A stretch of DNA of 64,000 nucleotides from Thermoplasmata archaeon (lineage in GTDB: Archaea; Thermoplasmatota; Thermoplasmata; Lutacidiplasmatales; UBA184), in assembly GCA_022749815.1 (NCBI GenBank), contig JAKIWV010000003.1, positions 158,048-222,047 on the forward strand, in the 5' to 3' direction. Numbering within the stretch: position 1 is the stretch's first letter; every line of letters starts with the position of its first letter. The notes below the pieces were generated by a model. It worked only from the letters and a program-made list of their open reading frames with translations. It did no database searches and was not told the DNA's origin. This document shows, one piece after another, positions 1 to 64,000 of the stretch. Made by a program: the position numbers and the translations under genes.

Positions 1-320
1 CCCAAAGCCTCGCGGGGGACACCCTTCGGGTCCTCGGCGTCGCGAAATACTCTGGTTCGATCTCCCTTACGATCATCTAGGCACTCTGCCTTCAACGGGC
101 CGCGCGGTCGGGCGAACTGACGACGCGGGTGAACCATCGAGCGGCGGTCGGCGGGAACGGGCACCTTCGGGACCGCATCCCGCGGACGCCGCGCGGGGGT
201 TCGTGTCGTGGTAGCACGCTCCTCGGTCCGAATTTCGCGTCAGTCCCTCGAGAAGACGGATACGCATCCATACGTGTGTCGAATCTCGAAACGGCAATCG
301 CCGACCTCTCAGACCATAGG

Positions 321-328
321 TTTAAATA
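321..328 (+). promoter_or_regulatory. TATA-like box (TTTAAATA) upstream of pilin gene; GGAGG Shine-Dalgarno at ~375-379
   Basis: AT-rich octamer in GC-rich context ~63 nt upstream of the ATG at 391; GGAGG lies 11 nt before the ATG. Confidence 0.35.
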
Positions 329-390
329 GAAAATGTGGACCCTCTCGGCACTCTGAGGGGAGAAAACACCTCTCGGAGGAAAAACGCGAA

Positions 391-960
391 ATGAAGGTCT
401 GGGGAAAGAATGAACGAAGCTGGCGCCGGAAGAACAAGCGCGCCGTGTCGCCGATTATCGCAACGATTCTACTCGTCGCGATCACGGTGGTCCTGGCGGC
501 GGTCTTGTACATCCTGATCCAGCAATATACGAAGGGAACCGGGGGCGGCGCTCCGCTCGGCAGCGCGCTCGCGTTCGGGAACCCGGCGGACGCCACCTGG
601 GGAACAATCAGCGGCTACAACTTTACCGTGGAGTCTGCTAGCAGCACTCTGACGATCGGGAGTGTCATCTTCCAGGTGAAGTCACCCACCGGCGCGATCA
701 CCACAACGGGAATCACCATCAGCATCGTCAACGTGCAGGGGAAGGTCGAAGGGATCTACACCCCCGCTACAGCGACCTGGGGTGGCTTCACGAGCGTGTG
801 CGGGCCTGCCTTCGCGACGGCCTGCGGTACGACGACCGTGATCACGAGCCAGAACCTGCTCTCGCTCCAGATCACCCCGGCGTCGAGCCTCATCGGGTAC
901 AGCCTCGTGGCACTCGGTCAGGGCGGATTCCAGGGATCGGTCCCAGTAGCGGTCACGTAA
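391..960 (+). CDS. archaeal type IV pilin-like protein with class III (prepilin) signal peptide
   Basis: N-terminus MKVWGKNERSWRRKNKRA|VSPIIATILLVAITVVLAAVLYIL matches the conserved archaeal pilin/archaellin H-domain; the rest is Thr/Gly/Ser-rich; the ORF upstream of Met62 is Arg-rich junk. Confidence 0.75.
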   Translation: MKVWGKNERSWRRKNKRAVSPIIATILLVAITVVLAAVLYILIQQYTKGTGGGAPLGSALAFGNPADATWGTISGYNFTVESASSTLTIGSVIFQVKSPTGAITTTGITISIVNVQGKVEGIYTPATATWGGFTSVCGPAFATACGTTTVITSQNLLSLQITPASSLIGYSLVALGQGGFQGSVPVAVT

Positions 961-998
961 CGGCGAACCGCGTCGGACTCAGCCTAACCCCTTCCTCC

Positions 999-1042
999 CT
1001 CCCGGGGGACGGTCTTCCGTCCCCCGGGGGTAAGATTTTCTC
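999..1042 (+). terminator. 12-14 bp GC hairpin (cccgggggacgg-tctt-ccgtcccccggg) followed by a T-tract (gattttct)
   Basis: Perfect inverted repeat 40 nt after the pilin stop, followed by an oligo-T run; lies between convergent genes. Confidence 0.45.
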
Positions 1043-1156
1043 AACCATCCGGAGAGATCCGGCTACTTCGCCCGAGACTCCTATCGGGGCCGCACGGGAC
1101 CGGTCGGGTCTCCGCTGGGCAACGCGGCGTCTGGCCGGCGAGAGAGTCGGCGGAGT

Positions 1157-2590
1157 CTACAGAGTTTCGTCGTCGGATTTCCTTGACGAGCGGCGCTCGG
1201 AGCGGCGGTGGAAGAGTCCTCTGGATTTCCGTACAGCCGGGCGGGGTCGCCCTCGGGCTCGGGCGGACGGGGCACGTTTCCTGGTCAACGGGTGAGGGTG
1301 GCCGCTCGGGTGCCTGCGGGGGGAGGGGGGTTCTTCCTCCGGCTCCTGCGGGGCCGCGAGCCAGGCGCGAAGACCTTTCCAGCGGCTCCCTTTGGGGCGC
1401 TCTCGCCATTCGGGTCCGTCGTCGTCCTCTTCGGCCTCTTCGTCCTCCTCATCGGCCTCCGCCCGCTCCTCGGCTAGGCGGCGAGGATCCTCGATGCCCT
1501 CGACCCGGAACAGGTAGTGGAGACCGAGGCCGGCGAGGACGATGGCAGAGAGCGTCAACGCCAGGAACTGCCAGGATTGGGGAGGCACCTGCACCGCGTT
1601 GCCGTCGACGAGGAGCTTGAACGAGCCCACCCACGGGAGCATCCCGCGGGCCGCCCCCACGACCCAGTCTCCCATGACCAGGGCCGAGATGCCCGAGACC
1701 TGGTCGATCTCGCCCTGGGCCGGAGTGCCGGAAACGACGTTGTTGTCCCCCATCGTGATGAACCCGGAGTAATGGCTCAGCCCTCCGAGGGGGATGGACA
1801 CGGACGCGTCCTGCCATCCCACGTGGAACAGGGTGACCGTGCTGAGAATGCCCTGGGAGTTGGTGGACAGGCAGCCGTTCCCGGTTCCGGCCACGGAGTA
1901 GAGGGCGTTCGGGGCCGACCCGCACGGGAGCCCGAAGAGCGCCGGCGCGGAAAAGTCCCGGTTCGTCGCATTCCAGAATAGGAACAGGACGGCCCGATGG
2001 ATTACGGGCGTCACCGAAGAGTCGCCGTTGGGATGGTAGAGGAGGACGTCACCGTATTCGCCGTAGGTACTGTAGCCGGAGTGCTCGCCGGCCACGTACG
2101 GCACGATCGCCGAGGGATCGATCTTCTTCACCAGGACCAGGTCCCCCGTGTTGATGATCCCTACCACGTCGCCCGAACCGTGCTGCATGCTGCCGGATTC
2201 CACCACGAAGATCGGGGGCCAGTTCGAGGTATAGGCAAAGAGAGAGACGAGCAGTAGCACGATGATCGCCAAGGCGACCAGCGGCTCGAAGTACCAACTG
2301 TCCCGCGCCCGGAAGAAGACCGGCCGGCGGAGAAAGCGCATGAACCGCTGAACTCCGCCGCCATACTCTTTCTGATCCCTTTCCACGGCCGCCAGGTCGT
2401 CCTCCTCGTCATCGAGGTCGGAAACGGTCCACGGTCGCACCGCGCCTCGGCCGCGGGACCGGCGGCTCCGCGCCGCCCGCCGTCGGGGCGGGGGAGGCGC
2501 TTCCACCTCCTCTTCCTCGTCGTCGAGTTCGTCCTCGTCGAGGTCGGGGTCCTCGGCGTCCGTGTCGGTCGACCCTCCCCTTCGAACCAT
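1157..2590 (-). CDS. signal peptidase I (S26B/Sec11-like) with acidic N- and C-terminal extensions
   Basis: Catalytic box IFVVESGSMQHG after a TM helix; second TM near the C-terminus; poly-D/E tracts at both ends; start uncertain. Confidence 0.7.
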   Translation of the reverse strand: MVRRGGSTDTDAEDPDLDEDELDDEEEEVEAPPPPRRRAARSRRSRGRGAVRPWTVSDLDDEEDDLAAVERDQKEYGGGVQRFMRFLRRPVFFRARDSWYFEPLVALAIIVLLLVSLFAYTSNWPPIFVVESGSMQHGSGDVVGIINTGDLVLVKKIDPSAIVPYVAGEHSGYSTYGEYGDVLLYHPNGDSSVTPVIHRAVLFLFWNATNRDFSAPALFGLPCGSAPNALYSVAGTGNGCLSTNSQGILSTVTLFHVGWQDASVSIPLGGLSHYSGFITMGDNNVVSGTPAQGEIDQVSGISALVMGDWVVGAARGMLPWVGSFKLLVDGNAVQVPPQSWQFLALTLSAIVLAGLGLHYLFRVEGIEDPRRLAEERAEADEEDEEAEEDDDGPEWRERPKGSRWKGLRAWLAAPQEPEEEPPSPRRHPSGHPHPLTRKRAPSARARGRPRPAVRKSRGLFHRRSERRSSRKSDDETL

Positions 2591-2617
2591 GCAGGTCCGG
2601 CGGACCGATTCGGCTTC

Positions 2618-3325
2618 TTAGCTCTTGGTCTCTACCCGAATCGAGGGCCCGATCGTGACCCGAACCGCTCCCCGCACGAGGAGTGCGGCGGCGATGAAAA
2701 GGGGCAGCAATACGAGGTCGCTTCCCGGCCAGTGGAAGCCCAAAGTCTCCCCCGCCCAGAAGACCGCGAAGGTAAACAGCAGAGCGGTCGCGGCGGTCTT
2801 CAAGGCGGGGATTTTGATGCGGCGGATCTGCCCGTGGAGCATCACGGCGAGCCCAACCAGCAATGCACCGGCCGCGAGGGCGGCGACGAGCGCCGTGAAA
2901 CCGTAGCCCGGGGCGGCCAACGCGAGGAGCACGATGACGGCCTCGGTGGCCTCGACAGCGCCCACGGAGAAGCCGCTCCCGAACTGCACCACTGGGTGAG
3001 GCTCCGGAGCAGGACCAGCGCTGCCGGAAGCCGCTTGAGCGCGGCGGTACGAGCGTACGGTGCTCTGGAAGAGGAACACGCCGAACGCGGCCAGCACGAC
3101 GGCGGACGGGCCGAGTACGTATGTCGAGGGAAGCCGTTCAACGGCGGCGCCCGCCACGAGGGCAATGGCGGCTACGAGCGCGGTGCCCGAAATCGCGCCC
3201 CAGACCGCCGTCCGAAGCCCACGGGCCCCGCCGCCCAGCGCGAAGACGAGCGCGACCACCTCGGTCATCTCGAGGAGGACAATGAGGAACGCCGGGACGA
3301 ACACCGGCGCGTAGAGCAGGCTCAC
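2618..3325 (-). CDS. polytopic membrane protein with duplicated ExxE motifs (LEMTEV / VEATEA), possibly an FTR1/EfeU-like permease
   Basis: About 7 hydrophobic helices; two internal repeats each carrying E-x-x-E within a TM; start set at an in-frame GTG (an ATG at 3268 is an alternative). Confidence 0.45.
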   Translation of the reverse strand: MSLLYAPVFVPAFLIVLLEMTEVVALVFALGGGARGLRTAVWGAISGTALVAAIALVAGAAVERLPSTYVLGPSAVVLAAFGVFLFQSTVRSYRRAQAASGSAGPAPEPHPVVQFGSGFSVGAVEATEAVIVLLALAAPGYGFTALVAALAAGALLVGLAVMLHGQIRRIKIPALKTAATALLFTFAVFWAGETLGFHWPGSDLVLLPLFIAAALLVRGAVRVTIGPSIRVETKS

Positions 3326-3399
3326 GAAAGACCCGACAGAGCCGCATCTTTTAATGCCTCTCGGTCTCGATGGAAAGATAGGGGGCGGAGGTGCCACCG

Positions 3400-4032
3400 A
3401 TGAGCCGGACCTACGACATTACGGCCGACCTACATCCGGGAATGGCGGCGTTCCCGGGCGACCCCCCGATCACGGTCCGACCCACCCACTCGTTCGCGAA
3501 AGGGGACCCCTACAACCTCTCGGAGTTGTCGATGGGCACCCACGCGGGCACCCATATCGACCCGCCCCGACACTTCCTGCCGAACGGTCTCACGGCGGAC
3601 CGGATCGACCTCGAAGCAATCAACGGCCCGTGTCGGGTGGTTCACATCCCCGATTCCCACCGGGAAGTGAGCACTGGCGACCTGAAGGGGCTGCTCCACG
3701 GGGTCTCGCGTGTGCTGTTCCGGACCCAGAACTCGGTGCATTGGGCCCGTGACGAGGGGTTCTTTCCCGACTACGTGGGCCTCGCCCCCGAAACGGCAGA
3801 GTATCTCGCCGCCGCAACGTTCCGGCTCGTTGGCATCGACTCCCAGTCCATCGAGCGGGACCCGACGGGGCAGTATCCCGTCCACCACACGCTCCTCGGG
3901 AGCGGCTGCCTGATCCTCGAGGGGTTGAGACTCGCCGAGGTGCCCCCGGGAGAGTACGAGCTGAGATGTCTTCCGCTCAAGCTCCGGGACGGCGACGGCG
4001 CGCCCTGCCGGGCGATCCTCGTCGCCCCCTGA
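3400..4032 (+). CDS. cyclase family protein (kynurenine formamidase-like, PF04199)
   Basis: HxGTHxDxPxH signature present (MGTHAGTHIDPPRHF). Confidence 0.7.
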   Translation: MSRTYDITADLHPGMAAFPGDPPITVRPTHSFAKGDPYNLSELSMGTHAGTHIDPPRHFLPNGLTADRIDLEAINGPCRVVHIPDSHREVSTGDLKGLLHGVSRVLFRTQNSVHWARDEGFFPDYVGLAPETAEYLAAATFRLVGIDSQSIERDPTGQYPVHHTLLGSGCLILEGLRLAEVPPGEYELRCLPLKLRDGDGAPCRAILVAP

Positions 4033-4533
4033 GGACGTGGAGTGCCCTCGAATCCTTTCTCTTCCGCGGGGAACTTGGGTGCCCTTACGTGGACCGGTCT
4101 AGGCCGCTACCCCCTGCCGCTCGACACGTGGGCGTTCGCGATCCTGCTCGGCGTCCTAGGTCTGCTCGCCGCAAGTATCTCGTCCTCCGGTTCCAGCATC
4201 CGACCGGTCGTGGCTGGGTCCTAAGCTACCTCCAAGCGGTCGGCGTAACCGCTGCATTCTTGGTCACCGGCGTGTTCTTGGTGGTCTCTCTCCACCCCCT
4301 CGACCCCTTCGGCCACCGGGCCGTCCCGGCGGTCAATCGAACGGGGCCGATGGCTTCGGGCTCGCTCTCGCGGTCCCGGTCCTCACCGTCGATAGCTCGG
4401 TTCAGAGTCGTACCGGTGGCGGAGTTCCGTGGAGGCGCCCCTCGGTCGTCGTCTCGGTGGCGATGCTATTCGCGTTTTTCAGCCACTACTATCACTACGG
4501 AATCCCGGGTCCCTAGCCCTGGTCGCCCGCAGC

Positions 4534-4716
4534 CTAGTCCCGCTCGTCCGGCGGCAGCAGGTTAGGGATGCCGTCCTCTATCGGGTATTCGGTGCCGCAC
4601 TTGGTGCAGGTGAGCACTCCTTCGACGATCTCGGGCCCCTCGGTCTTCCGGGTCGTGAGCTGGAGGTCCGCGCGGCAGAGGGGACAGCAGAGGATCTCCA
4701 TCAGGTCGGGCTTCAC
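4534..4716 (-). CDS. Trm112-family zinc-ribbon protein
   Basis: MKPDLMEILCCPLCRADL...CTKCGTEYPIEDGIPNLL; its ATG overlaps the aIF2-gamma stop as ATGA. Confidence 0.65.
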   Translation of the reverse strand: MKPDLMEILCCPLCRADLQLTTRKTEGPEIVEGVLTCTKCGTEYPIEDGIPNLLPPDERD

Positions 4717-5948
4717 TTCGCATCCCCCTCGATGATCCCGTGACCGATAAGTCGCCAGGCGTTAAACTTCCGGGAGATCGCGACCCGGCTCCCTGGAAAG
4801 ACAGTGACCGGCCGGGCGAGATGGATCTCGATCTCGTCGCCCCGAGCGCTCGTGACCTTGCCGGGCGCGACCGTCGTCCCGACGTTGAGCGATACGAGCT
4901 CGTTGGAGCGGATCTTTTCGACTTTCACCTCTTTCTGGACGCCGACGACCCGGTCCAAGAGCGTCACATTGACCCGTACCTTCTGGGTTACGGGTGGAAG
5001 CGTTTCGGTAGTGCCGATGAGCCGGCCCATGAGCGCGTCGGCTTTCGTGTACGAGGGGTCGAGTGTGGTCCCAACGGCGGCGAGCCCGCCCGGGTGAAGC
5101 TCCTCGAGCTCGTTCCCGCCGGAGACGAGCGACGTGATCTCGGTGTGGATCTCCGAGGGGTGGCCGTCGGTCGCTCCCGTGAGCCCCGGCCGGAGCTCGA
5201 TCTCGTCGCCGACCCGGAGCCGCCCCTGGAGCAGCGAGCCGCCGAGGACGCCGCCTCGGAGGTCGCCGGGCCGCGTTCCCGGCTTGTTCACGTCAAAGGA
5301 CCGCGCGATGTACATGAGGGGCGGCTTGGAGGCGTCGCGCCGCGGAGTGGGGATCGTGCGCTCGATCGTGTCGATGAGGGCATCGATGTTGACTTTGTGG
5401 TTGGCCGAGATCGGCACGATCGGAGCGCCTTGAATCGGGCTGCCCTGAAGGAATGTCGTGATCTGGCGGAAATTCTCCATCGCTTGTTCGGCCGTCAGGA
5501 GGTCGATCTTGTTCTGGACCACCACGACCTTTCGGACGCCGATGATGTCGAGGGCGTACAGGTGTTCCCGCGTCTGGGGCTGGGGCACTGGTTCGTTGGC
5601 CGCGATCAGCAGGAGGGCTCCGTCCATCAATGCCGCCCCCGACAGCATCGTCGCCATCAGGGCTTCGTGGCCGGGTGCGTCGACGAAAGAGACGGCGCGG
5701 ACGAACTTCGCCTCGTCGCCGCAGATCGGGCACCTCGGTTCGACCGTGTACCCCGCGGGCGCCTCGTGCTTCGGGCACTTGTAGAACGCGGCGTCCGCGT
5801 AACCGAGCTTGATCGAGATGCCCCGCTTCAGTTCCTCGGAGTGGCGGTCGGTCCATTCGCCGGTGAGGGTCTGGGTGAGGGTGGTCTTTCCGTGGTCGAC
5901 GTGGCCCACGAGACCGATATTGACCTCGGGTTGCTTGGGGACCCTCAT
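4713..5948 (-). CDS. eif2g: translation initiation factor aIF2 gamma subunit
   Basis: GHVDHGKTTL G1 motif, zinc knuckle CPKH...CPICG, DAPGHE, NKIDL; 411 aa from Met182 of the long ORF. Confidence 0.9.
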   Translation of the reverse strand: MRVPKQPEVNIGLVGHVDHGKTTLTQTLTGEWTDRHSEELKRGISIKLGYADAAFYKCPKHEAPAGYTVEPRCPICGDEAKFVRAVSFVDAPGHEALMATMLSGAALMDGALLLIAANEPVPQPQTREHLYALDIIGVRKVVVVQNKIDLLTAEQAMENFRQITTFLQGSPIQGAPIVPISANHKVNIDALIDTIERTIPTPRRDASKPPLMYIARSFDVNKPGTRPGDLRGGVLGGSLLQGRLRVGDEIELRPGLTGATDGHPSEIHTEITSLVSGGNELEELHPGGLAAVGTTLDPSYTKADALMGRLIGTTETLPPVTQKVRVNVTLLDRVVGVQKEVKVEKIRSNELVSLNVGTTVAPGKVTSARGDEIEIHLARPVTVFPGSRVAISRKFNAWRLIGHGIIEGDAK

Positions 5949-6325
5949 CAAGCAGCCGTCAGGAGCTCCGCGAGAGGCTTCGAGCCCTTGGCCTCGACGG
6001 CCAAGTTGACCTGAACCGTGTCCTCGCTGATGGTGTTCCCCCGGAAGGTGCGTCGCTTCCGCATGCCGCGGCGCGGCGCGTGGAACCCAAGTCCGTCCCC
6101 CACCAGCACCCGCATTTGACGCGCGCCCGGAAGATCCGGCCGGAGGGGAAAGCCGCTCTTGTCGGTCCCGCCCGTGATCTTCAACGTGTAGCCGGGCAGT
6201 CCGAGGGCATCTCCCCCGACCGTTTCCCCGATGCGCCGGCCCAAGAGAGCGGAGACCTGCGCGTCCGCAATGGTGCGGGCGTACGATTTCTCCTTCTCGG
6301 AAATCACGGCTTTGAACTCGACCAT
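5948..6325 (-). CDS. rps6e: 30S ribosomal protein S6e
   Basis: ITGGTDKSGFPLRPDLPG ... MRKRRTFRGNTIS; its stop overlaps the aIF2-gamma start (ATGA). Confidence 0.9.
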   Translation of the reverse strand: MVEFKAVISEKEKSYARTIADAQVSALLGRRIGETVGGDALGLPGYTLKITGGTDKSGFPLRPDLPGARQMRVLVGDGLGFHAPRRGMRKRRTFRGNTISEDTVQVNLAVEAKGSKPLAELLTAA

Positions 6326-6363
6326 CGTCCTCAGAACGGAGCGGGGCGGCCAGCAGGGGGCCG

Positions 6364-6370
6364 TTTAAAA
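6364..6370 (-). promoter_or_regulatory. TATA-like box (TTTTAAA on minus strand) ~39 nt upstream of the S6e ATG; GAGG SD-like element 4-7 nt before the ATG
   Basis: Only AT-rich heptamer in the divergent intergenic region 6326-6475. Confidence 0.35.
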
Positions 6371-6475
6371 GCGTGTCGTGGCGCGATGGAGCGCTATCGA
6401 TAGAAGCGGTCCGCCCGGGCCCGGTCCGCCCTCCCCTCTTAAGTGCCGGGCGTCTGCTCACGCTGTCCGACCGTA

Positions 6476-7396
6476 ATGCTCTCCATCCCACCGACCGCGC
6501 TGTTCGCCGCCGAGGCCATGATCCTGCTCGGAGGTCTCGGATTCGCGGCGTACCAGGATTGGAAACTTCGCGAAGTCGCCGACGAGATTTGGCAGGGCAT
6601 GGCAGTGCTCGGCGCCGTCGTGGGCTTCCTCGCCTTCTTGGGTAACTCCCTCGCGCTGTTCCTCTGGGCGCTGGTGAGCCTGTGGGTGTGGGAGCATCTG
6701 TTTCCCTGGGATGCGGTGCTCGAGAAGTACCCGGAGCGACTCCCCGGGGCGATCGAGATCGGGATCTACGTGGGGGTTCTCGCCGTCCTGATCGCGTGCG
6801 CCCTGGCGTTCGGCGTGGGCGGGACCGGAGTCCCCGTCGCGATTCTCGCCGTCGCCGTCTCGATCCTTCTCGCCCGAGGGCTGTTCGAAGTGGGGGTCCT
6901 CTACGGAGGCGCGGACGCGAAGGCCCTGATGGTGGCTGGGCTGTTGTTGCCCCTCGATTCCATGCCCCTGTGGTCTCCGTCGACGATCACGCCACTTCTC
7001 GCGTACTACCCATTCGCCCTGACGCTCCTCATCGACGCGGCGCTCTTCGCCGTCGTCGTTCCCATCGCGATCGCCCTACGGAACCTCTCGGTCGGCGAGT
7101 TCACGTTCCCCCGTGGTTTCACTGGATACTATATTCCGGTCGGGGAGCTCCCCCACCGATTCGTCTGGATCAAAGACCCGACGTTCAACGGGACCCCCGC
7201 CTCCGAAGAACCCGAGCCGCAGACCACGGAGGAGGACCGGGAACTCCGCCAACGTCAGGCCGATGAGCTCGCCAAGCAGGGGGTGAACCGGGTCTGGGTC
7301 ACCCCCCAGCTGCCGTTCATTCTCTGGATCCTGGCGGGCGCGGTCGCGGCGCTCATTGCCGGGAATCTAGTCTTTGACCTCGTCGGCGCGCTCTAG
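6476..7396 (+). CDS. archaeal prepilin/preflagellin peptidase (A24 family, FlaK/PibD-like)
   Basis: Polytopic membrane protein with the conserved GGADAKAL aspartyl-protease motif and an upstream Asp (YQDWK). Confidence 0.7.
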
Positions 7397-7457
7397 GCCG
7401 GACGAGGAGGTCCGGAAACCTTTTTGTCTCGGCGACCGACTGTATCGCGGGCCACCG

Positions 7458-7877
7458 ATGTCGCCGTCCGGTTCCGCAGGACCCATTCGAGTGTTGATCG
7501 CGAAGCCCGGGCTCGACGGGCACGACCGGGGGGCCAAGGTAGTCGCCCGCGCCCTTCGGGACGCCGGCATGGAGGTGATCTATGCGGGCCTGCGCCAGAC
7601 GCCGGAGGAGATCGTCGAATCGGCATTGGAAGAGGACGTACGCCTCATCGGTCTCTCGATCCTCTCCGGTGCGCACATGGCCCTCTTTCCGCGAGTGCTG
7701 GCCTTGCTGAAGCAGAAGCGGGCTACTCGAATCCGGGTCTTCGCCGGAGGGATCATTCCGGACGAGGATGCGAAACGACTCAAGAAGATGGGAATCCGGG
7801 CGATCTTCGGCCCCGGCGCCTCGCTGGACGAGATTGTTGCGACGGCCCGGAAGATCGCGGGGCCGTCGCGTACATGA
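7458..7877 (+). CDS. methylmalonyl-CoA mutase small subunit (B12-binding domain)
   Basis: [33 protein letters not shown]...GGIIP; classic cobalamin-binding DxHxxG. Confidence 0.8.
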
Positions 7878-8845
7878 ATCGGCGGGCACCGGCACCACTC
7901 CCGGACGCGGCGCGTCGGGTGCTCCGGGGGGACCGGCAGGCCCTCGCGCGTCTCATCAGCCAGGTGGAGAACCGTGACCGTTCCGTTTTACCGGCCGTTC
8001 GGGCGCTGTACGCTCGCTCGGGCCACGCCACCGTGGTCGGCCTCACCGGACCATTGGGCGTCGGAAAATCGTCCATCCTCAACCTCCTGCTCGGGCATCT
8101 GCGGGCTCTGCGGAAACGCGTCGGGATCGTCGCGGTGGACCCCTCGAGTCCGTTTTCCGGGGGGTCGATCCTCGGGGACCGGATCCGTCTCGAACGGCCG
8201 GCCGGGGACGATGGCGTGTTCATCCGGTCGATGGCCGCCCGGGGCCACGCGGGGGGGGTGGCGCTCGCCACCCGGGAGACGGTGCGGCTCCTCGACGCAT
8301 TCGGCATGGAGGTCATCTTGGTAGAGACGGTGGGGAGCGGGCAATCGGATGTGGAGATCCACGAGGTCGCGTCGACGAGCGTGGTGGTCGTGGTCCCACA
8401 CCTCGGCGACGATGTTCAGTCGATGAAAGCCGGCCTCTTCGAGATCGCCGATGTCTTTTGTGTCAACAAGGCCGACCTGCCCGGAGCCGATTCCGCGGCG
8501 AAATATCTGACGGAGATGACGCAGCTCGGGGTCGCGAAAGGACGCTGGCGCCCTCAGGTGATCCAAACTTCCACGACCCCCCCGCGCGGTATTTCGGAGC
8601 TCTGGGAGGCGATCGCAGCCCACGAGGCGTACCTCGATTCCAGCGGTTCTCGCCGAGGGCAGGACCGACAGCGCCTCACCGGCGAGATTCTCGGACTCGT
8701 TCGCGAACGGGTCGATGCGTCACTGGCCGCGGCCCTCGAACGGGACCCCGACCTGCAGGCCGTCCTCGACCGCGTGGTGGCCCGAAAGATCGACCCTCAT
8801 ACGGCGGCGGATCGACTACTCGCCGCGGTCCGCCGCCCGAAGTAG
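7874..8845 (+). CDS. meaB: methylmalonyl-CoA mutase-associated GTPase MeaB/ArgK (G3E family)
   Basis: [13 protein letters not shown]-loop, [14 protein letters not shown]; ATG overlaps the preceding stop (ATGA). Confidence 0.85.
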
Positions 8846-8854
8846 GGCCGGTCG

Positions 8855-9439
8855 ATGTCACTCTCCACAGACGTGTACGTCCTCAGCCTTGTAGGGGTGG
8901 GGATCGTCGCGTACTTCCTGTACGCTTCGTTCGCGTTCGGGGCAGGATATCAGCCGACGCCGGCCCGGGTCGTCCGACGGATGCTCGAACTCGCGGCCAT
9001 CGGCCCGCGCGATGCAGTGTACGACCTCGGGGCCGGGACCGGGGCCATCGTGTTCGCCGCGGCCCGAACGTACGGCGCGCGTGTGGTCGGGGTGGAAGTG
9101 GAACCGCTTCGAGTGCTGATCCTCCGTCTCCGTCTCTGGTGGGGGGGACCCCGGGACCGGATCACCATCGTCTGGGGGAGCATCTTCAAGGTCGACCTTC
9201 ATTCGGCGCAGGTCGTAGCGGTCTTCCTCTGGCCGGGCGCGATGGCGCGGCTCAAGGCGATGCTTGAGAACCAACTTCCGGCCGGCGCCCGAGTGGTGAG
9301 CCATTGGCACAAGGTGCCGGGCTGGACGGCCGAGGTGGTCGACCCGGAACTGAGAGTGTACTTTTACCGGTGGCCGGCGGCGCGCGTCGATGCCGGTGGG
9401 ACTACGGGTGAAAGTGGAACCAGAGCGCCGCGCCAATAG
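8855..9439 (+). CDS. membrane-anchored class I SAM-dependent methyltransferase
   Basis: N-terminal TM helix, then motif I VYDLGAGTGAIVFAAA and the acidic post-I VGVEVE. Confidence 0.55.
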   Translation: MSLSTDVYVLSLVGVGIVAYFLYASFAFGAGYQPTPARVVRRMLELAAIGPRDAVYDLGAGTGAIVFAAARTYGARVVGVEVEPLRVLILRLRLWWGGPRDRITIVWGSIFKVDLHSAQVVAVFLWPGAMARLKAMLENQLPAGARVVSHWHKVPGWTAEVVDPELRVYFYRWPAARVDAGGTTGESGTRAPRQ

Positions 9440-9548
9440 CCAGTACGACGAGAATGATGAGGAATCCCGAGATCCAGCCCTTGTAGAGAGTCCAGATTCC
9501 GTCGCTCGTCGCACCGCCGGGTCTCGACTGGACTGCAGTTGCGGTCAT
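9402..9548 (-). CDS. small (48 aa) single-TM protein
   Basis: MTATAVQ...IWTLYKGWISGFLIILVVLAIGAALWFHFHP; rich in I/F/W/Y, which is unusual for chance ORFs in this GC context; ATGA-coupled to the upstream small ORF. Confidence 0.35.
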   Translation of the reverse strand: MTATAVQSRPGGATSDGIWTLYKGWISGFLIILVVLAIGAALWFHFHP

Positions 9549-9775
9549 GCCGGTTTCTCTGGGTGACGACGCGCCCCCACCCCGAGGACGAGTCCCCCTA
9601 TCGGCGAGAAGAGGAGTCCGCCCTTCGGGGGGCTCGAGCCCGGGATCCCGGCCCCCAGGTGTCCCGTGACCCCCAAGTACGCGATCAACGCCCCGACAGC
9701 CACCGCGGTGATAATGGCCACGAGGAAGAAGAGCCACGGCAAGGGCGGAGGCTCGCTGTGCGCGGGAGGGCCCAT
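9545..9775 (-). CDS. small (76 aa) single-TM protein with glycine-zipper-like tail
   Basis: MGPPAHSEPPPLPWLFFLVAIITAVAVGALIAYLGVTGHLGAGIPG...; start taken at Met53 of a longer ORF. Confidence 0.35.
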   Translation of the reverse strand: MGPPAHSEPPPLPWLFFLVAIITAVAVGALIAYLGVTGHLGAGIPGSSPPKGGLLFSPIGGLVLGVGARRHPEKPA

Positions 9776-9915
9776 GGGTGAGCCGGTCATCCGGGCCGCC
9801 GTTTTTCCGCTCGACGTACGAGTTTTCGCGGCTCTGGGGGCAGCGAAGGCGAGCCGAAGAGGGACGGTCCGCGCCAGTCCACAAGCTTCAAACCCTGACG
9901 TCTTTCCCCACCTCC

Positions 9916-10659
9916 GTGGCCACCCAGGCATTCCAGCGGTATTTCGCCGAGTTCCTGGGAACTTTCGGACTGCTCCTGATCGGAGTGGGCACCGCCGAGC
10001 TGACCCTGAACGGCTTCGCGTTCAGTGAACGATACCTCGCGATATCGTTCGCTTTCGGCATCGTCGTGATGGCCGGTGCGTTCGCCTTCGGCGAGCTCTC
10101 CGGAGCCCACTTCAACCCGGCGGTCACGCTCTCGATGGCCGTTGCAGGCAAGATGCCGAAGGCCGACATTCTTCCTTACCTGATCGCCCAGCTCTTGGGG
10201 GCACTGCTCGGAGTGGAACTGGTCCTCGCGATCGCCCAAGGCACCTCCGGCGGGCTCCTCGCGGCGGTCCAGTCCAACGCATTGACGTCGCAAGGCTACG
10301 CGGGCAACGGGGCGCCGGCGGGTTTCGCAACCTCCCTGGGATCGGTCTTTCTCCTCGAGGTGGTGCTGACCTTTTTCTTCGTCCTCGTGATCCATCGCGT
10401 GACCCGCGACGGGAATCCGGCGAGAGCCCTCGCCCCGATCGCGATCGGCTTCACGCTGTTCCTGACGCAGCTCGTGGCGATTCCGATCGACAATGCGTCG
10501 ATCAATCCGTACCGCAGCCTGGCGCCGGCGTTGGTCGCCCAGGTGTGGCCCTCCGCGCACTGGGCGATCCTCGAAGTCTGGCTTTTCATCGTGGCGCCCA
10601 TCGTCGGGGGCCTCTTGGCGGCCGGCGTCGACTATATCCTGACGCCGCCCAAGAACTGA
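9916..10659 (+). CDS. aquaporin / MIP-family channel
   Basis: SGAHFNPAVT first NPA box; second box reads SINPYRSLAPA (NPY rather than NPA); about 248 aa from an in-frame GTG (the ORF is open back to 9778). Confidence 0.8.
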   Translation: MATQAFQRYFAEFLGTFGLLLIGVGTAELTLNGFAFSERYLAISFAFGIVVMAGAFAFGELSGAHFNPAVTLSMAVAGKMPKADILPYLIAQLLGALLGVELVLAIAQGTSGGLLAAVQSNALTSQGYAGNGAPAGFATSLGSVFLLEVVLTFFFVLVIHRVTRDGNPARALAPIAIGFTLFLTQLVAIPIDNASINPYRSLAPALVAQVWPSAHWAILEVWLFIVAPIVGGLLAAGVDYILTPPKN

Positions 10660-10702
10660 ACCGGGCCGTTCCGCCGCCCGGGAGGGAACCCGGCCTCTCG
10701 AA

Positions 10703-11581
10703 TCACGACTTCGTGATGGCGCCGGGAACCGATGCGTGGGCGGACCCCTCGTGCGCACCCTTCGAGTGCGCCGCCTTCTCCTCGGCACTCCCCGTCGTTG
10801 GGGCGGGAGTGGCTTCCTCGGTCTTTTCCGCGGCCGCCTTGGCCTCCTTTGGCGTCGGCGTCACGTACTCCTCGAGAAAGCGGATCGATTTGGGGTGCAG
10901 GTGGCTTCGGAGGCGCTCGATGAGTCGGGACTTGGCCGCTGCGTGCCAGGCGAGGTCGAACTTGGCCCGGTCGGGTAGCGTGACCGAGAGCACCTTTTCG
11001 TGCATCTCGATGGTGAAATCCTTTCCCCGACCATAGGTGAGATCGACCAGGGCATGCGCCTTCGCGACCGGGTCTGTGATCGCTTCCACGACCTTGAACT
11101 TGGCGTGGATCTTTCGCCCCGCGAAGGGCGGGTTGAAGTCGACACGGACCCGGGCCGCCGTGTATCGCACCACACGTCCGCGCCGGCCTTGAATCGTCAG
11201 AGCCGTCCCGATCTCGAGCTCGGCATCCTCGCGACGCATCTCGGGGAGCCGCTCGATCTCGTGCATCGAGAAGAGCTCGATCAACTTCGGGTCCCGCTCG
11301 CCGAATGCCTCCGCCGGCGCGAGCTCCTTCTCGATCTCGTGGCCCACTGGGGCCCCGGCGATCGCGGCCTCGAGGGCGGCCGGGAAGTCGTCGCCGCCCA
11401 CGATGTGGGGACGAGGTCCGAACTCGTAGCCCGAGGGCAGGCTGAAGTCCTCCTTCTGCGCAACCTCGGCGCGGGACGTGTCGATGAGCTCGTTCTTGCC
11501 GCCCGACTCCGTCCACAACTCGTAGTCGAGGAGGACAATATCCCCGCTCTTGGAATGGCCGGCCCCGGCGTGCTCCGACAT
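10703..11581 (-). CDS. FKBP-type peptidyl-prolyl cis-trans isomerase (archaeal long FKBP with IF insert)
   Basis: GDIVLLDYELWTE...ELIDTS FKBP core, insert-in-flap region and a Lys/Ala/Glu-rich tail; 292 aa from the internal ATG. Confidence 0.75.
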   Translation of the reverse strand: MSEHAGAGHSKSGDIVLLDYELWTESGGKNELIDTSRAEVAQKEDFSLPSGYEFGPRPHIVGGDDFPAALEAAIAGAPVGHEIEKELAPAEAFGERDPKLIELFSMHEIERLPEMRREDAELEIGTALTIQGRRGRVVRYTAARVRVDFNPPFAGRKIHAKFKVVEAITDPVAKAHALVDLTYGRGKDFTIEMHEKVLSVTLPDRAKFDLAWHAAAKSRLIERLRSHLHPKSIRFLEEYVTPTPKEAKAAAEKTEEATPAPTTGSAEEKAAHSKGAHEGSAHASVPGAITKS

Positions 11582-11613
11582 CGGGGGCGCGCAGTCGGGA
11601 TGGGGTTTAAAGT

Positions 11614-12648
11614 TTACCGCCGGCGATGCGCCGGTCCGGGGCGGCCCGGCCAGAGCGCGCCCTCGAACGCGCCGAGAAGGGTGGCCCACCGCCGCCAGAT
11701 TTCGACCGCCCGGTAACGATACCCCGGGTACCTCGCGTCCTCTTGCCGGCCCTGCAGGGTCAAACCAAGTGCGAGTACCCCCAGCCCCCCGAAGCCGACG
11801 AGCGCAAGAATCGCGGCGGCAAGACGAAGGACCGGAAACGGGAGAAGCACGAGCCCGAGCGCTCCCAGCAACGGTAGCACCACGTAAGGAAGCACCCGCC
11901 TCACCGACGCTTCGTACGTGGAGCCCGTTCGCCGCCAGAGCAAGTAGCCCCCCCGGGCGTATCGTCGTTGTTTTCGGAAGAGACTCCACCAACCGATGTC
12001 GGAGAAATCGTGAAGGACCGGGGCCGTGGGGACGTAGAGTCCCCGCCATCCCGTCCGGAGGGCCCGGAGCGCCATCTCTTGGTCCTCGTTTCCGAACCCC
12101 GAGAGGGAGAGGTCGAGGAGCCCTAGTTCGCGAAAGATCCGTCCCCGCCACGCGGAGTTACCCATCGGCAGGGCGTGGGGCCGTTGCGCGGCCACTTGAT
12201 CGTAGAACCTGCGAAGATAGGCGTCATAGTAACGGGCCACGACATTCCCCGCCGTACCCTGCAATGCCGGTGTGGGACCTCCGACGAAGCCCACCCCCGG
12301 GTCGTCGAACGAGCTCGTCAGACTCTGAAGCCAATCCGCCGGGGCGACCTCGTCGGTGTCCAGGAAGGCGATGAACTCCGAGCGGGCCACGCCCAGCGCA
12401 ACGTTCCGGGACTCGGCGATCGTCCCGGGCGCCGCGATATGTCGCACCGTGGGGGACCGGGCGGCGAAGCGCTCGGAGATCGTGCGGATGACCGGCGAAT
12501 TGCCCCCGTCAGCAATGACGATCTCCTGGGGTGTGACAGTCTGCACGAGCAGGCACTCGAGAGTTCTTTCCAGCCGAGGGTCGTCCCGGACCGTCACAAT
12601 CACCGTCACGGTGCCGGAGCCTGGGGGATCCAGGGGGGAATCGGTCAT
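11614..12648 (-). CDS. family 2 glycosyltransferase (GT-A) with C-terminal membrane anchor
   Basis: VTVIVTVRD...DGGNSP...FLDTDE (DXD) followed by two C-terminal TM helices. Confidence 0.75.
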   Translation of the reverse strand: MTDSPLDPPGSGTVTVIVTVRDDPRLERTLECLLVQTVTPQEIVIADGGNSPVIRTISERFAARSPTVRHIAAPGTIAESRNVALGVARSEFIAFLDTDEVAPADWLQSLTSSFDDPGVGFVGGPTPALQGTAGNVVARYYDAYLRRFYDQVAAQRPHALPMGNSAWRGRIFRELGLLDLSLSGFGNEDQEMALRALRTGWRGLYVPTAPVLHDFSDIGWWSLFRKQRRYARGGYLLWRRTGSTYEASVRRVLPYVVLPLLGALGLVLLPFPVLRLAAAILALVGFGGLGVLALGLTLQGRQEDARYPGYRYRAVEIWRRWATLLGAFEGALWPGRPGPAHRRR

Positions 12649-12654
12649 GGGCGG

Positions 12655-13623
12655 TCAGAGACCGAGTTCGGACCGGCCGCTCGCGATCGCCTTATCGACG
12701 GTCGTGGAAGAGTCGAACCGCGGACGCCAACCGAGCGCCCGGATCTTTTCGACGGACAGGAGCTGCTGGGGAATGTCGCCGACCCACCCTCGCGCGCCAC
12801 CGGTGTACTCGATTCGTGCCGTACCCCCAAACGCGCGGACCACTCGTTCGGCGATATCGCGGACCGGAACCTGCTGTTCGGTCCCCAAGTTGAAGACGTT
12901 CACAGGATCCGTCGAACGCTCCTCCGCTAGCAGCATCGCATCGACGCAATCGTCGACCCAGAGGTAGCTCTTCGCCTGTCGCCCATCTCCCAGGACCTCG
13001 AGCCGGGTGGGATCTCGTTGGAGCTTCCGAAGGAAATCGTAGATGACGCCGTGACTCATCCCCGGCCCCACGATGTTGGCGAAGCGGAAGATCCATCCCT
13101 TCATTCCGTACGAGTGACAGTACGCGCTGATCATGGCCTCCGAGGCCAGCTTGGAGCCGCCGTATTGGGACTCCGGGAGTAGCGGGCCGTACGATTCCGG
13201 TGTCGGAAAGACCGTCGGCATTCCGTACACCACACTCGACGATGAGAACAGGATCCGCGGGACGTGGGCCTGTCGCGCGGCCTCGAGCACATGGGCCGTA
13301 GCGAGGGTGCCGTGCTCCAGGTCGAGCCGGGGGTCCTCGAGGCCTTTCGGGATGTTCGGGTTCGCCGCGAAATGCCAGACAGAAGCAGCGCCGCGCAGTA
13401 TCTCAGCCATTCCGGTAACGTTCCGGAGGTCGTGCTCGTGGAACCGGAGTCGTCCGGTCTCCTCGAGATCCTTGAGACGTTCTCGATGGCCGGAACTCAA
13501 GTTGTCGATGACGCGGACCGGGTGACCCGCCTCGGCCAGCCGGCGCGCCACGATCGCCCCGATGGCCCCGGCGCCGCCCGTGACGACCACCGGAGCCTGT
13601 TCGCTTCCGTTCGACATCGCCAC
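12655..13623 (-). CDS. NAD-dependent epimerase/dehydratase (UDP-sugar 4-epimerase family, SDR)
   Basis: VVVTGGAGAIG Rossmann motif, YGGSK catalytic YxxxK; adjacent to the GT2 gene. Confidence 0.8.
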   Translation of the reverse strand: MAMSNGSEQAPVVVTGGAGAIGAIVARRLAEAGHPVRVIDNLSSGHRERLKDLEETGRLRFHEHDLRNVTGMAEILRGAASVWHFAANPNIPKGLEDPRLDLEHGTLATAHVLEAARQAHVPRILFSSSSVVYGMPTVFPTPESYGPLLPESQYGGSKLASEAMISAYCHSYGMKGWIFRFANIVGPGMSHGVIYDFLRKLQRDPTRLEVLGDGRQAKSYLWVDDCVDAMLLAEERSTDPVNVFNLGTEQQVPVRDIAERVVRAFGGTARIEYTGGARGWVGDIPQQLLSVEKIRALGWRPRFDSSTTVDKAIASGRSELGL

Positions 13624-13648
13624 GCCTTCTCCAAACGGGAGGGAATCC

Positions 13649-13655
13649 TATATAT
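13649..13655 (-). promoter_or_regulatory. TATA box (CTATATATC) serving the epimerase-GT2 operon (near-leaderless), possibly also the divergent small gene
   Basis: Sits 26-32 nt upstream of the epimerase start codons (GTG 13623 / ATG 13617). Confidence 0.45.
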
Positions 13656-13708
13656 CAGAACAGCCGCCTAGCTCGCTCGTTCAGCGTTTTCTATCGAGGA
13701 TTCCGTCA

Positions 13709-13933
13709 ATGCGAACTTACGTGCGCATGATTTTCCAGTCGGAGGGCGCGAGCCCCCGGGAGGTTCTACGCGCGATGCGGGATCTGAAGTTTGAAGAGTC
13801 AATGGGCATTCACGACTTCGTCTACAAGTGGACGAAGCAGCCCGGCATCGACGACGTCCTCGAGCTGGTCACCACCATGCACGCTCGACTGAAGGGCATG
13901 GGCGTGAATTATGAGGTCACGACCATTGCCTAA
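13709..13933 (+). CDS. hypothetical small protein (74 aa), likely alpha/beta ferredoxin-like fold
   Basis: MRTYVRMIFQSEGASPREVLRAMRDLKFEESMGIHDFVYKW...; balanced, protein-like composition; GAGGA lies 10 nt upstream. Confidence 0.4.
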   Translation: MRTYVRMIFQSEGASPREVLRAMRDLKFEESMGIHDFVYKWTKQPGIDDVLELVTTMHARLKGMGVNYEVTTIA

Positions 13934-13957
13934 CACCCCGGAAACAGAGCGGACCCA

Positions 13958-14440
13958 ATGGGGGAGGAACTGGACAGTCTCGAGCAATCCCTACTCCGCC
14001 ACCTGTTGACGTATCGTGGCCACCAGGTGCGCTTCGAAGCGGATGCCCACACGACGGAGTTCGGGATCTACCGCTCCTTCACCGACCTCGAATCCGGTGT
14101 GCTGAAGGGTGCCCTGCGACAGCTCGAGGCCGGGCGGTGGGTCTACCGCCGCGTGCAGTACGTCATCGGATTCAGCGAGCCGAAGTTGGTCTACTCGCTC
14201 ACCCCGCACGGATATCGGAAAGCGCTCGACCTGTTCGGACCGTCGGCCCCGACTCCGTCCCCCGCGACACCGGCGGCGGTCGCCGGTCCAACGAACGGAC
14301 CCGCGCCCGTCGATCCCGTTCCCGTGACCCCCGCCTCCGTGGCCGCCGCCGCTGACGACTCGCCTCCGAACCCATCCGCCGCGCGGAAGAGCCCCGGCAA
14401 GCGGCACGACCGCCCCCCGACTCCCGCGAAGCAGGAATGA
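13958..14440 (+). CDS. winged-helix (PadR/MarR-like) DNA-binding protein with Pro/Ala-rich tail
   Basis: N-terminal ~100 aa carries helix-turn-helix plus wing (KLVYSLTPHGYRKALDLF); ATGA-coupled to the downstream GNAT gene. Confidence 0.45.
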   Translation: MGEELDSLEQSLLRHLLTYRGHQVRFEADAHTTEFGIYRSFTDLESGVLKGALRQLEAGRWVYRRVQYVIGFSEPKLVYSLTPHGYRKALDLFGPSAPTPSPATPAAVAGPTNGPAPVDPVPVTPASVAAAADDSPPNPSAARKSPGKRHDRPPTPAKQE

Positions 14441-15006
14441 GCGCGGGGACCGGGTCCACGGTCCTTGAAGGGCCCCGGGTCCTCCTGCGCCCCCCCCGGC
14501 CGGATGACACAAAACAGACTTTCGCTTGGTATAACGATCCGGAGATCGTCGCGCCGTACGACCGGTTCAGCGTCGACAGCTTCGAGGAGTTTGAGCGGTC
14601 GATCCGGGACGCGCCGGACGATCCGACCTCCCTGGCTCCTCGGTTCGTGGTATGCCTCCGGGAGGGAGACACCCCCATTGGGTTCGTCGGACACTACGTC
14701 CCACACCCGGTTCTCGAGACCATCGATGTGTGGTACGTTATCGGAGCGCCCTCGGCGCGTCAGAAGGGATACGCCACGGAGTCCGTGGGGCTCCTGGTGG
14801 CCCATCTCTTCGACACGTCCCCCCTTCCCCGGGTCGGCGCGACGTGCGATGTCGAAAACCAACCCTCCGTCCGGTTGCTCGAGCGGCTCGGGTTCCGCCG
14901 CGAGGGCGTTCTGCGCTCCGCCCTGTTCCACCACGCTCGGTGGCACGACATCGCCGTCTACGGGATCATCCGGAGCGAGTGGGCCGCATCGCGTCCACCA
15001 ACCTGA
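14437..15006 (+). CDS. GNAT family N-acetyltransferase (RimJ/RimL-like)
   Basis: IGFVGHY...ESVGLLVAHLFD...RLLERLGFRREGVLR acetyl-CoA binding core. Confidence 0.75.
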   Translation: MSAGTGSTVLEGPRVLLRPPRPDDTKQTFAWYNDPEIVAPYDRFSVDSFEEFERSIRDAPDDPTSLAPRFVVCLREGDTPIGFVGHYVPHPVLETIDVWYVIGAPSARQKGYATESVGLLVAHLFDTSPLPRVGATCDVENQPSVRLLERLGFRREGVLRSALFHHARWHDIAVYGIIRSEWAASRPPT

Positions 15007-15733
15007 ACGGCATCCGCACGGCCCCGAGTGCAATGGGCACCGCCGGGTCCAAGGACAAATCCCCCACCTCGAGGGTGGACCGGACGTGCGTGCCGCCGCA
15101 CGGACAGGCATCGAGCCCCGCGATCTCGATGATCCGCACCGGATCCACCTGGCGGGGGAGCGAAACCAGTCCGGACCGAGGAGAGGGATTCTTCTCCCAA
15201 GCTTCGCGGCTCACATGATGGATCGATACGCGGCGCCCCTCCCGAAGGATCGAGTTCGCCTCGGACGCGAGTGCCTCGGGCCGGGTGCCGGGTGGAATCG
15301 GTCGCTCGAGGTCGATCGTTCCCCCCGCGCCCGACATTGTCGCCTCCTGCGTTCGGATGCCCGTGCGCTGGAAAATGAGGGCGCTCAACAGATGCTGACC
15401 GGTATGCAGTCGCATGTGGCGATAGCGACGATCCCAATCGATCATCCCTTCAACCTCGTCCCCCGCCTTCCAGGGAAAGGGCGCACTGGTGGGCCGACGC
15501 ACTCGGTGAACGGCCGACGTTCCGGACTTGGTCACGTCCACCACCGGATACGGAACTCCGTTGCGCAGGGCGAGGCTCCCGTGGTCGGCCGGCTGCCCTC
15601 CGCCCACGGGATAGAAGAACGTGCGGTCGAGCACGACACCGCCCGGCGGCAGCGCGACCACCCGTGCCGAGAACTGGCGCGTGTACCCTGCCGGCTCATC
15701 GGCCAGGTACGCGAGCTCGGTCACGGCGTCCAC
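14966..15733 (-). CDS. alaX: AlaX-M type alanyl-tRNA editing protein (misacylated tRNA(Ala) deacylase)
   Basis: HTGQHLLSA (HxxxH) and CPCGGTHV zinc motifs of the AlaRS editing domain. Confidence 0.75.
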   Translation of the reverse strand: MDAVTELAYLADEPAGYTRQFSARVVALPPGGVVLDRTFFYPVGGGQPADHGSLALRNGVPYPVVDVTKSGTSAVHRVRRPTSAPFPWKAGDEVEGMIDWDRRYRHMRLHTGQHLLSALIFQRTGIRTQEATMSGAGGTIDLERPIPPGTRPEALASEANSILREGRRVSIHHVSREAWEKNPSPRSGLVSLPRQVDPVRIIEIAGLDACPCGGTHVRSTLEVGDLSLDPAVPIALGAVRMPFRLVDAMRPTRSG

Positions 15734-15864
15734 GAGCTAGTCGGCGAGAGGCAAGAGAGTTCCGCTCGGCACGGAAGCGCCGTCCCCGTTTCTCCGCCGG
15801 TAGCTTCCCTCGCCCGGAACATCTTATTAAGAGGGCCCGTTCTTCGGCGCGCGCAGGGTTTCCG

Positions 15865-16602
15865 ATGTTCAAAGCGAAGGTCAAGATGGAGGTTCTCCGG
15901 GAGCTCGTCGAGGTTATCTCGACGCTGGTCTCCGAGGTCAAGCTGAGCGTCTCAAAGGACGGCATCGATGTGAAGGCCGTCGACCCTTCCCACGTCGCCA
16001 TGCTCGTGCTGAAGCTCAACCGAAGCGCCTTCGAGGAGTTCACCGGGGAGACGACGGATATCGGTCTCGACATCGAGAAGGTCAAGGAAGTGCTCCGACT
16101 CAGCAAGCCGGGGGATGTCCTGGATCTCCAGTACGACGGGGGGAAGAGCAAGCTCGTCGTCAGCGTCGGAAAGCTGACCCGGCACATGGGCGTCGTCGAT
16201 CCCGCGGGAATCACCGACCCCAAGGTGCCCAACGTGAGTCCCCCGGGCACCGTCAAGGTGAACACCGAGGAACTTCGCCAGGGCATCCGGGGGAGCGAGA
16301 GTGTCTCCGACCACGTGACCCTTGAGCTGACACCGGACCACTTTACCATGCATTCGGAAGGCGAGACCGACCGGGTCGACCTCAAGATCCCCAAGGACGC
16401 CCTCTCCGAGCTGTCCACGAAGGAGTCGGTGAAAAGCATGTACCCGCTCGATTTCTTCTCGAACATGATCAAGTCGATCAGCAACGACGAGGTCGTCACC
16501 CTCCACATCGGCAACGAATATCCGCTCAAGGTCGAGTTCAAGATCGCCGGTGGGAAGGGCGAGGGATCTTTCCTCCTCGCCCCGCGGGTCGAAGAGGACT
16601 GA
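15865..16602 (+). CDS. pcn: DNA polymerase sliding clamp PCNA
   Basis: MFKAKV... 245 aa with PCNA domain organisation. Confidence 0.85.
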   Translation: MFKAKVKMEVLRELVEVISTLVSEVKLSVSKDGIDVKAVDPSHVAMLVLKLNRSAFEEFTGETTDIGLDIEKVKEVLRLSKPGDVLDLQYDGGKSKLVVSVGKLTRHMGVVDPAGITDPKVPNVSPPGTVKVNTEELRQGIRGSESVSDHVTLELTPDHFTMHSEGETDRVDLKIPKDALSELSTKESVKSMYPLDFFSNMIKSISNDEVVTLHIGNEYPLKVEFKIAGGKGEGSFLLAPRVEED

Positions 16603-16604
16603 TC

Positions 16605-17840
16605 GTGACCTCCGGCGCGGGGGCCGCGACGGGGGCCCGCCCGCCGACCACTCCTCGCATCGGTATCGTCAGCGCGGTTCGGACGCCGATCGGCAAGTTC
16701 GGGGGCAACCTCCGGCAAACGCCGGCCACCGTGCTTGGCACTCTCACCGTGATGGCAGCCCTCGCCCGGGCCCACCTGTCACCGGAGGACGTCCCGGAGT
16801 TGGTCTTCGGCCACTGCATCCAGGCCGGTACGGGCCAGAATCCCGCTCGACAGGTCCTGTTGGGGGCGGGGATCCCTCCCACCTCCGGCGCAGTCACGAT
16901 CAACAAGGTCTGCGGCTCCGGTCTGAAGGCGATCACCCTCGCCGCCGCCGAGATCCGGGCGGGCGATTTCGACCTGGTCGTCGCGGGAGGTATGGAGAGC
17001 ATGGATTCCGCACCGTTCCTCGTCCCCGGCCAGATCCGGGAAGGGCACCGGTACGGGACCCTCTCCGCCGACGATGCCGTCCTTCGAGACTCGCTCCTCG
17101 ATGCGTACGGCGACCACGACCACATGGGCATCACGGGCGAGCGAGTCGCGCAACACTTTCATCTAACGCGGGCCGAGGTCGACGCGTTCTCGGCGCGCAG
17201 TCATCAAAGGGCGGCGGACGCAACGAAGTCCGGCCGGTTCACGAACGAGCTCGTGCCCGTCCCCGCCGACCAAACTCATACTGGGAAGGGACTCGAGACC
17301 GACGAGGGGATTCGAGCCGATTCGACGGTCGAGTCCCTCGCGAAGCTCATGCCGGCCTTTCGGCCGGACGGCATCCTCACGGCCGGAAACTCCTCCCAGC
17401 TCTCCGATGGGGCCGCCGCCCTCGTGCTGGCCGGGGAGCCGGCGATAACTCGCCACGGGTTCAAGCCGCTGGCCTGGATCCATTCGTACGCCGTGAGCGG
17501 TGTGCGGCCAGAGGATGTGATGGAGTCCCCCATCCCGACCGTGAAACTTCACCTCGCACGGACCGGCTTCTCGCCGCGGGACTTCGACCGGGTAGAGCAC
17601 AACGAGGCGTTCAGCTCCGCGTCGATCGCGGTGCAGCGCACTTTTGGGTTCACCGAGGACCAGTTCAACGCGAACGGCGGCGCCGTCGCACTGGGTCATC
17701 CCATCGGGGCCAGCGGAGCGCGGATCGTCGTCACGTTGCTCTATGGTCTGCTGGCGAGCGGGGGGCAGTTGGGTCTGGCCACGCTCTGCATGGGCGGGGG
17801 CAACGGGTTGAGCATCATCCTCGACCGGCGGGGCCTATGA
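16605..17840 (+). CDS. acetyl-CoA C-acetyltransferase (thiolase II, bacterial-type)
   Basis: NKVCGSGLKA active-site Cys region and C-terminal GGGNGLSII. Confidence 0.85.
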   Translation: MTSGAGAATGARPPTTPRIGIVSAVRTPIGKFGGNLRQTPATVLGTLTVMAALARAHLSPEDVPELVFGHCIQAGTGQNPARQVLLGAGIPPTSGAVTINKVCGSGLKAITLAAAEIRAGDFDLVVAGGMESMDSAPFLVPGQIREGHRYGTLSADDAVLRDSLLDAYGDHDHMGITGERVAQHFHLTRAEVDAFSARSHQRAADATKSGRFTNELVPVPADQTHTGKGLETDEGIRADSTVESLAKLMPAFRPDGILTAGNSSQLSDGAAALVLAGEPAITRHGFKPLAWIHSYAVSGVRPEDVMESPIPTVKLHLARTGFSPRDFDRVEHNEAFSSASIAVQRTFGFTEDQFNANGGAVALGHPIGASGARIVVTLLYGLLASGGQLGLATLCMGGGNGLSIILDRRGL

Positions 17841-19047
17841 GCGACACGCCCACGAGCCGCTCCAACCGCCGATAGAGTGCCCGAACGGTCGGGCCGGCGC
17901 CTCGCTCGAACCCTGGGGTCTGCGCTCGTCCGATGCGGTCCGACCACTCGCGAAGCTCCTCGATGACGCCGTCGATACCGAATCCGTCCTCGAAGCGACG
18001 GACCACGCGGTGGAAAAGCCTCTCCAGGTCCCTCCCGTGGAGCGAGCCGCCCTGCCCGACGGCGAGGGTCCTCCGCACGCGCCGGCGGAGTTCGTCGAAC
18101 TCCCCCTTCGCGCGGGCCGCCGCCGTCTCCTCCCATTCGAGCCGAGCATTGTAGCGCGGAGAGAGCAGGTACCAACGGAGCGCCGAGGCCCCGTACCGGT
18201 CGAGCGCGTCGGTCAGCGGCACGAGGTTGCCGACGGATTTGGACATCTTGCGGCCGCCCTGAGTCACGAACCCGGTGTGAAGGAACCGCCGGGCGAACGG
18301 CCGGTGGTCCAGGGTCAGCGCGACCGCGTTCTCGGCGAAATGATGGGGGAATACGAGGTCGGTTCCTCCTCCATGAAGGTCGACGGGAATGCCCAGGTAC
18401 CGTCGGGCCATCGCGTAACACTCGAGGGTCCACCCGGGAGCGCCCCGGCCCCACGGCCCGTTCCAACTGGCGGCGGGCGGAGTCTGGCGTCGCCACAGGA
18501 GAACGCGCCGCGCGCGGGGGTCCTCGCCCGGAGGAGGTCGTCCCGCCTCAAGCACGGCGTGTTCCGAGAGCGTCCGTCCCACCGGAAAGTTCCGGGCATC
18601 GGTGGACGGATCGGGGTCGAAGTAGAGTTCATCGTCGTCCCAGGAGCTCCGACCCGAGCGCGTCAGGAGCTCGGCATATCGAATCATCTCGCCCACGAAC
18701 TCGCTCGCCCGGGGCGTGGCGTCCGGGGGCAGCAGCCCCAAGCGACGAAAATCTCGCATGAATCGCCGCTCCTCCCGCCGGGCGAGCTCTCGCCACGTGA
18801 GCCCGAGGCCCGTGGCGCGTTGCGATAGCTTGTCCTCGAAGTCGGTGATGTTCATGACGTGATGAACAGCCTGGCCGCGGTCGCGGAAGTAGCGCCGCAG
18901 CAGGTCGAAGTAGAGGTACGTCCGCGCGTGCCCCACGTGGGCGCCGGCGTAGACGGTGGGGCCGCACACGTAGAGCGTCACGGGCCGGGAGCTGGACGGG
19001 ATCGCGCGACGCTTTCCCGTCAACGAGTCGCGGAACGCCAGCGTCAT
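17815..19047 (-). CDS. cysS: cysteinyl-tRNA synthetase
   Basis: CGPTVY...HVGHARTY (HIGH-like) and GRKMSKSVGN (KMSKS); 411 aa from the internal ATG. Confidence 0.85.
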   Translation of the reverse strand: MTLAFRDSLTGKRRAIPSSSRPVTLYVCGPTVYAGAHVGHARTYLYFDLLRRYFRDRGQAVHHVMNITDFEDKLSQRATGLGLTWRELARREERRFMRDFRRLGLLPPDATPRASEFVGEMIRYAELLTRSGRSSWDDDELYFDPDPSTDARNFPVGRTLSEHAVLEAGRPPPGEDPRARRVLLWRRQTPPAASWNGPWGRGAPGWTLECYAMARRYLGIPVDLHGGGTDLVFPHHFAENAVALTLDHRPFARRFLHTGFVTQGGRKMSKSVGNLVPLTDALDRYGASALRWYLLSPRYNARLEWEETAAARAKGEFDELRRRVRRTLAVGQGGSLHGRDLERLFHRVVRRFEDGFGIDGVIEELREWSDRIGRAQTPGFERGAGPTVRALYRRLERLVGVSLIGPAGRG

Positions 19048-19163
19048 CGGTCCCCGGCGCCTCGGGATTCCCCAGCGGGTCCGGGTTATAGGACAGCCCG
19101 TCAACCTGCGCCACCCGGTTACCTTCAAGAGGAGGGACGGCCCTGACTCGCTCCTCATCCCCG

Positions 19164-19403
19164 ATGGAGACGCTCTACCTTCTCGCCGAGACCGATGTGA
19201 GCCAGCTCGAGGAGGTGATCCGGCGTCTCCGGACCATCCCCCACGTCGCCGAGGTCGAAGCGGTCACGGGCCCGTTCGACCTCATCGTGAAGATCCAGGC
19301 GCCCCACATCAACGAAGCGCTGGACGTCGTGGTCCACCGGATCCGGAAGGTCCCGGGCATCAAGAGCACCGAGACGCTCGTCGCGGTCAGCGGGTCGCCG
19401 TAG
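19164..19403 (+). CDS. stand-alone Lrp/AsnC ligand-binding (RAM) domain protein
   Basis: 79 aa, ...HVAEVEAVTGPFDLIVKIQAP...VPGIKSTETL typical of AsnC_trans_reg C-domains. Confidence 0.6.
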   Translation: METLYLLAETDVSQLEEVIRRLRTIPHVAEVEAVTGPFDLIVKIQAPHINEALDVVVHRIRKVPGIKSTETLVAVSGSP

Positions 19404-20358
19404 TCGTCGTCGCGCGGAGGCGCCGCTCCGCGTCCCACAACCGTTCGTACCGGGCCGGGTCGACCATGACGCGGCGGCTTTCGATGACCCAGCCGTGCGG
19501 AACCTTCGAGAACCCTTCCGACGCCACCCGGGCCTCGCCGAACCCGAGGAAGGCGCCGTCCGGTGCGATGAGGACCACGGCGGCTCCGGCCGGGAACGGA
19601 CGCGACATGGAGCGGATCCCCCCCCGGGCCACGCCGGCGCCGTGGGCCACCGCCGCGGCCGCACCGGGCTTGAGGAGGACCTGCGGGAATTCCCGGCGGA
19701 CCTCCTCGATCGGATGGAGCATTCGCAGCAGGGCGTCGGGCGAGCCGGCCCGGGCCGTCACGACGGCGTCGGAGAGGGCGTGCAGGGTGGTCGATTGCTC
19801 CTCCTTGAACGGCCCGGTTCCGATCCGTCGGAGCTCGGCGAGATGGGCGCCGACGCCGAGGGCGTCGCCCAGGTCGACCGCCAGCGACCGGATGTAGGTG
19901 CCGGACTCGGACGTCACGTCGACGAGGAGCAGCGGCCCCTCCTGCTCGAGGCGGGTCAGCCGATGGATGGTGCGGATCCGGCGCTCGCGGCGGACGGCCG
20001 AGCGCACGGGCGGGGTCTGGAAGACCGGGCCCTGGAACTCCGCGAGGATCGCGGCCAGGTCGGCGGCGGGGACCCGACCATGCAGGGCGATCACGCCCAC
20101 GTAGCGCTTCGGAAAATCGAGCAGAAGGGGGAGAAGCTTGAGCGCCGGTCCGACGCCGATCCACAGGAGTCCTGAAACGTGGGGGTCCAGGGTCCCTGCG
20201 TGGCCGGCCCGCTCGAGCCCGAGGAGGTCCCGGACCCAGGCGGCCACCTGATGCGACGTGGGGCCTCGGGGCTTGTCGACGAGCAGGAACGCTCCCGCGC
20301 GGATCCTCTCCTCGATCGCCGGAGGAAAGGAGGGGGTCGGCTCGGGAGGACCGTTCAT
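19387..20358 (-). CDS. cbf5: H/ACA RNP pseudouridine synthase Cbf5 (TruB family, with PUA domain)
   Basis: LLVDKPRGPTSH...GHAGTLDP catalytic Asp motif; ATGA-coupled to cmk. Confidence 0.85.
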   Translation of the reverse strand: MNGPPEPTPSFPPAIEERIRAGAFLLVDKPRGPTSHQVAAWVRDLLGLERAGHAGTLDPHVSGLLWIGVGPALKLLPLLLDFPKRYVGVIALHGRVPAADLAAILAEFQGPVFQTPPVRSAVRRERRIRTIHRLTRLEQEGPLLLVDVTSESGTYIRSLAVDLGDALGVGAHLAELRRIGTGPFKEEQSTTLHALSDAVVTARAGSPDALLRMLHPIEEVRREFPQVLLKPGAAAAVAHGAGVARGGIRSMSRPFPAGAAVVLIAPDGAFLGFGEARVASEGFSKVPHGWVIESRRVMVDPARYERLWDAERRLRATTTTATR

Positions 20359-20903
20359 GGGCGGGCTGGCGGGGCGTGCCGGCGGATGAAGTCGACTAGC
20401 TGGTCCACGACGGCGGCCGGAGGGAGGTCCGAGCTGTCGACGCGCAGGTCCGGGGCCGCCCGGTCGAGGTCGATCCCGTAGATCGACTGGTATCGGGCCT
20501 TTTCGCTGGCCTCCCGGGCGAGCATCGCACGAAGCGCCGCCGCGACGGGGATTCCGTCCCGCCCGGCGATCCGCTGGGCCCGGACGTCCTCCCGGGCGGT
20601 CACGAGGAGGTAGACGACGGGGATCCCCTTGCGCTGGGCGAGCGGGCCGGTGAGCCGCGCCTCGAGCAGCCGGCCCGGCCGGGCGAGCTCGAGCATGTGG
20701 GCGTCCAGTTCCCGGTCGACCTCGGGGTGCTCGGCGGCGTACCGGGAGAATTCTCCCAGGTCCATGTTGTGGCGCTCGGCCTGGGCGCGGAACAGGGCGC
20801 CGGCGGAGTGGAACTCGAGGCCCAGACGTTCCGCCGCCGCGCGGGCGGCCGTCGTCTTGCCGCTACCGGGCGGCCCTCCGACCACTACGAGCGGGAGGTT
20901 CAC
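20355..20903 (-). CDS. cmk: cytidylate kinase (archaeal CMP kinase)
   Basis: VVVGGPPGSGKTT P-loop; GTG start inferred immediately after the DUF106 stop. Confidence 0.7.
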   Translation of the reverse strand: MNLPLVVVGGPPGSGKTTAARAAAERLGLEFHSAGALFRAQAERHNMDLGEFSRYAAEHPEVDRELDAHMLELARPGRLLEARLTGPLAQRKGIPVVYLLVTAREDVRAQRIAGRDGIPVAAALRAMLAREASEKARYQSIYGIDLDRAAPDLRVDSSDLPPAAVVDQLVDFIRRHAPPARP

Positions 20904-21745
20904 GCATGGCCCCGGGCCGGCGGGGCGGCGGAGAGAACGGGCTCCGCGAGCGTTCGAGCATATTTCCGGAGGGAGTAATGCTTGAGGTACCGGCGGAGGA
21001 TGAGCGAGCTCGGGATCGTGTAGAGGGAGAAGATGAGGAACCAGAGCGGGACGATCCACTCATTGTGGGTGAGCGGCACCGAGTTGCCCCCGACGACGAT
21101 CACATTCCCGAGCGCGTTGGTGGTCGTGGCGCAGGACCACGGGGGGAGCAACGCGTTATGGCCACACGCGACGAACAAACCGACCCAGGTGTAGATCGCG
21201 ATGACGAGGAACCAGGTGACCGCCATGCCCTTCAGCTGGGCGATCGACATCTCGCTCGTGAGCTTCGTGAGCGTCGCCTGGTGCACCTTGAGCGCCTCCA
21301 TCTTGTCCTTCTTGCCGGACCGGAGCGCCTCCATCTGCACCTTGCGGAACGCCGCCGACCATTTCTGCACCCGGGCCGCCTTCACCCAGTCGGTGGTGTA
21401 GTTGTAGGCCACCGCCGTGAGCAACATCTCGAGCACCGCGGCGAGGAACATCGTCAGAAGGACGTAGTGTCCCGCGAACCCGATGATCGGCACGAGCCCG
21501 TAGCCGAACAGAACCGCCACCTGGTTCCGCGTGTTGTTGTCGAAGATCATCAGAATCCCGAGGAGGAACAGAAACGTGAGGATCATCGTGCTCGGCTTGA
21601 ACGACGGGGCGGGGGGCCGCGCCGGCTTCGCGGGCGCGGTCTCGGTCGCGTCCTGCAAGGGCTCGTCCGCCGTTTCCGGCGTCGTCTCCTCTTCGACCTC
21701 GTCGGCTTCGGAGGTCAGGGGCGAGTCCATCCCCGAGTCCGGCAT
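20900..21745 (-). CDS. archaeal Oxa1/YidC-like membrane protein (DUF106) with acidic N-terminal extension
   Basis: TM1, then coiled-coil region (KVQMEALRSGKKDKMEALKVHQATL), then two TM helices; sits in the conserved secY-(adk)-DUF106-cmk position. Confidence 0.65.
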   Translation of the reverse strand: MPDSGMDSPLTSEADEVEEETTPETADEPLQDATETAPAKPARPPAPSFKPSTMILTFLFLLGILMIFDNNTRNQVAVLFGYGLVPIIGFAGHYVLLTMFLAAVLEMLLTAVAYNYTTDWVKAARVQKWSAAFRKVQMEALRSGKKDKMEALKVHQATLTKLTSEMSIAQLKGMAVTWFLVIAIYTWVGLFVACGHNALLPPWSCATTTNALGNVIVVGGNSVPLTHNEWIVPLWFLIFSLYTIPSSLILRRYLKHYSLRKYARTLAEPVLSAAPPARGHA

Positions 21746-21749
21746 CGGA

Positions 21750-23513
21750 CTACTCCCCTCCGATGAACCGCCGCAGGAGCGGGTTCATCTCCATCAGCTG
21801 CTCCCGCCCCATCGCTTCGTAGAAGTTGATCATGATCCCCACGGTCAGCAGCACGCCGGTCCCGCTGGCGTTCCCCAGGGTGCCGATCAGGTCCGCCCCG
21901 GCGGCGAGCCCGCCCACGGCCGCTCCCGAGATCACGGTGATGACGGGGATGTACCGCTCGAGGACGCGCCGGAGCACCCGAGGCTCCCGTCGGAACCCCG
22001 GGATCTGCATGCCGCTCGCCTCGATCTGCCGGGCAACGGCCTCGGGACCCATGTTCGTGGTCTGGATCCAGAACTTGGCGAACAGGATCGAGCCGACGAC
22101 CATGACGCTGAAGTAGACGAGGACGTGGATCAGGTCCTGCCACCACGCGTGGCCGACCAGGAAGCTCCCGTACGTGTGGGCGTTGAGCAGCGGGAGGAGC
22201 CAACTCTCGAGGCCGTTCACTGTCGAGAGATAGTAGGCACCTCCGGTCAGCGGGGTGGTCGCGGAGACGTGCATCGACGTCGCGGCCGCCTGCGAGGCGG
22301 GGTAGGAGCCGATCCACCACTGATGGCCCAGGAGGGGGAAGTGCGAGAGGGTGCCGTTGCCCCAGAGGAGGATCGAGAACATCGAGACGTTGGCGAGGAG
22401 GGCCGACATCAAAATGACCGGGATGTTGCTCGCGTAGATCAAGCGGAGCGGGTAGCGGCCTCGAGCGCCGCGCGCCTCCGCGTGGGAGAGCGGGAGCTCG
22501 ATCCGCGTCGATTCCGTCCAGGCCACGAGGAAGAAGATCGCCGCGGTTCCCGCCAGCGCCACGACGGGGTTCGGCGAGTGAAGGAGCACCTGCTCCCAGC
22601 CGCCGCTCGCCATCTGCTGCGCATTGAGGTGGGTGAAGAACCAGATCGCCTTTGGGATCGTCCCGGACGGCGGGTTGCCGGCCGAGACCGCCCCGGCGTT
22701 GGCCGGCAGCCAGTTGAGCGTGCCTTGGATGATCTGTTGGGAGACACCGGCCGCGATGAAGAGCGAGATGCCACTCCCGATGCCCCACTTGCTCACGACC
22801 TCGTCCATCAGGAAGACGAGGTAGCTGCCGAAGACGAGCTGGGCGATGATGATCATCTCGGCGAGCAGGGGGCCGTTCCCGAGGGAGAAGTTCCCGAGAC
22901 TGGCGATGATGGACGACGAGGGGGACAGATAGCCGTAGACCTGGGGGATCGCCTCGACGAAGATCATCGCGACGACGATCACCTTCTGGGTGCCCTGGTA
23001 GATCGCCTTGTCGTCGTCCTTGGTCAGGTCCAGTCCGATGATCTTCGCACCGGTGAAGAGCTGCATGATGATCGACCCGGTGACGATCGGGCCGATGCCG
23101 AGGTGCATGAGCGTCCCCTGCTGCCCGGCGAGGATCGCCCGGTAGCTGGCGAACAGGTCGATGACCGTTGCCTGGTCGACGCCGAAGAGGAAGATGTTCG
23201 AGAGCACGAAGTACATCAGTAGTACTGTGATGACCCAGAGCATCTTCGTCCGGAAATGGACGTGGCCGACGGGCTTCGCGACGGCCGGCATCCGCGTGGT
23301 GACCGGTTTGAGGCCGTAGAGCTTCGACTTGGGACCGGTGTACGAGAGGCCGAGGAGAAGGAGCAGGAAGATGAGCGTGAGCGCCAGCGCGGCGATTCCG
23401 AAGGCAAGGACCGTCGGATGGGCGCCGTCCCACAGGAGGAACAGGATGACCGCTTCAACGACGAAGAGCGGGATCGCCCAGCGCCAGTCGCGGGGGATCT
23501 CGGGATTCACCAT
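21750..23513 (-). CDS. secY: preprotein translocase SecY (with ~60 aa N-terminal extension predicted to add two TM helices)
   Basis: RMPAVAKPVGHVHFRTKMLWVITVLLMYFVLSNI aligns to the canonical SecY N-terminus; the first ATG is 74 codons upstream with a GGAGG; no in-frame start lies between. Confidence 0.85.
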   Translation of the reverse strand: MVNPEIPRDWRWAIPLFVVEAVILFLLWDGAHPTVLAFGIAALALTLIFLLLLLGLSYTGPKSKLYGLKPVTTRMPAVAKPVGHVHFRTKMLWVITVLLMYFVLSNIFLFGVDQATVIDLFASYRAILAGQQGTLMHLGIGPIVTGSIIMQLFTGAKIIGLDLTKDDDKAIYQGTQKVIVVAMIFVEAIPQVYGYLSPSSSIIASLGNFSLGNGPLLAEMIIIAQLVFGSYLVFLMDEVVSKWGIGSGISLFIAAGVSQQIIQGTLNWLPANAGAVSAGNPPSGTIPKAIWFFTHLNAQQMASGGWEQVLLHSPNPVVALAGTAAIFFLVAWTESTRIELPLSHAEARGARGRYPLRLIYASNIPVILMSALLANVSMFSILLWGNGTLSHFPLLGHQWWIGSYPASQAAATSMHVSATTPLTGGAYYLSTVNGLESWLLPLLNAHTYGSFLVGHAWWQDLIHVLVYFSVMVVGSILFAKFWIQTTNMGPEAVARQIEASGMQIPGFRREPRVLRRVLERYIPVITVISGAAVGGLAAGADLIGTLGNASGTGVLLTVGIMINFYEAMGREQLMEMNPLLRRFIGGE

Positions 23514-23591
23514 GAAGGGCTATCCGGCACCTCCGAACCAGCCGGCGGGCACCATAAATAGGTTCACCCTGAGGACCCGGAGCGTCCCGGT

Positions 23592-24023
23592 TCAGCCGGC
23601 CGGGGGAGCAGGGGGCTGGGCCAGAACCTCGACCTTTTCCCTGGCATGCTTCGAGGCATGCGCCACGAAGACGCTCCACCGCCGGGTCGTCTCCCCACCG
23701 CCGAGCAACCGGTCGATGCCGAGCGTCGAGAGGTCGGCGACCCACTTCTCCCCGTCTTGCCGAAGTGCCTGGGCCGCACTCAGGTAGGGAGCGATGGAGT
23801 CGAGCTGGCCGACGTTGATCGATTGGTGCCTCTCGACGATCTCGGGCGGCCGCTTGAAGCCGTGCCGGCCGAAATGATCCGGCGCGTAGATCAGCATCGA
23901 CTTGAACTTGTATTTGTGAAGGCCCGCGTTGCCGCGGCCGCCCTGCTTCCCGGCGCCCCGACCGGCCTTGATTCCCCGGCCGTGGGTTCGTGAGCCTCGG
24001 AACTTTCGAGTACGTGAGACCAT
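23592..24023 (-). CDS. rpl15: 50S ribosomal protein L15 (uL15)
   Basis: KFRGSRTHGRG...GKQGGRG. Confidence 0.85.
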   Translation of the reverse strand: MVSRTRKFRGSRTHGRGIKAGRGAGKQGGRGNAGLHKYKFKSMLIYAPDHFGRHGFKRPPEIVERHQSINVGQLDSIAPYLSAAQALRQDGEKWVADLSTLGIDRLLGGGETTRRWSVFVAHASKHAREKVEVLAQPPAPPAG

Positions 24024-24031
24024 GAGGACTC

Positions 24032-24478
24032 CTAGAGCATCCGCCGGACGAGGTCGTTGATCGCGCGTCCCCGGTAGCCGAGGGCTCCCCCGAGGGAGAA
24101 CGGCTTCTTCGTGGACTTCCAGCCGCCCTTGGGGGGGGTCAGCCGCACGAGCGGCTTGAGCGTCTTGACGCGGGCGAGCCCGTTCCCGAGGACCGCCGTG
24201 ACGAGGTTGGCTAGGGGAGGAGTCCCGGCGGTCGGGGCCGAGAGCCGGGCGCCGGCCCGTGTCTGCCCCCGGGCGGCCAGCAGCGCCGAGACCGTCTCGG
24301 CTTCGGCCTCGCCCCAGGTAACGTAGCCCTGGGTGGCCATGAGCGTCCCCCGGAACGACGGCTCTTCGGGAATCACCGTCGCGTGGTTCGGGCGGGTCAG
24401 GTGGAGCTCGTCGAGCGCTTGACGGATGTCTCGGCGAGAATGGATCCCTCCGCGGACGCGGACCACGATCCAGGCCAT
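24032..24478 (-). CDS. rpl30: 50S ribosomal protein L30 (uL30)
   Basis: MAWIVVRVRGGIHSRRDIRQALDELHLTRPNHATV. Confidence 0.8.
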   Translation of the reverse strand: MAWIVVRVRGGIHSRRDIRQALDELHLTRPNHATVIPEEPSFRGTLMATQGYVTWGEAEAETVSALLAARGQTRAGARLSAPTAGTPPLANLVTAVLGNGLARVKTLKPLVRLTPPKGGWKSTKKPFSLGGALGYRGRAINDLVRRML

Positions 24479-24482
24479 CGGC

Positions 24483-25334
24483 TCACCGCTGCCCCGGCCG
24501 CCGCCGGCCGCCGGGTCCTCCGCGTCCCGGACCGCCGCGTCCGCGGCCGCCCCGGCCCCCGCGCCGGTCCGGCGGAGTGTCCTCCTTGGGAGGCAGGATG
24601 GAGCTGCCCACGGGACCTCGGACGATCTTGAGCCGAGCAGAGTCCTCGGGCGCGATCTTGAGGATGGCGAGCTGACGCAGCGCTTCGAAGGCGGCTTGCG
24701 CGTAATTGACGGTCGTCTTGGTGTGTCCCGAAGTGAAGCCCCAGGCGTCGGTCAATCCGGCGAACCGGAGCACGGGCTTCGCGACATCGCCCACGGCGAG
24801 GCCGACGCCCCGCGGCGCCGGCTTGAACGTCGCGACGACGGAGCCGACCCGACCGTGGATCGTGAACGGGAACGAGTGGGACCGGCCGCAGCCGCATTCC
24901 CAGCTGCCGCAGCCCCGCAGGACCTCCACCATGTGGAGCTTCGCCTTGTCGATGGCCCGGCGGATCGTGGGGCCGACCTCCTTGCCCTTCGCCCGGCCGA
25001 GACCGACGAAGCCGTCGCCGTTGCCCACGACCACCGTGACGGCGAACTTGTAGCGGCGACCGGAGTCGGTCATCCGCTGGACCATGTTGACGTCCAGCAC
25101 CTCGTCGTGGAGGCCGGGCAGGAGGGCGTCCACGATTCCCGCTTCGCGCAACGGGAGGCCGCTGTGCAGCGCCGCCGACATCGAGGTGATCTCCCCCGCG
25201 TGGACCTTCCGGCCCAACTCCGTCTTGGGGACCCAGGGCGGGGGCGGGGCGGGGCCGCCCGGTCCGAAACGACCCGAGCCCGGACCGGGTCCCGGCGGGG
25301 GACCGGCGGATGCGGACGCGGTCGCGGGACTCAT
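24483..25334 (-). CDS. rps5: 30S ribosomal protein S5 (uS5) with Gly/Pro-rich N-terminus and RGG-rich C-terminal tail
   Basis: uS5 core (KFAVTVVVGNGDGFVGLGRAKGKEV...); tail GGRGGRGRGGPGRGGPGGRRRPGQR. Confidence 0.85.
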   Translation of the reverse strand: MSPATASASAGPPPGPGPGSGRFGPGGPAPPPPWVPKTELGRKVHAGEITSMSAALHSGLPLREAGIVDALLPGLHDEVLDVNMVQRMTDSGRRYKFAVTVVVGNGDGFVGLGRAKGKEVGPTIRRAIDKAKLHMVEVLRGCGSWECGCGRSHSFPFTIHGRVGSVVATFKPAPRGVGLAVGDVAKPVLRFAGLTDAWGFTSGHTKTTVNYAQAAFEALRQLAILKIAPEDSARLKIVRGPVGSSILPPKEDTPPDRRGGRGGRGRGGPGRGGPGGRRRPGQR

Positions 25335-25858
25335 GAGGATGCCTTCCGGGGAGCCCGGGGCTTGTCGAGTTCGGATTTGTAGGCTTCGACCGGTTTCGGC
25401 AGCGGCTTCGGCAGGTGCTGGCCGTTCAACCGGTCGGCGGAGGGCAAGCCCTCGTCCCCGTGGGGAATGTCGAGGCCCGCATCGAGCAGGCCCTTGAGCG
25501 CTCCCATCAATCGGCCCCCGGGGGCTGGGTGCCGGATTCCGACATCGAGCACCGCCGAGGAGGTGCCCGCGGCTTTCGCTCGGACGCCGGCCAGATAGCC
25601 CGTCAAGTAGGCCGCGGGAGTCGTGCGCAGGTTCGGTTCCGGGAACCCCACCGACGTGAGCTCGGGGCTCTCCGCCGAGGCCAGCACTCGATCCCCGTGG
25701 GGGTCATAGGCCGTAAGGCTGACGAGGACCCGGCGATTCGTCACGCGGACGACCGCCCGGGGTCGGTCCCCACGCAGGAGGCGGAGTCGGGTCCGGTAAT
25801 CGGTCTTCCCTTCGCGCCGGCGGCGGAACGGCACCCGGTACCGCGGGCTGTCGCTCAT
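25331..25858 (-). CDS. rpl18: 50S ribosomal protein L18 (uL18)
   Basis: YRVPFRRRREGKTDYRTRLRLL; ATGA overlap with L19e. Confidence 0.85.
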   Translation of the reverse strand: MSDSPRYRVPFRRRREGKTDYRTRLRLLRGDRPRAVVRVTNRRVLVSLTAYDPHGDRVLASAESPELTSVGFPEPNLRTTPAAYLTGYLAGVRAKAAGTSSAVLDVGIRHPAPGGRLMGALKGLLDAGLDIPHGDEGLPSADRLNGQHLPKPLPKPVEAYKSELDKPRAPRKASS

Positions 25859-26319
25859 GCCGTCTTCTCCTCCGGGACGTGCCCGGCGAGCCGCAGATTG
25901 AGGAGCAGGTGAGCCCGGCTGCGGAACATCCCACCCTTCGCTTTCCGGTAGAAGGTGCGGTAGACCGACGGGGGGATCTTCTTCCCTTCTCGGAGCGCGG
26001 CGAGGAGTTTGCGTTGCGCACGGATCCGGCGCATCCATCGGCCCTTCTTTGTAACCCGCGCGATCGGCGTTCCCTTGCGAGAGCCCGGACCCGAATGGCG
26101 GCCCTTCCGCCGCTCCTCGGCGAGCCGGCGGGCGCGCCCGCGCGACGTGCCCGCGATGGGCAACCGCTGAATGACCCGGGCCTTGATCGCGCCCCGGATG
26201 TCCTTACGGGTCACCGCGTCGGCGAGGTCTTCCTGACGGGACGGGTCTATCCAGACGCGCCCCTCGCCGCACTTCAGCAGCTGGGCCGCCATCCGTCGCT
26301 GGTTCGAGAGATCCGGCAT
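25855..26319 (-). CDS. rpl19e: 50S ribosomal protein L19e
   Basis: MPDLSNQRRMAAQLLKCGEGRVWIDP. Confidence 0.85.
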   Translation of the reverse strand: MPDLSNQRRMAAQLLKCGEGRVWIDPSRQEDLADAVTRKDIRGAIKARVIQRLPIAGTSRGRARRLAEERRKGRHSGPGSRKGTPIARVTKKGRWMRRIRAQRKLLAALREGKKIPPSVYRTFYRKAKGGMFRSRAHLLLNLRLAGHVPEEKTA

Positions 26320-26323
26320 CGCC

Positions 26324-26923
26324 CTAGGTCTCCCGCGTGTCCTTGGTCAGTGGGTTGAGCACGTGGACGCCCCGCTTCCGGGCGGCCTCTTCGAGTACCA
26401 GGCGCTGCCGGGTCCCGACGGTCCGTGCAATGACCGCCGCCTCGTGGGCGGGGTCGATGCGGTTCACCTCGGTGGGGGTCTGGACAAGGATCGGCCGGAA
26501 CCCGGTCGATGTCCGGCCGCGCACGAGGCGTGGGGAGCGGAAGCCGATGCTCACTACGGTGGGCCGGTAGCCGTAGTGCCGGCGTTGCTTCGATTGAAGT
26601 CCCTTCGGACGCCGCCAGGATCCCCAGCGTCCGATCCGCCAGTACCGGTGGGAGGCGGTCCGGACGAACAACGGACGATGCGCGTCCTGGCCCCGTCGGA
26701 ACGCCAGCAAACGCGCCAGCTCGGGGGAGAGCTTCGGGCGGCGCGGAGGGGGCGTCTCCTTGGGCGGTTTCGACTTCGGCTTGGGCGCCTCCTCAGTGGC
26801 GGTGGTCACCGGCGCCTTCTTCGTCGCGGCTCGGCGCGCGCGGGTGGGCTTCTTGGCCTTCGCGACGGCGGCGGAGCCCGCGGCGGCGGCCTTCTCCTCC
26901 TTCTCGGCCTTCGGGTCCGTCAT
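26324..26923 (-). CDS. rpl32e: 50S ribosomal protein L32e with ~80 aa Lys/Ala/Pro-rich N-terminal extension
   Basis: C-terminal core RYWRIGRWGSWRRPKG...; N-terminal AKAKKPTRARRAATKKAP histone-H1-like low-complexity region. Confidence 0.8.
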   Translation of the reverse strand: MTDPKAEKEEKAAAAGSAAVAKAKKPTRARRAATKKAPVTTATEEAPKPKSKPPKETPPPRRPKLSPELARLLAFRRGQDAHRPLFVRTASHRYWRIGRWGSWRRPKGLQSKQRRHYGYRPTVVSIGFRSPRLVRGRTSTGFRPILVQTPTEVNRIDPAHEAAVIARTVGTRQRLVLEEAARKRGVHVLNPLTKDTRET

Positions 26924-27501
26924 GCCCCCTCGGTGGCGCGCGGCCGCGCCCGCTCCACGATGTAGATGCCGTCCTGGAAGACCCGAGGGTCGTAGTCGCG
27001 GATCTTGGTCGTCCGTTCGATGTTCGCCGCGCTCTGGCCCACGCGCTCGATGTCGGTACCGGTGAGTATCACGAACTCGCCGTCGACCTTCGCCTCGACC
27101 CCCGGAAGGATGGAAGCAGTGCGCGGATACTTTTCCCCCAGGAAATTCTCGATGACCAGCGAGTGCTCCTTCACGGCCACCTTCATGGGGAAGTGCGCCG
27201 CGACGACCTTCATGCGCGCCTCGAAGCCCGACACGACGCCCTGCGCCATGTTCGCGATGTGGCGTTCCCAGGTGTTCAGCAACGACCGCGCCTTCTTCCG
27301 TTCGGACCCGACGAGCAGGGTCAGGGTCACGGTCGGCCCCTGGACGTTGAACCGAAGGGCGCCGACCGGGAACGCCCGATGGATCTCGCCGTGGGGTCCC
27401 TGGACGGTCAGGGTCTCATTCTCGAGCCGGGCGTGGACCCCCTCCGGAAGGGCGATCTGGACCTCGCCGGGAACCACGGCGGCGGAGCTCTCAGAAGACA
27501 T
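26920..27501 (-). CDS. rpl6: 50S ribosomal protein L6 (uL6)
   Basis: two-domain uL6 signature. Confidence 0.85.
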   Translation of the reverse strand: MSSESSAAVVPGEVQIALPEGVHARLENETLTVQGPHGEIHRAFPVGALRFNVQGPTVTLTLLVGSERKKARSLLNTWERHIANMAQGVVSGFEARMKVVAAHFPMKVAVKEHSLVIENFLGEKYPRTASILPGVEAKVDGEFVILTGTDIERVGQSAANIERTTKIRDYDPRVFQDGIYIVERARPRATEGA

Positions 27502-27880
27502 AGGCGAGCAACCTCCCTCCGACCTTCAGCTCCCGGGCCTCGACCTGCGTGATCACGCCGTGGCTGGTCGACAGGACGAGCCGGCCGAAATCCTGCGCAG
27601 GCAGATATCGGCTCTCGAACTTCTCGAGGTCGCGGGCGCGCACGGGGAGGCGCGGCTTGATGACGCCGCACGAGTTGATCCGGCGCGAGAGCTTGACCTC
27701 GTAGCTGCCGCCCCGACCCGTCGCGACGAACGTGAATCCGTCGATGTACTGGTTCGCCTGAAGGATGCGAAGCACCTCGCCGACGAGCTTGGAGACCGGT
27801 GCCAGGGTCACGACCTGCTTCCCTTGCAGGTCGGCGTGCCGGAGAGATACCAGGGCATCGTTGAGAAGATCCTGCTGCAT
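27491..27880 (-). CDS. rps8: 30S ribosomal protein S8 (uS8)
   Basis: MQQDLLNDALVSLRHADLQGK... Confidence 0.85.
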   Translation of the reverse strand: MQQDLLNDALVSLRHADLQGKQVVTLAPVSKLVGEVLRILQANQYIDGFTFVATGRGGSYEVKLSRRINSCGVIKPRLPVRARDLEKFESRYLPAQDFGRLVLSTSHGVITQVEARELKVGGRLLAYVF

Positions 27881-27889
27881 GTGGCACCC

Positions 27890-28036
27890 TCACTGGTACT
27901 TGCGGAACCCCAAGTCCATCGCGACTTCGCGGAAGCACTGCCGGCAGAGATGCAGCCCGTAGCGCCGGACAATGCCCCGCTTCCGGTCGCAGCGCAGGCA
28001 GCCGGCCTTCCGTCCGAACATTTTCTTGGGCTTCAT
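27890..28036 (-). CDS. rps14: 30S ribosomal protein S14 type Z (zinc-binding uS14)
   Basis: 48-aa ORF below the ORF-track cutoff, translated by hand: [48 protein letters not shown] (CxxC...CxxC). Confidence 0.75.
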
Positions 28037-28038
28037 CC

Positions 28039-28599
28039 TCACTCCAGCAGGGTCACGCCGAACTGCTCCACGAGGAACTTCCGGGTCTCCTCGAGGGAGA
28101 CGCGGACATGCGGCGGAAGGGAGGAACGCCGGCTTCGCCGGTCGCGGACGCGCCAGCCGGCGCGGCCCATCTCGACGGAGATGTCCATGCCGAAGATCCC
28201 GATCCCCGGGTCGTACTTCATCCCGGTAAAGTCCGTGTAGTCGCGGATCCCGAAGGAGAAGTTACCGCCCGCATCGATGGAATCGGGGTCGAATTGCTTG
28301 TCCCGGGCCTCGAACGCCCGCCGGAGGAAATCGACGGCGGACTCACCCCGGAGCGTCACTTTGACGCCGATCTCCTGCCCCTCGCGGATCCCGAAATCGC
28401 GGTTCGTGGAGTGAGACCGCGTGGCCGCCGGCTTCTGGTTCGTGAGCATCCGGAGCACCTTCTCGGCCTTCGCTCGCCGTTCGCCCGACTCTCCGACTCC
28501 GACGTTGACGACCACCTTCGCGACCTTCGGAGCCCGCCAGCGGTTTCCGCCGGGGGTGGACGGGGCGGGCGCTCGGGCGGCGGGCAACGGGGCGCTCAT
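28039..28599 (-). CDS. rpl5: 50S ribosomal protein L5 (uL5)
   Basis: [22 protein letters not shown]...; 186 aa from the internal ATG; ATGA overlap with S4e. Confidence 0.85.
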
Positions 28600-29312
28600 C
28601 GGTTCAGTCCCTCCGGCAGCGTGATCTGGGGTGTCGCTTCGCCGACGACGAAGACGTACTGCTTGACGGTGGAGAAGCCTTCCTTGAAGTGTACCCGATT
28701 GGGCTGCGGGGAATTCAGGACTTCGACCTTCTCGATGCGGGCCAGTTCGCCGACGTGGGAGCCACCCGCGACATACGCGAGGTGCCCGACAGCGAACGGC
28801 AACCGGCCGAGGACCTTCTGGTCGGGGAGATGGATCTTGAGCGAGTCGCCGACCTTCCAGTCCTGGCCCTCGGGGATCCGAAGGTTGCGCCCGTCGTGGA
28901 GCGTCACCTGGAGCCGACCTCCGCGGACCGTTGTCTTGCGTTGGATCCGGCCGATCTTCACCGTCGCTTCGTCGGCCGGGATGGGATACAACCGGAGCTT
29001 GCCTCGGCGGTCCTTGAACAGCCGGTAGTTCGCTTGGAGCGGGGCTCCCAGCGCCAGCGTGTCCATCAGTCCGACGCCGCGGGCGAGGTCCGTCACGATC
29101 TTGCCGTCCACGTGCACCGCGCCACTGCGTACCAGGAGGCGGGCTTCCCGGGTGCTCTGGGCGATGCGGAGTACGTCCCGTAGCAGGAGCAGCAGCGGCA
29201 TCGACTCCGCCTGGGGGTGAGGCCCCGGCGAGGGACGCAAGATCCACTTCGTGCCCTTCCGGGGCACCGTCCAGGACCGCGGCGCGGCCCCTCGCTTGAG
29301 CCGGCGAGTCAC
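28596..29312 (-). CDS. rps4e: 30S ribosomal protein S4e
   Basis: RRLKRGAAPRSWTVPRKGTKWILRPSPGPH...; GTG start preceded by GGAGGAG; GTGA overlap with the L24 stop. Confidence 0.8.
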   Translation of the reverse strand: MTRRLKRGAAPRSWTVPRKGTKWILRPSPGPHPQAESMPLLLLLRDVLRIAQSTREARLLVRSGAVHVDGKIVTDLARGVGLMDTLALGAPLQANYRLFKDRRGKLRLYPIPADEATVKIGRIQRKTTVRGGRLQVTLHDGRNLRIPEGQDWKVGDSLKIHLPDQKVLGRLPFAVGHLAYVAGGSHVGELARIEKVEVLNSPQPNRVHFKEGFSTVKQYVFVVGEATPQITLPEGLNR

Positions 29313-29752
29313 GTCGACTCCTCCTTGGCGGGTCGCGCCCGTCGCTTCTTCGGCGCCGCGGGCATAGGTTCCGCCTCCGCCGCCGGGGCGGTATCCGGCG
29401 CGTGCACGGCCGGCGGAAGTGTGGGTTCTGCGGGCGCGGAGGCGGCGGGCTCTTCCGCCGGGGCCTCGGTCGCCGTGACCTTCAGAATCCGTCGGCGCCA
29501 CGGATCGGCGAGGTTGAGGCGGGTGAGGATGAGATGCGTCGGACCAATCGGCAGCGGCTTGAGCTTCTGGTCCACCTTCTTGATCGTCACGTTGTCGAGG
29601 GTGACCCGGAGCTCCCGCAAGTCGACGTCCGTCACGCGCTCCTCCCGTCCCTTGTAGCTGCCCGAGATCACGCGCACAGTGTCGCCCTTCCGCAGCGGCA
29701 GAGCGCGTCGCCGGTAGCGGGCTCTCAGGTCCCGCGACAACGACACGCTCAT
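29309..29752 (-). CDS. rpl24: 50S ribosomal protein L24 (uL24) with Ala/Pro/Glu-rich C-terminal extension
   Basis: KGDTVRVISGSYKGREERVTDV core; ~60 aa low-complexity tail ending KKRRARPAKEEST. Confidence 0.8.
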   Translation of the reverse strand: MSVSLSRDLRARYRRRALPLRKGDTVRVISGSYKGREERVTDVDLRELRVTLDNVTIKKVDQKLKPLPIGPTHLILTRLNLADPWRRRILKVTATEAPAEEPAASAPAEPTLPPAVHAPDTAPAAEAEPMPAAPKKRRARPAKEEST

Positions 29753-29846
29753 CCGCCGGTGTCGGGCGAAGACGGAAGCCTGAAACCCGGCGCGCCGCTG
29801 CTTGCGCGGCTGGGAGGATCTAGAACCGCTCAACCTGATCCCTCCG

Positions 29847-30245
29847 TCAGACGATGATCGACGAGGCCGCTGCGATGCGCGGCCATCGCTCGGCGGCTTC
29901 CCTCGCCACGGGGCCCTTGATCTGAGATCCCTTGATCTCGCCAGTCTCCGTGGTGATGACGGCGGCGTTGTCCTCGAACTGGATTCGGGTCCCATCGGCC
30001 CGGTGGATCGGGACGCGGGAGCGCACGATGACGGCGTGCACGACCTGGCGGCGCATCTCGGGCGTTCCCTTCTTCACCGACGCGATGACGAGGTCGGCCA
30101 CGGCGGCCCGAGGGTAGCGACGATGGGTGCCGTGCCAGTTGCGGACCGCGATGATCTCGACGATCTTGGCGCCGGTGTTGTCGACGCAGTCCAGGCGGGC
30201 GCCCTTTGGGAGGCCCCGCGTGCGCCGGCCGGCGAGGCCCTTCAT
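29847..30245 (-). CDS. rpl14: 50S ribosomal protein L14 (uL14)
   Basis: [27 protein letters not shown]. Confidence 0.85.
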
Positions 30246-30667
30246 CCGGCCTCCTCCTTTGGATGACTCGTCGGGAGCGGCACCGCGTCGTCGCCGCTCG
30301 TGCGGCGCGCCGCGTCTCCCAGGTCCTCGACGATGCAGAACGTGACGGTCTTGGACAGCGGCCGGGTCTCCGCGACCCGGACGAGCCGCCCGACGCGAAC
30401 CTTGAGGCAGGGGGGGTCGTGGACGAGATACCGTCGCCGGCGCTTCGCGTAGCGTTCGTACTTGGGGATCCGGCGGAGGATCGTTCGCTCGACCACGGCG
30501 GTGCGCTGCATCGCCGTCGAAACGACCGTGGCTTCGAAGATCTGACCGCGGACCGATAGATGGCCGTGGAACGGGCAGTGCGCGTCGTCGCAGCGGTCCT
30601 TGGGCGAGCGCACGTCGAGCCCGATGTCGCGGGCCCGGCGAGCGGCCGGCTTGGTAGGAGGAGTCAT
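30242..30667 (-). CDS. rps17: 30S ribosomal protein S17 (uS17)
   Basis: OB-fold uS17 core ([21 protein letters not shown]...). Confidence 0.8.
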
Positions 30668-30984
30668 CGAGACCTCCGCCGACCGCCCAGAGCGAGCAGC
30701 TTGGTACGGTCTTCGGGGCGCACGCGAAGAACCTCGCCTATTAACGGTACCTCGTCGCCGTCCTTGACGAGAATCGCCCGGAGCCCGGACTTCGCCACGC
30801 GACGGAGCCGGGTCGCGCCCGGCCGTCGAATCACGAGCGTGCGCAACGTCTCGTCGGCGATCACGCCGTCCCAGGGCAGGGCCTGGAGCCCGGGCGCCTC
30901 GGTGATGCGGACCGGCAGGCCAATGATCTCCCCGAGGAGGGCCCGAGAAGAGCGGGTTCCGGTCGTTTCGGCGTCGAGCGACAT
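30664..30984 (-). CDS. rnp1: RNase P protein component 1 (Rpp29/Pop4)
   Basis: [33 protein letters not shown]...RPEDR pattern; conserved position between L29 and S17. Confidence 0.65.
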
Positions 30985-31005
30985 CGGTTCCGCTGCCCCG
31001 CCTCC

Positions 31006-31206
31006 CTACCGGGATCGCGCGGCGTTGGCTCGTTCGGAAAGTACTGTGAGGGCGCGGGCAACGTTGGTCCGAAGCGCCCGCAGACGGCCGGGGCTCGGGG
31101 GCGCGCCGCCCATCGCTGCCGTGCCGCGCTCCCGCAGCAGGTCGTTTTCGATGTCGCCGATCTTGCGCTTGAGGTCCTCGTCGGAGAGGGCGCGCAATTC
31201 CTTCAT
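31006..31206 (-). CDS. rpl29: 50S ribosomal protein L29 (uL29)
   Basis: MKELRALSDEDLKRKIGDIENDLLRERG; 66 aa from Met54 of the longer ORF. Confidence 0.75.
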   Translation of the reverse strand: MKELRALSDEDLKRKIGDIENDLLRERGTAAMGGAPPSPGRLRALRTNVARALTVLSERANAARSR

Positions 31207-31217
31207 CCGCAGGAGAC

Positions 31218-31904
31218 TCACGGGACTCCCTCCACGGGGGGCGGGAGGTCCGGCAGGGGAGGCACCTCGACGGACGGCAGCTGCACGGGGGCCGTCTTGG
31301 GGTGCTCCTCGACCCCCTTCACGTGGATCTCGTCCGGCAGCCGCGCGTTGGGGCCCATGATCCATACCTTCACTCCGATAACGCCGGGCTTGAGGCGGGC
31401 CTGGGCGAACCCCTTGCCGATGAGGAGGATCGCGGCTTCGCCGCAGTACTTGATCGTCCCCGACTTGAACCGTTCCGTTCGGTGCCTCTCCCCGGTGAGC
31501 TTTCCGGAAAGAATCACTTGACAGCCGCGCGCGCCGGATTCCATAATCCGGCGCACCGTCGAGTGGCCGGCGCGACGGAAATGCCAGCCGCGCTCGAGGG
31601 TCCCCGCGAGCTTCTCCGCCATCAGTTGGGCGTTGAGGGCCGGCTGGCGCTCCTCCTGCACCTCGATCTGGGGGTTGTCGAGCTTGAACCGGTTCTGGAT
31701 GTCCTGGGTGAGTTGCTTGATCAGCTCGCCGCGCCGCCCGATGATGATGCCGGGCCGCTCGGTGATGAGCGTGACCCGCGTTCCCATCGGCGTGCGCTGG
31801 ATGTCGAGACCGCCAAATCCGGCCCGTGCACTCTGTTGGATCAGGAAGTCCTTGAGGAGGACGCGGCGGGTCGCCTCTTCGATGACCTTGCGTTCGCTCG
31901 ACAT
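31218..31904 (-). CDS. rps3: 30S ribosomal protein S3 (uS3) with Pro-rich C-terminal tail
   Basis: KH domain GIIIGRRGELIKQL; start at Met21. Confidence 0.85.
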   Translation of the reverse strand: MSSERKVIEEATRRVLLKDFLIQQSARAGFGGLDIQRTPMGTRVTLITERPGIIIGRRGELIKQLTQDIQNRFKLDNPQIEVQEERQPALNAQLMAEKLAGTLERGWHFRRAGHSTVRRIMESGARGCQVILSGKLTGERHRTERFKSGTIKYCGEAAILLIGKGFAQARLKPGVIGVKVWIMGPNARLPDEIHVKGVEEHPKTAPVQLPSVEVPPLPDLPPPVEGVP

Positions 31905-32368
31905 TACGACGCCTCTTTCCGCTCGCCGAGCACGATCTCTACGTGAGTGGTTTGTTCGTTCCACGCCGTCGCCCGTCCCTGGGCTCGCTGCATGTTCGCT
32001 TTCTGGATGCGGCCCCGGGAGGAGGCGGCGACTTTGATGAAGAGCCGGTCGACGTCCAGTCCCTGGAAATCCGCGTTGGCCTCGGCGTTCACCAAGATGT
32101 CGAGCAGCACCTGGCAGACTTTCTTCGGATAGCGCCCGGGCCCGACGCCGCGCTTGTGCGCGGTTTCCTGGTTGTACCGTCGGAACGGGATGGCCCGCTT
32201 CAAGGCGATCGCGTCCTCGAGGACCTGCCGCGCCTTTTCAAGGTCGAGGCCCCGAATCGCGTTGAGGACCTCGTAGGTCTTCTTGGGCGACATCGGCAGC
32301 TCCTGCCCACGGGCCCGCGCAACGGAAACGCTGCTTTCGGCCTGGTACGTGTAGCCCCGGTTCGTCAC
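31904..32368 (-). CDS. rpl22: 50S ribosomal protein L22 (uL22)
   Basis: uL22 fold motifs. Confidence 0.85.
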   Translation of the reverse strand: MTNRGYTYQAESSVSVARARGQELPMSPKKTYEVLNAIRGLDLEKARQVLEDAIALKRAIPFRRYNQETAHKRGVGPGRYPKKVCQVLLDILVNAEANADFQGLDVDRLFIKVAASSRGRIQKANMQRAQGRATAWNEQTTHVEIVLGERKEAS

Positions 32369-32378
32369 GGTCGATCCC

Positions 32379-32810
32379 TCACTTGAGCGGCATGAACTTC
32401 GAGGACCGGGTCGCGCCGACGCCGGGCCCGGAGTGCTTCTCGAACCGGCGTGTGAGCGCGAACTCGCCGTAGTAGTGGCCGATCATCTCCGGCCGCACCT
32501 CGATCTCCTTGTACTCCTTCCCTGTGTGGACGGCCACGTGGCGGCCGACGTGTAGGGGCAGTACGAGGACGTCCCGGCAGTGCGTTCGGACGGGCTTGCC
32601 GTCCGCCGCCTCGGAGAGCTTTTCGAGGAACCGGCGCTGGTCCGCATTGAATCCGCGGCGGATAGTTCGTCGTTGCCGCGAGGGCAGGAGCTTGGCGAGC
32701 TCCTCGAGGCTGAGCTGCTGGAGCTCCGGCAGGGTCTTGCCGCGGAGCGTGAACTCGCGCTTCCGGCGGACCTCCGCCTTCTTCGCCCTTCGTCCCTTCG
32801 GCATGGTCAC
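32379..32810 (-). CDS. rps19: 30S ribosomal protein S19 (uS19)
   Basis: GHYYGEFALTRRF... Confidence 0.85.
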   Translation of the reverse strand: MTMPKGRRAKKAEVRRKREFTLRGKTLPELQQLSLEELAKLLPSRQRRTIRRGFNADQRRFLEKLSEAADGKPVRTHCRDVLVLPLHVGRHVAVHTGKEYKEIEVRPEMIGHYYGEFALTRRFEKHSGPGVGATRSSKFMPLK

Positions 32811-33529
32811 TTCCCTCGGCTACGTCGGCGCGAGTGCTTCTTCTGGGGGGAGAACCGGCCCACTTTCTGGCCGGGCCACGCGTCGGAACCTACCGTGCTC
32901 GGTCGTCCCACGTGCTGGTGCGCGCCTCCCCCGTGGGGATGGTTGACGGGGTTCATCGCGACGCCCCGGACCTTGAACGCCGCTCGGGCCAGCGATCGGA
33001 ATGCGTTGACCTTCTTGCCGGCCTTGATGAACGGGCGCTCCAGCCGACCGCCTCCACCGATTCCCCCCACTTGCGCCCGGCAGGTCTCGAGGAACTGTTT
33101 GAACTGGCCCGACGGCAGTTGGACGGTCACCTCGCCGCCCGAATGCGCCACGACGATCGCGCTCGCGCCCGCCGCTCGGACCAGGCGGCCCCCGTCGAAC
33201 GGCTTGACCTCGAGGTTCGATACCAGGACCCCATCTGGGATGCTCTGGAGCGGGAGGAGGCTGCCGCGGAGCACGGGTCCGGCGTTGAGCGACACCGAGT
33301 CGCCGGTGGAGATGCCCGCGGAGGCGAGCATCTGGATCTCTTCCCCCGCCGGACCACGGACGAGCACGACGGAGGCGGTACGGCCCGGAGCGTGCTCCAG
33401 CGATTCGACCTTTCCTTCTCCGGAGACGCTCGGGGCCGGGTGGTTGATGGCGCCGTGATGCCGGTGGCTCGGAGAAGTGTACGCTCCGGTGCCCGCCCCC
33501 CGCCGACGCGAACCGGTGCGCTTTCCCAT
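32807..33529 (-). CDS. rpl2: 50S ribosomal protein L2 (uL2)
   Basis: VNHPHGGGAHQHVGRPSTV. Confidence 0.85.
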   Translation of the reverse strand: MGKRTGSRRRGAGTGAYTSPSHRHHGAINHPAPSVSGEGKVESLEHAPGRTASVVLVRGPAGEEIQMLASAGISTGDSVSLNAGPVLRGSLLPLQSIPDGVLVSNLEVKPFDGGRLVRAAGASAIVVAHSGGEVTVQLPSGQFKQFLETCRAQVGGIGGGGRLERPFIKAGKKVNAFRSLARAAFKVRGVAMNPVNHPHGGGAHQHVGRPSTVGSDAWPGQKVGRFSPQKKHSRRRSRGK

Positions 33530-33792
33530 CAGAACACCCCGGCGCGAGCGCCAATGTCTTCGGCCGAGTACTCCGGCTTGAATCGTACGGTGGCGATCTT
33601 CCCGGTACGAACGATCTTGATCGTGATCTTCGCGACCTTGCACTGGTAGAGCTCTTCGACCGCGCGCTTGACCTGGGCGCGATTTGCCCGCCGGTCGACG
33701 GCGAATTCGAGCTTGTTCATGCGCTCCATTTCGTCCATCGCTTTCTCGGTGACGTACGGGTGGAGGATGACGCGGAGACGGAGCTCGCTCAC
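33529..33792 (-). CDS. rpl23: 50S ribosomal protein L23 (uL23)
   Basis: 87 aa from a GTG overlapping the L4 stop (GTGA): VSELRLRVILHPYVTEKAMDEMER... Confidence 0.75.
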   Translation of the reverse strand: MSELRLRVILHPYVTEKAMDEMERMNKLEFAVDRRANRAQVKRAVEELYQCKVAKITIKIVRTGKIATVRFKPEYSAEDIGARAGVF

Positions 33793-34622
33793 GCTACGCC
33801 CCCTTCGAGTCGCGCCTTGAGACCCGCGATCGCCCCGGAGGAGTAGATCGTCAGCCGGCCCGGGTCCCCTCCGGGGGCCAGGTCCTCGGTTCCCAAGCGG
33901 CCCACGGGGACGACATCGACTCCGGCCAAGTTGCGGAAACCGCGGGCCCTCCCCGGCACGCTTGTCACCACGAGGAGGCTCGACGGTTCGCGGCGGAGCC
34001 GGCCCCGGCGCTTGCCCCGACCGGCGCGGATATGCGTTCCGTCCCGCGCCCGATCCACGTCGCCCAGCAGGCCCAGTCGACGGAGGAACTCGCTCGCCGT
34101 CTTCGATGAATCGACGGCCTCGATTGGATCTTCGACCACGACGGGGAGCTGGGTCTCGTCCCCGACCCGATGGCCGCGGGCGCGAACGATCGAGAGGTCG
34201 CGCGTCGCCGCGAGGGCGGCGGCGAAGGCTCGTCGGCGCTCCTTGACGTTGATCTTCTTGCGCCAGAGCGTCTCGACCTTCGGTGGATGAGCGGGTCGTC
34301 CGCCCACCGTGTTGGGCGCCTGGGCGCCGCGCATGGAGTCCATCAATCGTGGAGTACGGGCAACGCCCTTCCCTTTGCCGGACCACCGGACGGAGTGACG
34401 TGCTCCGGCGGTCGGGGTCGTCCCATGAGGCTGGATCCGGTGCGACTGAGCGGCGACGACGGCTCGCCGGATCAGGTCGGGACGCACGGGGACCGAGAAG
34501 GCGAGCGGTAGGGTGACCGTCTCCCCGGGCTTGCCGGCGAGCGATACGACATGGACTCGGTGGTGAGGCCGGGCAGGCTCGGTCGGCTCCGTCGAGCCGA
34601 CGGTCGACCGAGACGTACTCAT
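33789..34622 (-). CDS. rpl4: 50S ribosomal protein L4 (uL4)
   Basis: 277 aa from the internal ATG; ATGA overlap with the L3 stop. Confidence 0.85.
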   Translation of the reverse strand: MSTSRSTVGSTEPTEPARPHHRVHVVSLAGKPGETVTLPLAFSVPVRPDLIRRAVVAAQSHRIQPHGTTPTAGARHSVRWSGKGKGVARTPRLMDSMRGAQAPNTVGGRPAHPPKVETLWRKKINVKERRRAFAAALAATRDLSIVRARGHRVGDETQLPVVVEDPIEAVDSSKTASEFLRRLGLLGDVDRARDGTHIRAGRGKRRGRLRREPSSLLVVTSVPGRARGFRNLAGVDVVPVGRLGTEDLAPGGDPGRLTIYSSGAIAGLKARLEGGVA

Positions 34623-35620
34623 ACGCCCTGCTTCGAGGCCGTGCTGAGGAATCGAATGTCGACCTTCTCCACCGTCGCGATGTGACTCCGGATTGGCATC
34701 CGGAAGCGGAGCAGCCGCTTCGAGGGGCCGGGGACCGTACCGTGGACAATGACGCAGCTGGAGCGGACCGATCCGTAATGGAGGAACCCGCCCTTCGGGG
34801 TCACTGCGTCGGTCGTGGGGTCGCGAACGATCTTGAGCAGGCGGATGTTGTACACCGTTCGCTTGTGGTACCCCATCTGCCCAGCCTGAGGGATCCGATA
34901 GGTGACGAAGCTCGGGTTGTGGGGGCCTAGCGTTCCGATCATCCGCCGGTGCTTCGAGTTCTTGCGCGGTTGGAGGTGGACCCCCCACCGCTGGATATGC
35001 CCCTGGAAGCCCTTCCCCTTCGTCACGCCGACAATGTCCCAAAACTCGCCCTCCTTGGCGACCTCGTCGATGGTGACTTCTTTGCCGAGTTGAGCCAGGG
35101 CGAATCCTCGACGGTCCTCGAAGCCATCGCCCGATACTCGGACCTCGAAGATATCGGGCGTCTTGGAGCCGACACCGGTCACGAGCCAGGGCTCGGTATG
35201 GACGATCAGCCGGACCTCATCCGCCGGGGCGGTTCGGAAGGAGTCGAGTTTCTCCCCTTCGGTCGCCGGGTGGGAGGGGATCGCGCGGTCGACCTCGTCG
35301 TGGGTCTCAGCGGCCCAGACTTCCCCGACGACTCGGCTACCGTATGGATCTTCGCGGTAGAGGCGCGCGCCGACCACGTGGATCGGGGGCGTCTCGATGA
35401 CTGTCACCGGGATGGAGACTTCCTGTCCGGCGGTCGTGGACCGTTTCCGGTAGTCGACGATCATCGCGTGGGTCATGCCAACCTTGAAGCCGGCGAAGCC
35501 TTCCAGCGAGGGTTGTTTGGGCCCCGCAGGCCATGTACGGATCCGGGGTACACTACGCGACGAGCGAGAACGTGGGGAGTAGCCGAGCGAGCCTCGGCGA
35601 GGTCGGTGTCGGCGGGCCAT
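34619..35620 (-). CDS. rpl3: 50S ribosomal protein L3 (uL3)
   Basis: FAGFKVGMTHAM...; first gene of the r-protein super-operon. Confidence 0.85.
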   Translation of the reverse strand: MARRHRPRRGSLGYSPRSRSSRSVPRIRTWPAGPKQPSLEGFAGFKVGMTHAMIVDYRKRSTTAGQEVSIPVTVIETPPIHVVGARLYREDPYGSRVVGEVWAAETHDEVDRAIPSHPATEGEKLDSFRTAPADEVRLIVHTEPWLVTGVGSKTPDIFEVRVSGDGFEDRRGFALAQLGKEVTIDEVAKEGEFWDIVGVTKGKGFQGHIQRWGVHLQPRKNSKHRRMIGTLGPHNPSFVTYRIPQAGQMGYHKRTVYNIRLLKIVRDPTTDAVTPKGGFLHYGSVRSSCVIVHGTVPGPSKRLLRFRMPIRSHIATVEKVDIRFLSTASKQGV

Positions 35621-35664
35621 CGGTTTGGAGCGTCTTTCGCCTCCGGTGGGGCGGGGGGAGAAGG

Positions 35665-35710
35665 GTGCTCTATATAAGCGCAACCGAGCGCGCAATCGCG
35701 CGCGCATCCG
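35665..35710 (-). promoter_or_regulatory. divergent promoter region: TATA (CTCTATATAAG) ~50 nt upstream of L3 plus GCGCGC-aatc-GCGCGC hairpin
   Basis: Only TATA-like element in the 234-nt L3/ilvA intergenic region; adjacent self-complementary GC hexamers. Confidence 0.4.
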
Positions 35711-35854
35711 GAGTGCGATTTTCCCTCTGGGAAATCCTCCCAAACGCGCTTCTGCTCGGACGCGCGCGTAGAGAAAACGCGTGTTCGCGCTCCGCGTTCC
35801 GGAACGCTGATCAGCCACCCGAATGGTTAAGCGCGCCCGGAGCGAGCGGAGCCC

Positions 35855-37090
35855 GTGACCGACCCGCTGCCGGTCCGGCTCGAGGATGTCGTCGCTGCGG
35901 CGCAGCGGATCTCGGGCGTTGTCCGTCGGACCCCCTTGATCGCCGCCCCTGCGATCCCTGGGCTCCCTCCCGAAGGCGTCTACCTGAAGCTGGAGAATCT
36001 TCAGCTCACTGGGGCGTTCAAGCTTCGCGGCGCCGCCAACCGCATCCTTCTCATGTCGCCGGCCGAGGCGGCGCGCGGCGTCGTCACGGCCTCCGCCGGC
36101 AACCACTCTCAAGGGGTTGCCTACGCCGCCCGGTACCGAGGAGTTTCGGCTACGATCGTGATGGCACGCGGCGCCTCTCCCTCCAAGGTCAGTGCGACTC
36201 GGGCGCTCGGCGCCCGAGTGATCTTTCACGGGAACGACTTTGAGGAAGCGCACGAAGAGGCGCTCCGTCTATCGAAAGACGAGGGGTTGGTCTACGTCCA
36301 CCCCTTCGAGGATCCGGAGGTCATCGCGGGGCAGGGGACGGTGGGGCTCGAGATTCTCGAAGACCTTCCGACGACCCGCCGGATCATCGCGGGAGTCGGC
36401 GGGGGCGGACTGTTGGCCGGGATCACCGTCGCGGCGAAGGCGACGAAACCCGACATAGAAATCGTCGGAGTGCAAGCCGCAGGAGCCGACACTCTGAGTG
36501 CATCGATGAGTCAAGGGCGGGTCGTCGTCGGGCCGCGTCCGAACACCTTTGCGGACGGGCTGGCCACCCGACACATCGGCAACCGTCCGTTCCAGGTTTT
36601 CGAGCACTACGGGATCAAGTCCGTCAGCGTGGACGACCGAGCGATCGCGCGCGCCGCTTTCCTCCTGCTCGAGAACGCGAAATTGCTCGTGGAAGGCGCG
36701 GGCGCCGTCCCGCTGGCAGCGGTCCTCGAGCACTCCGAGCTGCTCGAGCCGGGACCGACTGTGCTCGTGATCAGCGGGGGGAACCTAGACCCGTTCCTTC
36801 TCGATCGGATTCTCTGGATCGGATTGTCGGCCGAGGGTCGACTGTTGCGCATTCGCGCCCCGCTCCGGGACAAACCGGGCCAGTTGGCCGAGTTGCTCGG
36901 CGTGGCCGCCGGTCTCGCCGCGAACGTGCGCCACATCGTGCATGACCGGGAGTCTCCCGATCGACCACCGGGCGAAGTGACGGTCGAGGTCGAGCTGGAG
37001 GTCCGGGATTCGGCCCACGCCACCGAGGTTCTCCAGACGTATCGCGACAAGGGCTGGCACGTGTCGACAGTGGCCGCGGGCGACGGGTAG
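35855..37090 (+). CDS. ilvA: threonine dehydratase (threonine ammonia-lyase, PLP-dependent, with C-terminal ACT-like domain)
   Basis: LQLTGAFKLRGAANRIL (PLP lysine), SAGNHSQGVAYAA, GVGGGGLLAGI. Confidence 0.85.
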   Translation: MTDPLPVRLEDVVAAAQRISGVVRRTPLIAAPAIPGLPPEGVYLKLENLQLTGAFKLRGAANRILLMSPAEAARGVVTASAGNHSQGVAYAARYRGVSATIVMARGASPSKVSATRALGARVIFHGNDFEEAHEEALRLSKDEGLVYVHPFEDPEVIAGQGTVGLEILEDLPTTRRIIAGVGGGGLLAGITVAAKATKPDIEIVGVQAAGADTLSASMSQGRVVVGPRPNTFADGLATRHIGNRPFQVFEHYGIKSVSVDDRAIARAAFLLLENAKLLVEGAGAVPLAAVLEHSELLEPGPTVLVISGGNLDPFLLDRILWIGLSAEGRLLRIRAPLRDKPGQLAELLGVAAGLAANVRHIVHDRESPDRPPGEVTVEVELEVRDSAHATEVLQTYRDKGWHVSTVAAGDG

Positions 37091-37140
37091 GCGAAGGGAA
37101 CGTCGGGACCGGAACGGCTCTCTGGCGCCGAACAAACGGG

Positions 37141-37147
37141 TATATAC
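37141..37147 (+). promoter_or_regulatory. TATA box (GGTATATACGG) 21 nt upstream of the GTG start of the DUF2203 gene (leaderless arrangement)
   Basis: Spacing fits an archaeal TATA-to-TSS distance. Confidence 0.45.
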
Positions 37148-37168
37148 GGAACGGGCCATCGAACCCGT

Positions 37169-37660
37169 GTGGAGAGCGAGCGGGACGGCACGGACCACGT
37201 GGCGGTGGTCCCTCCGCGTCTCTGGACCGTCGAAGAGGCGAACGCTCGACTCAATGAGCTGCGGGCGCTGCTGCCCCAGCTGAAGGCGTGGGCCTCCCGC
37301 CTCGGAGTGGTCCACGAAGAGCTCCAGCGGCTCGCCACGTTCTGGGGCAACGAGCTCGAATCGAACGACAACCCCGACTTCGCGCTCCGTCACCGTCTGG
37401 ACGAGGAGTGGCAGAGCCTGAGCCGGCGGCTCGAGCAGGAGGTGCTGCGGCTCCACGAGGACGGAATCGAGGTGAAAGACCTCGAGGTCGGCCTGGCGGA
37501 TTTCTACGGTCGACTGGAAGGCGAAGTGGTGTTCCTCTGCTGGCGGCGCGGCGAAGAGGAAGTGGGCTTTTGGCATTCGGTCGAGGGCGGGTACCGGAAC
37601 CGGCGTCCTCTTCCGAACTCCCGAAAAGCCGCCCCGCGCCCCCGCGGCGGCTCGGGATAG
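37169..37660 (+). CDS. DUF2203-family hypothetical protein
   Basis: RLWTVEEANARLNELRALLPQL N-terminal motif and C-terminal VKDLEVGLADFYGR...VVFLCWRRGEEEVGFWH. Confidence 0.5.
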   Translation: MESERDGTDHVAVVPPRLWTVEEANARLNELRALLPQLKAWASRLGVVHEELQRLATFWGNELESNDNPDFALRHRLDEEWQSLSRRLEQEVLRLHEDGIEVKDLEVGLADFYGRLEGEVVFLCWRRGEEEVGFWHSVEGGYRNRRPLPNSRKAAPRPRGGSG

Positions 37661-37686
37661 GATTCCCGCCGTCCCGGTACACGTCG

Positions 37687-38592
37687 CTAGATCGGTTCGA
37701 CTGGCCGTTGGGCCCTCGCGAATTCCGGTAGCACGAGCAGAAGAACAGCCAGCCCCACGGCAAAGGCCGCGAGCGCGACCGCCGTGAGCGCTTCGTTGAT
37801 CACGTCAATGCCGAGGAGAGGAAGCGCGAACGGGGCCGCCATGGCCGACGCCCCTCCGACGACGACGAGCGGGATCCGGTCCCGGCGAGCCCCCAGCACC
37901 CCCAGGCCGGTCACGAGGGCGGAGATCCAGAGCAGCCCCGTGCCGGACCAGAGGCCCGCCACGAACGCCTCGAGGTCGGGGAAGGCCGTCGTATCGATGA
38001 TGTTCACGCTCGACCCGTTGGCCGGGCTGAGCGAGAGTTGGAGTTGGTTGGGGTTCCCGGTCACGCTCGAGTACACGGGCGAAAAGAACAGCTGCATCTC
38101 CAGGATAGAGTAATTCATCGCCCCGGCCCGGATCAGCACGCCGCCGTACGGTACCCCCGAAATGGTGAACGCCCCCGCGGGAACCGTCAGATTGACGACG
38201 AATCCGTTCTCCCCTTGGATGCTGACCCAGGCACCGGGCGCGCCCGACGGAGCGATCGTGCCCCCCACCCGCAAGGTTCCCGGTCGGAGCGCATCACTCC
38301 CGAGCCACGCGAAGACGCCGCCGAGGGTGCCCAGCAGCAAGGTCACGGCGAGGAGGAGGGCAACGATCGCCGGTCGACGCCAGGGGCTCGGCGCGTGAGG
38401 GAGCGGGGTCGGGGGATATAGGCCCGAGTAGACTTCCCAGCTGAACAAGGGGGCCGGCTCTCGGGGAGCGACGAACGGGAGCACGGAAGCACAGTGGGGG
38501 CAGCGCGTGTAGGAGGTGACCTGAGGATAGGGCGTAAACGCCGTCAGTCGCATGCCGCACCTCGGGCATCTCAGGTCGACCGGCGTCGCCAT
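37687..38592 (-). CDS. zinc-ribbon membrane protein with Ser/Thr/Gly-rich beta-rich ectodomain
   Basis: N-terminal CPRCG...CPHC ribbon, a TM helix, a low-complexity beta-type domain, and C-terminal multi-TM block. Confidence 0.5.
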   Translation of the reverse strand: MATPVDLRCPRCGMRLTAFTPYPQVTSYTRCPHCASVLPFVAPREPAPLFSWEVYSGLYPPTPLPHAPSPWRRPAIVALLLAVTLLLGTLGGVFAWLGSDALRPGTLRVGGTIAPSGAPGAWVSIQGENGFVVNLTVPAGAFTISGVPYGGVLIRAGAMNYSILEMQLFFSPVYSSVTGNPNQLQLSLSPANGSSVNIIDTTAFPDLEAFVAGLWSGTGLLWISALVTGLGVLGARRDRIPLVVVGGASAMAAPFALPLLGIDVINEALTAVALAAFAVGLAVLLLVLPEFARAQRPVEPI

Positions 38593-39243
38593 TCGGCGTC
38601 TCCACGCGGCCGAGGGTCTAAAGTCTTCACCCGGGCGCTCGCCAAGCCGCACCTCCGGGTCATCGGCCTCGACGACGGACCCTTCGTCCGCTCCTCCCGT
38701 CGGGCCGCGCTCGTTGGAGTGGTCTTCTCGACGCCCAACTACGTCGAGGGCATCCTCCGAACGTCGGTCGCGATCGATGGGACCGATGCAACGGAGCGGA
38801 TCCTTGCCCTCTTGGGTACGTCCCCATTCCTCGATGGGGTTCGCGCGGTGATCCTGGACGGGATCGCGGTCGGCGGCTTCAATCTGATCGACCTCGACCG
38901 GCTCTACGAGGGGCTGCAGCGGCCCATTGTTACGGTCACCCGCCGGTCGCCGGATTTCCCCGCGATCCGAACCGCGCTCCGAAAGTACTTTCCCCGGGAC
39001 GCCCCGGCGCGTTGGCGGCTCGTCCGGGCCCACGCGCTGTTTCGACTACCGACTTCCCAGGGAAACCCACTTCGTGTCAGCGCCGTGGGCTGTACTCGGG
39101 CGCAGGCGGCGGCCATCGTGCGGCGGACGACCATGCGAGGGAACCTCCCCGAGCCGCTCCGGTTGGCCCGGCTCATCGCCCGGGCCCTGGGCGGGCCGGA
39201 CGGGGCCGCTCGTCCGGCGCCCCGACCCGCCCCGAAGGATTAA
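38494..39243 (+). CDS. DUF99/UPF0215 family protein (endonuclease V-like fold); start uncertain
   Basis: LRVIGLDDGPF...VGVVF...VAIDGTDAT...VILDGIAVGGFNLID; no canonical start near the conserved core, so the ORF-track start was kept. Confidence 0.55.
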   Translation: MGAARVGGDLRIGRKRRQSHAAPRASQVDRRRHSASPRGRGSKVFTRALAKPHLRVIGLDDGPFVRSSRRAALVGVVFSTPNYVEGILRTSVAIDGTDATERILALLGTSPFLDGVRAVILDGIAVGGFNLIDLDRLYEGLQRPIVTVTRRSPDFPAIRTALRKYFPRDAPARWRLVRAHALFRLPTSQGNPLRVSAVGCTRAQAAAIVRRTTMRGNLPEPLRLARLIARALGGPDGAARPAPRPAPKD

Positions 39244-39267
39244 GGGCCCCGCGGAGAATGCGCGGGC

Positions 39268-39377
39268 GGGCCTGTAGCTTAGCCGGGACAAAGCACTGGC
39301 CTTCTAAGCCAGCGAACTCGGGTTCAAAGGTCGGGGGGAAGTGACCTTCCCCCCGACGGAAACTCCCGACAGGCCCG
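39268..39377 (+). tRNA. tRNA-Arg (anticodon TCT) with ~35-nt intron inserted in the T-loop (non-canonical position ~59/60)
   Basis: Acceptor GGGCCTG/CAGGCCC, U8A9, D-arm GCTT-AGCCGGGACA-AAGC, anticodon arm CTGGC-CTTCTAA-GCCAG, V-loop CGAAC, T-stem TCGGG...CCCGA with T-loop TTCAAAG interrupted by a 12-bp GC hairpin plus GGAAACT. Confidence 0.55.
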
Positions 39378-39385
39378 CCCGACCT

Positions 39386-40459
39386 TCAGGTCGAGCCGGC
39401 GCTCCCGACGAGCGCGGTGCATTTCGCGCAGAGAATCCCCCGGGGGCCGGGTGGAATCAGATCCCCGCACAGCGGACACGTCGCCCGAGCATCCGCCGCG
39501 GCGAGGAGCTCCGCGACGCTCGTACGGAGCAACGGGTTCGCCGGCTGCCCCGTCGGCGTCCGCTCGGTCCGGGGGCGATCCGGCGCCGGAACGACCGCTT
39601 CCAGGTTGGGGCGATACTGTCCGCTCGGCCGGTCCACGGTGACGAGCCCCCGGTCCCTCAGAGTTTCGAGGCTCGAGGTCGCGCGCTCGCGCACCCCGCC
39701 GAACAGCGGCGCCAGGTCGATGGCCGAGACGCCCCGGGTCTCGAACACCACTTCGAGGGCGCGGGCGTTTGGCAAGGAGACCTCCCCCCTGGCGACGTAT
39801 CGATCGACGGCGTGGGCAATCCGCGACGAGCGGCGAACGTGCGCCACGCCGCGGAGGCGGCCGTGTCGAAGGTCAGGGAGCAGACCGTTGTCGATGAGGT
39901 CGAGCTCGAAGCGGATCCGTTCCTCGGCGAGATACAACAGCACCGCGGTGGAAAACGGGACGACCCCGGTCTGTCGCACGAACTGGGCCCACATCGAGAG
40001 CGTGAACAGGTCGGCCCGGGGCGCGGCCGCCGGGACGCCACGGGTGGCTTCGCCGTCCTGGATCGCCGACCGGGGCAAGTACGTCTCGCGGAGGAGCAGC
40101 CGGGCCACGCCCCGCACGGGAGTCGCGCGGGAGCCCAGCGGGAGGATCGTCGCCGCGCCCTCCTTCTCTAGGGTCAGCGACCGGGCCGGCCGGAGAAACT
40201 CCCAGGCGGGGTCGGTCTCCGACGCCTCGGGGAACTCGAGCGTCAGCTGGGCGAAAGGGGTCGGCGTCAGGATGGCGTGCAGGAGCGATGGGTAGGCCGT
40301 CCCGTCGACCTGCGCCACGAACGGGGTCAGCTTCTCGCGCCGCCGGGCCCGGTACTCTTCGAGGGCCCGGTCCAGCGCGCGCTCGGAGTACTTGTCGTGG
40401 AGCTCGACCGCTCCCCGACTGGCGATGGCGTGCAGTTCATCCCGCGAGGCGCCCGTCAC
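39386..40459 (-). CDS. hypothetical protein with winged-helix segment and C-terminal zinc ribbon
   Basis: 357 aa; ...LETLRDRGLVTVDRPSGQYRPN... and C-terminal CPLCG...CAKC; no family recognised. Confidence 0.4.
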   Translation of the reverse strand: MTGASRDELHAIASRGAVELHDKYSERALDRALEEYRARRREKLTPFVAQVDGTAYPSLLHAILTPTPFAQLTLEFPEASETDPAWEFLRPARSLTLEKEGAATILPLGSRATPVRGVARLLLRETYLPRSAIQDGEATRGVPAAAPRADLFTLSMWAQFVRQTGVVPFSTAVLLYLAEERIRFELDLIDNGLLPDLRHGRLRGVAHVRRSSRIAHAVDRYVARGEVSLPNARALEVVFETRGVSAIDLAPLFGGVRERATSSLETLRDRGLVTVDRPSGQYRPNLEAVVPAPDRPRTERTPTGQPANPLLRTSVAELLAAADARATCPLCGDLIPPGPRGILCAKCTALVGSAGST

Positions 40460-41642
40460 GTGGCCTCCGTTCCGCGAGGAGCATCTCGTAGAGGCCCATA
40501 AACCGGGTGGCGGTCCGCTCGATGGAGGCTTCTCGACGCACGTAGTCGATCGCGGCGTGGCGCAGCCGGTCGCGTTCGGTGGTCCCCGCGAGAAGCTCCG
40601 AGATGGCGCCGGACAGGGCGCCCTCGCGATCCGCGGGCACGATTCTCCCGGTGACCCGGTCCTGGATCAGCTCCGCCGGGCCCCCGACATCCAGGGCGAC
40701 GCACGCACAGCCACAGGCCATCGCCTCGAGCAGCGCAAGCGAAGAGGTGTCCGAGGTGGACGGGAGCACGAACAGTTCGGATTGAGACAAGAGGGAGGCC
40801 TTCTCTTCCTCGGCGACGGGTCCGACGTACCGCACGCGGCCCGCCAGCCGGGGGTCGGTGCGGAGCCGCTCCCGGACCCGCGCTTCTTCCGGGCCGGCCC
40901 CGGCGATGAGACCGGCAAAATCCTCGCGTCCACTGAGGTCGACGAGGGCGTCGAGGAATCGGTGCACCCCCTTGTCGATCGTGAGACGTCCGAGGTACGT
41001 CACGAGCGGGACGCCGGGCAGCCCGCACCGCTCCCGCCAGTCCGGCACCTGGAGACCCGGGTGGAACCGGTCCACTTCGATGCCGTTCGGAACGACCTCG
41101 ACGGGCCGGCGGAACGTCTTGCGGCTGTGGTCGACGACCCACTGCCGCGCCGGTATCGACGGGACCGTCGTCATGTCGCATCGGTAGTACGCCCCGAGGG
41201 CGTACCACGAGGCGGCCCGAAAGAAGAGCCGGATGGGCAGGGTCGGCGGGAAGCTCCCTCGCATCTCCCAGACGTTGGTGTGAAACGTGCCGACGAGGGG
41301 TTTCCGGAGATGCCGGGCCGCGAGGAACGCCGTGCTGCCCATGATCCCTGGCGTGTGCAGATGGATCATGTCGAACCGACGGAAGTTGTGCCCCCGAAGC
41401 TGGGCGAACGGGAACAGGCCCCAGCGATACTGGCCGTACAGAGGGACGGGCAGCGACCGGCTGCGAACGATGGTGACGCCGTCGGCTCCCTCCTCGTCCG
41501 TCGGGGGACCTGCGGATGGGCTGGGAGCGAAGACGGTCACCGGGTGGCCCAGACCGGTCAGCTCCCGCGCGAGCGCGCTCGTGACCGTCGCCACGCCGTC
41601 GCGGGTCGGAAGATAACTGTCCGTGAAGAACGCGACCTCCAT
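40437..41642 (-). CDS. family 4 glycosyltransferase (GT-B, glycosyl transferase group 1)
   Basis: N-terminal MEVAFFTDSYLPTRDGVA and C-terminal E...LEAMACGCACVA motif of GT4 enzymes. Confidence 0.75.
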   Translation of the reverse strand: MEVAFFTDSYLPTRDGVATVTSALARELTGLGHPVTVFAPSPSAGPPTDEEGADGVTIVRSRSLPVPLYGQYRWGLFPFAQLRGHNFRRFDMIHLHTPGIMGSTAFLAARHLRKPLVGTFHTNVWEMRGSFPPTLPIRLFFRAASWYALGAYYRCDMTTVPSIPARQWVVDHSRKTFRRPVEVVPNGIEVDRFHPGLQVPDWRERCGLPGVPLVTYLGRLTIDKGVHRFLDALVDLSGREDFAGLIAGAGPEEARVRERLRTDPRLAGRVRYVGPVAEEEKASLLSQSELFVLPSTSDTSSLALLEAMACGCACVALDVGGPAELIQDRVTGRIVPADREGALSGAISELLAGTTERDRLRHAAIDYVRREASIERTATRFMGLYEMLLAERRPRDGRLAG

Positions 41643-41667
41643 GCGACCCCTCCCTGGGCGACCGGCG

Positions 41668-42435
41668 TCAGCTCACGATATTAAACGAGCGCTGGAGTCG
41701 GCGAAGGTCTCGTTCCTCGAGAGTCCCGGGGTCGACCGACGCGACGAACGCCGAGCCGGTCCGCGCCACCTGGGCCGTGACGAAGTTGACGAACTTGAGG
41801 GTCGTGTCGAGGGAATACTCGGTGCTCATCACCTCCACCGCGTCCAAGTAGACGAGGACGCCGCCCAGCGCTTCGGTCGCTTCCTTGATCCGTCCCCCCA
41901 GCCCGCTGGGGTCGAGCTCACCTTCCGAGGCGCCGAGGCCGGGGCTGGGGAGAGCCAGCCGAAGTACTTCGACACGACTTCGGGGCACGCCGGCAAACTC
42001 CGGGGGGTTGGTGGTCACGCATAGGATGCGGGCGTATTCCCCCCCCGAGCGGCCCACGAAAGCGAGGGCGTGCCGGGGCCGGTCCTCGCGGAACAGGTAG
42101 CTGCCCCCACGGGCGAGACGAGGCATCGTCTCCGGTTCCGGCCGATTGGTCGCCGGCGGTCGAAGCAGCGCGCCCCAGGCGGGGCGTCGGGGGGGGCCGA
42201 GCAGGTTCCGGCGCTTCCCGGAGACGTCCTCCCGGATTCGGGCGAGCCGGCTCTCCACGAGCACACGGATCTCCCCGACCGTGTGGCCTCGGCCGACGTG
42301 CGAGAGCACCTCACGGAACGCCTCGCGCAGTCCCTCGCCGTATCCTTCGGAATAGGCATCGGCGTATTGTTCGTCGGGCGGGGCCGCGTCGCCGGCAGAC
42401 GATGCCGACGACGGCTCCGGGGCGGGCTCTGTCAC
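41668..42435 (-). CDS. DUF835 domain protein (KaiC/RecA-like-fold archaeal domain)
   Basis: C-terminal ...ILCVTTNPPE...GGVLVYLDAVEVMSTEYSLDTTLKFVNFV...ASVDPGTLEERDLRRL resembles DUF835; GTG start overlaps the DUF35 stop (GTGA). Confidence 0.5.
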   Translation of the reverse strand: MTEPAPEPSSASSAGDAAPPDEQYADAYSEGYGEGLREAFREVLSHVGRGHTVGEIRVLVESRLARIREDVSGKRRNLLGPPRRPAWGALLRPPATNRPEPETMPRLARGGSYLFREDRPRHALAFVGRSGGEYARILCVTTNPPEFAGVPRSRVEVLRLALPSPGLGASEGELDPSGLGGRIKEATEALGGVLVYLDAVEVMSTEYSLDTTLKFVNFVTAQVARTGSAFVASVDPGTLEERDLRRLQRSFNIVS

Positions 42436-42926
42436 GCTCGGGCGCGCGAGGGCTCCGGGGCATGGGACGCGGCCGGAGCCTGTTCGGACCCTCGACCCGG
42501 TCTCGGAGCCATCGCGGCTTCCTCCTTGGGGGCAAACTTGTATCCGTAGTGGATGACCCCGGCCGGACCTTCCTCCCGAAGCTTCCGGAACGTCGCGCGA
42601 ACCTTGAGCCCGATCTGCAGGTCCTCGGGCCGGAGATTCACGACCTGGCCGGTAAGAAGGGGTCCCTCCACGGTTTGGACGATCGCCAGGGCGTAGGGCA
42701 CCAGCATTTCGAACCCGTTGGCCGCCTCGTGGACGACGGTGAAGGTCACGACCTCGCCGTCGCCCGACAGCTGGAACGGTTCCATCTTTCCGAGCGATTG
42801 GCGATGGGTCGTGCAGGTCGGGCAGACGCTCCGGGGCGGGAAGTAGACGGTCGTGCAGACCGTGCACCGGGAGCCGCCCAGGTTGTATCGGCGCGGAGTC
42901 TCTCGCCAGAAACGTGCGATCGCCAT
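42432..42926 (-). CDS. DUF35 zinc-ribbon/OB-fold protein (scaffold of archaeal thiolase-HMGCS complex)
   Basis: CTVCTTVYFPPRSVCPTCTT rubredoxin-like ribbon followed by an OB fold. Confidence 0.7.
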   Translation of the reverse strand: MAIARFWRETPRRYNLGGSRCTVCTTVYFPPRSVCPTCTTHRQSLGKMEPFQLSGDGEVVTFTVVHEAANGFEMLVPYALAIVQTVEGPLLTGQVVNLRPEDLQIGLKVRATFRKLREEGPAGVIHYGYKFAPKEEAAMAPRPGRGSEQAPAASHAPEPSRARA

Positions 42927-42936
42927 GGTTCCTCCG

Positions 42937-44106
42937 TCAGTTCACCCTCTCCACGATCGTGACGACGCTCGTCGCACCCGTCCCACCGACGCTATGGGCC
43001 AGCCCCACTTGCGCGCCAGCGACCTGCCGGTCCTTCGCGTCGCCCCGCAGCTGCCGGACAAGTTCGACGACCTGGGCGACTCCGACGGCCCCGAAGGGCC
43101 GCCCCTGGGCCTTGAGGCCGCCCGAGGTGTTGATCTGCGTCGTTCCCTTCCCGAAGAACCGCCCGTCGCGCATCGCGAGACCGGCCTCTCCCTTGGCCAC
43201 GAAGCCTAGATCCTCGAGCGCGACCAGACCTCCGATCGAGTAGGCGTCGTCGATCTCTGCGACCTGCACGTCGGTGGGCTTGTGCCGCGCCTGGGAGAAG
43301 GCGCGAGTGCCGGCCACCGCGGTCGAGTCGAGCGTCGTGAGGTCTCGGCGATGATGGAGGGCCATCGTGTCGCACGCGACCTGGCTCGCCGCGATCTTCA
43401 CCGGAGTGTCCGTGTACTTGCGCGCGCTCTCGAGCGGTCCCAGCAGGACGGCCGCCGCGCCGTCCGATAGCGGCGCACAATCCAGGAGACCGAGCGGGTC
43501 GGCGACGATGCCGGAGTTGATCACTTGTTCGAGGCTGACCTTGTTCCGGAAATGCGCGAGCGGATTCTTGGAGGCCATCAAGTGGTCGTGCACGGGTAAC
43601 GCCGCCAGATCTTCTCGACGGGTACCGTACTCGTGCATGTGCTTCCGGGCGATCATCGCCCAGAGCGCCGGCAGCGTCGCGCCGAAGACGAGCTCCCATT
43701 CCGTATCGGCCGTCGCATCGACGATCCGGCTCGCTTCGGTGTCCGAGACATCGGTCATCTTCTCCGCGCCGCCGACGACGACGAAATCGTACGCCCCGCT
43801 CGCGACCGCCAAGTACCCTTCGTGGAGGGCCATCGCTCCGGACGCGCCGCCCGCCTCCACCCGGATCGCCGGGAGGTGGTGGCTCGCGAGGCCCGCGTAG
43901 TCCAAGATGAGCGGCGCGATGTGCTCCTGCTCAAGGAACGCGCCGCTCGCCATGTTGCCAAGATACAGCGCCCCGAGGTCGCGGGAGGAGAGCTTCCCAT
44001 CGACGAGAGCCTGAAAGCCGGCTTCGATGCCGATCTCCCGGAACGAGCGGTCCCACAGCTCGCCAAACTTGGTCATGCCGATGCCGAGGATCGCGACGTC
44101 GCGCAC
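42937..44106 (-). CDS. archaeal-type acetoacetyl-CoA thiolase (SCP-x-like)
   Basis: MRDVAILGIGMTKFGE...; thiolase-like fold with catalytic Cys (IDDAYSIGG...). Confidence 0.8.
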   Translation of the reverse strand: MRDVAILGIGMTKFGELWDRSFREIGIEAGFQALVDGKLSSRDLGALYLGNMASGAFLEQEHIAPLILDYAGLASHHLPAIRVEAGGASGAMALHEGYLAVASGAYDFVVVGGAEKMTDVSDTEASRIVDATADTEWELVFGATLPALWAMIARKHMHEYGTRREDLAALPVHDHLMASKNPLAHFRNKVSLEQVINSGIVADPLGLLDCAPLSDGAAAVLLGPLESARKYTDTPVKIAASQVACDTMALHHRRDLTTLDSTAVAGTRAFSQARHKPTDVQVAEIDDAYSIGGLVALEDLGFVAKGEAGLAMRDGRFFGKGTTQINTSGGLKAQGRPFGAVGVAQVVELVRQLRGDAKDRQVAGAQVGLAHSVGGTGATSVVTIVERVN

Positions 44107-44108
44107 CG

Positions 44109-45161
44109 TCAGGCCTCCCCCATATGGATCTTGCCCCGGAACTTCGCGTAGACCGAATACGAAAGTTCGACGCCGCTGTCCAGGAAGTATTGCACCGGCA
44201 GGCCGGAGGATCGGTCGTAGGTCCCGAGCTCTTCCGTAACCGTCAGGTCGAAGGCATCCGAACCGGCGCCCGAGCCGTACCCGACGACGAGGATCCGCTC
44301 GCCGGCCTCCCCGTGGTCGAGGACGTTGGCCAGCCCGATGAGAGCCGCCGCGGAGTACGTGTTACCGATCCGGGGGGTGACCATTCCGTATTTCATCTGC
44401 TCGTCCGAGAACCCGAGTTGGGTCCCGATCCGCCGGGGGAACTTGCCGTTCGGTTGGTGGAACACCACATGCTGGTAGTCCTTGGTCGTCGTGCCGGCCG
44501 TCTTGAACATCTGCTTCGCGCATTCCCCCACGTGACGGAAGTACGCCGGTTCGCCGGTGAACCGGCCCCCGTGGCTCGGGTAGCGCTGACCTTCCCGGCG
44601 CCAGAAATCCGGCGTGTCCGTAGTATACGAGACGGTCTGGTTGATCGTCGCGATGACCTTGTCGCGGCCGATGACGAGGGCCGCGCCCCCCGCGCTGGCG
44701 GAGTACTCGAGCGCGTCGCCCGGGGCCCCCTGAGAAGTATCGGTGCCGATCGCCACGCCATACTTGACCATCCCAGAACGAACCAGGCCGAGGCAGGTCT
44801 GGATCGCCGCCGTGCCCGCCTTGCAGGCGAACTCGAAATCGGCGGCGGTCAGGTTCGGAGTCGCTCCCACCGCGTGAGCCACGATTGTTGCCGTGGGCTT
44901 CACGGCGTACGGGTGGGATTCGCTTCCGACGTACAGGGCTCCGATCTCCTGAGGGTCAATCTTTCCGCGGAGGAGGGCGACCCGGAGCGCCTCGGTACTG
45001 ATCGTGATGGTGTCCTCGTCGGGCGCGGGGACGCTCTTGCGCTCGATGTTCAGCCCTTGCCCCATCGCGACGCCGTCCACCCCCCACACCTGGCCAATCT
45101 CGGCGGGCGTGATGCGGTAGCGGGGGACGTAGACTCCGTAGCTGACGATGCCTGCTTCCAT
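44109..45161 (-). CDS. hydroxymethylglutaryl-CoA synthase
   Basis: [14 protein letters not shown]...[10 protein letters not shown] (active Cys)...HQPNGKFP. Confidence 0.85.
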
Positions 45162-45177
45162 ATCGTGTACCTTCAGA

Positions 45178-45855
45178 TCACAACTCTTCGAGGCGGCGTA
45201 GGACGTCGCCGGGGCCGAGCGAGGTGGCCAGCAACGGGATGTTCTCCACCTCGCTCAAACGGATGGCGAGGGGGTCGATCCGGCCGGGATTCGAAAAGAT
45301 GACCGCGGCCGGCTTGAGGGGATGGGCGCGCACGGCGACCATGGGGGATCGGCCGTACTTGACGTTGGAGAAGATCAATGCCCGTTGGGTGGTCCATCCG
45401 TAGACCTCGACGAATCGCGATGCATCCATCGACAGGATCGCTCGCGGGGCGTCGAGCAAGGTGTACCCGTGGATATCGCGGAGCAGGTCGACGCTGCTCG
45501 CGGGCTTGGCTTCGAGAAGGTCGGCGACCGACTTGAGGGGGATCGCCACGGCGAACTCGCGCATCCCCAAGATCCCCTCGGTGTGGGGTCGGCTCCCCAG
45601 ACGTTGGGCGATGCGCCGGCCGTTTCGCACATCGATATCGAGCAGGGCATCGACATAGCGCCGGATGAACGTCGCGCCCGGACTCGCCCGGCGCTCGGAC
45701 TCGTAGTCGGAGATCACCGACGGAACGGTGTCGAGCGTCTTCGAGAGTTCGCGCTGGGAGACCTGGAACCCCTCCCGCCACTTCCGAAGCGTCCGACCAG
45801 GATGCGGGGAGAGGACCACTTCGCCCGCGATCTTTTCGCGTAGCTCCGCCGCCAC
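45178..45855 (-). CDS. HTH (XRE/Cro-C1 type) transcriptional regulator, COG1395-like; start uncertain (GTG)
   Basis: [41 protein letters not shown]_3 motif plus a C-terminal domain of unknown function; the upstream part of the ORF is Ser/Arg junk overlapping a plus-strand gene. Confidence 0.5.
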
Positions 45856-46171
45856 GGCCGGCCGACTCCCGAACTCGTATAAGGTCTTGGTCCCCCATGT
45901 CGTCCGAAGGGTTCGACACCCATCGAAATCTCCCCCGAGAACGAACTCGGAAAAGGGAGTGGACCGGGCGAGAACTTCCGGCCCCGGGGGGCGGGCCCCT
46001 GAGCCCTTTGAACTCGCGACCTCTACCTTGCCAAGGTAGCGATCTTCCGCTGATCTACCGGCCCACGGGGGCGGCGGAGGGTCGCTGGAGAATAAGCTAT
46101 TCGCTGACGAGCACGGGACCGGGAGCAGGCAGGAAAATGTTAATGCGGGCGAGGCCCGTCCGCGCCTACCG

Positions 46172-46531
46172 ATGGCCGAGGACACCTCGATGGGCGAGCC
46201 TATCACCACGCTCCTCAAGGGGAGCCGGGATTTGCTGCGTCCCGAGGAGATCGTTCGCGAGGCGATCCGCGACGTGGTGAAGGACGAGATTCGGCACCAC
46301 CTCGAGAAGACGCTCAAGGACGACCCGAAGCTCGCCCACGATCTGCGGGACGGAGTTCGTGCGCTGCTCGAGGCCCGTGCGTTGGAGTACGCCGCGCTCC
46401 TGCGCGTGGGGGCCCTGACGGCCCGCCTCGGTCTGGCCGCCGTTCCCCCCGAGCTCCGGAGCAAGCTCACCAGCGAGGTTGTCGAGCTGTTCAGCCGGGA
46501 ACTGGGTCAGATCGTCGAGAAGTCGCTCTGA
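46172..46531 (+). CDS. hypothetical alpha-helical protein
   Basis: 119 aa, charged helical repeats (EIVREAIRDVVKDEIRHHLEKTLKDDPKLAHDLRDGV...); ends 11 nt before the PAC2 gene. Confidence 0.4.
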   Translation: MAEDTSMGEPITTLLKGSRDLLRPEEIVREAIRDVVKDEIRHHLEKTLKDDPKLAHDLRDGVRALLEARALEYAALLRVGALTARLGLAAVPPELRSKLTSEVVELFSRELGQIVEKSL

Positions 46532-46541
46532 GTTCCTCCCC

Positions 46542-47354
46542 ATGCTGCCGGACGAAGTGCGAATCTACGAGATCAAGCGGGTCGACGTCGAGGGCGCGAT
46601 CGTCCTCGACGGATTCCCCTCGGTGGGCCTCGTGAGCTCGATCGTCGCGAACTACTTGATCGACACGCTCGAGATGGAACAGATCGGGATCGTCGAATGC
46701 CCCTCCTTCCCCACGGTCTCGTTGGTACGGGATGGCAAGCCGCAGCATCCGGTGCGGATCTATTCGGGTACGCCGCCCCCGGGGCGGAACGGCCGGGTCG
46801 CTGACCGGATCGTGGCGTTTATTTCGGAGTTCCAGCCGCCGCCCAACGTCATCCACCCTCTCGCCACGGCCATCCTCAATTGGGTCCAAGAACAGCGCTG
46901 CGGTCTTCTCGTCTCCCCGGAAGGACTGGTCGTTGAACCGGCGCCGGGGGTCAAGGACCACCGGCGGGCCTCAAAGGTACCGGAGGTCCGGGTCTACGGC
47001 ATCGCCAGCACGCGCCGGGCCCAGGAGCTCTATATCGAGCCCAACGTGACGCCCTTCATGGAGGGCGTGATTACGGGCATCGCCGGTGTGCTGCTCAACG
47101 AAGGGCGACGCCGGGGCTTCGATGTGCTGACCTTCCTCGCCGAGGCGAACCCCGAGTACCCCGACGCTCGAGCCGCCGCCAAGATCATCGACACGATCAA
47201 TCATATCCTGCTGCGATCGAGTCTCGATCCCGAACCGTTGATCCGCGAGGCGGAGCGGATCGAGCAACAGCTGCTGACGATCCAGCGCTCCGCTCAGGAG
47301 CATCCCCGGCCCGAGCGGCCCGCCATTCATCAGTCGGCGCCGATGTATCGGTAG
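46542..47354 (+). CDS. PAC2-family proteasome assembly chaperone (PbaA/PbaB-like) with C-terminal HbYX motif
   Basis: IVLDGFPSVGLVSSIVANYLID core motif; C-terminus ...SAPMYR (hydrophobic-Tyr-X). Confidence 0.65.
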   Translation: MLPDEVRIYEIKRVDVEGAIVLDGFPSVGLVSSIVANYLIDTLEMEQIGIVECPSFPTVSLVRDGKPQHPVRIYSGTPPPGRNGRVADRIVAFISEFQPPPNVIHPLATAILNWVQEQRCGLLVSPEGLVVEPAPGVKDHRRASKVPEVRVYGIASTRRAQELYIEPNVTPFMEGVITGIAGVLLNEGRRRGFDVLTFLAEANPEYPDARAAAKIIDTINHILLRSSLDPEPLIREAERIEQQLLTIQRSAQEHPRPERPAIHQSAPMYR

Positions 47355-47356
47355 AG

Positions 47357-48652
47357 CTACGCGCCACGAACGCGCGCCCGCCGGATCGGGCGCTTCCCTC
47401 GCGACATCGGCGGCGCCTTCGCGGACGTCGTCGATGCAGGGATGCGGTCCAGCAGCTCGCGGACCCCCGTGACGAAGGTGTCGATGTCCGCTGGAGAGGT
47501 GTAGAGGTAGAACGAGGCTCGGATGCTTCCCGGGAGACTCCGCTCGCGGTACCAGGAATGCACGCAATGCATGCCGGAGCGGACCATGACCCGGTACCCC
47601 TCGTCGAGGAAGAGCGCGGCATCATTGGGGTCGACCCCGTCGAGAGTGAACGAGTAGATACTGGGTCGTTGCGCGGAGTCCTCGGGACCCAGGAGCCGCA
47701 CGCGAGGTTCCTGCGCCAACTCCCGGGTCGCCGTCGCGTTGAGGCTCCGGTCGTGGGCCTCCACCTCGTCGAGCCCTACCTGCTCCAGGTACTGCAGGCC
47801 GGCCGCGGCGCCCAGCACTCCGGCGTAATTCTGGAGCCCGGCCTCGAACCGATGGGGCGGTGGCCGGAGCTGGTGCTCGGTGAGCGTCGTCCACTCGACC
47901 GTCTCCCCGCCGATAACGAGCGGGGACAGTTTCGCCAGACGTTCCGGGTCACCGGCGAGCAGACCCGTGCCGCTCGGGCCCAGCATCTTGTGGAGAGATA
48001 GAGCGTAGAAGTCGATGCCGAGGGCTTGGAGGTCGACCCCCTGGTGCGGGGCCGCCTGGCATCCATCGATCAGAACCTCGGCGCCTTTTCGGTGAGCCCG
48101 TTCAGTAATCTCCCGGACTGGGAGCGACCGCCCGTCGAGGTTGGATGTTTGGAAGAAGCTCACGAGCCGAACCCCCCGCGCCAGCTCCCGGTCGAGCGCC
48201 TCGGCATCGAACGTGCCATCCGAGGGCAGGCGAAGGTGGGCGAGTTGAAGTCCCCGTTCCTGGGCGAGCCGTTGCCAGACGACGAGGTTGGAATTGTGCT
48301 CCTGATCGGTCACCAGCACCCGGTCTCCGGGCTTCCAATCGAATCCGCGAGCGACGAGGTTGATGGCTTCTGTGGCGTTCCGGAGAAAGACGATCCCCGA
48401 AGGAGACGGAGCGCCGAGGAAGCGGGCGAACGATTCTCGGGCGCCCTCGTAGCGATGGCCCACTTCTTCGGCGAAGCGGTGGAGGCTCCGACCCGCGCAG
48501 CCCGGGTAGTCCGTATAGTACTCCTGGATCGCATCGAGAACGGCTTGGGGTACGAGGGACATGCAGGCCGAGTCGAGGTAGACCGGGGGGGGAGCGCCTT
48601 TGGTGCCTCGCAGCGCGGGGAAATCCCTGCGCCTCCGGTCGATGTCGCTCAT
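47357..48652 (-). CDS. cysteine desulfurase (SufS/CsdA, class V aminotransferase)
   Basis: YLDSACMSL...SLHKMLGPSGTG (PLP-Lys)...RSGMHCVHS (catalytic Cys). Confidence 0.85.
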   Translation of the reverse strand: MSDIDRRRRDFPALRGTKGAPPPVYLDSACMSLVPQAVLDAIQEYYTDYPGCAGRSLHRFAEEVGHRYEGARESFARFLGAPSPSGIVFLRNATEAINLVARGFDWKPGDRVLVTDQEHNSNLVVWQRLAQERGLQLAHLRLPSDGTFDAEALDRELARGVRLVSFFQTSNLDGRSLPVREITERAHRKGAEVLIDGCQAAPHQGVDLQALGIDFYALSLHKMLGPSGTGLLAGDPERLAKLSPLVIGGETVEWTTLTEHQLRPPPHRFEAGLQNYAGVLGAAAGLQYLEQVGLDEVEAHDRSLNATATRELAQEPRVRLLGPEDSAQRPSIYSFTLDGVDPNDAALFLDEGYRVMVRSGMHCVHSWYRERSLPGSIRASFYLYTSPADIDTFVTGVRELLDRIPASTTSAKAPPMSRGKRPIRRARVRGA

Positions 48653-49914
48653 GCGCCTCCAGTCGCTTGCAGGCCCAGCGCTCCCGTGACGAGGGTCACG
48701 GCGCCGAGGACCAGCGCGGATTCGTCAGGGAAGAAGGTGGGGCTGTGCAACGAGGCGGTCATCGACGGAGAACCGACACCCAGACGGAGGAAGGTACCGG
48801 GCACCCGTTCGAGATACCGGGCGAAATCCTCCCCTCCCATGCCGGGGTGGTGGAGTTCGACCAGCCGAGTGGGCCCGAGCTCGCGGCCGAGCGCGTCCAC
48901 GACGCTCTGGGTGGCCGCCGGGTCGTTGACGAGCACCGGATATCCGTGACGGTACCGAAGCAGTGCCGACGCACCCATGCTCCCGGCGATCATTCGGACC
49001 CGACGGCGGATCCAAGCCTCCGCCTTCGACCGCGTCTTCGGGTCCACGGTGCGAACAGTTCCCGTCAATACGACTTCCTGCGGGATCACGTTGTGCCGGG
49101 TCCCCCCGTGGATCGTTCCGACCGTAACTACGACGGGGTCTACCGGGTTCCGCACCCGGCTCACCAACGCCTGGAGCCCCGTGACGATCTCTGCGGCGAC
49201 CAGCACGGCGTCCGGGCCCTGGTGCGGAGTCGAGGCATGGCCCGGTGTTCCCCGGACGCGAATCTCGAACTGATCGGGTGCCGCCATGAGCGCACCCTTC
49301 TTCCAGCCCACCGCTCCGAGAGGCACCTCCGACGCGACGTGCTGGCCGAGCACGTAGTCGACCCGAGGCGACTCGAACGCTCCCCGTTCCAAGAGAGGTA
49401 GGGCCCCCCCTCGACCTCCCTCCTCCTCGGCGGGTTGGAAGACGAGTTTGACGGTCCCCCGGAGCCGTCCCGGATTCCGTTTGAGCAGCGTGGCCGCCCC
49501 CAGGAGACAGGCCATGTGGACGTCGTGCCCGCAGGCGTGCATTCGGCCTTCGAACCGCGAAGCGAACGGAGCGTGGGTCTCCTCGACGACGGGTAGTGCA
49601 TCCATGTCGGCGCGAAGCGCTACCACGGGGCCCGAGCGGTCGGACTGGATCACGCCCACAACGCCGTTGGAATACGAACCGAAAGTCCGGGTCGGAACCC
49701 CGAGACCGTCAAGCGCGTGGAGAAGCTTCTCGCGCGTGAGGACCTCCTCGTTGGAGAGCTCGGGCTCCTGATGGAACGCGACGCGCCACGCCCGAAGCGC
49801 CGGGAGCAGCCGTCGAGCTTCCCGGCTCCATCGATTCTGTGGCCGGACCATCTCAAACGCCTCGAACGGCGTCGGTCTAATAACAGCCGCCCCGGAGACT
49901 GGATTCGTGCGCAT
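48649..49914 (-). CDS. M20D-family amidohydrolase (N-acyl-L-amino acid amidohydrolase/hippurate hydrolase-like)
   Basis: ALRADMDALPV...HACGHDVH...metal-binding signature. Confidence 0.8.
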   Translation of the reverse strand: MRTNPVSGAAVIRPTPFEAFEMVRPQNRWSREARRLLPALRAWRVAFHQEPELSNEEVLTREKLLHALDGLGVPTRTFGSYSNGVVGVIQSDRSGPVVALRADMDALPVVEETHAPFASRFEGRMHACGHDVHMACLLGAATLLKRNPGRLRGTVKLVFQPAEEEGGRGGALPLLERGAFESPRVDYVLGQHVASEVPLGAVGWKKGALMAAPDQFEIRVRGTPGHASTPHQGPDAVLVAAEIVTGLQALVSRVRNPVDPVVVTVGTIHGGTRHNVIPQEVVLTGTVRTVDPKTRSKAEAWIRRRVRMIAGSMGASALLRYRHGYPVLVNDPAATQSVVDALGRELGPTRLVELHHPGMGGEDFARYLERVPGTFLRLGVGSPSMTASLHSPTFFPDESALVLGAVTLVTGALGLQATGGA

Positions 49915-50231
49915 CGGTCAACGAGGCCCCACGACGGACCCCTTGCATCCCATCGCGGTGGCGAACACCGTTTGCCCCCGTCCACCGGGACCGCGCGACA
50001 CGGCCTAGGGGGCTGGCCAATCTGGTTCCGCCAGGAAGTAATTCCTGGACTCCCGACACAAGGCCCCCATCCGAGTTCTGTCGTAAAATCGTCTGGATGG
50101 GCCTCCCCGCCGTCGAATGTAGCGATTCGCCTGGTGCCCGGACCGACTTCGGTGCGCGGGCAAGGTGTTCCTCGTCAGAAGCCTCCGTTTCTCTTATCAG
50201 GGGCCTCCCTGTGCGGGGCGCGAGGTCGTCC

Positions 50232-50696
50232 ATGAAATGGGTTACTCGGGAAAAGGCGCGAGTGGACCGCATCGCTTGTCCTTGGCTCATACGAAAATTC
50301 ATCGATCCGAAGGCCGAGTTCCTCTATGTTGCAAAGGACATGGTGTTGAAGGTCGCCCAATCGGAAGGCGCCATCCCCTTCGACACGCCGGGAGCTGAAC
50401 TCCACCATTACCAGGACGGTGGAATCGAGTACGTCAGCTTCGATTCGATGATCCGGAAGTACAGGCTCTCCGACCCGGCTCTGCTGGAACTGGCCAAGAT
50501 CGTTCGGGTCGCCGATGGTGGGTCCGGCGAGGTGGCCGAAGCGGCGGGACTCGAAGCCGCCGCGACGGGATTCCGCATGATGGCAAAGGACGATTTTGAG
50601 AACCAGAAGCTCCAATTCCCTCTGTACGACGCCCTCTACATGTACTGCAAGTGGAAGGTCGAAAAGGGTGGAAAACTCGAACACTCCGGCGGCTGA
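50232..50696 (+). CDS. ChrB-like chromate-resistance domain protein (PF09828)
   Basis: MKWVTREKARVDRIACPWLIRKFIDPKAEFLYV. Confidence 0.55.
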   Translation: MKWVTREKARVDRIACPWLIRKFIDPKAEFLYVAKDMVLKVAQSEGAIPFDTPGAELHHYQDGGIEYVSFDSMIRKYRLSDPALLELAKIVRVADGGSGEVAEAAGLEAAATGFRMMAKDDFENQKLQFPLYDALYMYCKWKVEKGGKLEHSGG

Positions 50697-50803
50697 ATTT
50701 CGGGGTTCCCTGGCGAGGGTCTGGTGGAAGGACCTGACGCGGGGGGCCGGGGTGCGAACGGCCGAACGGAGATCCGTCTCGGTGAGATGCGAGAGAGTCT
50801 GAG

Positions 50804-51727
50804 ATGCCCCTCACCGAGGTCAGCCGACTCCGGCTCCCGCCTCACCCAGACGACGGCGGGTTCGACCACGCGGCCATTCATCGATCCGGGTCCCGTCTCT
50901 ATGTGGCGCACCCGTCGAACGACGGGGTTGATGTCATCGACCTCAGCGCACGGAGGTTCGTGCACTCCCTCTCCTCACTGAAGGGAGTGGCAGGGGTTTG
51001 GGTCTCGGAGGAGGGCGGATTGCTCTTCACGACCAACCGAAGGGAAGACACCGTGAGCGTGTTTCGCCTCCCGGACGAAACGGAACTGTACCGGTTGCCG
51101 ACGGGCTCTCGACCGAACGGGATCGCATTTGATGCCCGCCGACAGACCCTGCTGGTGGCCGGCGTTGGCCATCCGGACATCGGCGCCCCACCTCTCGCCA
51201 CCGTGATCGACGCATCGACGGGGAGGCGGCTCCACCAGTTTCCCTTCCCCGGTCGCTCGCGATGGGCCACTTTCCATGCGGCCACGGACTCCTTCTACGT
51301 GAACATCGCGGACCCGCCTCACATCGCGGTAATCGACGGCGGAACCCCTTCCGAGGTCCGGAGGCTCATCGACGTGCCCGGGCGGGGTCCCCATGGTCTG
51401 GACCAGGATCCAGATGGGAAGACCCTCTACTGCGCCTGCGATGACGGTCAGATGGTGCAGGTCGACGTCGACTCCGGAATCGTCCGGGCTGTCGGGGCGC
51501 TTGCCGGGGCCCCAGACGTCGTGTGGCTCAACGCCCGGCTCGGCCGCCTCTATGTCGCGATCGGAGAACCGGGGGTCGTTCAGGTCTTCCGGACCAACCC
51601 GTGGGCGCTCCTAGAGTCCGTCCCCACAGCCGAGGGGGCACACACGCTGACCGTCGACCCGAGGTCCGATGAGGTGCACGTCTTTCTTCCCCACTCGCAC
51701 GAGGACTTGGTGCTGCGGGACAGCTGA
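50804..51727 (+). CDS. YVTN/NHL-type beta-propeller repeat protein
   Basis: Repeated ~40-aa units (RLYVAHPSNDGVDVID; RPNGIAFD; LYCACDDGQMVQVD; RLYVAIGEPGVVQVF). Confidence 0.55.
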   Translation: MPLTEVSRLRLPPHPDDGGFDHAAIHRSGSRLYVAHPSNDGVDVIDLSARRFVHSLSSLKGVAGVWVSEEGGLLFTTNRREDTVSVFRLPDETELYRLPTGSRPNGIAFDARRQTLLVAGVGHPDIGAPPLATVIDASTGRRLHQFPFPGRSRWATFHAATDSFYVNIADPPHIAVIDGGTPSEVRRLIDVPGRGPHGLDQDPDGKTLYCACDDGQMVQVDVDSGIVRAVGALAGAPDVVWLNARLGRLYVAIGEPGVVQVFRTNPWALLESVPTAEGAHTLTVDPRSDEVHVFLPHSHEDLVLRDS

Positions 51728-51848
51728 GGGGCGACTCCGGCTAACGACCAGAGTACGACGTGCACCGCTGGGCCCGTGGACCCGCCGCCTTGATTCAGAC
51801 CCCCGATTAGAAGTACTTTTATAGTAGTGCAAGCCTCCTTCTGCTGTC

Positions 51849-51867
51849 GGAGCGCTTCAAGCGCTCC
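51849..51867 (+). promoter_or_regulatory. 19-bp perfect palindrome GGAGCGCTTcAAGCGCTCC between the TATA (TTTTATAG ~51817-51824) and the dnaK ATG; candidate operator
   Basis: 9-bp inverted repeat with a 1-nt spacer, located at the expected TSS/leader of dnaK. Confidence 0.4.
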
Positions 51868-51889
51868 TCACGGAGAAGGGATCCCGGTT

Positions 51890-53788
51890 ATGGCGAAAAT
51901 CATCGGCATCGACCTAGGCACGAGCAACTCTGCGGCCGCTGTACTCGAAGCGGGGCGTCCCGTCATCGTACCGAGTGCCGAAGGTACCACCGTCGGCGGC
52001 GGCAAGGCATTCCCATCGTACGTGGCGTTCGCCAAGGACGGCCAACTGATCGTCGGCGAACCCGCCCGGCGTCAAGCGGTCTCCAACGCCCAATTCACGT
52101 TCACAGCCTTCAAGCGAAAGATGGGCACGGAGTACCACTACCGAGGCCCCGACGGGAAGGAGTACACCCCGCAGCAACTCTCCGCCTTCCTCCTGCAGAA
52201 GATCAAGCGGGATGCCGAAGCCTTCCTCGGCGAGAAGGTCGAGAAGGCGGTCATCACGGTCCCTGCCTACTTCAACGACAACCAGCGTCAGGCGACGAAG
52301 GACGCCGGCCAGATCGCCGGACTTGAGGTCGTCCGCATCATCAATGAACCGACGGCCGCGTCGCTCGCCTACGGCCTCGACAAGGCCGGGAAGTCCCAGA
52401 AGATCCTCGTGTTCGACCTGGGGGGCGGGACGCTCGATGTGACGATCATGGAGTTCGGCGAGGGCGTCTTCGAGGTCGTTTCGACGAGCGGCGATACTCA
52501 GCTCGGCGGGACCGACATGGACGGTACCTTGGCGGAGTACGTGGCCGGGGAGTTCCGGAAGGAATCCGGGATCGACATTCGGGCCGACAAGATGGCCATG
52601 CAGCGGGTCCGGGACGCGGCGGAGAAGGCGAAGATCGAGCTCTCTTCCACTCTCGAGACCCAGATTAACCTTCCGTTCCTGACCGCCACGAACGAGGGTC
52701 CCAAGCATCTCGCGATGCCCCTGACCCGGGCCAAGCTCGAGGAATTGCTGCGACCGCTCATCGACCGTTGCCGCGCCCCCGTCGAACAAGCGATCTCCGA
52801 CGGCAAGCTCGCCAAAGAACAGATCGACCGGATCATCCTCGTGGGCGGACCCACCCGGATGCCGATGGTCATGAAGTTCGTCGAACAGCTGGTCGGTCGG
52901 CCGATCGAGCACGGCGTCGACCCGATGGAGTGCGTCGCGATGGGCGCCTCGATTCAAGCGGGAGTACTCGCCGGCGAAGTGAAGGACATCCTGTTGCTCG
53001 ACGTGACCCCGCTCTCATTGGGCGTCGAGACGATGGGCGGCGTGTTCACGAAGCTCATCGAGCGAAACACGACGATCCCGACCCGGAAAAGCCAGATCTT
53101 CACGACGGCGGCCGACAGCCAGAGCTCGGTGGAGATCAAGGTCTCCCAGGGCGAGCGGCCGATGGCCGCCGACAACGTGGCCCTCGGGAACTTCATGCTC
53201 ACGGGCATCCCGCTCGCGCCGCGGGGCGTGCCCCAAGTCGAGGTGTCCTTTGACATTGACGCGAACGGGATCCTGAACGTCTCCGCCAAGGACCTTGCCA
53301 CCGGGAAGAAGCAGGGGATTACTATCACGGCCTCGACGAAGCTCTCGAAGGAGGACATCGACCGGATGCTCAAGGAGGCCGAGCGGTTCGCGGCGGACGA
53401 CAAGTCTCGCCACGACCAGGCCGAGACCCGGAACCGGGCCGAAGCGCTCACGTACGAGGCGGAGCGCATCCTGACAGATGCGAAGGACAAGATCGCGGAG
53501 GCGGACGCCCAGGATGTTCACGCCAAGGTGGAAGCCCTCCGGGCAATCCTCGACTCCAAGGATCTGCCGGCCCTGAGACAAAAGACCGACGAGCTCACGA
53601 AGGCGCTCCACCAGATCTCCCAGAAACTGTACGAAACGGCGCAGCAGACGCCGCCGCCGTCCGGCCCCGCCGACGCCAGCGCCGGCCCGACCGAGGGCAC
53701 CGTTTCGCCGCCCTCAGGGAGCGGCCCGGTCGACGCGGACTTCAAGGTCGTCGACAAGCAGCCGGGCGACGAGAAGGGCGAGAGCTGA
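51890..53788 (+). CDS. dnaK: molecular chaperone DnaK (Hsp70)
   Basis: [10 protein letters not shown]...[10 protein letters not shown]...; 632 aa. Confidence 0.9.
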
Positions 53789-53815
53789 GCCCGGGCGAAC
53801 CCGGCGCGGGACCCG

Positions 53816-54931
53816 CTACGTTTCGTCCGACCACGAACGTGGCGAGGGCCCGGTGTATCGTTCCGGAGGCCGAACCAGCCGGTTCTGAGCCACTTGTTCG
53901 AGGGCATGGGCTCCCCAGCCCGCCGTGCGCGCGAGGGCGAAGGTCGGCGTGAAGAGCGGCCGGGGGAGCCCCACTCCCTCGAGCAGGACCGCGCCATAGA
54001 AGTCCACATTCGTGAAGAGGGGCTGGTCCGGCCGCCGTTGGGTGAGTCGCTCCAGGGCGACCTCCTCAAATCGCCGGGCGAGAGCATACCGGTCCGGCGG
54101 CGCCACCTCCTGGGCAAAACTCCGGAGCAAAGTCGCCCGGGGATCCTCCACTCGGTAGGTGGGGTGACCGAAACCGTAGAGGCGGCCCCGCTGGTCGAGC
54201 GTACGGTCTATCCATGCCTCGACTTGATCGATGGAGCCGACGGCGTCGAGCATCTCCAGGACCTCGGGAGGCGCCCCTCCATGGAGTGGCCCCTTGAGAG
54301 CGCCGAGCGCCGCAGAGACCGCCGACGCGAGGTCGGAGCGGGTGGAGAGAACGATACGAAGGGCGAAAGTCGAGGCGGAGATGCCGTGGTCGCCGAGGAG
54401 AACGAAGTAGCGCTCCAGGGCGCGGACACGTTCCGGCGGGGGTCGAGTTCCCTGCACCATCCAAAGATAATTGGCAACGTGCCCGAGCTCCTGGTCAGGG
54501 GCCACGAAGGATGCGTGGGTCGATTGGCGGAACAGGCGGGCGACCAGCGTGGGACCCCGCGCAACGAGCTCGAGCGCCTCTCGGAGGGTCGGTGGGTAGA
54601 CCCGCGCCACGTCGTCCATGGCGGACACCGTGGTCCGGAGGCCGTCGATCGGCGGCGTCTCCTCCGGGAGGGACTCGAGCACTCGCTCGACCGTCGGAGG
54701 CAGGTCTCGACGGGCCCGGAGCTCGGATTGGACCTCTTGCGTTTCCGTTTCGTCGGGCCGATGCCCCGAAAGAAGAAGGCGGACGACCTGCTCGTACCCC
54801 AGGTGAGCGACAACGTCCTCGATCCGGAACCCGCGATAGGTGAGGACTCCGCGGCCCCCGTCGATACCGGTAATCGCGGTGTCACCTACGCCGACGGGTT
54901 CCGGACTCGCATTCACGCTCGGGACCTCCAC
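53816..54931 (-). CDS. citrate synthase family protein
   Basis: GFGHPTYRVEDPRA, HGGA...; citrate/2-methylcitrate synthase fold. Confidence 0.85.
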   Translation of the reverse strand: MEVPSVNASPEPVGVGDTAITGIDGGRGVLTYRGFRIEDVVAHLGYEQVVRLLLSGHRPDETETQEVQSELRARRDLPPTVERVLESLPEETPPIDGLRTTVSAMDDVARVYPPTLREALELVARGPTLVARLFRQSTHASFVAPDQELGHVANYLWMVQGTRPPPERVRALERYFVLLGDHGISASTFALRIVLSTRSDLASAVSAALGALKGPLHGGAPPEVLEMLDAVGSIDQVEAWIDRTLDQRGRLYGFGHPTYRVEDPRATLLRSFAQEVAPPDRYALARRFEEVALERLTQRRPDQPLFTNVDFYGAVLLEGVGLPRPLFTPTFALARTAGWGAHALEQVAQNRLVRPPERYTGPSPRSWSDET

Positions 54932-55034
54932 GCCAAAATTGACCGGGGGGAGACCCGGTCCTCGGTAAAGGAATCGCTCCGGTCGATGCGTGCCGGAAAG
55001 CCTTATCCCCGCTCCCCGGGTCGGCGGCCCGCCG

Positions 55035-55274
55035 ATGTCCGCGCCGGCGAGTTTGCTCGAACGGGCCGTGGATCAGAGGGTCTCGTTGCGGCTGAAGGAC
55101 TCGCGCCAGTTGGCGGGCCGGCTGCTCGGCCTGGACGACCACATGAACCTGGTGCTCGACGAGGTCGAGGAAATCACGTCCGCCGGCTCTCGACGCCTGG
55201 GCCGGGTTCTGGTCCGGGGGTCGAACGTCATCACGCTGAATGCTTCCGCAGGCCTCTCCCCGAAACGGAACTGA
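55035..55274 (+). CDS. Sm-like archaeal protein (LSm/SmAP)
   Basis: VSLRLKDSRQLAGRLLGLDDHMNLVLDEVEE...RLGRVLVRGSNVITL Sm1/Sm2 motifs. Confidence 0.75.
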   Translation: MSAPASLLERAVDQRVSLRLKDSRQLAGRLLGLDDHMNLVLDEVEEITSAGSRRLGRVLVRGSNVITLNASAGLSPKRN

Positions 55275-55980
55275 CGCCAAGGGGGCCGACCGATTGACCG
55301 GCCGGGCGAAGCGCTCTCGGTTGAAAGGGGAGGAGTTGCGGCTGCTCCGGTTCCTCGCCCACGGAGGAGCGGACCGAACTCCGGTCGAAATCACCTCTCG
55401 CGAGGTCGGGGAGCACCTCGAGGTGAGCCAGCAGGCCGCCGACCGCTACCTGGTGGACCTCTCGAAGCAGGGATTGATCTCGCGGTCGCTGGGGGCCCGC
55501 AAACAGCGGCTCACGATCACGCCCGCCGGGGTCGAGACCCTCCGGAAGGAGTATCACGCCTACCGACGCGTCTTCGAGGGGCCCGCGCGCCTGCGCTTCT
55601 CGGGACAGGTGGCGTCCGGCCTCGGCGAGGGCCGGTATTACCTGAGCCAGCCGGGATACATCGTGCAATTCCAGGAGCGGCTCTCCTATACGCCGTATCC
55701 CGGGACCCTTAACATTCGCGTCGACCCGAAGGAGCTGCTCCGGATCGACGGGCTCCGGCACTGGGAGGGGATTCGGATCGACGGGTTCCAGGCCAGCGGC
55801 CGCACGTTCGGGGGGGCGACGTGTTACGGGGGCCGCATCAACGGTCGGCCGTGCCATCTCATCCGGCCGGATCGGACCCACTACCAGGACGTGGTCGAGG
55901 TGATTGCCGCCGAATCCCTCCGGGAGTCCCTGGGAGTTCGCGACGGCGATACGGTCTCCGTCGAGGTCGAGGAGTCCTAG
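55240..55980 (+). CDS. ribK: CTP-dependent riboflavin kinase with N-terminal wHTH (MJ0056 family); true start probably at a TTG near 55294
   Basis: GEGRYYLSQPGYIVQFQERLSYTPYPGTLNI motif; N-terminal wHTH. Confidence 0.65.
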   Translation: MLPQASPRNGTDAKGADRLTGRAKRSRLKGEELRLLRFLAHGGADRTPVEITSREVGEHLEVSQQAADRYLVDLSKQGLISRSLGARKQRLTITPAGVETLRKEYHAYRRVFEGPARLRFSGQVASGLGEGRYYLSQPGYIVQFQERLSYTPYPGTLNIRVDPKELLRIDGLRHWEGIRIDGFQASGRTFGGATCYGGRINGRPCHLIRPDRTHYQDVVEVIAAESLRESLGVRDGDTVSVEVEES

Positions 55981-55981
55981 G

Positions 55982-57001
55982 ATGCCGGTGTCCGTGGCCC
56001 GTTCGATCGCTCAGGACCGAAGGCCCCCGCCCGCCGGCACCACCTCGGCGAGCCAACTCGTGAACCAATGGACGGAGGCCGAGGCGATCGGGGACGAGAG
56101 GGTCCGGGCCTTCGTTCTGATTCTCCGGACCCGTGGGTGCTACTGGGCCGACCTGAAGGGGTGTTCGATGTGCGGGTACGCCAAGGACACCTTGGGCCGG
56201 TCCGCTACGCCGGAGGAGCTGGGCCAGCAGCTCGATGCGGCCCTCCGGGCGTATCGGGGCGAGCGGTATGTCAAGATCTACACCTCGGGAAGCTTCCTCG
56301 ACGACCGGGAGGTTGACGCCGATTCGCGGCAACGCATCGTGGCGGGCTTCGCCGGACGCGCCCGTCGACTCCTGTTCGAGACGCTCCCGGAGTTCGCCAC
56401 CGGTGAGGTGTTGGGTCCGCTCCAAAGATCCTTCCCCGGCGAGATCGAGGTCGCACTGGGCTTGGAGAGCACGCAGCCCGGAGTGCTGCTTCGTTACGTG
56501 AACAAGAATTCGCCGCCCGAGGCCTACTTCGACGCCGCCGATCGGGTCCGGTCGTTCGGTCTCCGGGCAAAGGGGTACCTTCTGCTGAAGCCTCCCTACC
56601 TCACGGAACGCGAGGCGGTCGAGGACGTCGTCACCTCCGTCCGGCTCGCGGCGCCCCACTTCGATGCCCTGTCCGTCAACCCCGTGCACATCCAGAACGG
56701 TACGGTCGTCGAATGGCTCTACCACCGGGGCCGTTACCGGCCGCCCTGGCTCTGGAGCCTCGTTGAAGTGATGCGGCGCGGGTCGGCCGAGCGCGGCGCC
56801 AGCCGCCTGGCAACCTTCCCCACGGCCGGTGGCCTCGCTCGCGGACCGCACAACTGCGGGAGTTGCGATGCGCTGGTACTGGCCGCCCTTCTGGAAACGT
56901 CGCTGTCGCAACAGTTCCAGGGGCTCGACGAGCTCCGATGCGAGTGCCGTACCGAGTGGCTCACAGACTCGACCCTGGAGCCGCTGGGGGTGGAGGCGTG
57001 A
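55982..57001 (+). CDS. radical SAM-like protein, TIGR01210-type (possible archaeosine-pathway RaSEA-like partner)
   Basis: RTRGCYWADLKGCSMCGY cysteine cluster; ~340 aa. Confidence 0.5.
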   Translation: MPVSVARSIAQDRRPPPAGTTSASQLVNQWTEAEAIGDERVRAFVLILRTRGCYWADLKGCSMCGYAKDTLGRSATPEELGQQLDAALRAYRGERYVKIYTSGSFLDDREVDADSRQRIVAGFAGRARRLLFETLPEFATGEVLGPLQRSFPGEIEVALGLESTQPGVLLRYVNKNSPPEAYFDAADRVRSFGLRAKGYLLLKPPYLTEREAVEDVVTSVRLAAPHFDALSVNPVHIQNGTVVEWLYHRGRYRPPWLWSLVEVMRRGSAERGASRLATFPTAGGLARGPHNCGSCDALVLAALLETSLSQQFQGLDELRCECRTEWLTDSTLEPLGVEA

Positions 57002-57804
57002 GCCTGGTCCCGAAGTTGTCCCCCCACACGGAGGCCACGATCCACCAATTCCTTCGAGGGCATCTCACTGAGTCCGGCGCCGAGGGGCTGATCGTGGCGG
57101 TCAGCGGTGGGATCGACTCGGCGCTCTGCGCCCGCCTCGCGCGCGACGCGGTCGGTCCGGAAAGGACCCACTCGCTCCTGCTCCCCGATGCGGCCTTTCC
57201 GCCCTCGCTCCAAGCGGAAGTCCTCGAGTACACCCGTCAGCTCGGGATCTCCTGCCGGGTCATCGCCATCGACGGGCCCGAAACGGCGTTCCGGGGGCTA
57301 CTCCCGGAAGTGACGGATCGGGTCAGCTGGGGAAACGTGAAGGCCCGACTCCGGATGGTGCTGCTGTACCTCTGGGCCCGCGAGCGTCGCCTACTTGTCG
57401 TGGGCACCGGGAACAAGTCGGAGCTGCTAATGGGGTACTTCACGAAATGGGGCGATGGGGGGGCGGACCTGCTCCCCATCGGAGATCTGTACAAGACGCA
57501 GCTTCGGGAGCTGGCGGCCCGGCTCGACCTTCCCTCGTCGGTCCGGGAGCGTCCGCCCACGGCGGGACTGTGGGAGGGGCAAACCGACGAGGGAGAACTT
57601 GGGTTGCCGTACTCCGAACTCGACCAGATCCTCTTCGGGCTCGAGCAACTCCGTACACCGGAGGAAATTTCCCGGGCGGCCGGCATCTCATTGGACCGGA
57701 TCCTCGGGGTCGTGGCCACGGTCGAACGAACCCGGCACAAACGGCGACCGCCGCCGATTCCCAAGCTGAGCCTGCGGACGGTCGGCCTCGACTGGCGAGA
57801 GTAG
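56998..57804 (+). CDS. nadE: NH3-dependent NAD+ synthetase
   Basis: VAVSGGIDSA PP-loop; GTG start overlaps the upstream stop (GTGA). Confidence 0.85.
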   Translation: MSLVPKLSPHTEATIHQFLRGHLTESGAEGLIVAVSGGIDSALCARLARDAVGPERTHSLLLPDAAFPPSLQAEVLEYTRQLGISCRVIAIDGPETAFRGLLPEVTDRVSWGNVKARLRMVLLYLWARERRLLVVGTGNKSELLMGYFTKWGDGGADLLPIGDLYKTQLRELAARLDLPSSVRERPPTAGLWEGQTDEGELGLPYSELDQILFGLEQLRTPEEISRAAGISLDRILGVVATVERTRHKRRPPPIPKLSLRTVGLDWRE

Positions 57805-57877
57805 GTCGCGCACCGGCCAAAGGTTTTAGCGGGGGCGTCCTCCCGGAGCCAATTCGACCAATTTTGGTCGGCCCCGA

Positions 57878-58777
57878 GTGGAGCTTTCCCGAATGGACCG
57901 CGAAGCGTACCGGCGCTACTACGAGATTCTGAAAACGCCCGAGGATGTGGACCGCGTCGCGGCCGCGGACCACGTCGACCGTGAGCTGCTGTTCATCATC
58001 CACACGCAGCGCGTCTCGCGCGATGCTACCCGGCGATTCTACGTTGTGAAGCGTCAGATGCCCCGGCTCGTGGCGCAGTGGCGGCACGGCAAACGTATCC
58101 TGGAACTCGCGACAGAGTTCGATTTTCCCCCGGTGCTGCTCGGCCAGATGCTGCTTCGAGAGCTCCAGCTCCCCCGGAAGCAGGTATGGGGCTGCTTCCT
58201 CGACCCCGCTTCGGCGCCCACTCCGCGCCTGCAATCGGAGATCCGCGAGGTGCTCGCCCACGACCTCGTCTACTCCCCCGAGGGGATGGAGCTCCAACGG
58301 GAGCGGGGCCGCCGGGGGGAGGCCCGGCTCTACGACTGGCTCGAGAAACACGGGGTCCCCTACAAGACCGAGAAGGAGCTGCGGGGAAAGTACCCGAAGA
58401 CCCCCGACGCGCTCCTCGAGCAGCCGATCATCTTCTACGGCCAGAAGCTCCAGTGGATCGAATCGAAGGCGAACTTCGGCGACGACGTGGAGCTCCGGAA
58501 GAACCTCCGCCGCCAGCTCGGTCCCTACACCGAGCTCTTCGGCGAGGGGGCCGTCGTCTACTGGCACGGCATCGTCGACGGGGCGGAGAGTCCGCCCGGG
58601 ATTCTTCTCTGGGATGCGCCGACGATCGAGGGGCTCACGCCGGAGGTAGAACCTCGTCGGGTCTCAGCTCACGCTGCGCACCCGACGTCAGGTCACGCTC
58701 GAGGACCACACCCCGAGAGGCCTCCTGAGGTCCGACGATCAGGGCCCGGCGAGCACGCCGACGAGCCGCTTCCCTGA
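57878..58777 (+). CDS. TPD/C15orf41(CDIN1)-like protein with predicted PD-(D/E)XK nuclease fold
   Basis: N-terminal helical/HTH part; C-terminal ...KTPDALLEQPIIFYGQKLQWIESKANFGDD (D...E.K); the C-terminal ~45 codons overlap convergent hisS and may not be real. Confidence 0.45.
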   Translation: MELSRMDREAYRRYYEILKTPEDVDRVAAADHVDRELLFIIHTQRVSRDATRRFYVVKRQMPRLVAQWRHGKRILELATEFDFPPVLLGQMLLRELQLPRKQVWGCFLDPASAPTPRLQSEIREVLAHDLVYSPEGMELQRERGRRGEARLYDWLEKHGVPYKTEKELRGKYPKTPDALLEQPIIFYGQKLQWIESKANFGDDVELRKNLRRQLGPYTELFGEGAVVYWHGIVDGAESPPGILLWDAPTIEGLTPEVEPRRVSAHAAHPTSGHARGPHPERPPEVRRSGPGEHADEPLP

Positions 58778-59936
58778 GCTGCCGCGACATCGACCGGCCC
58801 ATGAGGTCGGAATCGGCCCCTAGCCCCGCCGCGCGAAGCCGCTGCACCCAGCCCGCCGCTTCCGCGGCGAACTCCGGCGTGGCGGCGACCACGTAGGTGT
58901 CGAGGGGCGGGTCCCCCTCGGGCCAGCGGCCCGCGCCGCGGAGCAAGAGCTCGAGCGTTTGGTCCCCGATCGCCAGGCCGCAGGCAGGCGTTGACGGCCC
59001 CCCGAACAGCTCGACCAAGTGGTCGTACCGACCGCCCCCGAACAACGCCCGTAGGTCCCCCTCGCGAGCGTAACACTCGAAGACCGTCGAAGTGTAGTAG
59101 GCGAGCCCCCGGACGACGGTCGGGTCAAAGACGACCCGGTCGCCGAGACCGAGCGTCATGATCCGGGCGAAGAGGTCCTGGAGTCGTTTCAGCCCCTCCG
59201 GCCCCGGGTCGGGGAGCCCGGGGGCCTCCCAACGGCCCAGGAACGTGGGGACGTCGGCCGCAGGAACACCGGGGCCCGCCGCCGCCAGGAGCTTGGAGAG
59301 TTGCACCACTCCGTCTGCCCCGACCCCCGATCGCTGCAGCTCGGCCGCGAATTCGCGCTCGGTAACTTTCGAGCGTCGGTCCAGGGCGTGGAAGAAGAGG
59401 AGGAGGTCGCGCGCCCCGACGGAGCGGCCCACGGCTTCGGCGAGGCGTCGGTCGTTCACGCGGAATGCATAGAGTCCTTGAGCCCCCACTTCATCGAGCG
59501 CCAGGGCGGAAGTGGCGAGGACTTCCGCGTCCGCTTCGACGCCGGACACGCCGAGAATGTCGAAGTTCACCTGGGAGAACTCGCGCGTGCGACCGGCCTG
59601 GGGTTCCTCATACCTCCACAGCTTTGAGAAGGTCATCCACTTGACCGGCAAGGGCTCGGACTTCGCCCGTTCGGCAAAGACCCGGGCCAAACCCGGCGTC
59701 GTCTCGGGAATCAGTGCGACCTCGCGGCCGCCCTTGTCGTCGAACGCCCAGACCTGTTCCTCAATGTCGCCACCGCTCTTCACCCGGAAGAGGTCGAGGC
59801 TCTCGACGCTCGGGGTTTCGAGTTCCTGGAACCCGCAGCGGTGGCCGACCTGACGCATCCGTCGCCAGAGCTCCGAGCGGGCCGCCGCATCGGGAGGCGC
59901 GTAGTCGCGGAACCCCCGTAACGTCGAAAAGGGCAC
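58635..59936 (-). CDS. hisS: histidyl-tRNA synthetase
   Basis: class II motifs, ...ALIPETTPGLARV..., GGRYD. Confidence 0.85.
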   Translation of the reverse strand: MPFSTLRGFRDYAPPDAAARSELWRRMRQVGHRCGFQELETPSVESLDLFRVKSGGDIEEQVWAFDDKGGREVALIPETTPGLARVFAERAKSEPLPVKWMTFSKLWRYEEPQAGRTREFSQVNFDILGVSGVEADAEVLATSALALDEVGAQGLYAFRVNDRRLAEAVGRSVGARDLLLFFHALDRRSKVTEREFAAELQRSGVGADGVVQLSKLLAAAGPGVPAADVPTFLGRWEAPGLPDPGPEGLKRLQDLFARIMTLGLGDRVVFDPTVVRGLAYYTSTVFECYAREGDLRALFGGGRYDHLVELFGGPSTPACGLAIGDQTLELLLRGAGRWPEGDPPLDTYVVAATPEFAAEAAGWVQRLRAAGLGADSDLMGRSMSRQLREAARRRARRALIVGPQEASRGVVLERDLTSGAQRELRPDEVLPPA

Positions 59937-60006
59937 GGTCGCACGGAGCGGCGCCGGGTTATTTATGGGTCGGGGAACGAACGCCGCGGCGCCCGTCGAG
60001 TGAAAA

Positions 60007-61074
60007 TCAGGTCGAGGTCGAGCCGGACAGCGTCGCGGCCGCGGTGCGGAGTCGCCGGTACGTGGTCACGGCCGCACCGAAGTTCCGGCGCCGGATCAAC
60101 GCCCCCAACTGTCGGAGCTCCCGGACGACGGGTGCGATCTCGAGACTGGTGGCGGAACGGCCGTGCAGCCGTTGCCGGATCACTTGGAGGCTCGCAGTCA
60201 ATCCGGGGACTAGCAATGCCCACAGAACCTGGTTCGCTCCCGCGAGAACCCGTTCCGCGCGGTCGGAGCCGCCCGCCCGAGCGAGCCGCCGGCCTTCGGC
60301 CAGCGGACCTAGCGCCGGCCCCGGGTCCTCCCCCAGCTCTCGGATCGTCTCGACCATCAGGTCCGCCTCGGTCGTCAGGATCTGGCACGTCGCCCATCGT
60401 TCCTCGAGCGTGGAGAGGCCGTCGGAGGCTTGCCGGGCCCGGCGTACGGCTCCGGAGAGGTCGCCGGTGGCGAAGGACGTGCGACCGCTGGCCAGCTCGG
60501 CATCGATAGAGCCGGTGGGGACCAATGCCGCGAGCTCGTTTCGTCGGGCCGACTGGATCTCAAGATCCTCGGCGACCGCGGCAGCGACCTGGACGAACAC
60601 GGACCGTCGCACGTCGTCGAGCGTCGTCCGGTCCTCGGCCTTGAGCGCCGAGAGCATCCGCTGATCGGTCTCCTTGAGGTCGAGGCCTTCGCGTCGGCCG
60701 ACCTGAAGGAGCTCCTCGACCTGACGCTGGACGAGGGAAAGACCGGATCCGGGGAGGAGCATTGGGAGCACGGGCAGCAAAGGGGTCCCGGAGCGCGGCG
60801 GCGACGGAACTTCCCCCCGCGGCAGCGCGGGGAAGCGGGCCTGCGACGTGAGGAGGACCATCGAGCCGGCATTCCCAGAGGGCAGGTCCAGTTCCTCGGG
60901 CTCCGCTCCGACCGCCGCGAGGATCTCCGCGATGGCTCGGGTGTCGTCGGAGTCGCCCGCGCTGGGGCCGGCCGCCTCGCGCACCGGCTCGAAGAGGCTC
61001 GTCGCCAGTTGGCAGGATCTACAGTTCACTGCATCGATCGGATTCTCGTCGCCACAGACCGGGCAACTAACCAT
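60007..61074 (-). CDS. hypothetical protein with N-terminal zinc ribbon and long alpha-helical body
   Basis: MVSCPVCGDENPIDAVNCRSC then ~330 aa helical, Ala/Leu/Arg-rich. Confidence 0.4.
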   Translation of the reverse strand: MVSCPVCGDENPIDAVNCRSCQLATSLFEPVREAAGPSAGDSDDTRAIAEILAAVGAEPEELDLPSGNAGSMVLLTSQARFPALPRGEVPSPPRSGTPLLPVLPMLLPGSGLSLVQRQVEELLQVGRREGLDLKETDQRMLSALKAEDRTTLDDVRRSVFVQVAAAVAEDLEIQSARRNELAALVPTGSIDAELASGRTSFATGDLSGAVRRARQASDGLSTLEERWATCQILTTEADLMVETIRELGEDPGPALGPLAEGRRLARAGGSDRAERVLAGANQVLWALLVPGLTASLQVIRQRLHGRSATSLEIAPVVRELRQLGALIRRRNFGAAVTTYRRLRTAAATLSGSTST

Positions 61075-61209
61075 CGGTCGGGCTCCCAACGGCCCCTCGC
61101 TCGCCCGCGGTCGGCGAAGAGGGCAAGGGCTTCGGAGGATCTCTGTTCGGTCGCATCGATGAGCCGGTCGAGGTCGGCGTTACCGTCCCGGAAGGTCGCT
61201 TGCGACCTT

Positions 61210-62424
61210 TTAATCCATCCGCCAGGGTAGAACCCCGGGCTCCGGACCCCGCGGGGCCAAGTGCCGGCGCGCGGAGGGGGTGGGATGGTACCGACCCACC
61301 CGAAACTCCGGTGGCACCTGGATCGCCTGCCGTGCCTCCGGGGCCGATCGATGCCGGCACTTTGGGCATCGGAAACCGCGGCCGGCCCCTTGCGAACCCA
61401 TCCGATGGGCGCAGTTTGGACAGCGGGGGTTTTCCCCGGAGATCCGACGACGTCGGAGCGACAGGAGATCGATTCCCTCCACCCGGAACAACTCGTCGGC
61501 GTTCGAACCGCCCCACAGTCGGACCCGGTCACCTCGCACGAGGCTCCCTGCGACCCGGGGCAAGGTCTTCGTCGGCTCAAATACGGCGCACCGCACCTGG
61601 ACGCCGGAATCGAGCTCGACGGAGAAAAAGAAGTGTCCCCCCGCGTGAGATACGGGGCGCTCCGAAAGCCGACCCGTCAAAGTCCCGGCGGTAAAGGGCA
61701 CGGCGGGAACAGGCCACGCGCGACGTACGTGGTCTCCCGTTCCCTGGTTCGTTCGGAACAGCAACCACCGCTCGATCGGCTCTGACCGAATCTCCCGCAG
61801 CGCGGCGATGGCCGCTTGTGGCTCGGTGGATCGAAGGCCAAACAGGATGGGGCACGAGGTGTGGGGGGCGACGAGGATGCGCCGGGTCCGAGGGTCAATG
61901 CAGAGGAACAGGGCGGGGTGGCGGACCGCGGCGCGCCGAACGGATTCTCCATCCACCCGCCGTTCGCTCCCCCACCGGTCCGGCGGTCGATACGCGATGG
62001 CCTCCCACGTCGGGTGACCGGCGCGCCATGCCAGGGCGGCCGCCGCGCCGATCTGTCCGACCCCCGAGGCGGCGGATCGAATGAGGGGGTCCGTTCCTTC
62101 CAGCCACCGATGGACCTCGTCGAGCGTCACGATGCGCCGGACGGCTTCCCAGTACAGTTGCGCCGGGGGCCTTCGGCGGAGCACGAGGAGCGCCGGGTCG
62201 GTTCCCTGGTCCGCACCCGACGACGTCCGGAGCACCGTGGCCCAGAGCTCGTCGGTGAGGCGGAGCCGTTCCGGCTCGGTCAGATCCCTCCCTGAGCGGA
62301 ACGAGAGTGCCGGTCCCTCGGGCAACGACCCCACGACGTTTGGGCGGCCCTGGCCGTGACCGAATCGGGCGACCAGCGCCGCGTTGCCGCGGGTCTTCGT
62401 GGGCACGTTCGGGTTCAGTCGCAC
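61210..62424 (-). CDS. tiaS: tRNA(Ile2) 2-agmatinylcytidine synthetase TiaS-like protein
   Basis: ~400 aa; C-terminal OB-fold plus CPNC...CPKC zinc ribbon; N-terminal region compatible with the TiaS kinase-like domain. Confidence 0.5.
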   Translation of the reverse strand: MRLNPNVPTKTRGNAALVARFGHGQGRPNVVGSLPEGPALSFRSGRDLTEPERLRLTDELWATVLRTSSGADQGTDPALLVLRRRPPAQLYWEAVRRIVTLDEVHRWLEGTDPLIRSAASGVGQIGAAAALAWRAGHPTWEAIAYRPPDRWGSERRVDGESVRRAAVRHPALFLCIDPRTRRILVAPHTSCPILFGLRSTEPQAAIAALREIRSEPIERWLLFRTNQGTGDHVRRAWPVPAVPFTAGTLTGRLSERPVSHAGGHFFFSVELDSGVQVRCAVFEPTKTLPRVAGSLVRGDRVRLWGGSNADELFRVEGIDLLSLRRRRISGENPRCPNCAHRMGSQGAGRGFRCPKCRHRSAPEARQAIQVPPEFRVGRYHPTPSARRHLAPRGPEPGVLPWRMD

Positions 62425-62528
62425 CAGCCGCGGCTCGTGGATCAGGTCGAACCCTAGCGAGTGCGCCGTCCGGATGACCTCGGTGAGCGTGTAGGTGGTG
62501 CACCCACGGCGGGGGCTATCGGTGTCGT

Positions 62529-63491
62529 CTACCCCGACCCAAACGACGGTCCCACCCCCGGATCAGAGACGGCGGGAGGGAGGGGTCGGTTTCGCCGCCG
62601 ACGTCGGCGACGGAGGAGAATCAGACCGAGTCCCAGACCGGCGAGGACGGCAACTGCGCCGATGATCACTGCGTCGCCGGTCGGAAACGATTGGCTGAGA
62701 TGAATGACCACCGTGTTCCCGGGCTGCGGGGTATACTCTCCGGAAACACGCGCGTTACCCCATCCCAACGGGTCATTGGAAACCCGGGTTCCGTTGAGGC
62801 CCGTCGCCGACGTGATGGTGTAGGCATTGGGAGTGGCAAAGGAAAGGTTCACCGAGGGGACACCGGTGGTCAGGTTCCCCAGGATCGAGGGAAGATTCCA
62901 CGCCAGCTCGAAAACATGCGTGGCTGCGGCGGCGTTCCAAGTGAAAGTCGCGCCGAGGTTCGAGGTCACGCCAATCGGCGCCGACGAGGCATCGCTGCCC
63001 AGCGCGTTGCTGAAGGACACCCCTTGGAGCCCTTGGGAGGTCGGTTTGTTCCCGTCCAAGGTGACATTGAAAACGCCCGTGATTGTTGACACCGGGATCA
63101 GCTTCGCTTCGTTCGTTATGAGGTTCTGGAAGTGCGGCAGATCGACCACTGCGTCCACTCGACCATCGTGGTCGCCGAACCACCCGGCCAGGAACGGATT
63201 GTTCTCGGCCGCAGTGATCGCGGCCAAGAGGGCGTTTTTGGTCGAGGCGTTCGCCGGGAGTGCCGCGACGAGCGGACCGAAATTGCCGTCCATCGCGTAG
63301 CGCAACGCCGACCCGTTCGTCGCGGTGGTGGTCAGGCCCGCAGCGAGTGACCCGTCGCTCCCGAGCGAGAATGCGACACCGCCGGACGGGCCGTTCGCGG
63401 CGACGGCCGGCGCGCCGGCTCCGAGAATCAATGCGACGAGCGAGATCCCGAGGAGAAGCCGGGCGACGGGGGGTCGCGGCCGCCCGAGCAT
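62529..63491 (-). CDS. secreted cell-surface glycoprotein with C-terminal TM anchor and poly-Arg tail
   Basis: Signal peptide; more than 10 N-x-S/T sequons; Thr/Ser/Gly/Asn-rich; ...VIIGAVAVLAGLGLGLILLRRRRRRRNRP. Confidence 0.55.
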   Translation of the reverse strand: MLGRPRPPVARLLLGISLVALILGAGAPAVAANGPSGGVAFSLGSDGSLAAGLTTTATNGSALRYAMDGNFGPLVAALPANASTKNALLAAITAAENNPFLAGWFGDHDGRVDAVVDLPHFQNLITNEAKLIPVSTITGVFNVTLDGNKPTSQGLQGVSFSNALGSDASSAPIGVTSNLGATFTWNAAAATHVFELAWNLPSILGNLTTGVPSVNLSFATPNAYTITSATGLNGTRVSNDPLGWGNARVSGEYTPQPGNTVVIHLSQSFPTGDAVIIGAVAVLAGLGLGLILLRRRRRRRNRPLPPAVSDPGVGPSFGSG

Positions 63492-63511
63492 GGCGCGGTT
63501 CCTCCCGAGCC

Positions 63512-64000
63512 TTACGCCGCGCTCGCGAGAAGCTTCTGGTAGGCCGGCAGGTTATGATCGAGCTGGATGTCGGCGAGCGCCGGGCCGATGTTGTCCGGAA
63601 GCAGCTTGAGCTCGAGCGGGTTGGCCGCCGCTTCGGTAGCGGGCTTCGGACGGTGCATCACCCCGATCGGGATCTTGCCGGCATTCATCGTCTCGCTGCA
63701 GAGCCGGAATACCGCCGAGCGGTCGGAGGGATCGTACCCGGGAAGCTTCTCGATGTTGACGATCTTCTCGCGCCACTCCTTGAAGGTATCATTGTACGTC
63801 ACGCACGGCGACAGGTCCTCGACAAACGCATAGCCTCGGTGGTCCCGGTTGAATTGGAGCGCTTCCGACAGCACCGCGGTCATGGTCTTCGGGTCGCCCG
63901 AGAACGTTCGGGCGATGAACGCCCCCGAAGGGATCGAGAGGGCCGTCAGGATCGCGTCGAAGGGAACTTCGACGTTTCCTTCGAAGCCGAGGCGGGAGGT
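63512..64000 (-). CDS. 2-oxoacid:ferredoxin oxidoreductase beta subunit (TPP-binding), 3' portion; gene continues beyond the window edge
   Basis: C-terminal FVEDLSPCVTYND (conserved SPC.T.N of KorB/PorB); the reading frame stays open up to position 64000. Confidence 0.55.
   Translation of the reverse strand, partial: TSRLGFEGNVEVPFDAILTALSIPSGAFIARTFSGDPKTMTAVLSEALQFNRDHRGYAFVEDLSPCVTYNDTFKEWREKIVNIEKLPGYDPSDRSAVFRLCSETMNAGKIPIGVMHRPKPATEAAANPLELKLLPDNIGPALADIQLDHNLPAYQKLLASAA

Follow-up and report, generated by a model that had tools for sequence, protein, structure and literature searches.

The question raised by this locus is whether two short reading frames on the minus strand, here called A and B, are genes and, if so, what their products might do. 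They lie between a methyltransferase gene and a MIP (aquaporin) gene, both on the plus strand, within the window, as we call the whole stretch of 64,000 nucleotides that was analysed. The two minus-strand ORFs of 76 and 48 aa, their ATGA overlap and the single hydrophobic helix in each, as given in the preliminary description, were all seen in the sequence (Table 1). The methyltransferase was the neighbour in each variant locus that reached far enough downstream of B. B shares its final 38 nt with the methyltransferase ORF, in a 3' tail of the latter that is not conserved. The Pfam match of MIP begins near 9925 and the GTG at 9916 is its probable start. No RNA family of Rfam was matched in the A/B region.

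Table 1. Features of the A/B locus, in window coordinates.
Feature	Position	Strand	Details or basis
ORF A	9775..9545	-	76 aa; ATG 9775..9773; stop TGA 9547..9545, included in range
A transmembrane helix, residues 13-37	9665..9739	-	Kyte-Doolittle 2.64; AlphaFold2 pLDDT >90; conserved columns
A motif YLGVTGHLGAGIPGS, residues 33-47, the most conserved part of A	9635..9679	-	alignment
A tail, residues 48-76, weakly constrained	9548..9634	-	pN/pS 0.69 (residues 51-76), low pLDDT
ORF B	9548..9402	-	48 aa; ATG 9548..9546; stop TAG 9404..9402, included in range
B transmembrane helix, residues 26-44	9417..9473	-	hydrophobicity, alignment
B C-terminal His-x-His-Pro (HFHP)	9405..9416	-	alignment
ATGA overlap, A stop / B start	9548..9545	-	read from sequence
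Shine-Dalgarno-like purine-rich AGAGAAA (putative)	9554..9560	-	6-12 nt before B ATG, within last codons of A
Upstream element AAAAYTCGTAC-N8/9-GAAAA (probable promoter)	9801..9826	-	alignment of 11 loci
Class-I methyltransferase, convergent flanking gene outside the pair	8855..9439	+	N-terminal TM segment
MIP/aquaporin, divergent flanking gene outside the pair	9916..10659	+	Pfam PF00230, E 5e-43

In the window, which has 67.3% GC, ORF length by itself was uninformative, since one 4-kb stretch was overlapped by 45 ORFs of 30 aa or more. The best 19-residue window of each peptide had a mean Kyte-Doolittle value of 2.64 (one window per peptide). Against the window's 243 ORFs of 40-100 aa this hydrophobicity was unmatched, and only one of them attained 2.4. 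Both peptides had been described as rich in Ile, Phe, Trp and Tyr. This held for B (25%, above all 243 ORFs) but only moderately for A, whose 13% was equalled or exceeded by 11.5% of these ORFs.

The A and B pair was found in all ten related Thermoplasmata loci fetched. No frameshift or stop was present across 11 loci, 20 A proteins and 27 B proteins, synonymous divergence (pS) inside the clade being about 0.5-0.6, and B was exactly 48 codons long in 11 of 11 sequences (window plus the 10 related loci). For A, pN/pS was 0.44 overall and 0.25 in the core (residues 10-50), and the shifted frames gave 1.07 and 1.77. The core of B (residues 18-48) gave 0.39 and the five other frames 0.74-1.65, while the N-terminus of B gave 0.73. 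Over all of these alternative frames of A and B the values lay between about 0.7 and 1.9. The corresponding values for the neighbouring MeaB, methyltransferase, MIP and B12 domain genes were 0.08-0.20. A and B are real genes, conserved as a pair and under purifying selection. The earlier view of them as genuine small single-pass membrane protein genes was borne out by this selection, by conservation among relatives and by the kept overlap.

Oversight by annotation, also suggested earlier, turned out to apply to B but not to A. GenBank contains A as an 81-aa hypothetical protein (MCI4353148.1, L3K14_07165) with the start ATG at 9790. Because the extra N-terminal residues of the 81-aa version are non-conserved and missing in several relatives, 9775 is the consistent start of A, and the Met at this position is nearly invariant among homologues. 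The start of A is thereby corrected, giving 76 aa as against the annotated 81. A has 19 close homologues with identities of 55-84%. B is a real 48-aa gene that is new to the annotation of this genome. The exact B sequence was absent from a collection of 15 billion proteins, and a single-sequence search with B of a set of 5.8 billion proteins gave no matches. The B family was recovered solely by an 11-sequence profile, which found 27 members, nearly all of 48 aa and all named "hypothetical".

The conserved part of A consists of a Pro-rich N-terminus, the transmembrane helix and the motif YLGxTGxxGxGIPG. AlphaFold2 (21 homologues) predicted a single confident helix at residues 13-37 (76-aa numbering), with low confidence for the rest. 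The helix bears a conserved small-xxx-small face formed by A24, G28, A32 and G35. The tail comprises a Ser/Pro/Gly linker, a Gly-rich hydrophobic stretch (conserved G53, P58 and G61) and a basic end. An archaeosortase-type C-terminal signal (PGF-CTERM and similar) was considered for this hydrophobic-plus-basic tail and rejected, the tail being poorly conserved and matching no model. At E <= 10, A gave one unrelated NCBIfam match of 12.8 bits and none to a sorting-signal model, and the Pfam scan of A returned no family at E <= 0.1. In B, an invariant interfacial motif W-x-L-Y-K-G-W and a G24xxxG28 motif precede the helix, and H47 was invariant in the 11-sequence alignment. In more distant variants (HYHG, FHH, KYH, HHP) a His was always at or beside the position of H47, and in some of them H45 was swapped for Y, K or M. 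Sequence searches of Pfam, NCBIfam, PADLOC and PDB gave nothing significant for A and B.

The overlap between A and B was NTGA in 11 of 11 clade members (ATGA in five, GTGA in four and CTGA in two) and recurred in locus L020, and the spacing of A and B in other lineages was 2-144 nt. At the spot where AGAGAAA precedes B, several relatives have AGGAG or GGGAG, and the stretch may act as a Shine-Dalgarno-like site. The upstream element lies 26-51 nt before the start codon of A, within the 140 nt that separate the divergent genes A and MIP. An exact match to it was unique within the window, and one site with a single mismatch occurred at 50672..50682. Its A-rich boxes amid GC-rich DNA resemble BRE/TATA, and the element is probably a promoter. 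A sigma-70/intrinsic-terminator scan gave nothing useful, this method not being applicable to archaea. The conserved overlap of stop and start on the same strand points to a translationally coupled bicistronic operon, and on sequence grounds co-transcription and joint translation of A and B are very probable.

The same junction could be taken for a programmed -1 frameshift that fuses A and B and mimics the single-ORF protein P0074. In its favour, the L012 version of the locus encodes a 122-aa single-frame form, two clade members have CTG at the overlap in place of ATG or GTG, and the A tail and the B N-terminus are linker-like. However, the junction sequences contain no conserved slippery heptamer ahead of the overlap, and an ATG or GTG is found at the overlap in 9 of the 11 loci with a purine-rich stretch before it. 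The two CTG loci have an in-frame GTG nearby, three codons upstream in L002 and five codons downstream in L005, and the separation of the two genes in other lineages also argues against such a fusion, which we consider very unlikely. The natural A-B fusion P0074 comes from a contig of 776 bp; its B-like part had a non-significant E of 0.33 against the B profile, and when folded alone it gave three helices with low confidence (pLDDT 60).

A search of 1.84 billion representatives with the A profile gave 50 matches, including peptides of about 43 aa ending at GIP, intermediate forms and five proteins of 184-224 aa (P0060, P0064, P0076, P0078 and P0094). The C-terminal parts of the latter five carry a match to SoxE (PF06525, 23-34 bits vs the cut-off of 21) together with the ligand pattern HS[WF]V...C-E-[VM]-x-[GD]-H-x4-M. 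The first 50 residues of A matched the anchors of these SoxE proteins with profile E-values of 1e-8 to 4e-4 (1.84 billion sequences). When the cupredoxin proteins were compared with the window by tblastn, only the region of the A motif was matched (E 3e-8 to 3e-6), and no cupredoxin-like sequence was present anywhere in the 64 kb. Judged by these profile matches, A is homologous to the N-terminal membrane anchor of sulfocyanin-type (SoxE) blue copper proteins in sister lineages. Three of the four SoxE-type genes looked up sit between MIP and methyltransferase-MeaB-B12, which is the position of A; the 1.4-kb contig of the fourth does not extend far enough to show its position. A B-like ORF follows all four.

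Of the features of SoxE (PF06525), A possesses the N-terminal TM anchor (residues 1-50 align and the AlphaFold2 helix covers 13-37) and lacks the cupredoxin domain and the type-1 ligands (His ... Cys-x(n)-His-x(n)-Met). In the alignment, the A tail stands where relatives have the cupredoxin domain, and residual similarity between this tail and the cupredoxin gene of L013 was sought without result. A contains no Cys, and its sole Met is the start residue. Since the cupredoxin domain and the Cys/Met copper ligands are lacking, A itself cannot act as an electron carrier.

B was also found to accompany the other forms of A. In L013, L014, L016, L017, L019, L020, L022, L023 and L024 the B profile picked out an ORF lying downstream of the A-like gene, the E-values being 3e-17 to 3e-7 in searches of 783 and 156 six-frame segments. 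A B-like gene follows the A variants of 43, 68, 76, 87 and 93 aa and the cupredoxin forms, the one exception being L011, an A-like gene without B. The stand-alone 43-aa peptides (for example P0067, P0071 and P0092), from other soil Thermoplasmata, share with A the Pro-rich N-terminus, the TM helix and YxGxxGxxGxxIP, and they occupy the same locus with a B-like ORF downstream. They stop exactly at ...GIP, whereas A runs on for another 29 residues and shares 4 nt with B.

The direction of change was evaluated with a neighbour-joining bootstrap tree of 615 aa of flanking proteins, without an outgroup. The clade of the 76-aa form (100%) groups beside the cupredoxin-bearing L013 (86-100%), and the cupredoxin bearers were never monophyletic in this tree. 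Simple parsimony on the flanking-gene tree required three losses vs two gains of the cupredoxin domain, so that loss is preferred only because a double gain of a homologous domain at the same site is unlikely. The tails of the separate cupredoxin-less lineages are mutually unrelated, as expected if the truncations were independent. From these comparisons, the cupredoxin-less A was most likely produced by domain loss.

Loss of the domain could also mean that A and B are functionless, decaying remnants of a deleted blue-copper operon, whose frames stay open by chance or because too little time has passed. This view draws on the absence of the cupredoxin domain, on a weaker constraint in the two cores than in the enzymes nearby, and on nearly neutral pN/pS values for the A tail (0.69) and the N-terminus of B. 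Against decay, the synonymous divergence given above has left no frameshift or stop, B is fixed at 48 codons, and the two cores are constrained. Conservation extends to the overlap and the Shine-Dalgarno-like stretch, and several separate cupredoxin-less lineages persist with B kept. We therefore regard decay as improbable.

The preliminary description proposed that A and B may be regulators of the adjacent aquaporin. As accessory or regulatory subunits they would be co-regulated with MIP from the 140-nt intergenic region and would gate or stabilise the channel. In agreement with this, the divergent arrangement of MIP and A is kept in the clade of the 76-aa form and in L013, L017, L018, L019, L022, L023 and L024, and the intergenic region common to the two genes contains the conserved element. 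In L009, however, the MIP at the locus is a 47-aa remnant and A and B are intact and conserved, so obligatory co-occurrence with an adjacent MIP gene does not hold. An FKBP-type gene stands upstream in the L011, L014/L015 and L020/L021 lineages, with no MIP adjacent. Since all these genomes share their gene order over 10 kb or more, adjacency says little, and the homology of A is to a copper-protein anchor and not to any known MIP partner. The aquaporin proposal is not supported by these results, and we judge a role as channel subunits very unlikely.

The other early proposal was a toxin-like pair, that is, a small hydrophobic toxin with its partner (type-I-like toxin/antitoxin or a membrane-depolarising pair). 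The size and hydrophobicity of A and B are like those of small membrane toxins. The sole named family that scored at all with B was Ecr (NCBIfam NF033861), likewise a small single-pass membrane peptide, at a non-significant E of 0.57 (10 bits, cut-off 33), the likeness being one of TM-helix composition only. Against a toxin, the pair has stayed at one chromosomal position through deep divergence, and its variants follow the tree of the flanking housekeeping genes. No PADLOC, Pfam or NCBIfam match was obtained, the window contains no paralogues, and the context is not mobile. Together with the homology of A to a respiratory copper-protein anchor, these observations make a toxin extremely unlikely.

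We consider it most probable (probability roughly 0.6) that A and B are a real gene pair in which A is a copper-protein anchor module without its cupredoxin domain, most likely deleted, and B is its partner, the two serving as a membrane platform or in docking. An ancestral module with a copper domain would have lost this domain and acquired in its stead the weakly constrained tail of 26 residues, and A and B would have been tied closely together by the ATGA overlap, with the Shine-Dalgarno-like stretch within the 3' end of A. Both proteins would insert with the N-terminus in and the C-terminus out, and they most likely pair in the membrane, where their helices may pack through small-xxx-small faces (A24/G28/A32 in A and G24/G28 in B). 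The outward orientation of the A anchor is taken from known blue copper proteins. TGHLGAGIPG of A and WFHFHP of B would then be placed at the outer membrane face, where the relatives display their copper domain, and the three outward-facing histidines of A and B may bind metal. Within the respiratory electron-transfer system served by the copper protein, the retained module could act as a membrane platform or docking subunit. We infer this docking role from the anchor homology, the locus itself lying away from genes of respiratory complexes.

Accessory subunits of the CydX (cytochrome bd), CcoQ (cbb3 oxidase) and KdpF (Kdp ATPase) type have 40-80 aa and one TM helix, are co-transcribed with their partner, are restricted to certain lineages and are often unannotated, and A and B are alike in this. 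No sequence similarity to CydX, CcoQ or KdpF was detected in Pfam, NCBIfam and PDB searches, and unlike such subunits A and B are not located beside the genes of any large complex.

Less probable, though possible, is that the conserved unit is not the copper domain but an undescribed two-peptide membrane module of the A anchor and B, retained by soil Thermoplasmata with or without a cupredoxin domain, which forms a stand-alone metal (copper) site or is a docking subunit of the respiratory chain. The clade-fixed His in the outer loop of A (TGHLG), next to the HxH of B, makes extracytoplasmic metal binding or hand-over conceivable. This residue, His39, is not conserved outside the clade.

If the conserved unit is this two-peptide module, B would be an unrecognised obligate partner for one subfamily of archaeal blue copper proteins. 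A context emerges for both genes: in acid-soil Thermoplasmata they form a conserved membrane module of two genes, to which a blue copper domain is joined in some lineages. The forms found at this one locus (cupredoxin, 93, 87, 76, 68 and 43 aa, and a possible fusion) constitute a natural experiment in domain loss or gain. Throughout this series the anchor and its small partner persist, which marks them as the indispensable part of a membrane-anchored redox protein. Should B prove to be a partner subunit of the copper protein, models of blue-copper electron transfer in uncultured Thermoplasmata would have to add B.

Two small minus-strand genes, ORF A and ORF B, occupied the gap between a methyltransferase gene and a MIP (aquaporin) gene, both on the plus strand. 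The divergent region between A and MIP measured 140 nt, and the final 38 nt of B overlapped the non-conserved tail (last ~20 codons) of the methyltransferase ORF. At a GC content of 67.3%, open frames were frequent in the window (a 4-kb stretch was overlapped by 45 ORFs of 30 aa or more), so that ORF length alone was no proof of a gene. The preliminary description had presented A and B as a minus-strand pair joined by an ATGA overlap, each peptide with one strongly hydrophobic stretch, and both features were confirmed: the peak 19-residue Kyte-Doolittle mean was 2.64 in A and in B, a value matched by none of the 243 window ORFs of 40-100 aa. The claimed richness in Ile, Phe, Trp and Tyr applied to B (25%, above all 243 ORFs) but not to A, whose 13% was unremarkable. 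The sole other short window ORF nearing this hydrophobicity encoded 89 aa (1208..1477, plus strand; GC3 0.80) with a strongly hydrophobic C-terminal stretch (2.45). The methyltransferase had a hydrophobic N-terminal segment; its best match was NF041081, a model for archaeal protein-lysine N-methyltransferases, with 80 bits where the cut-off is 200.

Features of the A-B locus (window positions) and B-like ORFs of related loci (positions in the locus named)
Feature	Coordinates	Strand	Length	Remarks
ORF A	ATG 9775 to TGA 9547..9545	-	76 aa	
ORF B	ATG 9548 to TAG 9404..9402	-	48 aa	
ATGA common to A and B	9548..9545	-		
Class-I methyltransferase, flanking	8855..9439	+		
MIP/aquaporin, flanking	probable GTG start 9916	+		Pfam PF00230, E 5e-43
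AAAAYTCGTAC-N8/9-GAAAA element	9826..9801	-		26-51 nt upstream of A ATG, divergent MIP/A intergenic region
L020 B-like ORF				B profile E 3e-17
L016 B-like ORF				B profile E 4e-15
L014 B-like ORF	5133..5313			B profile E 1e-13
L013 B-like ORF				B profile E 1e-11
L022 B-like ORF				B profile E 8e-11
L017 B-like ORF				B profile E 3e-8
L024 B-like ORF	1244..1387			B profile E 7e-8
L019 B-like ORF				B profile E 1e-7
L023 B-like ORF	1784..1927			B profile E 3e-7
L015 B-like ORF	282..460			

All 19 close homologues of A (55-84% identity) came from Thermoplasmata MAGs or soil/peat metagenomes. GenBank already holds A as the 81-aa hypothetical protein MCI4353148.1 (L3K14_07165), starting at ATG 9790. 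Since the five extra N-terminal residues were non-conserved and missing in several relatives, and the Met at 9775 was nearly invariant among homologues, 76 aa is the consistent product, and GenBank probably places the start five codons too far upstream. The suggestion that the pair had been missed by annotation was thus correct for B only, the exact sequence of which was absent from every protein collection searched; in this genome the B gene has no annotation.

The window was compared with ten related loci (11 sequences in total, the 76-aa clade). In all ten, the frame beginning one base before the A stop encoded exactly 48 codons, and B shared the core W-[DE]-L-Y-K-G-W-x2-G-x2-I-x4-L-x6-W-x-H-x-H-P. 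The profile of the 11 B sequences recovered 27 database proteins, nearly all of 48 aa and all unnamed. Mean pairwise Nei-Gojobori pN/pS values over the 11 sequences were 0.25 for A residues 10-50, 0.39 for B residues 18-48 and 0.43 for B residues 18-36, which lie outside the methyltransferase overlap, compared with 0.74-1.77 when these columns were read in shifted frames (both ORFs) or antisense (B). The A tail (residues 51-76) and the B N-terminus (residues 1-17) gave 0.69 and 0.73. Together with the high synonymous divergence (pS ~0.5-0.6), the low core values indicated that A and B are both under purifying selection in the called frame. Selection was weaker than on the neighbouring MeaB, methyltransferase, MIP and B12-domain genes (0.08-0.20) and was focused on the transmembrane and juxtamembrane cores. 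Conserved at all ten related loci compared and under selection, the A-B pair is real. A decaying relic is contradicted by the more than 40 sequences whose frames were intact with synonymous divergence near saturation.

The overlap was likewise conserved, being NTGA in 11 of 11 clade members (ATGA in five, GTGA in four, CTGA in two), and in both CTG loci an in-frame GTG lay close by, three codons upstream (L002) or five downstream (L005). Within the last codons of A, 6-12 nt before the B start, lay a purine-rich stretch (AGAGAAA in the window, AGGAG or GGGAG in several relatives). Production of an A-B fusion by frameshifting is argued against by the lack of a conserved slippery sequence before the overlap in the 11 clade loci, by the presence of start codons and by the separation of A and B in other lineages. 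The A-rich element upstream of A, containing the palindrome CGTACG, was found in all 11 clade loci and occurred only once in the window in its exact form; it probably serves as a promoter or regulator site.

Elsewhere in the window, a tRNA-Arg(UCU)-like gene was located at 39268..~39379 (plus strand). The Rfam match covered 39268..39326 only, without the T-arm, and ARAGORN detected no tRNA in any part of the window. A GC-rich hairpin of ~33 nt (GGTCGGGGGGAAGTGACCTTCCCCCCGACGG) split the T-loop after TTCAAA, and beyond it came the 3' T-stem and acceptor (CTCCCGA CAGGCCC). The hairpin resembles an intron placed at a non-canonical site in the T-loop.

A search of 1.84 billion representative proteins with the A-family profile yielded 50 matches, and wide conservation was restricted to the first ~50 residues of A. 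This module, a Pro-rich N-terminus, a transmembrane helix and the motif YLGxTGxxGxGIPG, occurred in four settings: ~43-aa peptides with the C-terminus exactly ...GIP; 59-99-aa proteins with assorted short tails; the N-terminus of five 184-224-aa proteins; and one 122-aa protein, P0074, resembling an in-frame A-B fusion. The C-terminal part of the five longer proteins matched the sulfocyanin-type cupredoxin domain SoxE (PF06525; 23-34 bits, cut-off 21) and Copper-bind, and carried the ligand pattern HS[WF]V...C-x4-H-x4-M; its nearest solved relatives were the type-1 copper domains of nitrite reductase and auracyanin. Searched against the window, these proteins matched the A anchor only (E 3e-8 to 3e-6), and no copper-domain-like sequence was present in the 64 kb. 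Whichever the direction of domain change, A shares homology with the anchor of the SoxE-type proteins that relatives encode at this locus.

On every contig long enough, the A-like gene was convergent with methyltransferase-MeaB-methylmalonyl-CoA mutase B12 subunit, and in most variant loci it was divergent from MIP as well. Immediately 3' of the A-like gene, the B profile detected a B-like ORF in nine variant loci. The B-like ORFs of L014, L015, L023 and L024 (E 1e-13 to 3e-7), 3' of 43-aa or 68-aa A-like genes, were uncalled by the source annotation and apparently had no ATG start. L011, with a 52-aa A-like gene ending ...GAGIP (6001..6290), was the sole variant locus found without B, no recognisable B-like ORF being present in the 124 nt before the convergent methyltransferase. 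P0074 (L012, 123..491) was a single ORF, convergent with the same methyltransferase, with an in-frame B-like C-terminal helix ending HHPI; this end was not significant against the B profile (E 0.33), and an assembly error is possible in the 776-bp contig. A and B are a variant, lacking the cupredoxin, of a conserved module that in sulfocyanin-type blue copper proteins comprises an anchor and a small partner.

Two roles proposed earlier were not borne out. Regulation of the adjacent aquaporin is not supported, as in L009 (VFSW01022133.1, 955..1240) MIP was reduced to a 47-aa remnant with A and B intact, and the upstream neighbour differed in three lineages; in the other loci compared with L009, MIP sits between an FKBP-type gene and A. 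A toxin pair finds no support in the fixed locus, the lack of matches to defence or toxin families and the lack of paralogues in the window.

The direction of domain change was evaluated with a neighbour-joining tree of three flanking proteins (615 aligned residues, 500 bootstraps). The 76-aa clade received 100% support, and its sister was the cupredoxin-bearing L013 (100% without L020, 86% with it). L020, with an 87-aa form, branched next (100%), followed by the cupredoxin-bearing L017 and L019, L011 and L014 being most distant. Cupredoxin bearers were never monophyletic, and simple parsimony required 3 losses versus 2 gains. Repeated loss of the domain is favoured because the copper domains are clearly homologous and at the same place, and because the tails of cupredoxin-less lineages are mutually unrelated (hydrophobic and Gly-rich in the window clade, Pro/Ala-rich in L020, none in 43-aa forms). 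As the tree had no outgroup, our confidence in loss is about 0.65.

It is established that the blue copper proteins of respiration are outward-facing, and small-xxx-small faces are typical of tightly packed transmembrane helix pairs. Since the domain follows GIPG in the cupredoxin forms, the A helix would lie N-in/C-out, with the motif YLGxTGHLGAGIPG at the outer membrane face. AlphaFold2 gave A a single confident helix (residues 13-37), the remainder being of low confidence. In B, Arg and Lys precede the helix and HFHP follows it, so the same orientation is predicted, which would place His-x-His on the same outer face as the A motif. Conserved small-xxx-small faces were present in A (A24/G28/A32/G35) and in B (invariant G24 and G28). 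A and B probably form a small heteromeric membrane module, which in relatives would tether a blue copper electron carrier and perhaps help to dock or metallate it, and which in the 76-aa clade would persist without cargo, tightly coupled and still selected. The source genomes are probably high-GC acid-soil Thermoplasmata, and published work on such archaea describes aerobic respiration involving blue copper proteins next to complex IV (PMC9287336, PMC9038741). Without cargo, the A-B module could serve the respiratory chain as a docking subunit, or H39 of A and H45/H47 of B could together make up a metal site.

Follow-up and report, generated by a model that had tools for sequence, protein, structure and literature searches.

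A tRNA-Arg(UCU) gene with a predicted near-canonical intron in its T-loop, and related 59/60 introns in GC-rich Thermoplasmata

At 39268-39377 of the window, a stretch of 64,000 nucleotides from a Thermoplasmata archaeon that we analysed as a whole, what reads as a tRNA-Arg(UCU) gene is interrupted within the T-loop by an insert holding a GC-rich hairpin. Is this a tRNA gene whose transcript loses an intron at an unusual site or a tRNA-like sequence that keeps its insert, and what does the site say about the host and its splicing endonuclease (EndA)? Position 59/60, where the insert lies, is a listed non-canonical tRNA intron site (PMC4090602), and Euryarchaeota with an alpha4 or alpha'2 EndA have been reviewed as carrying single introns at 37/38 only (PMC4090602).

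All elements of a tRNA-Arg can be read directly on the plus strand at 39268-39377, where the first-pass annotation had placed them:

39268-39328, plus strand: exon 1, tRNA positions 1-59, from the acceptor 5' strand to T-loop U54-A59
39268-39274 and 39370-39376, plus strand: acceptor stem, GGGCCTG and CAGGCCC, read directly
D-arm, plus strand: TA, then GCTT-AGCCGGGACA-AAGC, then A, read directly
39303-39305, plus strand: anticodon TCT, within the anticodon arm CTGGC-CTTCTAA-GCCAG, read directly
Variable loop, plus strand: CGAAC, read directly
39318-39322 and 39365-39369, plus strand: T-stem, TCGGG and CCCGA, read directly
39323-39328 and 39364, plus strand: T-loop, TTCAAA and T, read directly
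39329-39363, plus strand: predicted BHB (bulge-helix-bulge) intron of 35 nt between tRNA positions 59 and 60, placed by ARAGORN on the spliced form and by homologues
39364-39377, plus strand: exon 2, comprising U60, CCCGA, CAGGCCC and discriminator G73 (39377)

The gene starts 25 nt past the stop codon of an Endo_dU gene, and CCA is not encoded in exon 2. Exon 2 is a single copy within the 64-kb window, on which ground we rejected an att-site duplication there. A covariance-model search, one of the checks proposed by the first-pass annotation, was positive over the 5' two-thirds of the gene: the Rfam tRNA model scored 35.5 bits, above the gathering score of 29, aligned only 39268-39326 and mis-paired the 3' end by forcing a false acceptor 3' strand. 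ARAGORN, the other gene finder run, gave a divided answer. It called no tRNA in the window, nor on the tRNA-Arg locus in intron mode, and it returned tRNA-Arg(tct) once the insert had been removed in silico. The reading of the locus as tRNA-Arg(TCT) stands. The pre-tRNA, taken as a 113-nt stretch, folds at -59.8 kcal/mol (z = -4.75, with 0 of 200 shuffles as low), and the fold contains the acceptor stem, the T-stem and the hairpin.

The window is 63-71% GC throughout and its genes are archaeal, among them the Endo_dU/DUF99 gene directly upstream of the tRNA and genes for ribosomal protein L3, DUF835, a thiolase and DnaK. The tRNA-Arg exons are identical or near-identical to those of L067, L085 and L105, which are MAGs of the study that described Lutacidiplasmatales, a soil order of Thermoplasmatota with ~69% GC and genomes of ~2.1 Mb (PMC9287336). 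Judged from these sequences, the host is related to the Lutacidiplasmatales genomes that carry the same intron. The first-pass annotation had described such intron sites as known mainly from a few crenarchaeal lineages; the host here is not a crenarchaeote but a Thermoplasmata, and hence euryarchaeal, MAG of ~67% GC.

An archaeal BHB runs, along each strand, from an outer helix through a 4-bp central helix and a 3-nt bulge to the next helix, and EndA cleaves it after the second nucleotide of each 3-nt bulge. Laid out by the definition of this 3-4-3 motif (PMC3239211, PMC5829648), the junctions of the window intron read as follows:

39330-39357, plus strand: intron helix h', GTCGGGGGGAAG (39330-39341) and CTTCCCCCCGAC (39346-39357) around the loop TGAC, from the minimum free energy fold
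39323-39326, plus strand: exon strand of the central helix H, U54 U55 C56 A57, facing GGAA at 39358-39361
39358-39361, plus strand: intron strand of the central helix H, G G A A (intron nucleotides -6 to -3), from the alignment
39327-39329, plus strand: 5' splice-site bulge, A58 A59 / G, with a cut predicted from BHB geometry at 39328/39329
39362-39364, plus strand: 3' splice-site bulge, A C / U60, with a cut predicted from BHB geometry at 39363/39364

The intron sequence is G, then GTCGGGGGGAAG-TGAC-CTTCCCCCCGAC, then GGAAAC. The hairpin, a perfect 12 bp, extends from intron nucleotide 2 to 6 nt short of the intron 3' end; the 35-nt insert with its 12-bp hairpin was found at 39329-39363 exactly as first described. 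In the window the central helix consists of U54-A, U55-A and C56-G, with A57·G as its sole non-Watson-Crick position. The outer helix h is the 5-bp T-stem, and h' is a hairpin of ~8-12 pairs across loci (12 in the window). The 3-4-3 spacing is exact in all 20 Arg loci that we aligned and in the Ala, Ser and Leu examples described below. Throughout, three of the four central-helix positions always pair; at the fourth, A57 faces G (A in one locus) and is never in a standard pair. The A57·G purine-purine mismatch arises because a purine is obligatory at position 57 while a G is maintained on the intron side. RNAfold alone misses the short central helix in most of the sequences.

A relaxed motif is one in which a bulge is missing or replaced by a loop, and here both 3-nt bulges and both flanking helices are present. 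The first-pass annotation had held that an intron at 59/60 needs a relaxed BHB substrate. That expectation finds no support for this intron, whose junctions can be laid out as a 3-4-3 hBHBh' motif with one non-Watson-Crick position, which on the aligned sequences we class as near-canonical, not strictly canonical. The layout closely resembles that of a canonical 37/38 intron, which also has a 5-bp stem and a 7-nt loop, follows the sixth loop nucleotide, pairs four loop nucleotides with the intron 3' tail and presents two 3-nt bulges, but which sits on the anticodon arm where the window intron sits on the T-arm. By tRNA numbering, 59/60 lies between the sixth and seventh positions of the loop in such a 5-bp stem and 7-nt loop, so the intron would copy the canonical 37/38 geometry.

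Other kinds of functional RNA were considered for the insert and rejected. Box C/D guide RNAs, known within archaeal tRNA-Trp introns, have conserved C (RUGAUGA) and D (CUGA) boxes; the inserts here are 30-35 nt long, and in both loop and helix their sequences differ from locus to locus. Group I and group II self-splicing introns have a catalytic RNA core of hundreds of nucleotides, against an insert of 35 nt, and the Rfam intron families gave no match in the window at E <= 1.

A search of one genome per species by a pattern made of the anticodon arm plus TTCAAA, which is blind to the intron, returned at least 119 loci. Among the matches listed, an insert of 30-35 nt at 59/60 is present in 17 genomes, every one of them with a Thermoplasmata label, Ca. 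Lutacidiplasma silvani included. In the other lineages among the matches listed the T-loop is uninterrupted, L091 being left out here. The T-loop is likewise uninterrupted in L036, L038, L065 and L077 (Aciduliprofundum), which are labelled Thermoplasmata and have different tRNA bodies. Two relatives whose Endo_dU is 84-86% identical keep the arrangement of Endo_dU and tRNA-Arg (synteny in L001-L003), with the intron at the same nucleotide and the hairpin sequence changed.

An alignment of 20 sequences, comprising the window, the 17 species genomes and the two syntenic loci, separates what is conserved in this gene from what is free to vary. Exon 1 is nearly invariant, and the acceptor, D, anticodon and T helices are paired in 100% of cells. 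The intron hairpin shows changes on both sides in 11 of its 12 pairs, mostly from G-C to C-G. Over the whole stated structure, 92.5% of cells are paired compared with 84.8% in shuffles, 14 pairs are changed on both sides compared with 8.3, and the covariation score is 0.213 compared with 0.095; none of 500 shuffles reached the observed score or the observed percentage of cells paired. Sliding the partners by 1-3 columns lowered pairing from 92.5% to 33-52%. That the exons are near-invariant while the hairpin undergoes compensatory change indicates selection on both intron structure and exon sequence, and argues against a pseudogene.

The junctions show a similar division across the 20 Arg loci. 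Opposite U54 and opposite U55 stands A or G, and opposite C56 always G, while A57 is always opposite a purine and never paired; the consensus of the intron strand in all Arg, Ala, Ser and Leu examples is [G/A]-G-[A/G]-[A/G]. The third nucleotide of the 5' bulge is G in 18 of the 20 and A in the other two. The last two intron nucleotides vary (AC, AG, AT, CA), U60 is invariant, and the predicted mature loop UUCAAAU is the same in every homologue.

The window contains another interrupted tRNA gene, on the minus strand:

45960-46064, minus strand: tRNA-Ala(GGC) with G3·U70 and A73, from a sub-threshold Rfam match and manual reading
46064-46007 and 45973-45960, minus strand: its exon 1 and exon 2, read manually
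46006-45974, minus strand: its 59/60 intron of 33 nt, GGGCTCAGGGGCCCGCCCCCCGGGGCCGGAAGT, inserted after TTCAAA

The Rfam match covers 46064-46009 (minus strand) at 24.8 bits and came from a relaxed search, below the gathering score. ARAGORN missed the gene on genomic sequence and called tRNA-Ala(ggc) after splicing in silico. The intron follows the same plan as that of tRNA-Arg: G, hairpin, GGAA, and two nucleotides before U60. Both tRNA genes found in the 64-kb window thus carry a 59/60 intron, and a structural regular expression run on the window gave no further candidates. A tRNA-Ala with a 28-32-nt intron also occurs in L011, L136, L188 and L196, syntenic with the window. The metagenome Ala loci, also syntenic with it, have 72-92% protein identity, and in L011 (contig JBAWFC010000081.1) the intron-bearing Arg and Ala genes stand together as they do in the window.

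The metagenomes were scanned by junction pattern. GG after AAA and CGGARACTC at the 3' junction were fixed in that pattern, so the uniformity of the metagenome junctions at these positions is partly circular, and the unbiased examples are the Arg set, the window Ala gene and the Ser genes of L243-L248. The scan gave at least 120 loci, and among the matches listed the T-stem pairs in 44, of which 38 are tRNA-like at 64-76% GC and six are low-GC noise. The 38 comprise 21 Arg(TCT) genes and one broken copy, three Ala(GGC), one Ser(GGA), five Ser(CGA), four Ser(GCT) and three Leu(TAG). After splicing in silico, GC-rich metagenome examples of all six tRNA species were called correctly by ARAGORN; run with -i on the GC-rich loci, the program reported spurious kilobase 'introns', which we disregarded. 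Ser or Leu 59/60 introns were found on the GC-rich soil and peat contigs L156, L159, L161, L219, L221, L223, L177, L180, L192, L197, L123, L142 and L185.

For tRNA-Ser(GCT) the intron was confirmed in named Thermoplasmata assemblies. The only named relatives of the L192 thiolase, encoded beside tRNA-Ser(GCT), are labelled 'Thermoplasmata archaeon', and a search by thiolase synteny, blind to the intron, found tRNA-Ser(GCT) with a 31-32-nt 59/60 intron in L243-L248, for example:

L243, 11466-11573, minus strand: tRNA-Ser(GCT) with a 59/60 intron
L247, 3467-3581, minus strand: tRNA-Ser(GCT) with a 59/60 intron

Assembly DASPQC01 holds an intron-bearing Arg gene (L023) and an intron-bearing Ser gene (L247) in the same MAG. 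The examples found without reference to the intron vary at the junctions, with G or A as the third bulge nucleotide and AC, AG, AT, CA, GT or CG as the two 3'-bulge nucleotides. For Ser(GGA), Ser(CGA) and Leu, assignment to the lineage is circumstantial, resting on GC content and intron style. The Arg intron of the window is, on this comparison, best read as one of a lineage family of 59/60 introns that takes in Ala(GGC), three tRNA-Ser species and Leu(UAG). In L185 an intron-less tRNA-Gln(CTG) stands beside the tRNA-Leu, so not every tRNA of these genomes is interrupted.

The tRNA-Leu(TAG) genes of L142 and L185 (minus strand) are interrupted a second time, in the D-loop at 21/22, by an intron of 27 or 24 nt. 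Its tail GGCU is paired with G18 G19 C20 C20a, an inner hairpin is present as well as a well-formed 5' bulge, and the 3' site falls within a 6x3 internal loop; as modelled, the motif looks like a relaxed BHL or HBh'-like one. With both introns removed, ARAGORN called tRNA-Leu(tag).

We regard 39268-39377 as very probably a functional tRNA-Arg(UCU) gene of a GC-rich Thermoplasmata archaeon, with a protein-spliced BHB intron at 59/60. Its processing, from the cuts and enzymes to splicing itself, can be predicted from the geometry. In the precursor the T-stem would act as the outer helix h, U54-U55-C56(-A57) would face the intron tail GGAA as the central helix, A58 A59 / G and A C / U60 would form the two 3-nt bulges, and the 12-bp GC hairpin would be the inner helix h'. 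Cleavage by EndA would follow the second nucleotide of each bulge, at 39328/39329 and 39363/39364, and an RtcB-type ligase would join the exons into a 75-nt tRNA with the T-loop UUCAAAU. T-loop folding and modification would become possible after ligation, and CCA would be added.

Were the insert retained, the locus would be a pseudogene or would yield a tRNA-like RNA whose T-loop arm is enlarged, and AGA would have to be decoded via another gene. The failure of both ARAGORN and Rfam to recognise the full gene fits such a locus, as does a metagenomic copy (L127) plainly broken by an IS element. A decaying gene, however, sits badly with exons that are near-invariant, and four cloverleaf helices that are fully paired, in 20 loci; the insert varies freely in sequence and yet keeps both its helix and a tail that pairs with U54-C56, and the same architecture is seen in six tRNA species. 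A 30-35-nt arm within the T-loop would also block the T-loop/D-loop elbow of established tRNA structure. Retention is therefore very improbable in our judgement. The hairpin might, alternatively, be primarily a DNA or RNA signal, such as a terminator for Endo_dU or a protein-binding site, that lies in a tRNA gene by chance. It is very stable, and the tRNA begins only 25 nt past the Endo_dU stop, but no T-run follows the hairpin, its position is fixed to the nucleotide relative to tRNA numbering, and the same T-loop design occurs in Ala, Ser and Leu genes with unrelated neighbours; the chance that it is such a signal is close to negligible.

It is also very improbable, to our mind, that the BHB intron lies in another register, such as 58/59, or has a relaxed 4-3-4 or BHL junction instead of 3-4-3. 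On paper the run AAA / G ... AAAC / U permits alternatives, ARAGORN accepts the 58/59 product UUCAACU too, and A57·G weakens the central helix. Only 59/60, however, sets the hairpin directly after one 3-nt bulge and the other 3-nt bulge directly before the T-stem, and it yields the invariant UUCAAAU in every locus and tRNA species despite the variable last two intron nucleotides, whereas 58/59 places a G·G clash at position 1 of the inner helix. The evidence favours what had first been proposed, a non-canonical T-loop intron at 59/60 with the GC hairpin as its own helix.

Introns of this kind have precedents outside Thermoplasmata. In ARMAN-2 (Candidatus Micrarchaeum acidiphilum), pre-tRNA-Cys(GCA) and pre-tRNA-Pro(GGG) are interrupted at the same 59/60 site by introns of the same protein-spliced class (PMC3239211), and tRNA-Pro(GGG), which has introns at 53/54 and 59/60, has been described as having the strict hBHBh' motif (Fujishima et al. 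2011, PMC3239211). In ARMAN-2 the tRNA-Cys intron measures 13 nt, has a relaxed hBH/BHL motif and is cut by a three-unit epsilon2 EndA with a specific loop (PMC3239211). The introns described here are 30-35 nt long with a long inner helix and 3-4-3 spacing, and the host is a Thermoplasmata archaeon. BHB introns outside 37/38, those at 59/60 included, likewise occur in Thermoproteales, other Crenarchaeota and Thaumarchaeota (PMC4090602, PMC8450103; earlier work by Marck & Grosjean 2003 and Sugahara 2008 is reviewed there). As here, crenarchaeal and thaumarchaeal genomes have similar introns in several tRNA species, with two in some tRNAs (PMC8450103). Those lineages combine many intron positions with an (alpha-beta)2 EndA that has a specific loop (PMC4090602, PMC8450103), whereas our host is euryarchaeal and the examples found concentrate at 59/60, with one case in the D-loop at 21/22. 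Methanopyrus kandleri pre-tRNA-Glu(UUC) is another euryarchaeal non-canonical intron, in a host whose EndA is without a specific loop (PMC5829648); it is a relaxed HBh' motif in the D-loop, processed by an (alpha-beta)2 EndA, unlike the near-canonical T-loop intron of the window (Kaneta et al. 2018, PMC5829648).

The type and position of the intron are therefore already known, and what is unexpected is its recurrence in several tRNAs of a Thermoplasmata lineage. We found no report of such introns in Thermoplasmata or Lutacidiplasmatales in the literature that we searched, and they go unmentioned for Thermoplasmata in the papers searched on Lutacidiplasmatales, Methanomassiliicoccales and tRNAscan-SE 2. 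A conserved family of T-loop introns in a Thermoplasmata lineage departs from the 37/38-only rule for Euryarchaeota.

The first-pass annotation had expected the intron to be informative about the type of endonuclease. With a near-canonical motif in a euryarchaeal host, the intron alone does not indicate one. EndA of the alpha4 and alpha'2 types needs the strict 3-4-3 motif, and (alpha-beta)2 and epsilon2 enzymes with a specific loop accept relaxed motifs (PMC3239211, PMC5829648). A canonical BHB is cut by all EndA forms regardless of the mature domain, and the homodimeric Ferroplasma enzyme cleaves minimal BHBs set in hairpin loops (PMC8707768). Given this general activity on canonical BHBs, the near-canonical motif on the T-arm would by itself call for no special enzyme, and position alone demands no broad-specificity EndA when the T-arm can copy anticodon-arm geometry.

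The EndA architecture, which had been named as a further check, could not be read from the window: phmmer searches with M. jannaschii, A. fulgidus and M. kandleri EndA sequences found no EndA in the six-frame ORFs of the window or of any intron-bearing locus. An EndA profile led to two-repeat alpha'2 proteins of Methanomassiliicoccales, and a profile of these to 150 representatives, mostly of 340-380 aa. One of them, P0409 (354 aa), represents a cluster of 46 members named 'tRNA-intron lyase [Thermoplasmata archaeon]', whose genes lie on contigs of 69.5-70.5% GC (L252-L267, e.g. L258 10001-11065). Further candidate genes are:

L249, 5601-6674: candidate EndA gene
L251, 10001-11125: candidate EndA gene

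The candidates share a conserved neighbourhood (CarS-like, phosphoribosyltransferase, EndA) and a Pfam architecture of N+C, N+C, that of the two-repeat alpha'2 type. Compared with Sulfolobales alpha subunits they are without the 11-residue specific-loop insert (GISKPKSAEEI), and the catalytic Tyr, His and Lys are kept in the C-terminal repeat. The candidate EndA loci have no assembly and no genes in common with the intron-bearing loci, and no tRNA was found at them; their link to the intron lineage is circumstantial, by class label, GC content and sample series. The related 357-aa EndA in L249 lies ~4 kb from a tryptophanyl-tRNA synthetase gene. A 184-aa ORF beside the tRNA-Ser of L243, considered as a divergent EndA, was rejected because it matches Hjc resolvase above the Pfam cut-off.

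Tentatively, and with more doubt than confidence, we raise the possibility that in GC-rich soil Thermoplasmata near Lutacidiplasmatales 59/60 introns have spread to at least six isoacceptors, with a relaxed D-loop intron in at least one tRNA, and are processed by an alpha'2 EndA without the known specificity loops. If true, the alpha'2 reading would break the accepted pairing of a 'narrow' EndA with canonical-only introns, and the lineage would be a simple test system for the co-evolution of intron position and EndA architecture.

When annotated without a BHB-aware tool, genomes of this lineage will seem short of tRNA-Arg(UCU), tRNA-Ala(GGC) and a number of tRNA-Ser and tRNA-Leu genes. The archaeal mode of tRNAscan-SE 2 was built for such introns, so existing annotations may already hold them unremarked. 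On unspliced loci ARAGORN can report a 76-92-nt 'tRNA-Arg' that borrows intron sequence for its 3' half, as it did in L012, L016, L023, L026, L030, L039, L073, L081, L085, L096 and L105. In L243 the tRNA-Ser gene (11466-11573, minus strand) shares its 3' end with a recorded ORF of 125 aa, ChsH2-like, at 11131-11508. Elsewhere in the window, a match to the Guanidine-II (mini-ykkC) riboswitch at 4316-4361 (minus strand) reached 25.8 bits, below the gathering score of 32 (E = 0.45), and is probably due to chance.

Several tRNA-Arg(TCT) genes met in the scans are, or may be, interrupted in other ways. In L127 (~2400-8131) the variable loop of the gene is broken by an element with a DDE_3 transposase gene, imperfect terminal inverted repeats and a TA duplication. 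Exon 2 (TCCCGACAGGCCCG) is present in three direct copies, at 8124, 6341 and 2422, which bracket an island of 55-58% GC in a background of 70% GC; from its sequence this looks like an integration into the 3' exon of the tRNA gene. The tRNA-Arg(TCT) of L091 (Woesearchaeota) has lost its 3' half right after TTCAAAT, and those of Bathyarchaeia in L007, L047, L055, L057, L063, L071, L074, L084 and L094 have non-tRNA sequence at the D-arm, suggesting other kinds of interruption in these two lineages.

Follow-up and report, generated by a model that had tools for sequence, protein, structure and literature searches.

Layout of the operon

The window, as we call the whole 64,000-nucleotide stretch of Thermoplasmata archaeon DNA analysed here, carries on its minus strand, in this order, genes for HMG-CoA synthase (HMGCS, 350 aa, 44109–45161), archaeal acetoacetyl-CoA thiolase (389 aa, 42937–44106), a DUF35 scaffold protein composed of a zinc ribbon, an OB fold and a variable tail (164 aa, 42432–42926), and a 255-aa protein which joins a helical N-terminal region to a DUF835 domain (41668–42435). 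The latter gene, referred to below as the iKaiC gene, closes the operon. The first cistron of the operon specifies an XRE-type HTH regulator (225 aa, 45178–45855, minus strand) with matches to HTH_19, HTH_31 and HTH_3; its start was reassigned to a GTG because the longer ORF crosses a tRNA gene. An HTH gene is found upstream of HMGCS in every locus with enough flanking sequence, and the C-terminal domain of its product matches no family in Pfam or NCBIfam. The gaps between the cistrons amount to 16 nt (HTH to HMGCS), 2 nt (HMGCS to thiolase) and 10 nt (thiolase to DUF35), and none of the intergenic gaps of the operon exceeds 49 nt.

An earlier note on this DNA had assigned the three genes upstream of the iKaiC gene to the entry of the mevalonate pathway, and profile and structure searches bear this out. 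HMGCS scores over the cutoffs of two families [NF003274, 531.7 bits, cutoff 244; TIGR00748, 519.4 bits, cutoff 353], as does the thiolase in NCBIfam [NF004720, 496.6 bits, cutoff 420], while the DUF35 protein contains the Pfam domains zf-ChsH2 and OB_ChsH2_C. For all three the top PDB matches are chains of 6ESQ/6ET9, the archaeal thiolase/HMGCS/DUF35 channeling complex of Methanothermococcus thermolithotrophicus (Vogeli et al. 2018, cited in PMC12960953): HMGCS matches 6esq_I [E=1.8e-140], the thiolase 6esq_A [E=3.1e-103], and DUF35 6esq_E [E=1.3e-34], the last alignment being confined to DUF35 residues 3–134. Beyond it lies a variable, Pro/Ala-rich C-terminal tail of about 30 residues (codons 42435–42524), the end of which, A-x-A-stop, is conserved.

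Two conserved TATA boxes, which we read as promoters, appear to bound a unit of five genes: HTH regulator, HMGCS, thiolase, DUF35 and iKaiC. The upstream box, CTTATAC (45877–45883, minus strand), has the form TTTATA in relatives and lies 23–30 nt before the HTH start, at the same distance from this gene in 39/39 main-clade loci; it is the putative promoter of what would be a leaderless operon. The downstream box, TTTAATAT (41678–41685, minus strand), sits within the 3' end of the iKaiC gene, where it is spelled with the rare codons TTT and AAT, and 43 nt before the ATG of a GT4 glycosyltransferase gene (401 aa, 40437–41642, minus strand, identified by Pfam and NCBIfam matches) which begins 25 nt downstream of the iKaiC gene. 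Of 44 loci with 66–74% GC, 17 have the identical 8-mer 33–45 nt before GT4, and it may be regarded as a putative separate promoter for the glycosyltransferase. Main-clade loci usually have GT4 at this place; in the sister clade it is absent.

The 255-residue protein

The 255-aa gene is genuine and is conserved in a group of soil archaea, the Lutacidiplasmatales and their close relatives. Its product is identical to an NCBI entry, "DUF835 domain-containing protein [Thermoplasmata archaeon]", and has 219 homologues, among which a length of 255 aa is the most frequent. The view that a real fourth gene is present, with a helical N-terminal and a DUF835 C-terminal domain, agrees with these homologues, with the HMM matches and with the AF2 model. 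The Pfam check proposed for DUF835 (PF05763) had a mixed outcome: homology is evident from E=3.4e-7 and from matches in 19/19 family members (best E=9e-11), but the score of 30.6 bits falls below the gathering score of 33.1, and the match is limited to the C-terminal half of the model (HMM positions 64–136 of 136). Alignment of the family against canonical DUF835 proteins with hhalign gave 99.94% and E=1.7e-36 over 229 columns, so that the two are homologous. DUF7504 (PF24336), with 29.2 bits over residues 128–252, exceeds its cutoff of 27 and is matched by 10 of the 19 family members.

AF2 places helices at residues 20–48, 53–65 and 67–79, then a disordered linker and, at residues 111–255, an alpha/beta domain modelled with confidence (pLDDT >90). 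In Foldseek searches with this C-terminal domain (41671–42108, minus strand) FlaH (4yds), KaiC CI/CII, RecA and RAD51 came out on top [E=1e-4 to 1e-3, probability 1.00], and the domain is accordingly predicted to possess a RecA-like alpha/beta core. The Walker A pattern [AG]xxxxGK[ST] is absent from the window protein; the same expression matches 1 of 120 main-clade proteins, 0 of 8 from the sister clade and 1 of 83 distant homologues. At the position of the P-loop, strand 1 is followed by LFREDRP, and a Walker-B-like VYLDAxE is conserved (Y196, D198, E201). Because Walker A is absent, ATP binding of the usual type is not expected. We take the protein to be a non-enzymatic one of two domains, whose predicted RecA/KaiC-fold C-terminus has lost the P-loop.

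The N-terminus is an undescribed helical hairpin (residues ~20–80, 42196–42378, minus strand), delimited by alignments and AF2 models. It is the most conserved part of the protein, its RGHT loop being invariant, and it has only 75 representatives among 1.84 billion proteins. Searches of the domain against Pfam at E up to 1 returned no match, NCBIfam applied to the full-length protein gave nothing that would identify it, a PDB profile search produced only noise at E=0.6, and Foldseek against the PDB yielded nothing below E=5. Between hairpin and C-terminal domain runs the linker motif PPRRPAWGxLLRPP (residues 81–95, 42151–42195, minus strand), predicted to be disordered. In the main clade 108 of 120 proteins have this motif, the sister clade has a degenerate form of it, and 0 of 83 distant homologues carry it.

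DUF835 had been taken to be a domain with no assigned function. This requires amendment since Galperin et al. (2018, PMC5847659) treat it as an inactivated KaiC-like domain (iKaiC) serving for output or interaction in archaeal response regulators. Pfam finds no REC domain in the 255-aa protein, in contrast to response regulators of the REC-DUF835 type.

The junction and the conservation of gene order

The DUF35/iKaiC junction reads ...cga gcG TGA cag..., and direct reading of it confirms that the GTG of the iKaiC gene (42433–42435) overlaps the TGA of DUF35 (42432–42434) by 4 nt, giving a GTGA at 42432–42435 on the minus strand. The further remark that such junctions are used throughout this genome holds only roughly: a crude gene call revealed two more GTGA overlaps in the window, near 57001 on the plus and near 32819 on the minus strand. 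A single 4-nt overlap is commonplace. Among relatives GCGTGA is kept in 35 of 36 genome loci and the overlap of 4 nt in 47 of 51 junctions, whereas the other junctions of the operon vary. The iKaiC gene starts with GTG in 48/48 cases, and the first base of its second codon is always A, although the amino acid specified varies (T, S, N or R). The retention of the overlap together with this invariant A therefore suggests that selection has acted on the overlap of stop and start as such.

A Shine-Dalgarno sequence of at least 4 nt precedes the iKaiC gene in only 3 of 48 loci, as against 42 of 45 for DUF35; the two genes consequently show both marks of a coupled pair, in that stop and start overlap on one strand and the downstream gene lacks a ribosome-binding site of its own. 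An independent promoter or terminator between them was considered and rejected, there being no AT-rich 8-mer upstream of the iKaiC GTG in 48 of 49 loci and no run of four or more Ts on the coding strand between 40921 and 45293. Co-transcription and translational coupling, as claimed earlier, are almost certain in the light of the kept GTGA, the constant GTG, the rarity of Shine-Dalgarno sequences and the lack of TATA-like or oligo-T elements. Co-expression by termination-reinitiation appears well supported because the overlap, the GTG start, the Shine-Dalgarno counts, the promoter evidence and the operon evidence all agree with it. Ribosomes ending DUF35 would reinitiate on the GTG of the iKaiC gene, so that the iKaiC protein would be made only when DUF35 is made, and is probably the less abundant of the two.

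The adjacency was predicted to recur in related genomes, and a neighbourhood survey found that it does, including in a clade with other downstream genes. Wherever flanking sequence is available the gene order is repeated: in 39 species-level Thermoplasmata loci (Lutacidiplasmatales and relatives), in 11 metagenome loci and in a more distant clade. The main clade corresponds to one group at family level (PMC9287336) and its synteny extends well past the operon, because of which adjacency within it is weak evidence. Four sister-clade loci keep HTH-HMGCS-thiolase-DUF35-iKaiC, with a methyltransferase, GGR plus ferredoxin, or GT2 downstream instead of GT4; when metagenomes were scanned with the sister-clade alignment, all loci recovered belonged to the main clade. 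Full-length homologues also occur in Methanomassiliicoccales-like genomes [hhalign 99.9%], where 0 of the 8 loci examined lie next to HMGCS, thiolase or DUF35. In four of these the gene comes after PAC2 in an L44e-S27e-eIF2alpha-Nop10 cluster; in the other four it is solitary, near Alba/DUF166. Since these homologues are found away from mevalonate genes, the ancestral function was presumably not specific to the mevalonate pathway. A PAC2 gene also lies just upstream of the operon, in divergent orientation, in the window and in locus L056.

Possible roles of the iKaiC gene

We would suggest, tentatively and at somewhat less than an even chance, that the 255-aa protein serves the mevalonate-entry machinery as an accessory partner peculiar to this lineage, in the role of a regulatory or assembly adaptor. 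The helical hairpin, the linker peptide, or both, would dock on the thiolase/HMGCS/DUF35 complex or on the HTH regulator of the operon, and the nucleotide-blind KaiC-like domain would be a platform for oligomerisation or interaction rather than an enzyme. In favour of a partner, the adjacency holds outside the main clade though the downstream genes have changed, and two derived features, the PPRRPxWG linker (108/120 vs 0/83) and the 30-residue tail of DUF35, go together with placement in the operon. Against it, the solved complex (6ESQ) has three subunits and needs no fourth (PMC12960953). A passenger gene which had lost its Shine-Dalgarno sequence would, for its part, keep the overlap too. 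The earlier note had argued from co-expression to a regulatory or assembly role; the co-expression stands, but the role does not follow from it, given the broad synteny of the main clade and the eight distant loci which lie elsewhere. In a bolder form of the proposal, which we consider unlikely, the mevalonate-entry metabolon of Lutacidiplasmatales and relatives would contain iKaiC as a genuine fourth subunit, present in substoichiometric amounts, with the hairpin or PPRRPAWG docking and the dead KaiC-like domain oligomerising or recruiting partners. If so, KaiC-type signalling would control the supply of membrane-lipid precursors, and we know of no description of such regulation of the mevalonate pathway in archaea.

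It is also quite possible, if on balance doubtful, that the gene is a co-expressed passenger: a housekeeping or signalling adaptor of Thermoplasmatota which rearrangement near an ancestral PAC2 neighbourhood placed behind DUF35, which lost its own ribosome-binding site, and which keeps the overlap because its expression depends on it, with no functional tie to mevalonate. Homologues from other orders do follow PAC2 in a housekeeping cluster of mixed content, or lie by themselves, the divergent PAC2 gene still lies beside the operon in the window and in L056, and both the breadth of main-clade synteny and the self-sufficiency of the three-subunit complex in the solved structure fit such a history. 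It accounts less readily for an adjacency which outlasts downstream change in the sister clade, for a linker motif and a DUF35 tail which are derived and confined to operon-linked lineages, and for an apparently full dependence on DUF35 translation, which would be odd in an unrelated protein. In every operon-linked clade HTH and iKaiC occupy opposite ends of the unit, and archaeal response regulators employ DUF835 as a domain for output (PMC5847659). Both facts would suit a sensor/effector pair in which iKaiC and the XRE-type HTH protein autoregulate the operon and iKaiC is no subunit of the enzyme complex. We think this distinctly improbable: the distant homologues have no such HTH neighbour, the sequence bears no sign of ligand or DNA binding, and the C-terminal domain of the HTH protein resembles no family.

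Recoding at GCG-TGA, by -1 frameshift or readthrough, would produce a DUF35-iKaiC fusion through two disordered tails and so tether the KaiC-like domain to the complex. The ~30 disordered residues before the junction and ~20 after it do resemble a split interdomain linker, and at one locus (L055) a single TGA separates the two genes, which share a reading frame. No slippery heptamer is conserved, however, in several loci a stop 12–50 nt before the junction closes the downstream frame, and ordinary termination-reinitiation accounts for all observations; we have rejected a fusion as the main reading and regard it as hardly credible.

The mevalonate pathway is the sole source of archaeal membrane lipids, and to our knowledge little has been established about how archaea regulate entry into it. 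DUF835/iKaiC domains occur widely among archaea, and we know of none whose role has been assigned by experiment. A conserved iKaiC gene which is apparently translated only by way of DUF35 offers a handle on both questions. Should the link be real, it would give DUF835 a first functional context and provide an example of a regulated metabolon; should it not be, the locus shows a passenger gene locked into an operon by loss of its ribosome-binding site.

Comparison with known systems

The locus is a lineage-specific variant of a known operon, with a testable hypothesis attached. As in the 6ESQ complex, all three subunit orthologues are encoded together, here in a tight operon. The solved complex has three chain types, whereas here a fourth gene is apparently coupled to DUF35; the solved DUF35, of 130 aa, has no tail like the ~30-residue one present here; and the operon is headed by an HTH regulator gene. 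The C-terminal domain is homologous to that of the REC-DUF835 (iKaiC) proteins, with which it shares a RecA/KaiC fold devoid of a P-loop, but in place of REC or PAS the 255-aa protein has a helical hairpin with no Pfam family. It also differs from canonical DUF835 in falling below the Pfam threshold and in having lost the CIxRTxP and WLT motifs.

The layout of an N-terminal helical domain, a linker and a RecA-like core is reminiscent of RadA and DnaB. Among the FlaH/KaiC/RadA-type proteins, FlaH, KaiC CI/CII, RecA and RAD51 are the closest structures, but sequence identity is 7–18%, the 255-aa protein has no Walker A, and nothing points to DNA binding or to a role in the archaellum. The junction itself has the features of ATGA/GTGA coupling in prokaryotic operons: two genes of one strand overlap by 4 nt, and the second lacks a Shine-Dalgarno sequence. 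Coupling of this type is ordinary; the present case is notable for being conserved almost throughout (47/51) and for its signature at the nucleotide level.

Genes of the operon and its surroundings

On the minus strand, HMG-CoA synthase (HMGCS; 44109–45161, 350 aa), thiolase (42937–44106, 389 aa) and DUF35 (42432–42926, 164 aa) are followed by a fourth gene, here termed iKaiC (41668–42435, 255 aa), and by a GT4 glycosyltransferase gene (40437–41642, 401 aa); the G+C content of the window is 63–71%. HMGCS passes the NCBIfam equivalogs NF003274 and TIGR00748, thiolase passes NF004720, and the DUF35 protein possesses zf-ChsH2 and OB_ChsH2_C domains. For each of these three the best PDB match is the Methanothermococcus thiolase/HMGCS/DUF35 complex (6ESQ/6ET9), the biology of which is summarized in PMC12960953. 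Upstream of HMGCS lies an XRE-type HTH gene (45178–45855, minus strand, GTG start, 225 aa); the C-terminal domain of its product (~150 aa) matched no family in Pfam or NCBIfam. A 430-aa ORF at this position (45178–46470, minus strand) was rejected as over-extended: it crosses a tRNA-Ala gene, and the tblastn "conservation" of its residues 135–205 is tRNA signal, not protein.

This tRNA-Ala(GGC), which has G3:U70 (45961–46064, minus strand), and a tRNA-Arg(TCT) (39268–39376, plus strand) are both interrupted within the T-loop, where an intron is non-canonical, by a GC-rich hairpin of ~32–35 nt. ARAGORN missed the intact genes and found both once the insert following TTCAAA was removed; Rfam covers only 39268–39326 of the latter. 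A 357-aa ORF with a terminal CxxC...CxxC motif (39386–40459, minus strand) overlaps the end of the GT4 gene by 23 nt; 34 loci conserve it, and no Pfam family matched it.

Predicted fold of the fourth protein

The fourth gene is real and conserved, its product being identical to MCI4353193.1 (DUF835 domain-containing protein [Thermoplasmata archaeon]). The earlier note had assigned it a helical N-terminal and a DUF835-like C-terminal domain. The latter assignment stands as a similarity (Pfam DUF835, E = 3.4e-7) but at 30.6 bits falls slightly below the gathering score of 33.1, while DUF7504 exceeds its cutoff (29.2 versus 27 bits). An AlphaFold2 model (19 homologues as input, mean pLDDT 79) bears out the helical N-terminus, with a disordered segment (residues 1–18), a helical hairpin (helices 20–48, 53–65 and 67–79), a disordered linker (80–110) and a confident alpha/beta domain (111–255) which Foldseek groups with FlaH, KaiC, RecA and RAD51. 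The Walker A motif is absent from this protein and nearly all its relatives, and a Walker-B-like VYLDAxE is kept; in keeping with this, PMC5847659 treats DUF835 as "iKaiC", a KaiC-like domain that has become inactive and serves for output or interaction. The product is predicted to have a KaiC fold devoid of catalytic activity, joined to a new N-domain. That N-domain is the best-conserved part (74% mean column identity versus 58% for the whole protein), has no Pfam family or PDB sequence relative, and matches only generic helical hairpins structurally. A profile search among 1.84 billion proteins returned only 75 representatives; among the sequences inspected, most have 230–280 aa and the same two-domain layout, and roughly one in five of the 75 has only 61–206 aa.

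Probable translational coupling and transcription unit

The junction reads gcG TGA c, so that, as the earlier note had it, the iKaiC GTG start and the DUF35 TGA stop share 4 nt. This spacing of -4 recurs in 47 of 51 junctions; elsewhere in the operon spacings vary (HMGCS–thiolase -4 to +9, thiolase–DUF35 +1 to +49, iKaiC–GT4 +4 to >2000). GCGTGA is conserved, and iKaiC codon 2 always begins with A while encoding T, S, N or R, which argues for selection on the stop/start overlap itself. All 48 iKaiC starts are GTG, with a Shine-Dalgarno-like sequence in three; for DUF35 the start codon is ATG in 44 of 45 loci, and 42 of the 45 have such a sequence. This architecture is predicted to make iKaiC translation dependent on DUF35. 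Ribosomes reinitiating at a GTG that lacks a Shine-Dalgarno sequence would yield less iKaiC protein than DUF35, and a lower yield would be more in line with a regulatory or assembly function than with a stoichiometric subunit. Two more GTGA overlaps between likely genes occur in the window, at ~57001 (plus) and ~32819 (minus), according to a crude GC3-based gene call.

The proposed co-expression with DUF35 agrees with the lack of internal signals: the coding strand from 40921 to 45293 has no run of at least four Ts, and no AT-rich 8-mer precedes the iKaiC GTG (maximum 2–4 A/T of 8 in 48 of 49 loci). All 39 loci of the main clade, which comprises Lutacidiplasmatales and close relatives, have a canonical archaeal TTTATA box 23–30 nt before the HTH start codon (in the window CTTATAC, 45877–45883, minus strand), from which we infer a leaderless mRNA for a five-gene mevalonate-entry operon. 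A putative promoter box, TTTAATAT (41678–41685, minus strand), falls in the last codons of iKaiC, where it encodes F-N-I via TTT and AAT, codons rare in this 68% GC genome; 17 of 44 loci have the box, 33–45 nt ahead of the GT4 start. GT4 is probably served by its own promoter inside the iKaiC coding region, and with TATA boxes at HTH and GT4 and none of these signals before iKaiC, the latter looks like the last cistron of the operon.

Conservation and possible role

Scanning one genome per species gave 39 loci from soil, peat and acid sulfate soil, 38 labelled Thermoplasmata MAGs and one "bacterium"; several of the MAG names are listed as Lutacidiplasmatales, a single family of ~68–69% GC (PMC9287336). 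The fourth gene recurs beside the same three genes: the order HTH, HMGCS, thiolase, DUF35, iKaiC and usually GT4 is kept wherever flank is present and in 11 metagenome loci. The first five genes are also kept in four loci of a sister clade (28–37% identity, 62–63% GC), L055, L058, L062 and L063, with DUF35/iKaiC spacings of +6, +35, +6 and -4, respectively. A further lineage (P0143; L056, L057) shares the GCGTGA overlap.

We tentatively and only slightly favor the iKaiC protein as a functional partner of the mevalonate-entry machinery, with the thiolase/HMGCS/DUF35 complex or the HTH regulator as its target; specific pairing with the regulator is unlikely. That iKaiC is a passenger, with no functional tie to mevalonate synthesis, is almost as likely as the partner reading. 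Main-clade synteny reaches several genes past the operon on both sides, so gene-order conservation there is expected from relatedness. The sister-clade adjacency is more telling, the operon order being kept despite changed downstream genes (methyltransferase, geranylgeranyl reductase and ferredoxin, GT2). Two derived features coinciding with the operon context also speak against a passenger: a DUF35 C-terminal tail and the linker motif PPRRPAWGxLLRPP, which 108 of 120 main-clade proteins carry, which is degenerate in the sister clade and which none of 83 distant homologues has. In L055 (5992–6003) DUF35 and iKaiC share a frame, with a lone TGA then directly GTG; readthrough may occur here, or the junction may simply have been caught in a transitional form. 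A recoding-generated DUF35–iKaiC fusion, to which this junction lends itself, is very improbable.

Distant full-length homologues in Methanomassiliicoccales-like genomes (46–49% GC), firmly related over both domains (hhalign 99.94%), count against a dedicated mevalonate role and for a passenger, since HMGCS, thiolase and DUF35 were found near none of the eight loci examined. Four follow PAC2 in an L44e–S27e–eIF2alpha–Nop10–PAC2 cluster and four stand alone near Alba/DUF166. In the lower-GC Thermoplasmatota loci L043, L059, L061 and L064 the N-helical/DUF835 gene (~5001–6720) lies ~45 nt after PAC2 at the cluster end. This second recurrent context may say more about the ancestral role of the family. 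A divergent PAC2 gene is also found immediately upstream of the operon in the window (46479–47354) and in L056, a hint that iKaiC came to its present position when an older PAC2 neighborhood was rearranged. Isoprenoid-lipid genes recur loosely near the family: a GGR_cat geranylgeranyl reductase and ferredoxin one gene past iKaiC, convergent (L055 7448–8884, L058 5042–6478), and a GGR-like FAD_binding_3 gene 2.7 kb upstream in L040–L042.

We found no publication describing the thiolase/HMGCS/DUF35 operon with a fourth coupled gene, and in the literature searched a response-regulator census was the sole mention of DUF835 found. The finding offers a testable lead for DUF835, a widespread domain of unknown function. 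Compared with the solved Methanothermococcus DUF35, the operon-linked protein extends 28–34 residues past its end, in a tail of variable sequence with an invariant A-x-A-stop end. The arrangement varies a known operon in a lineage-specific way and does not amount to a new type of system.
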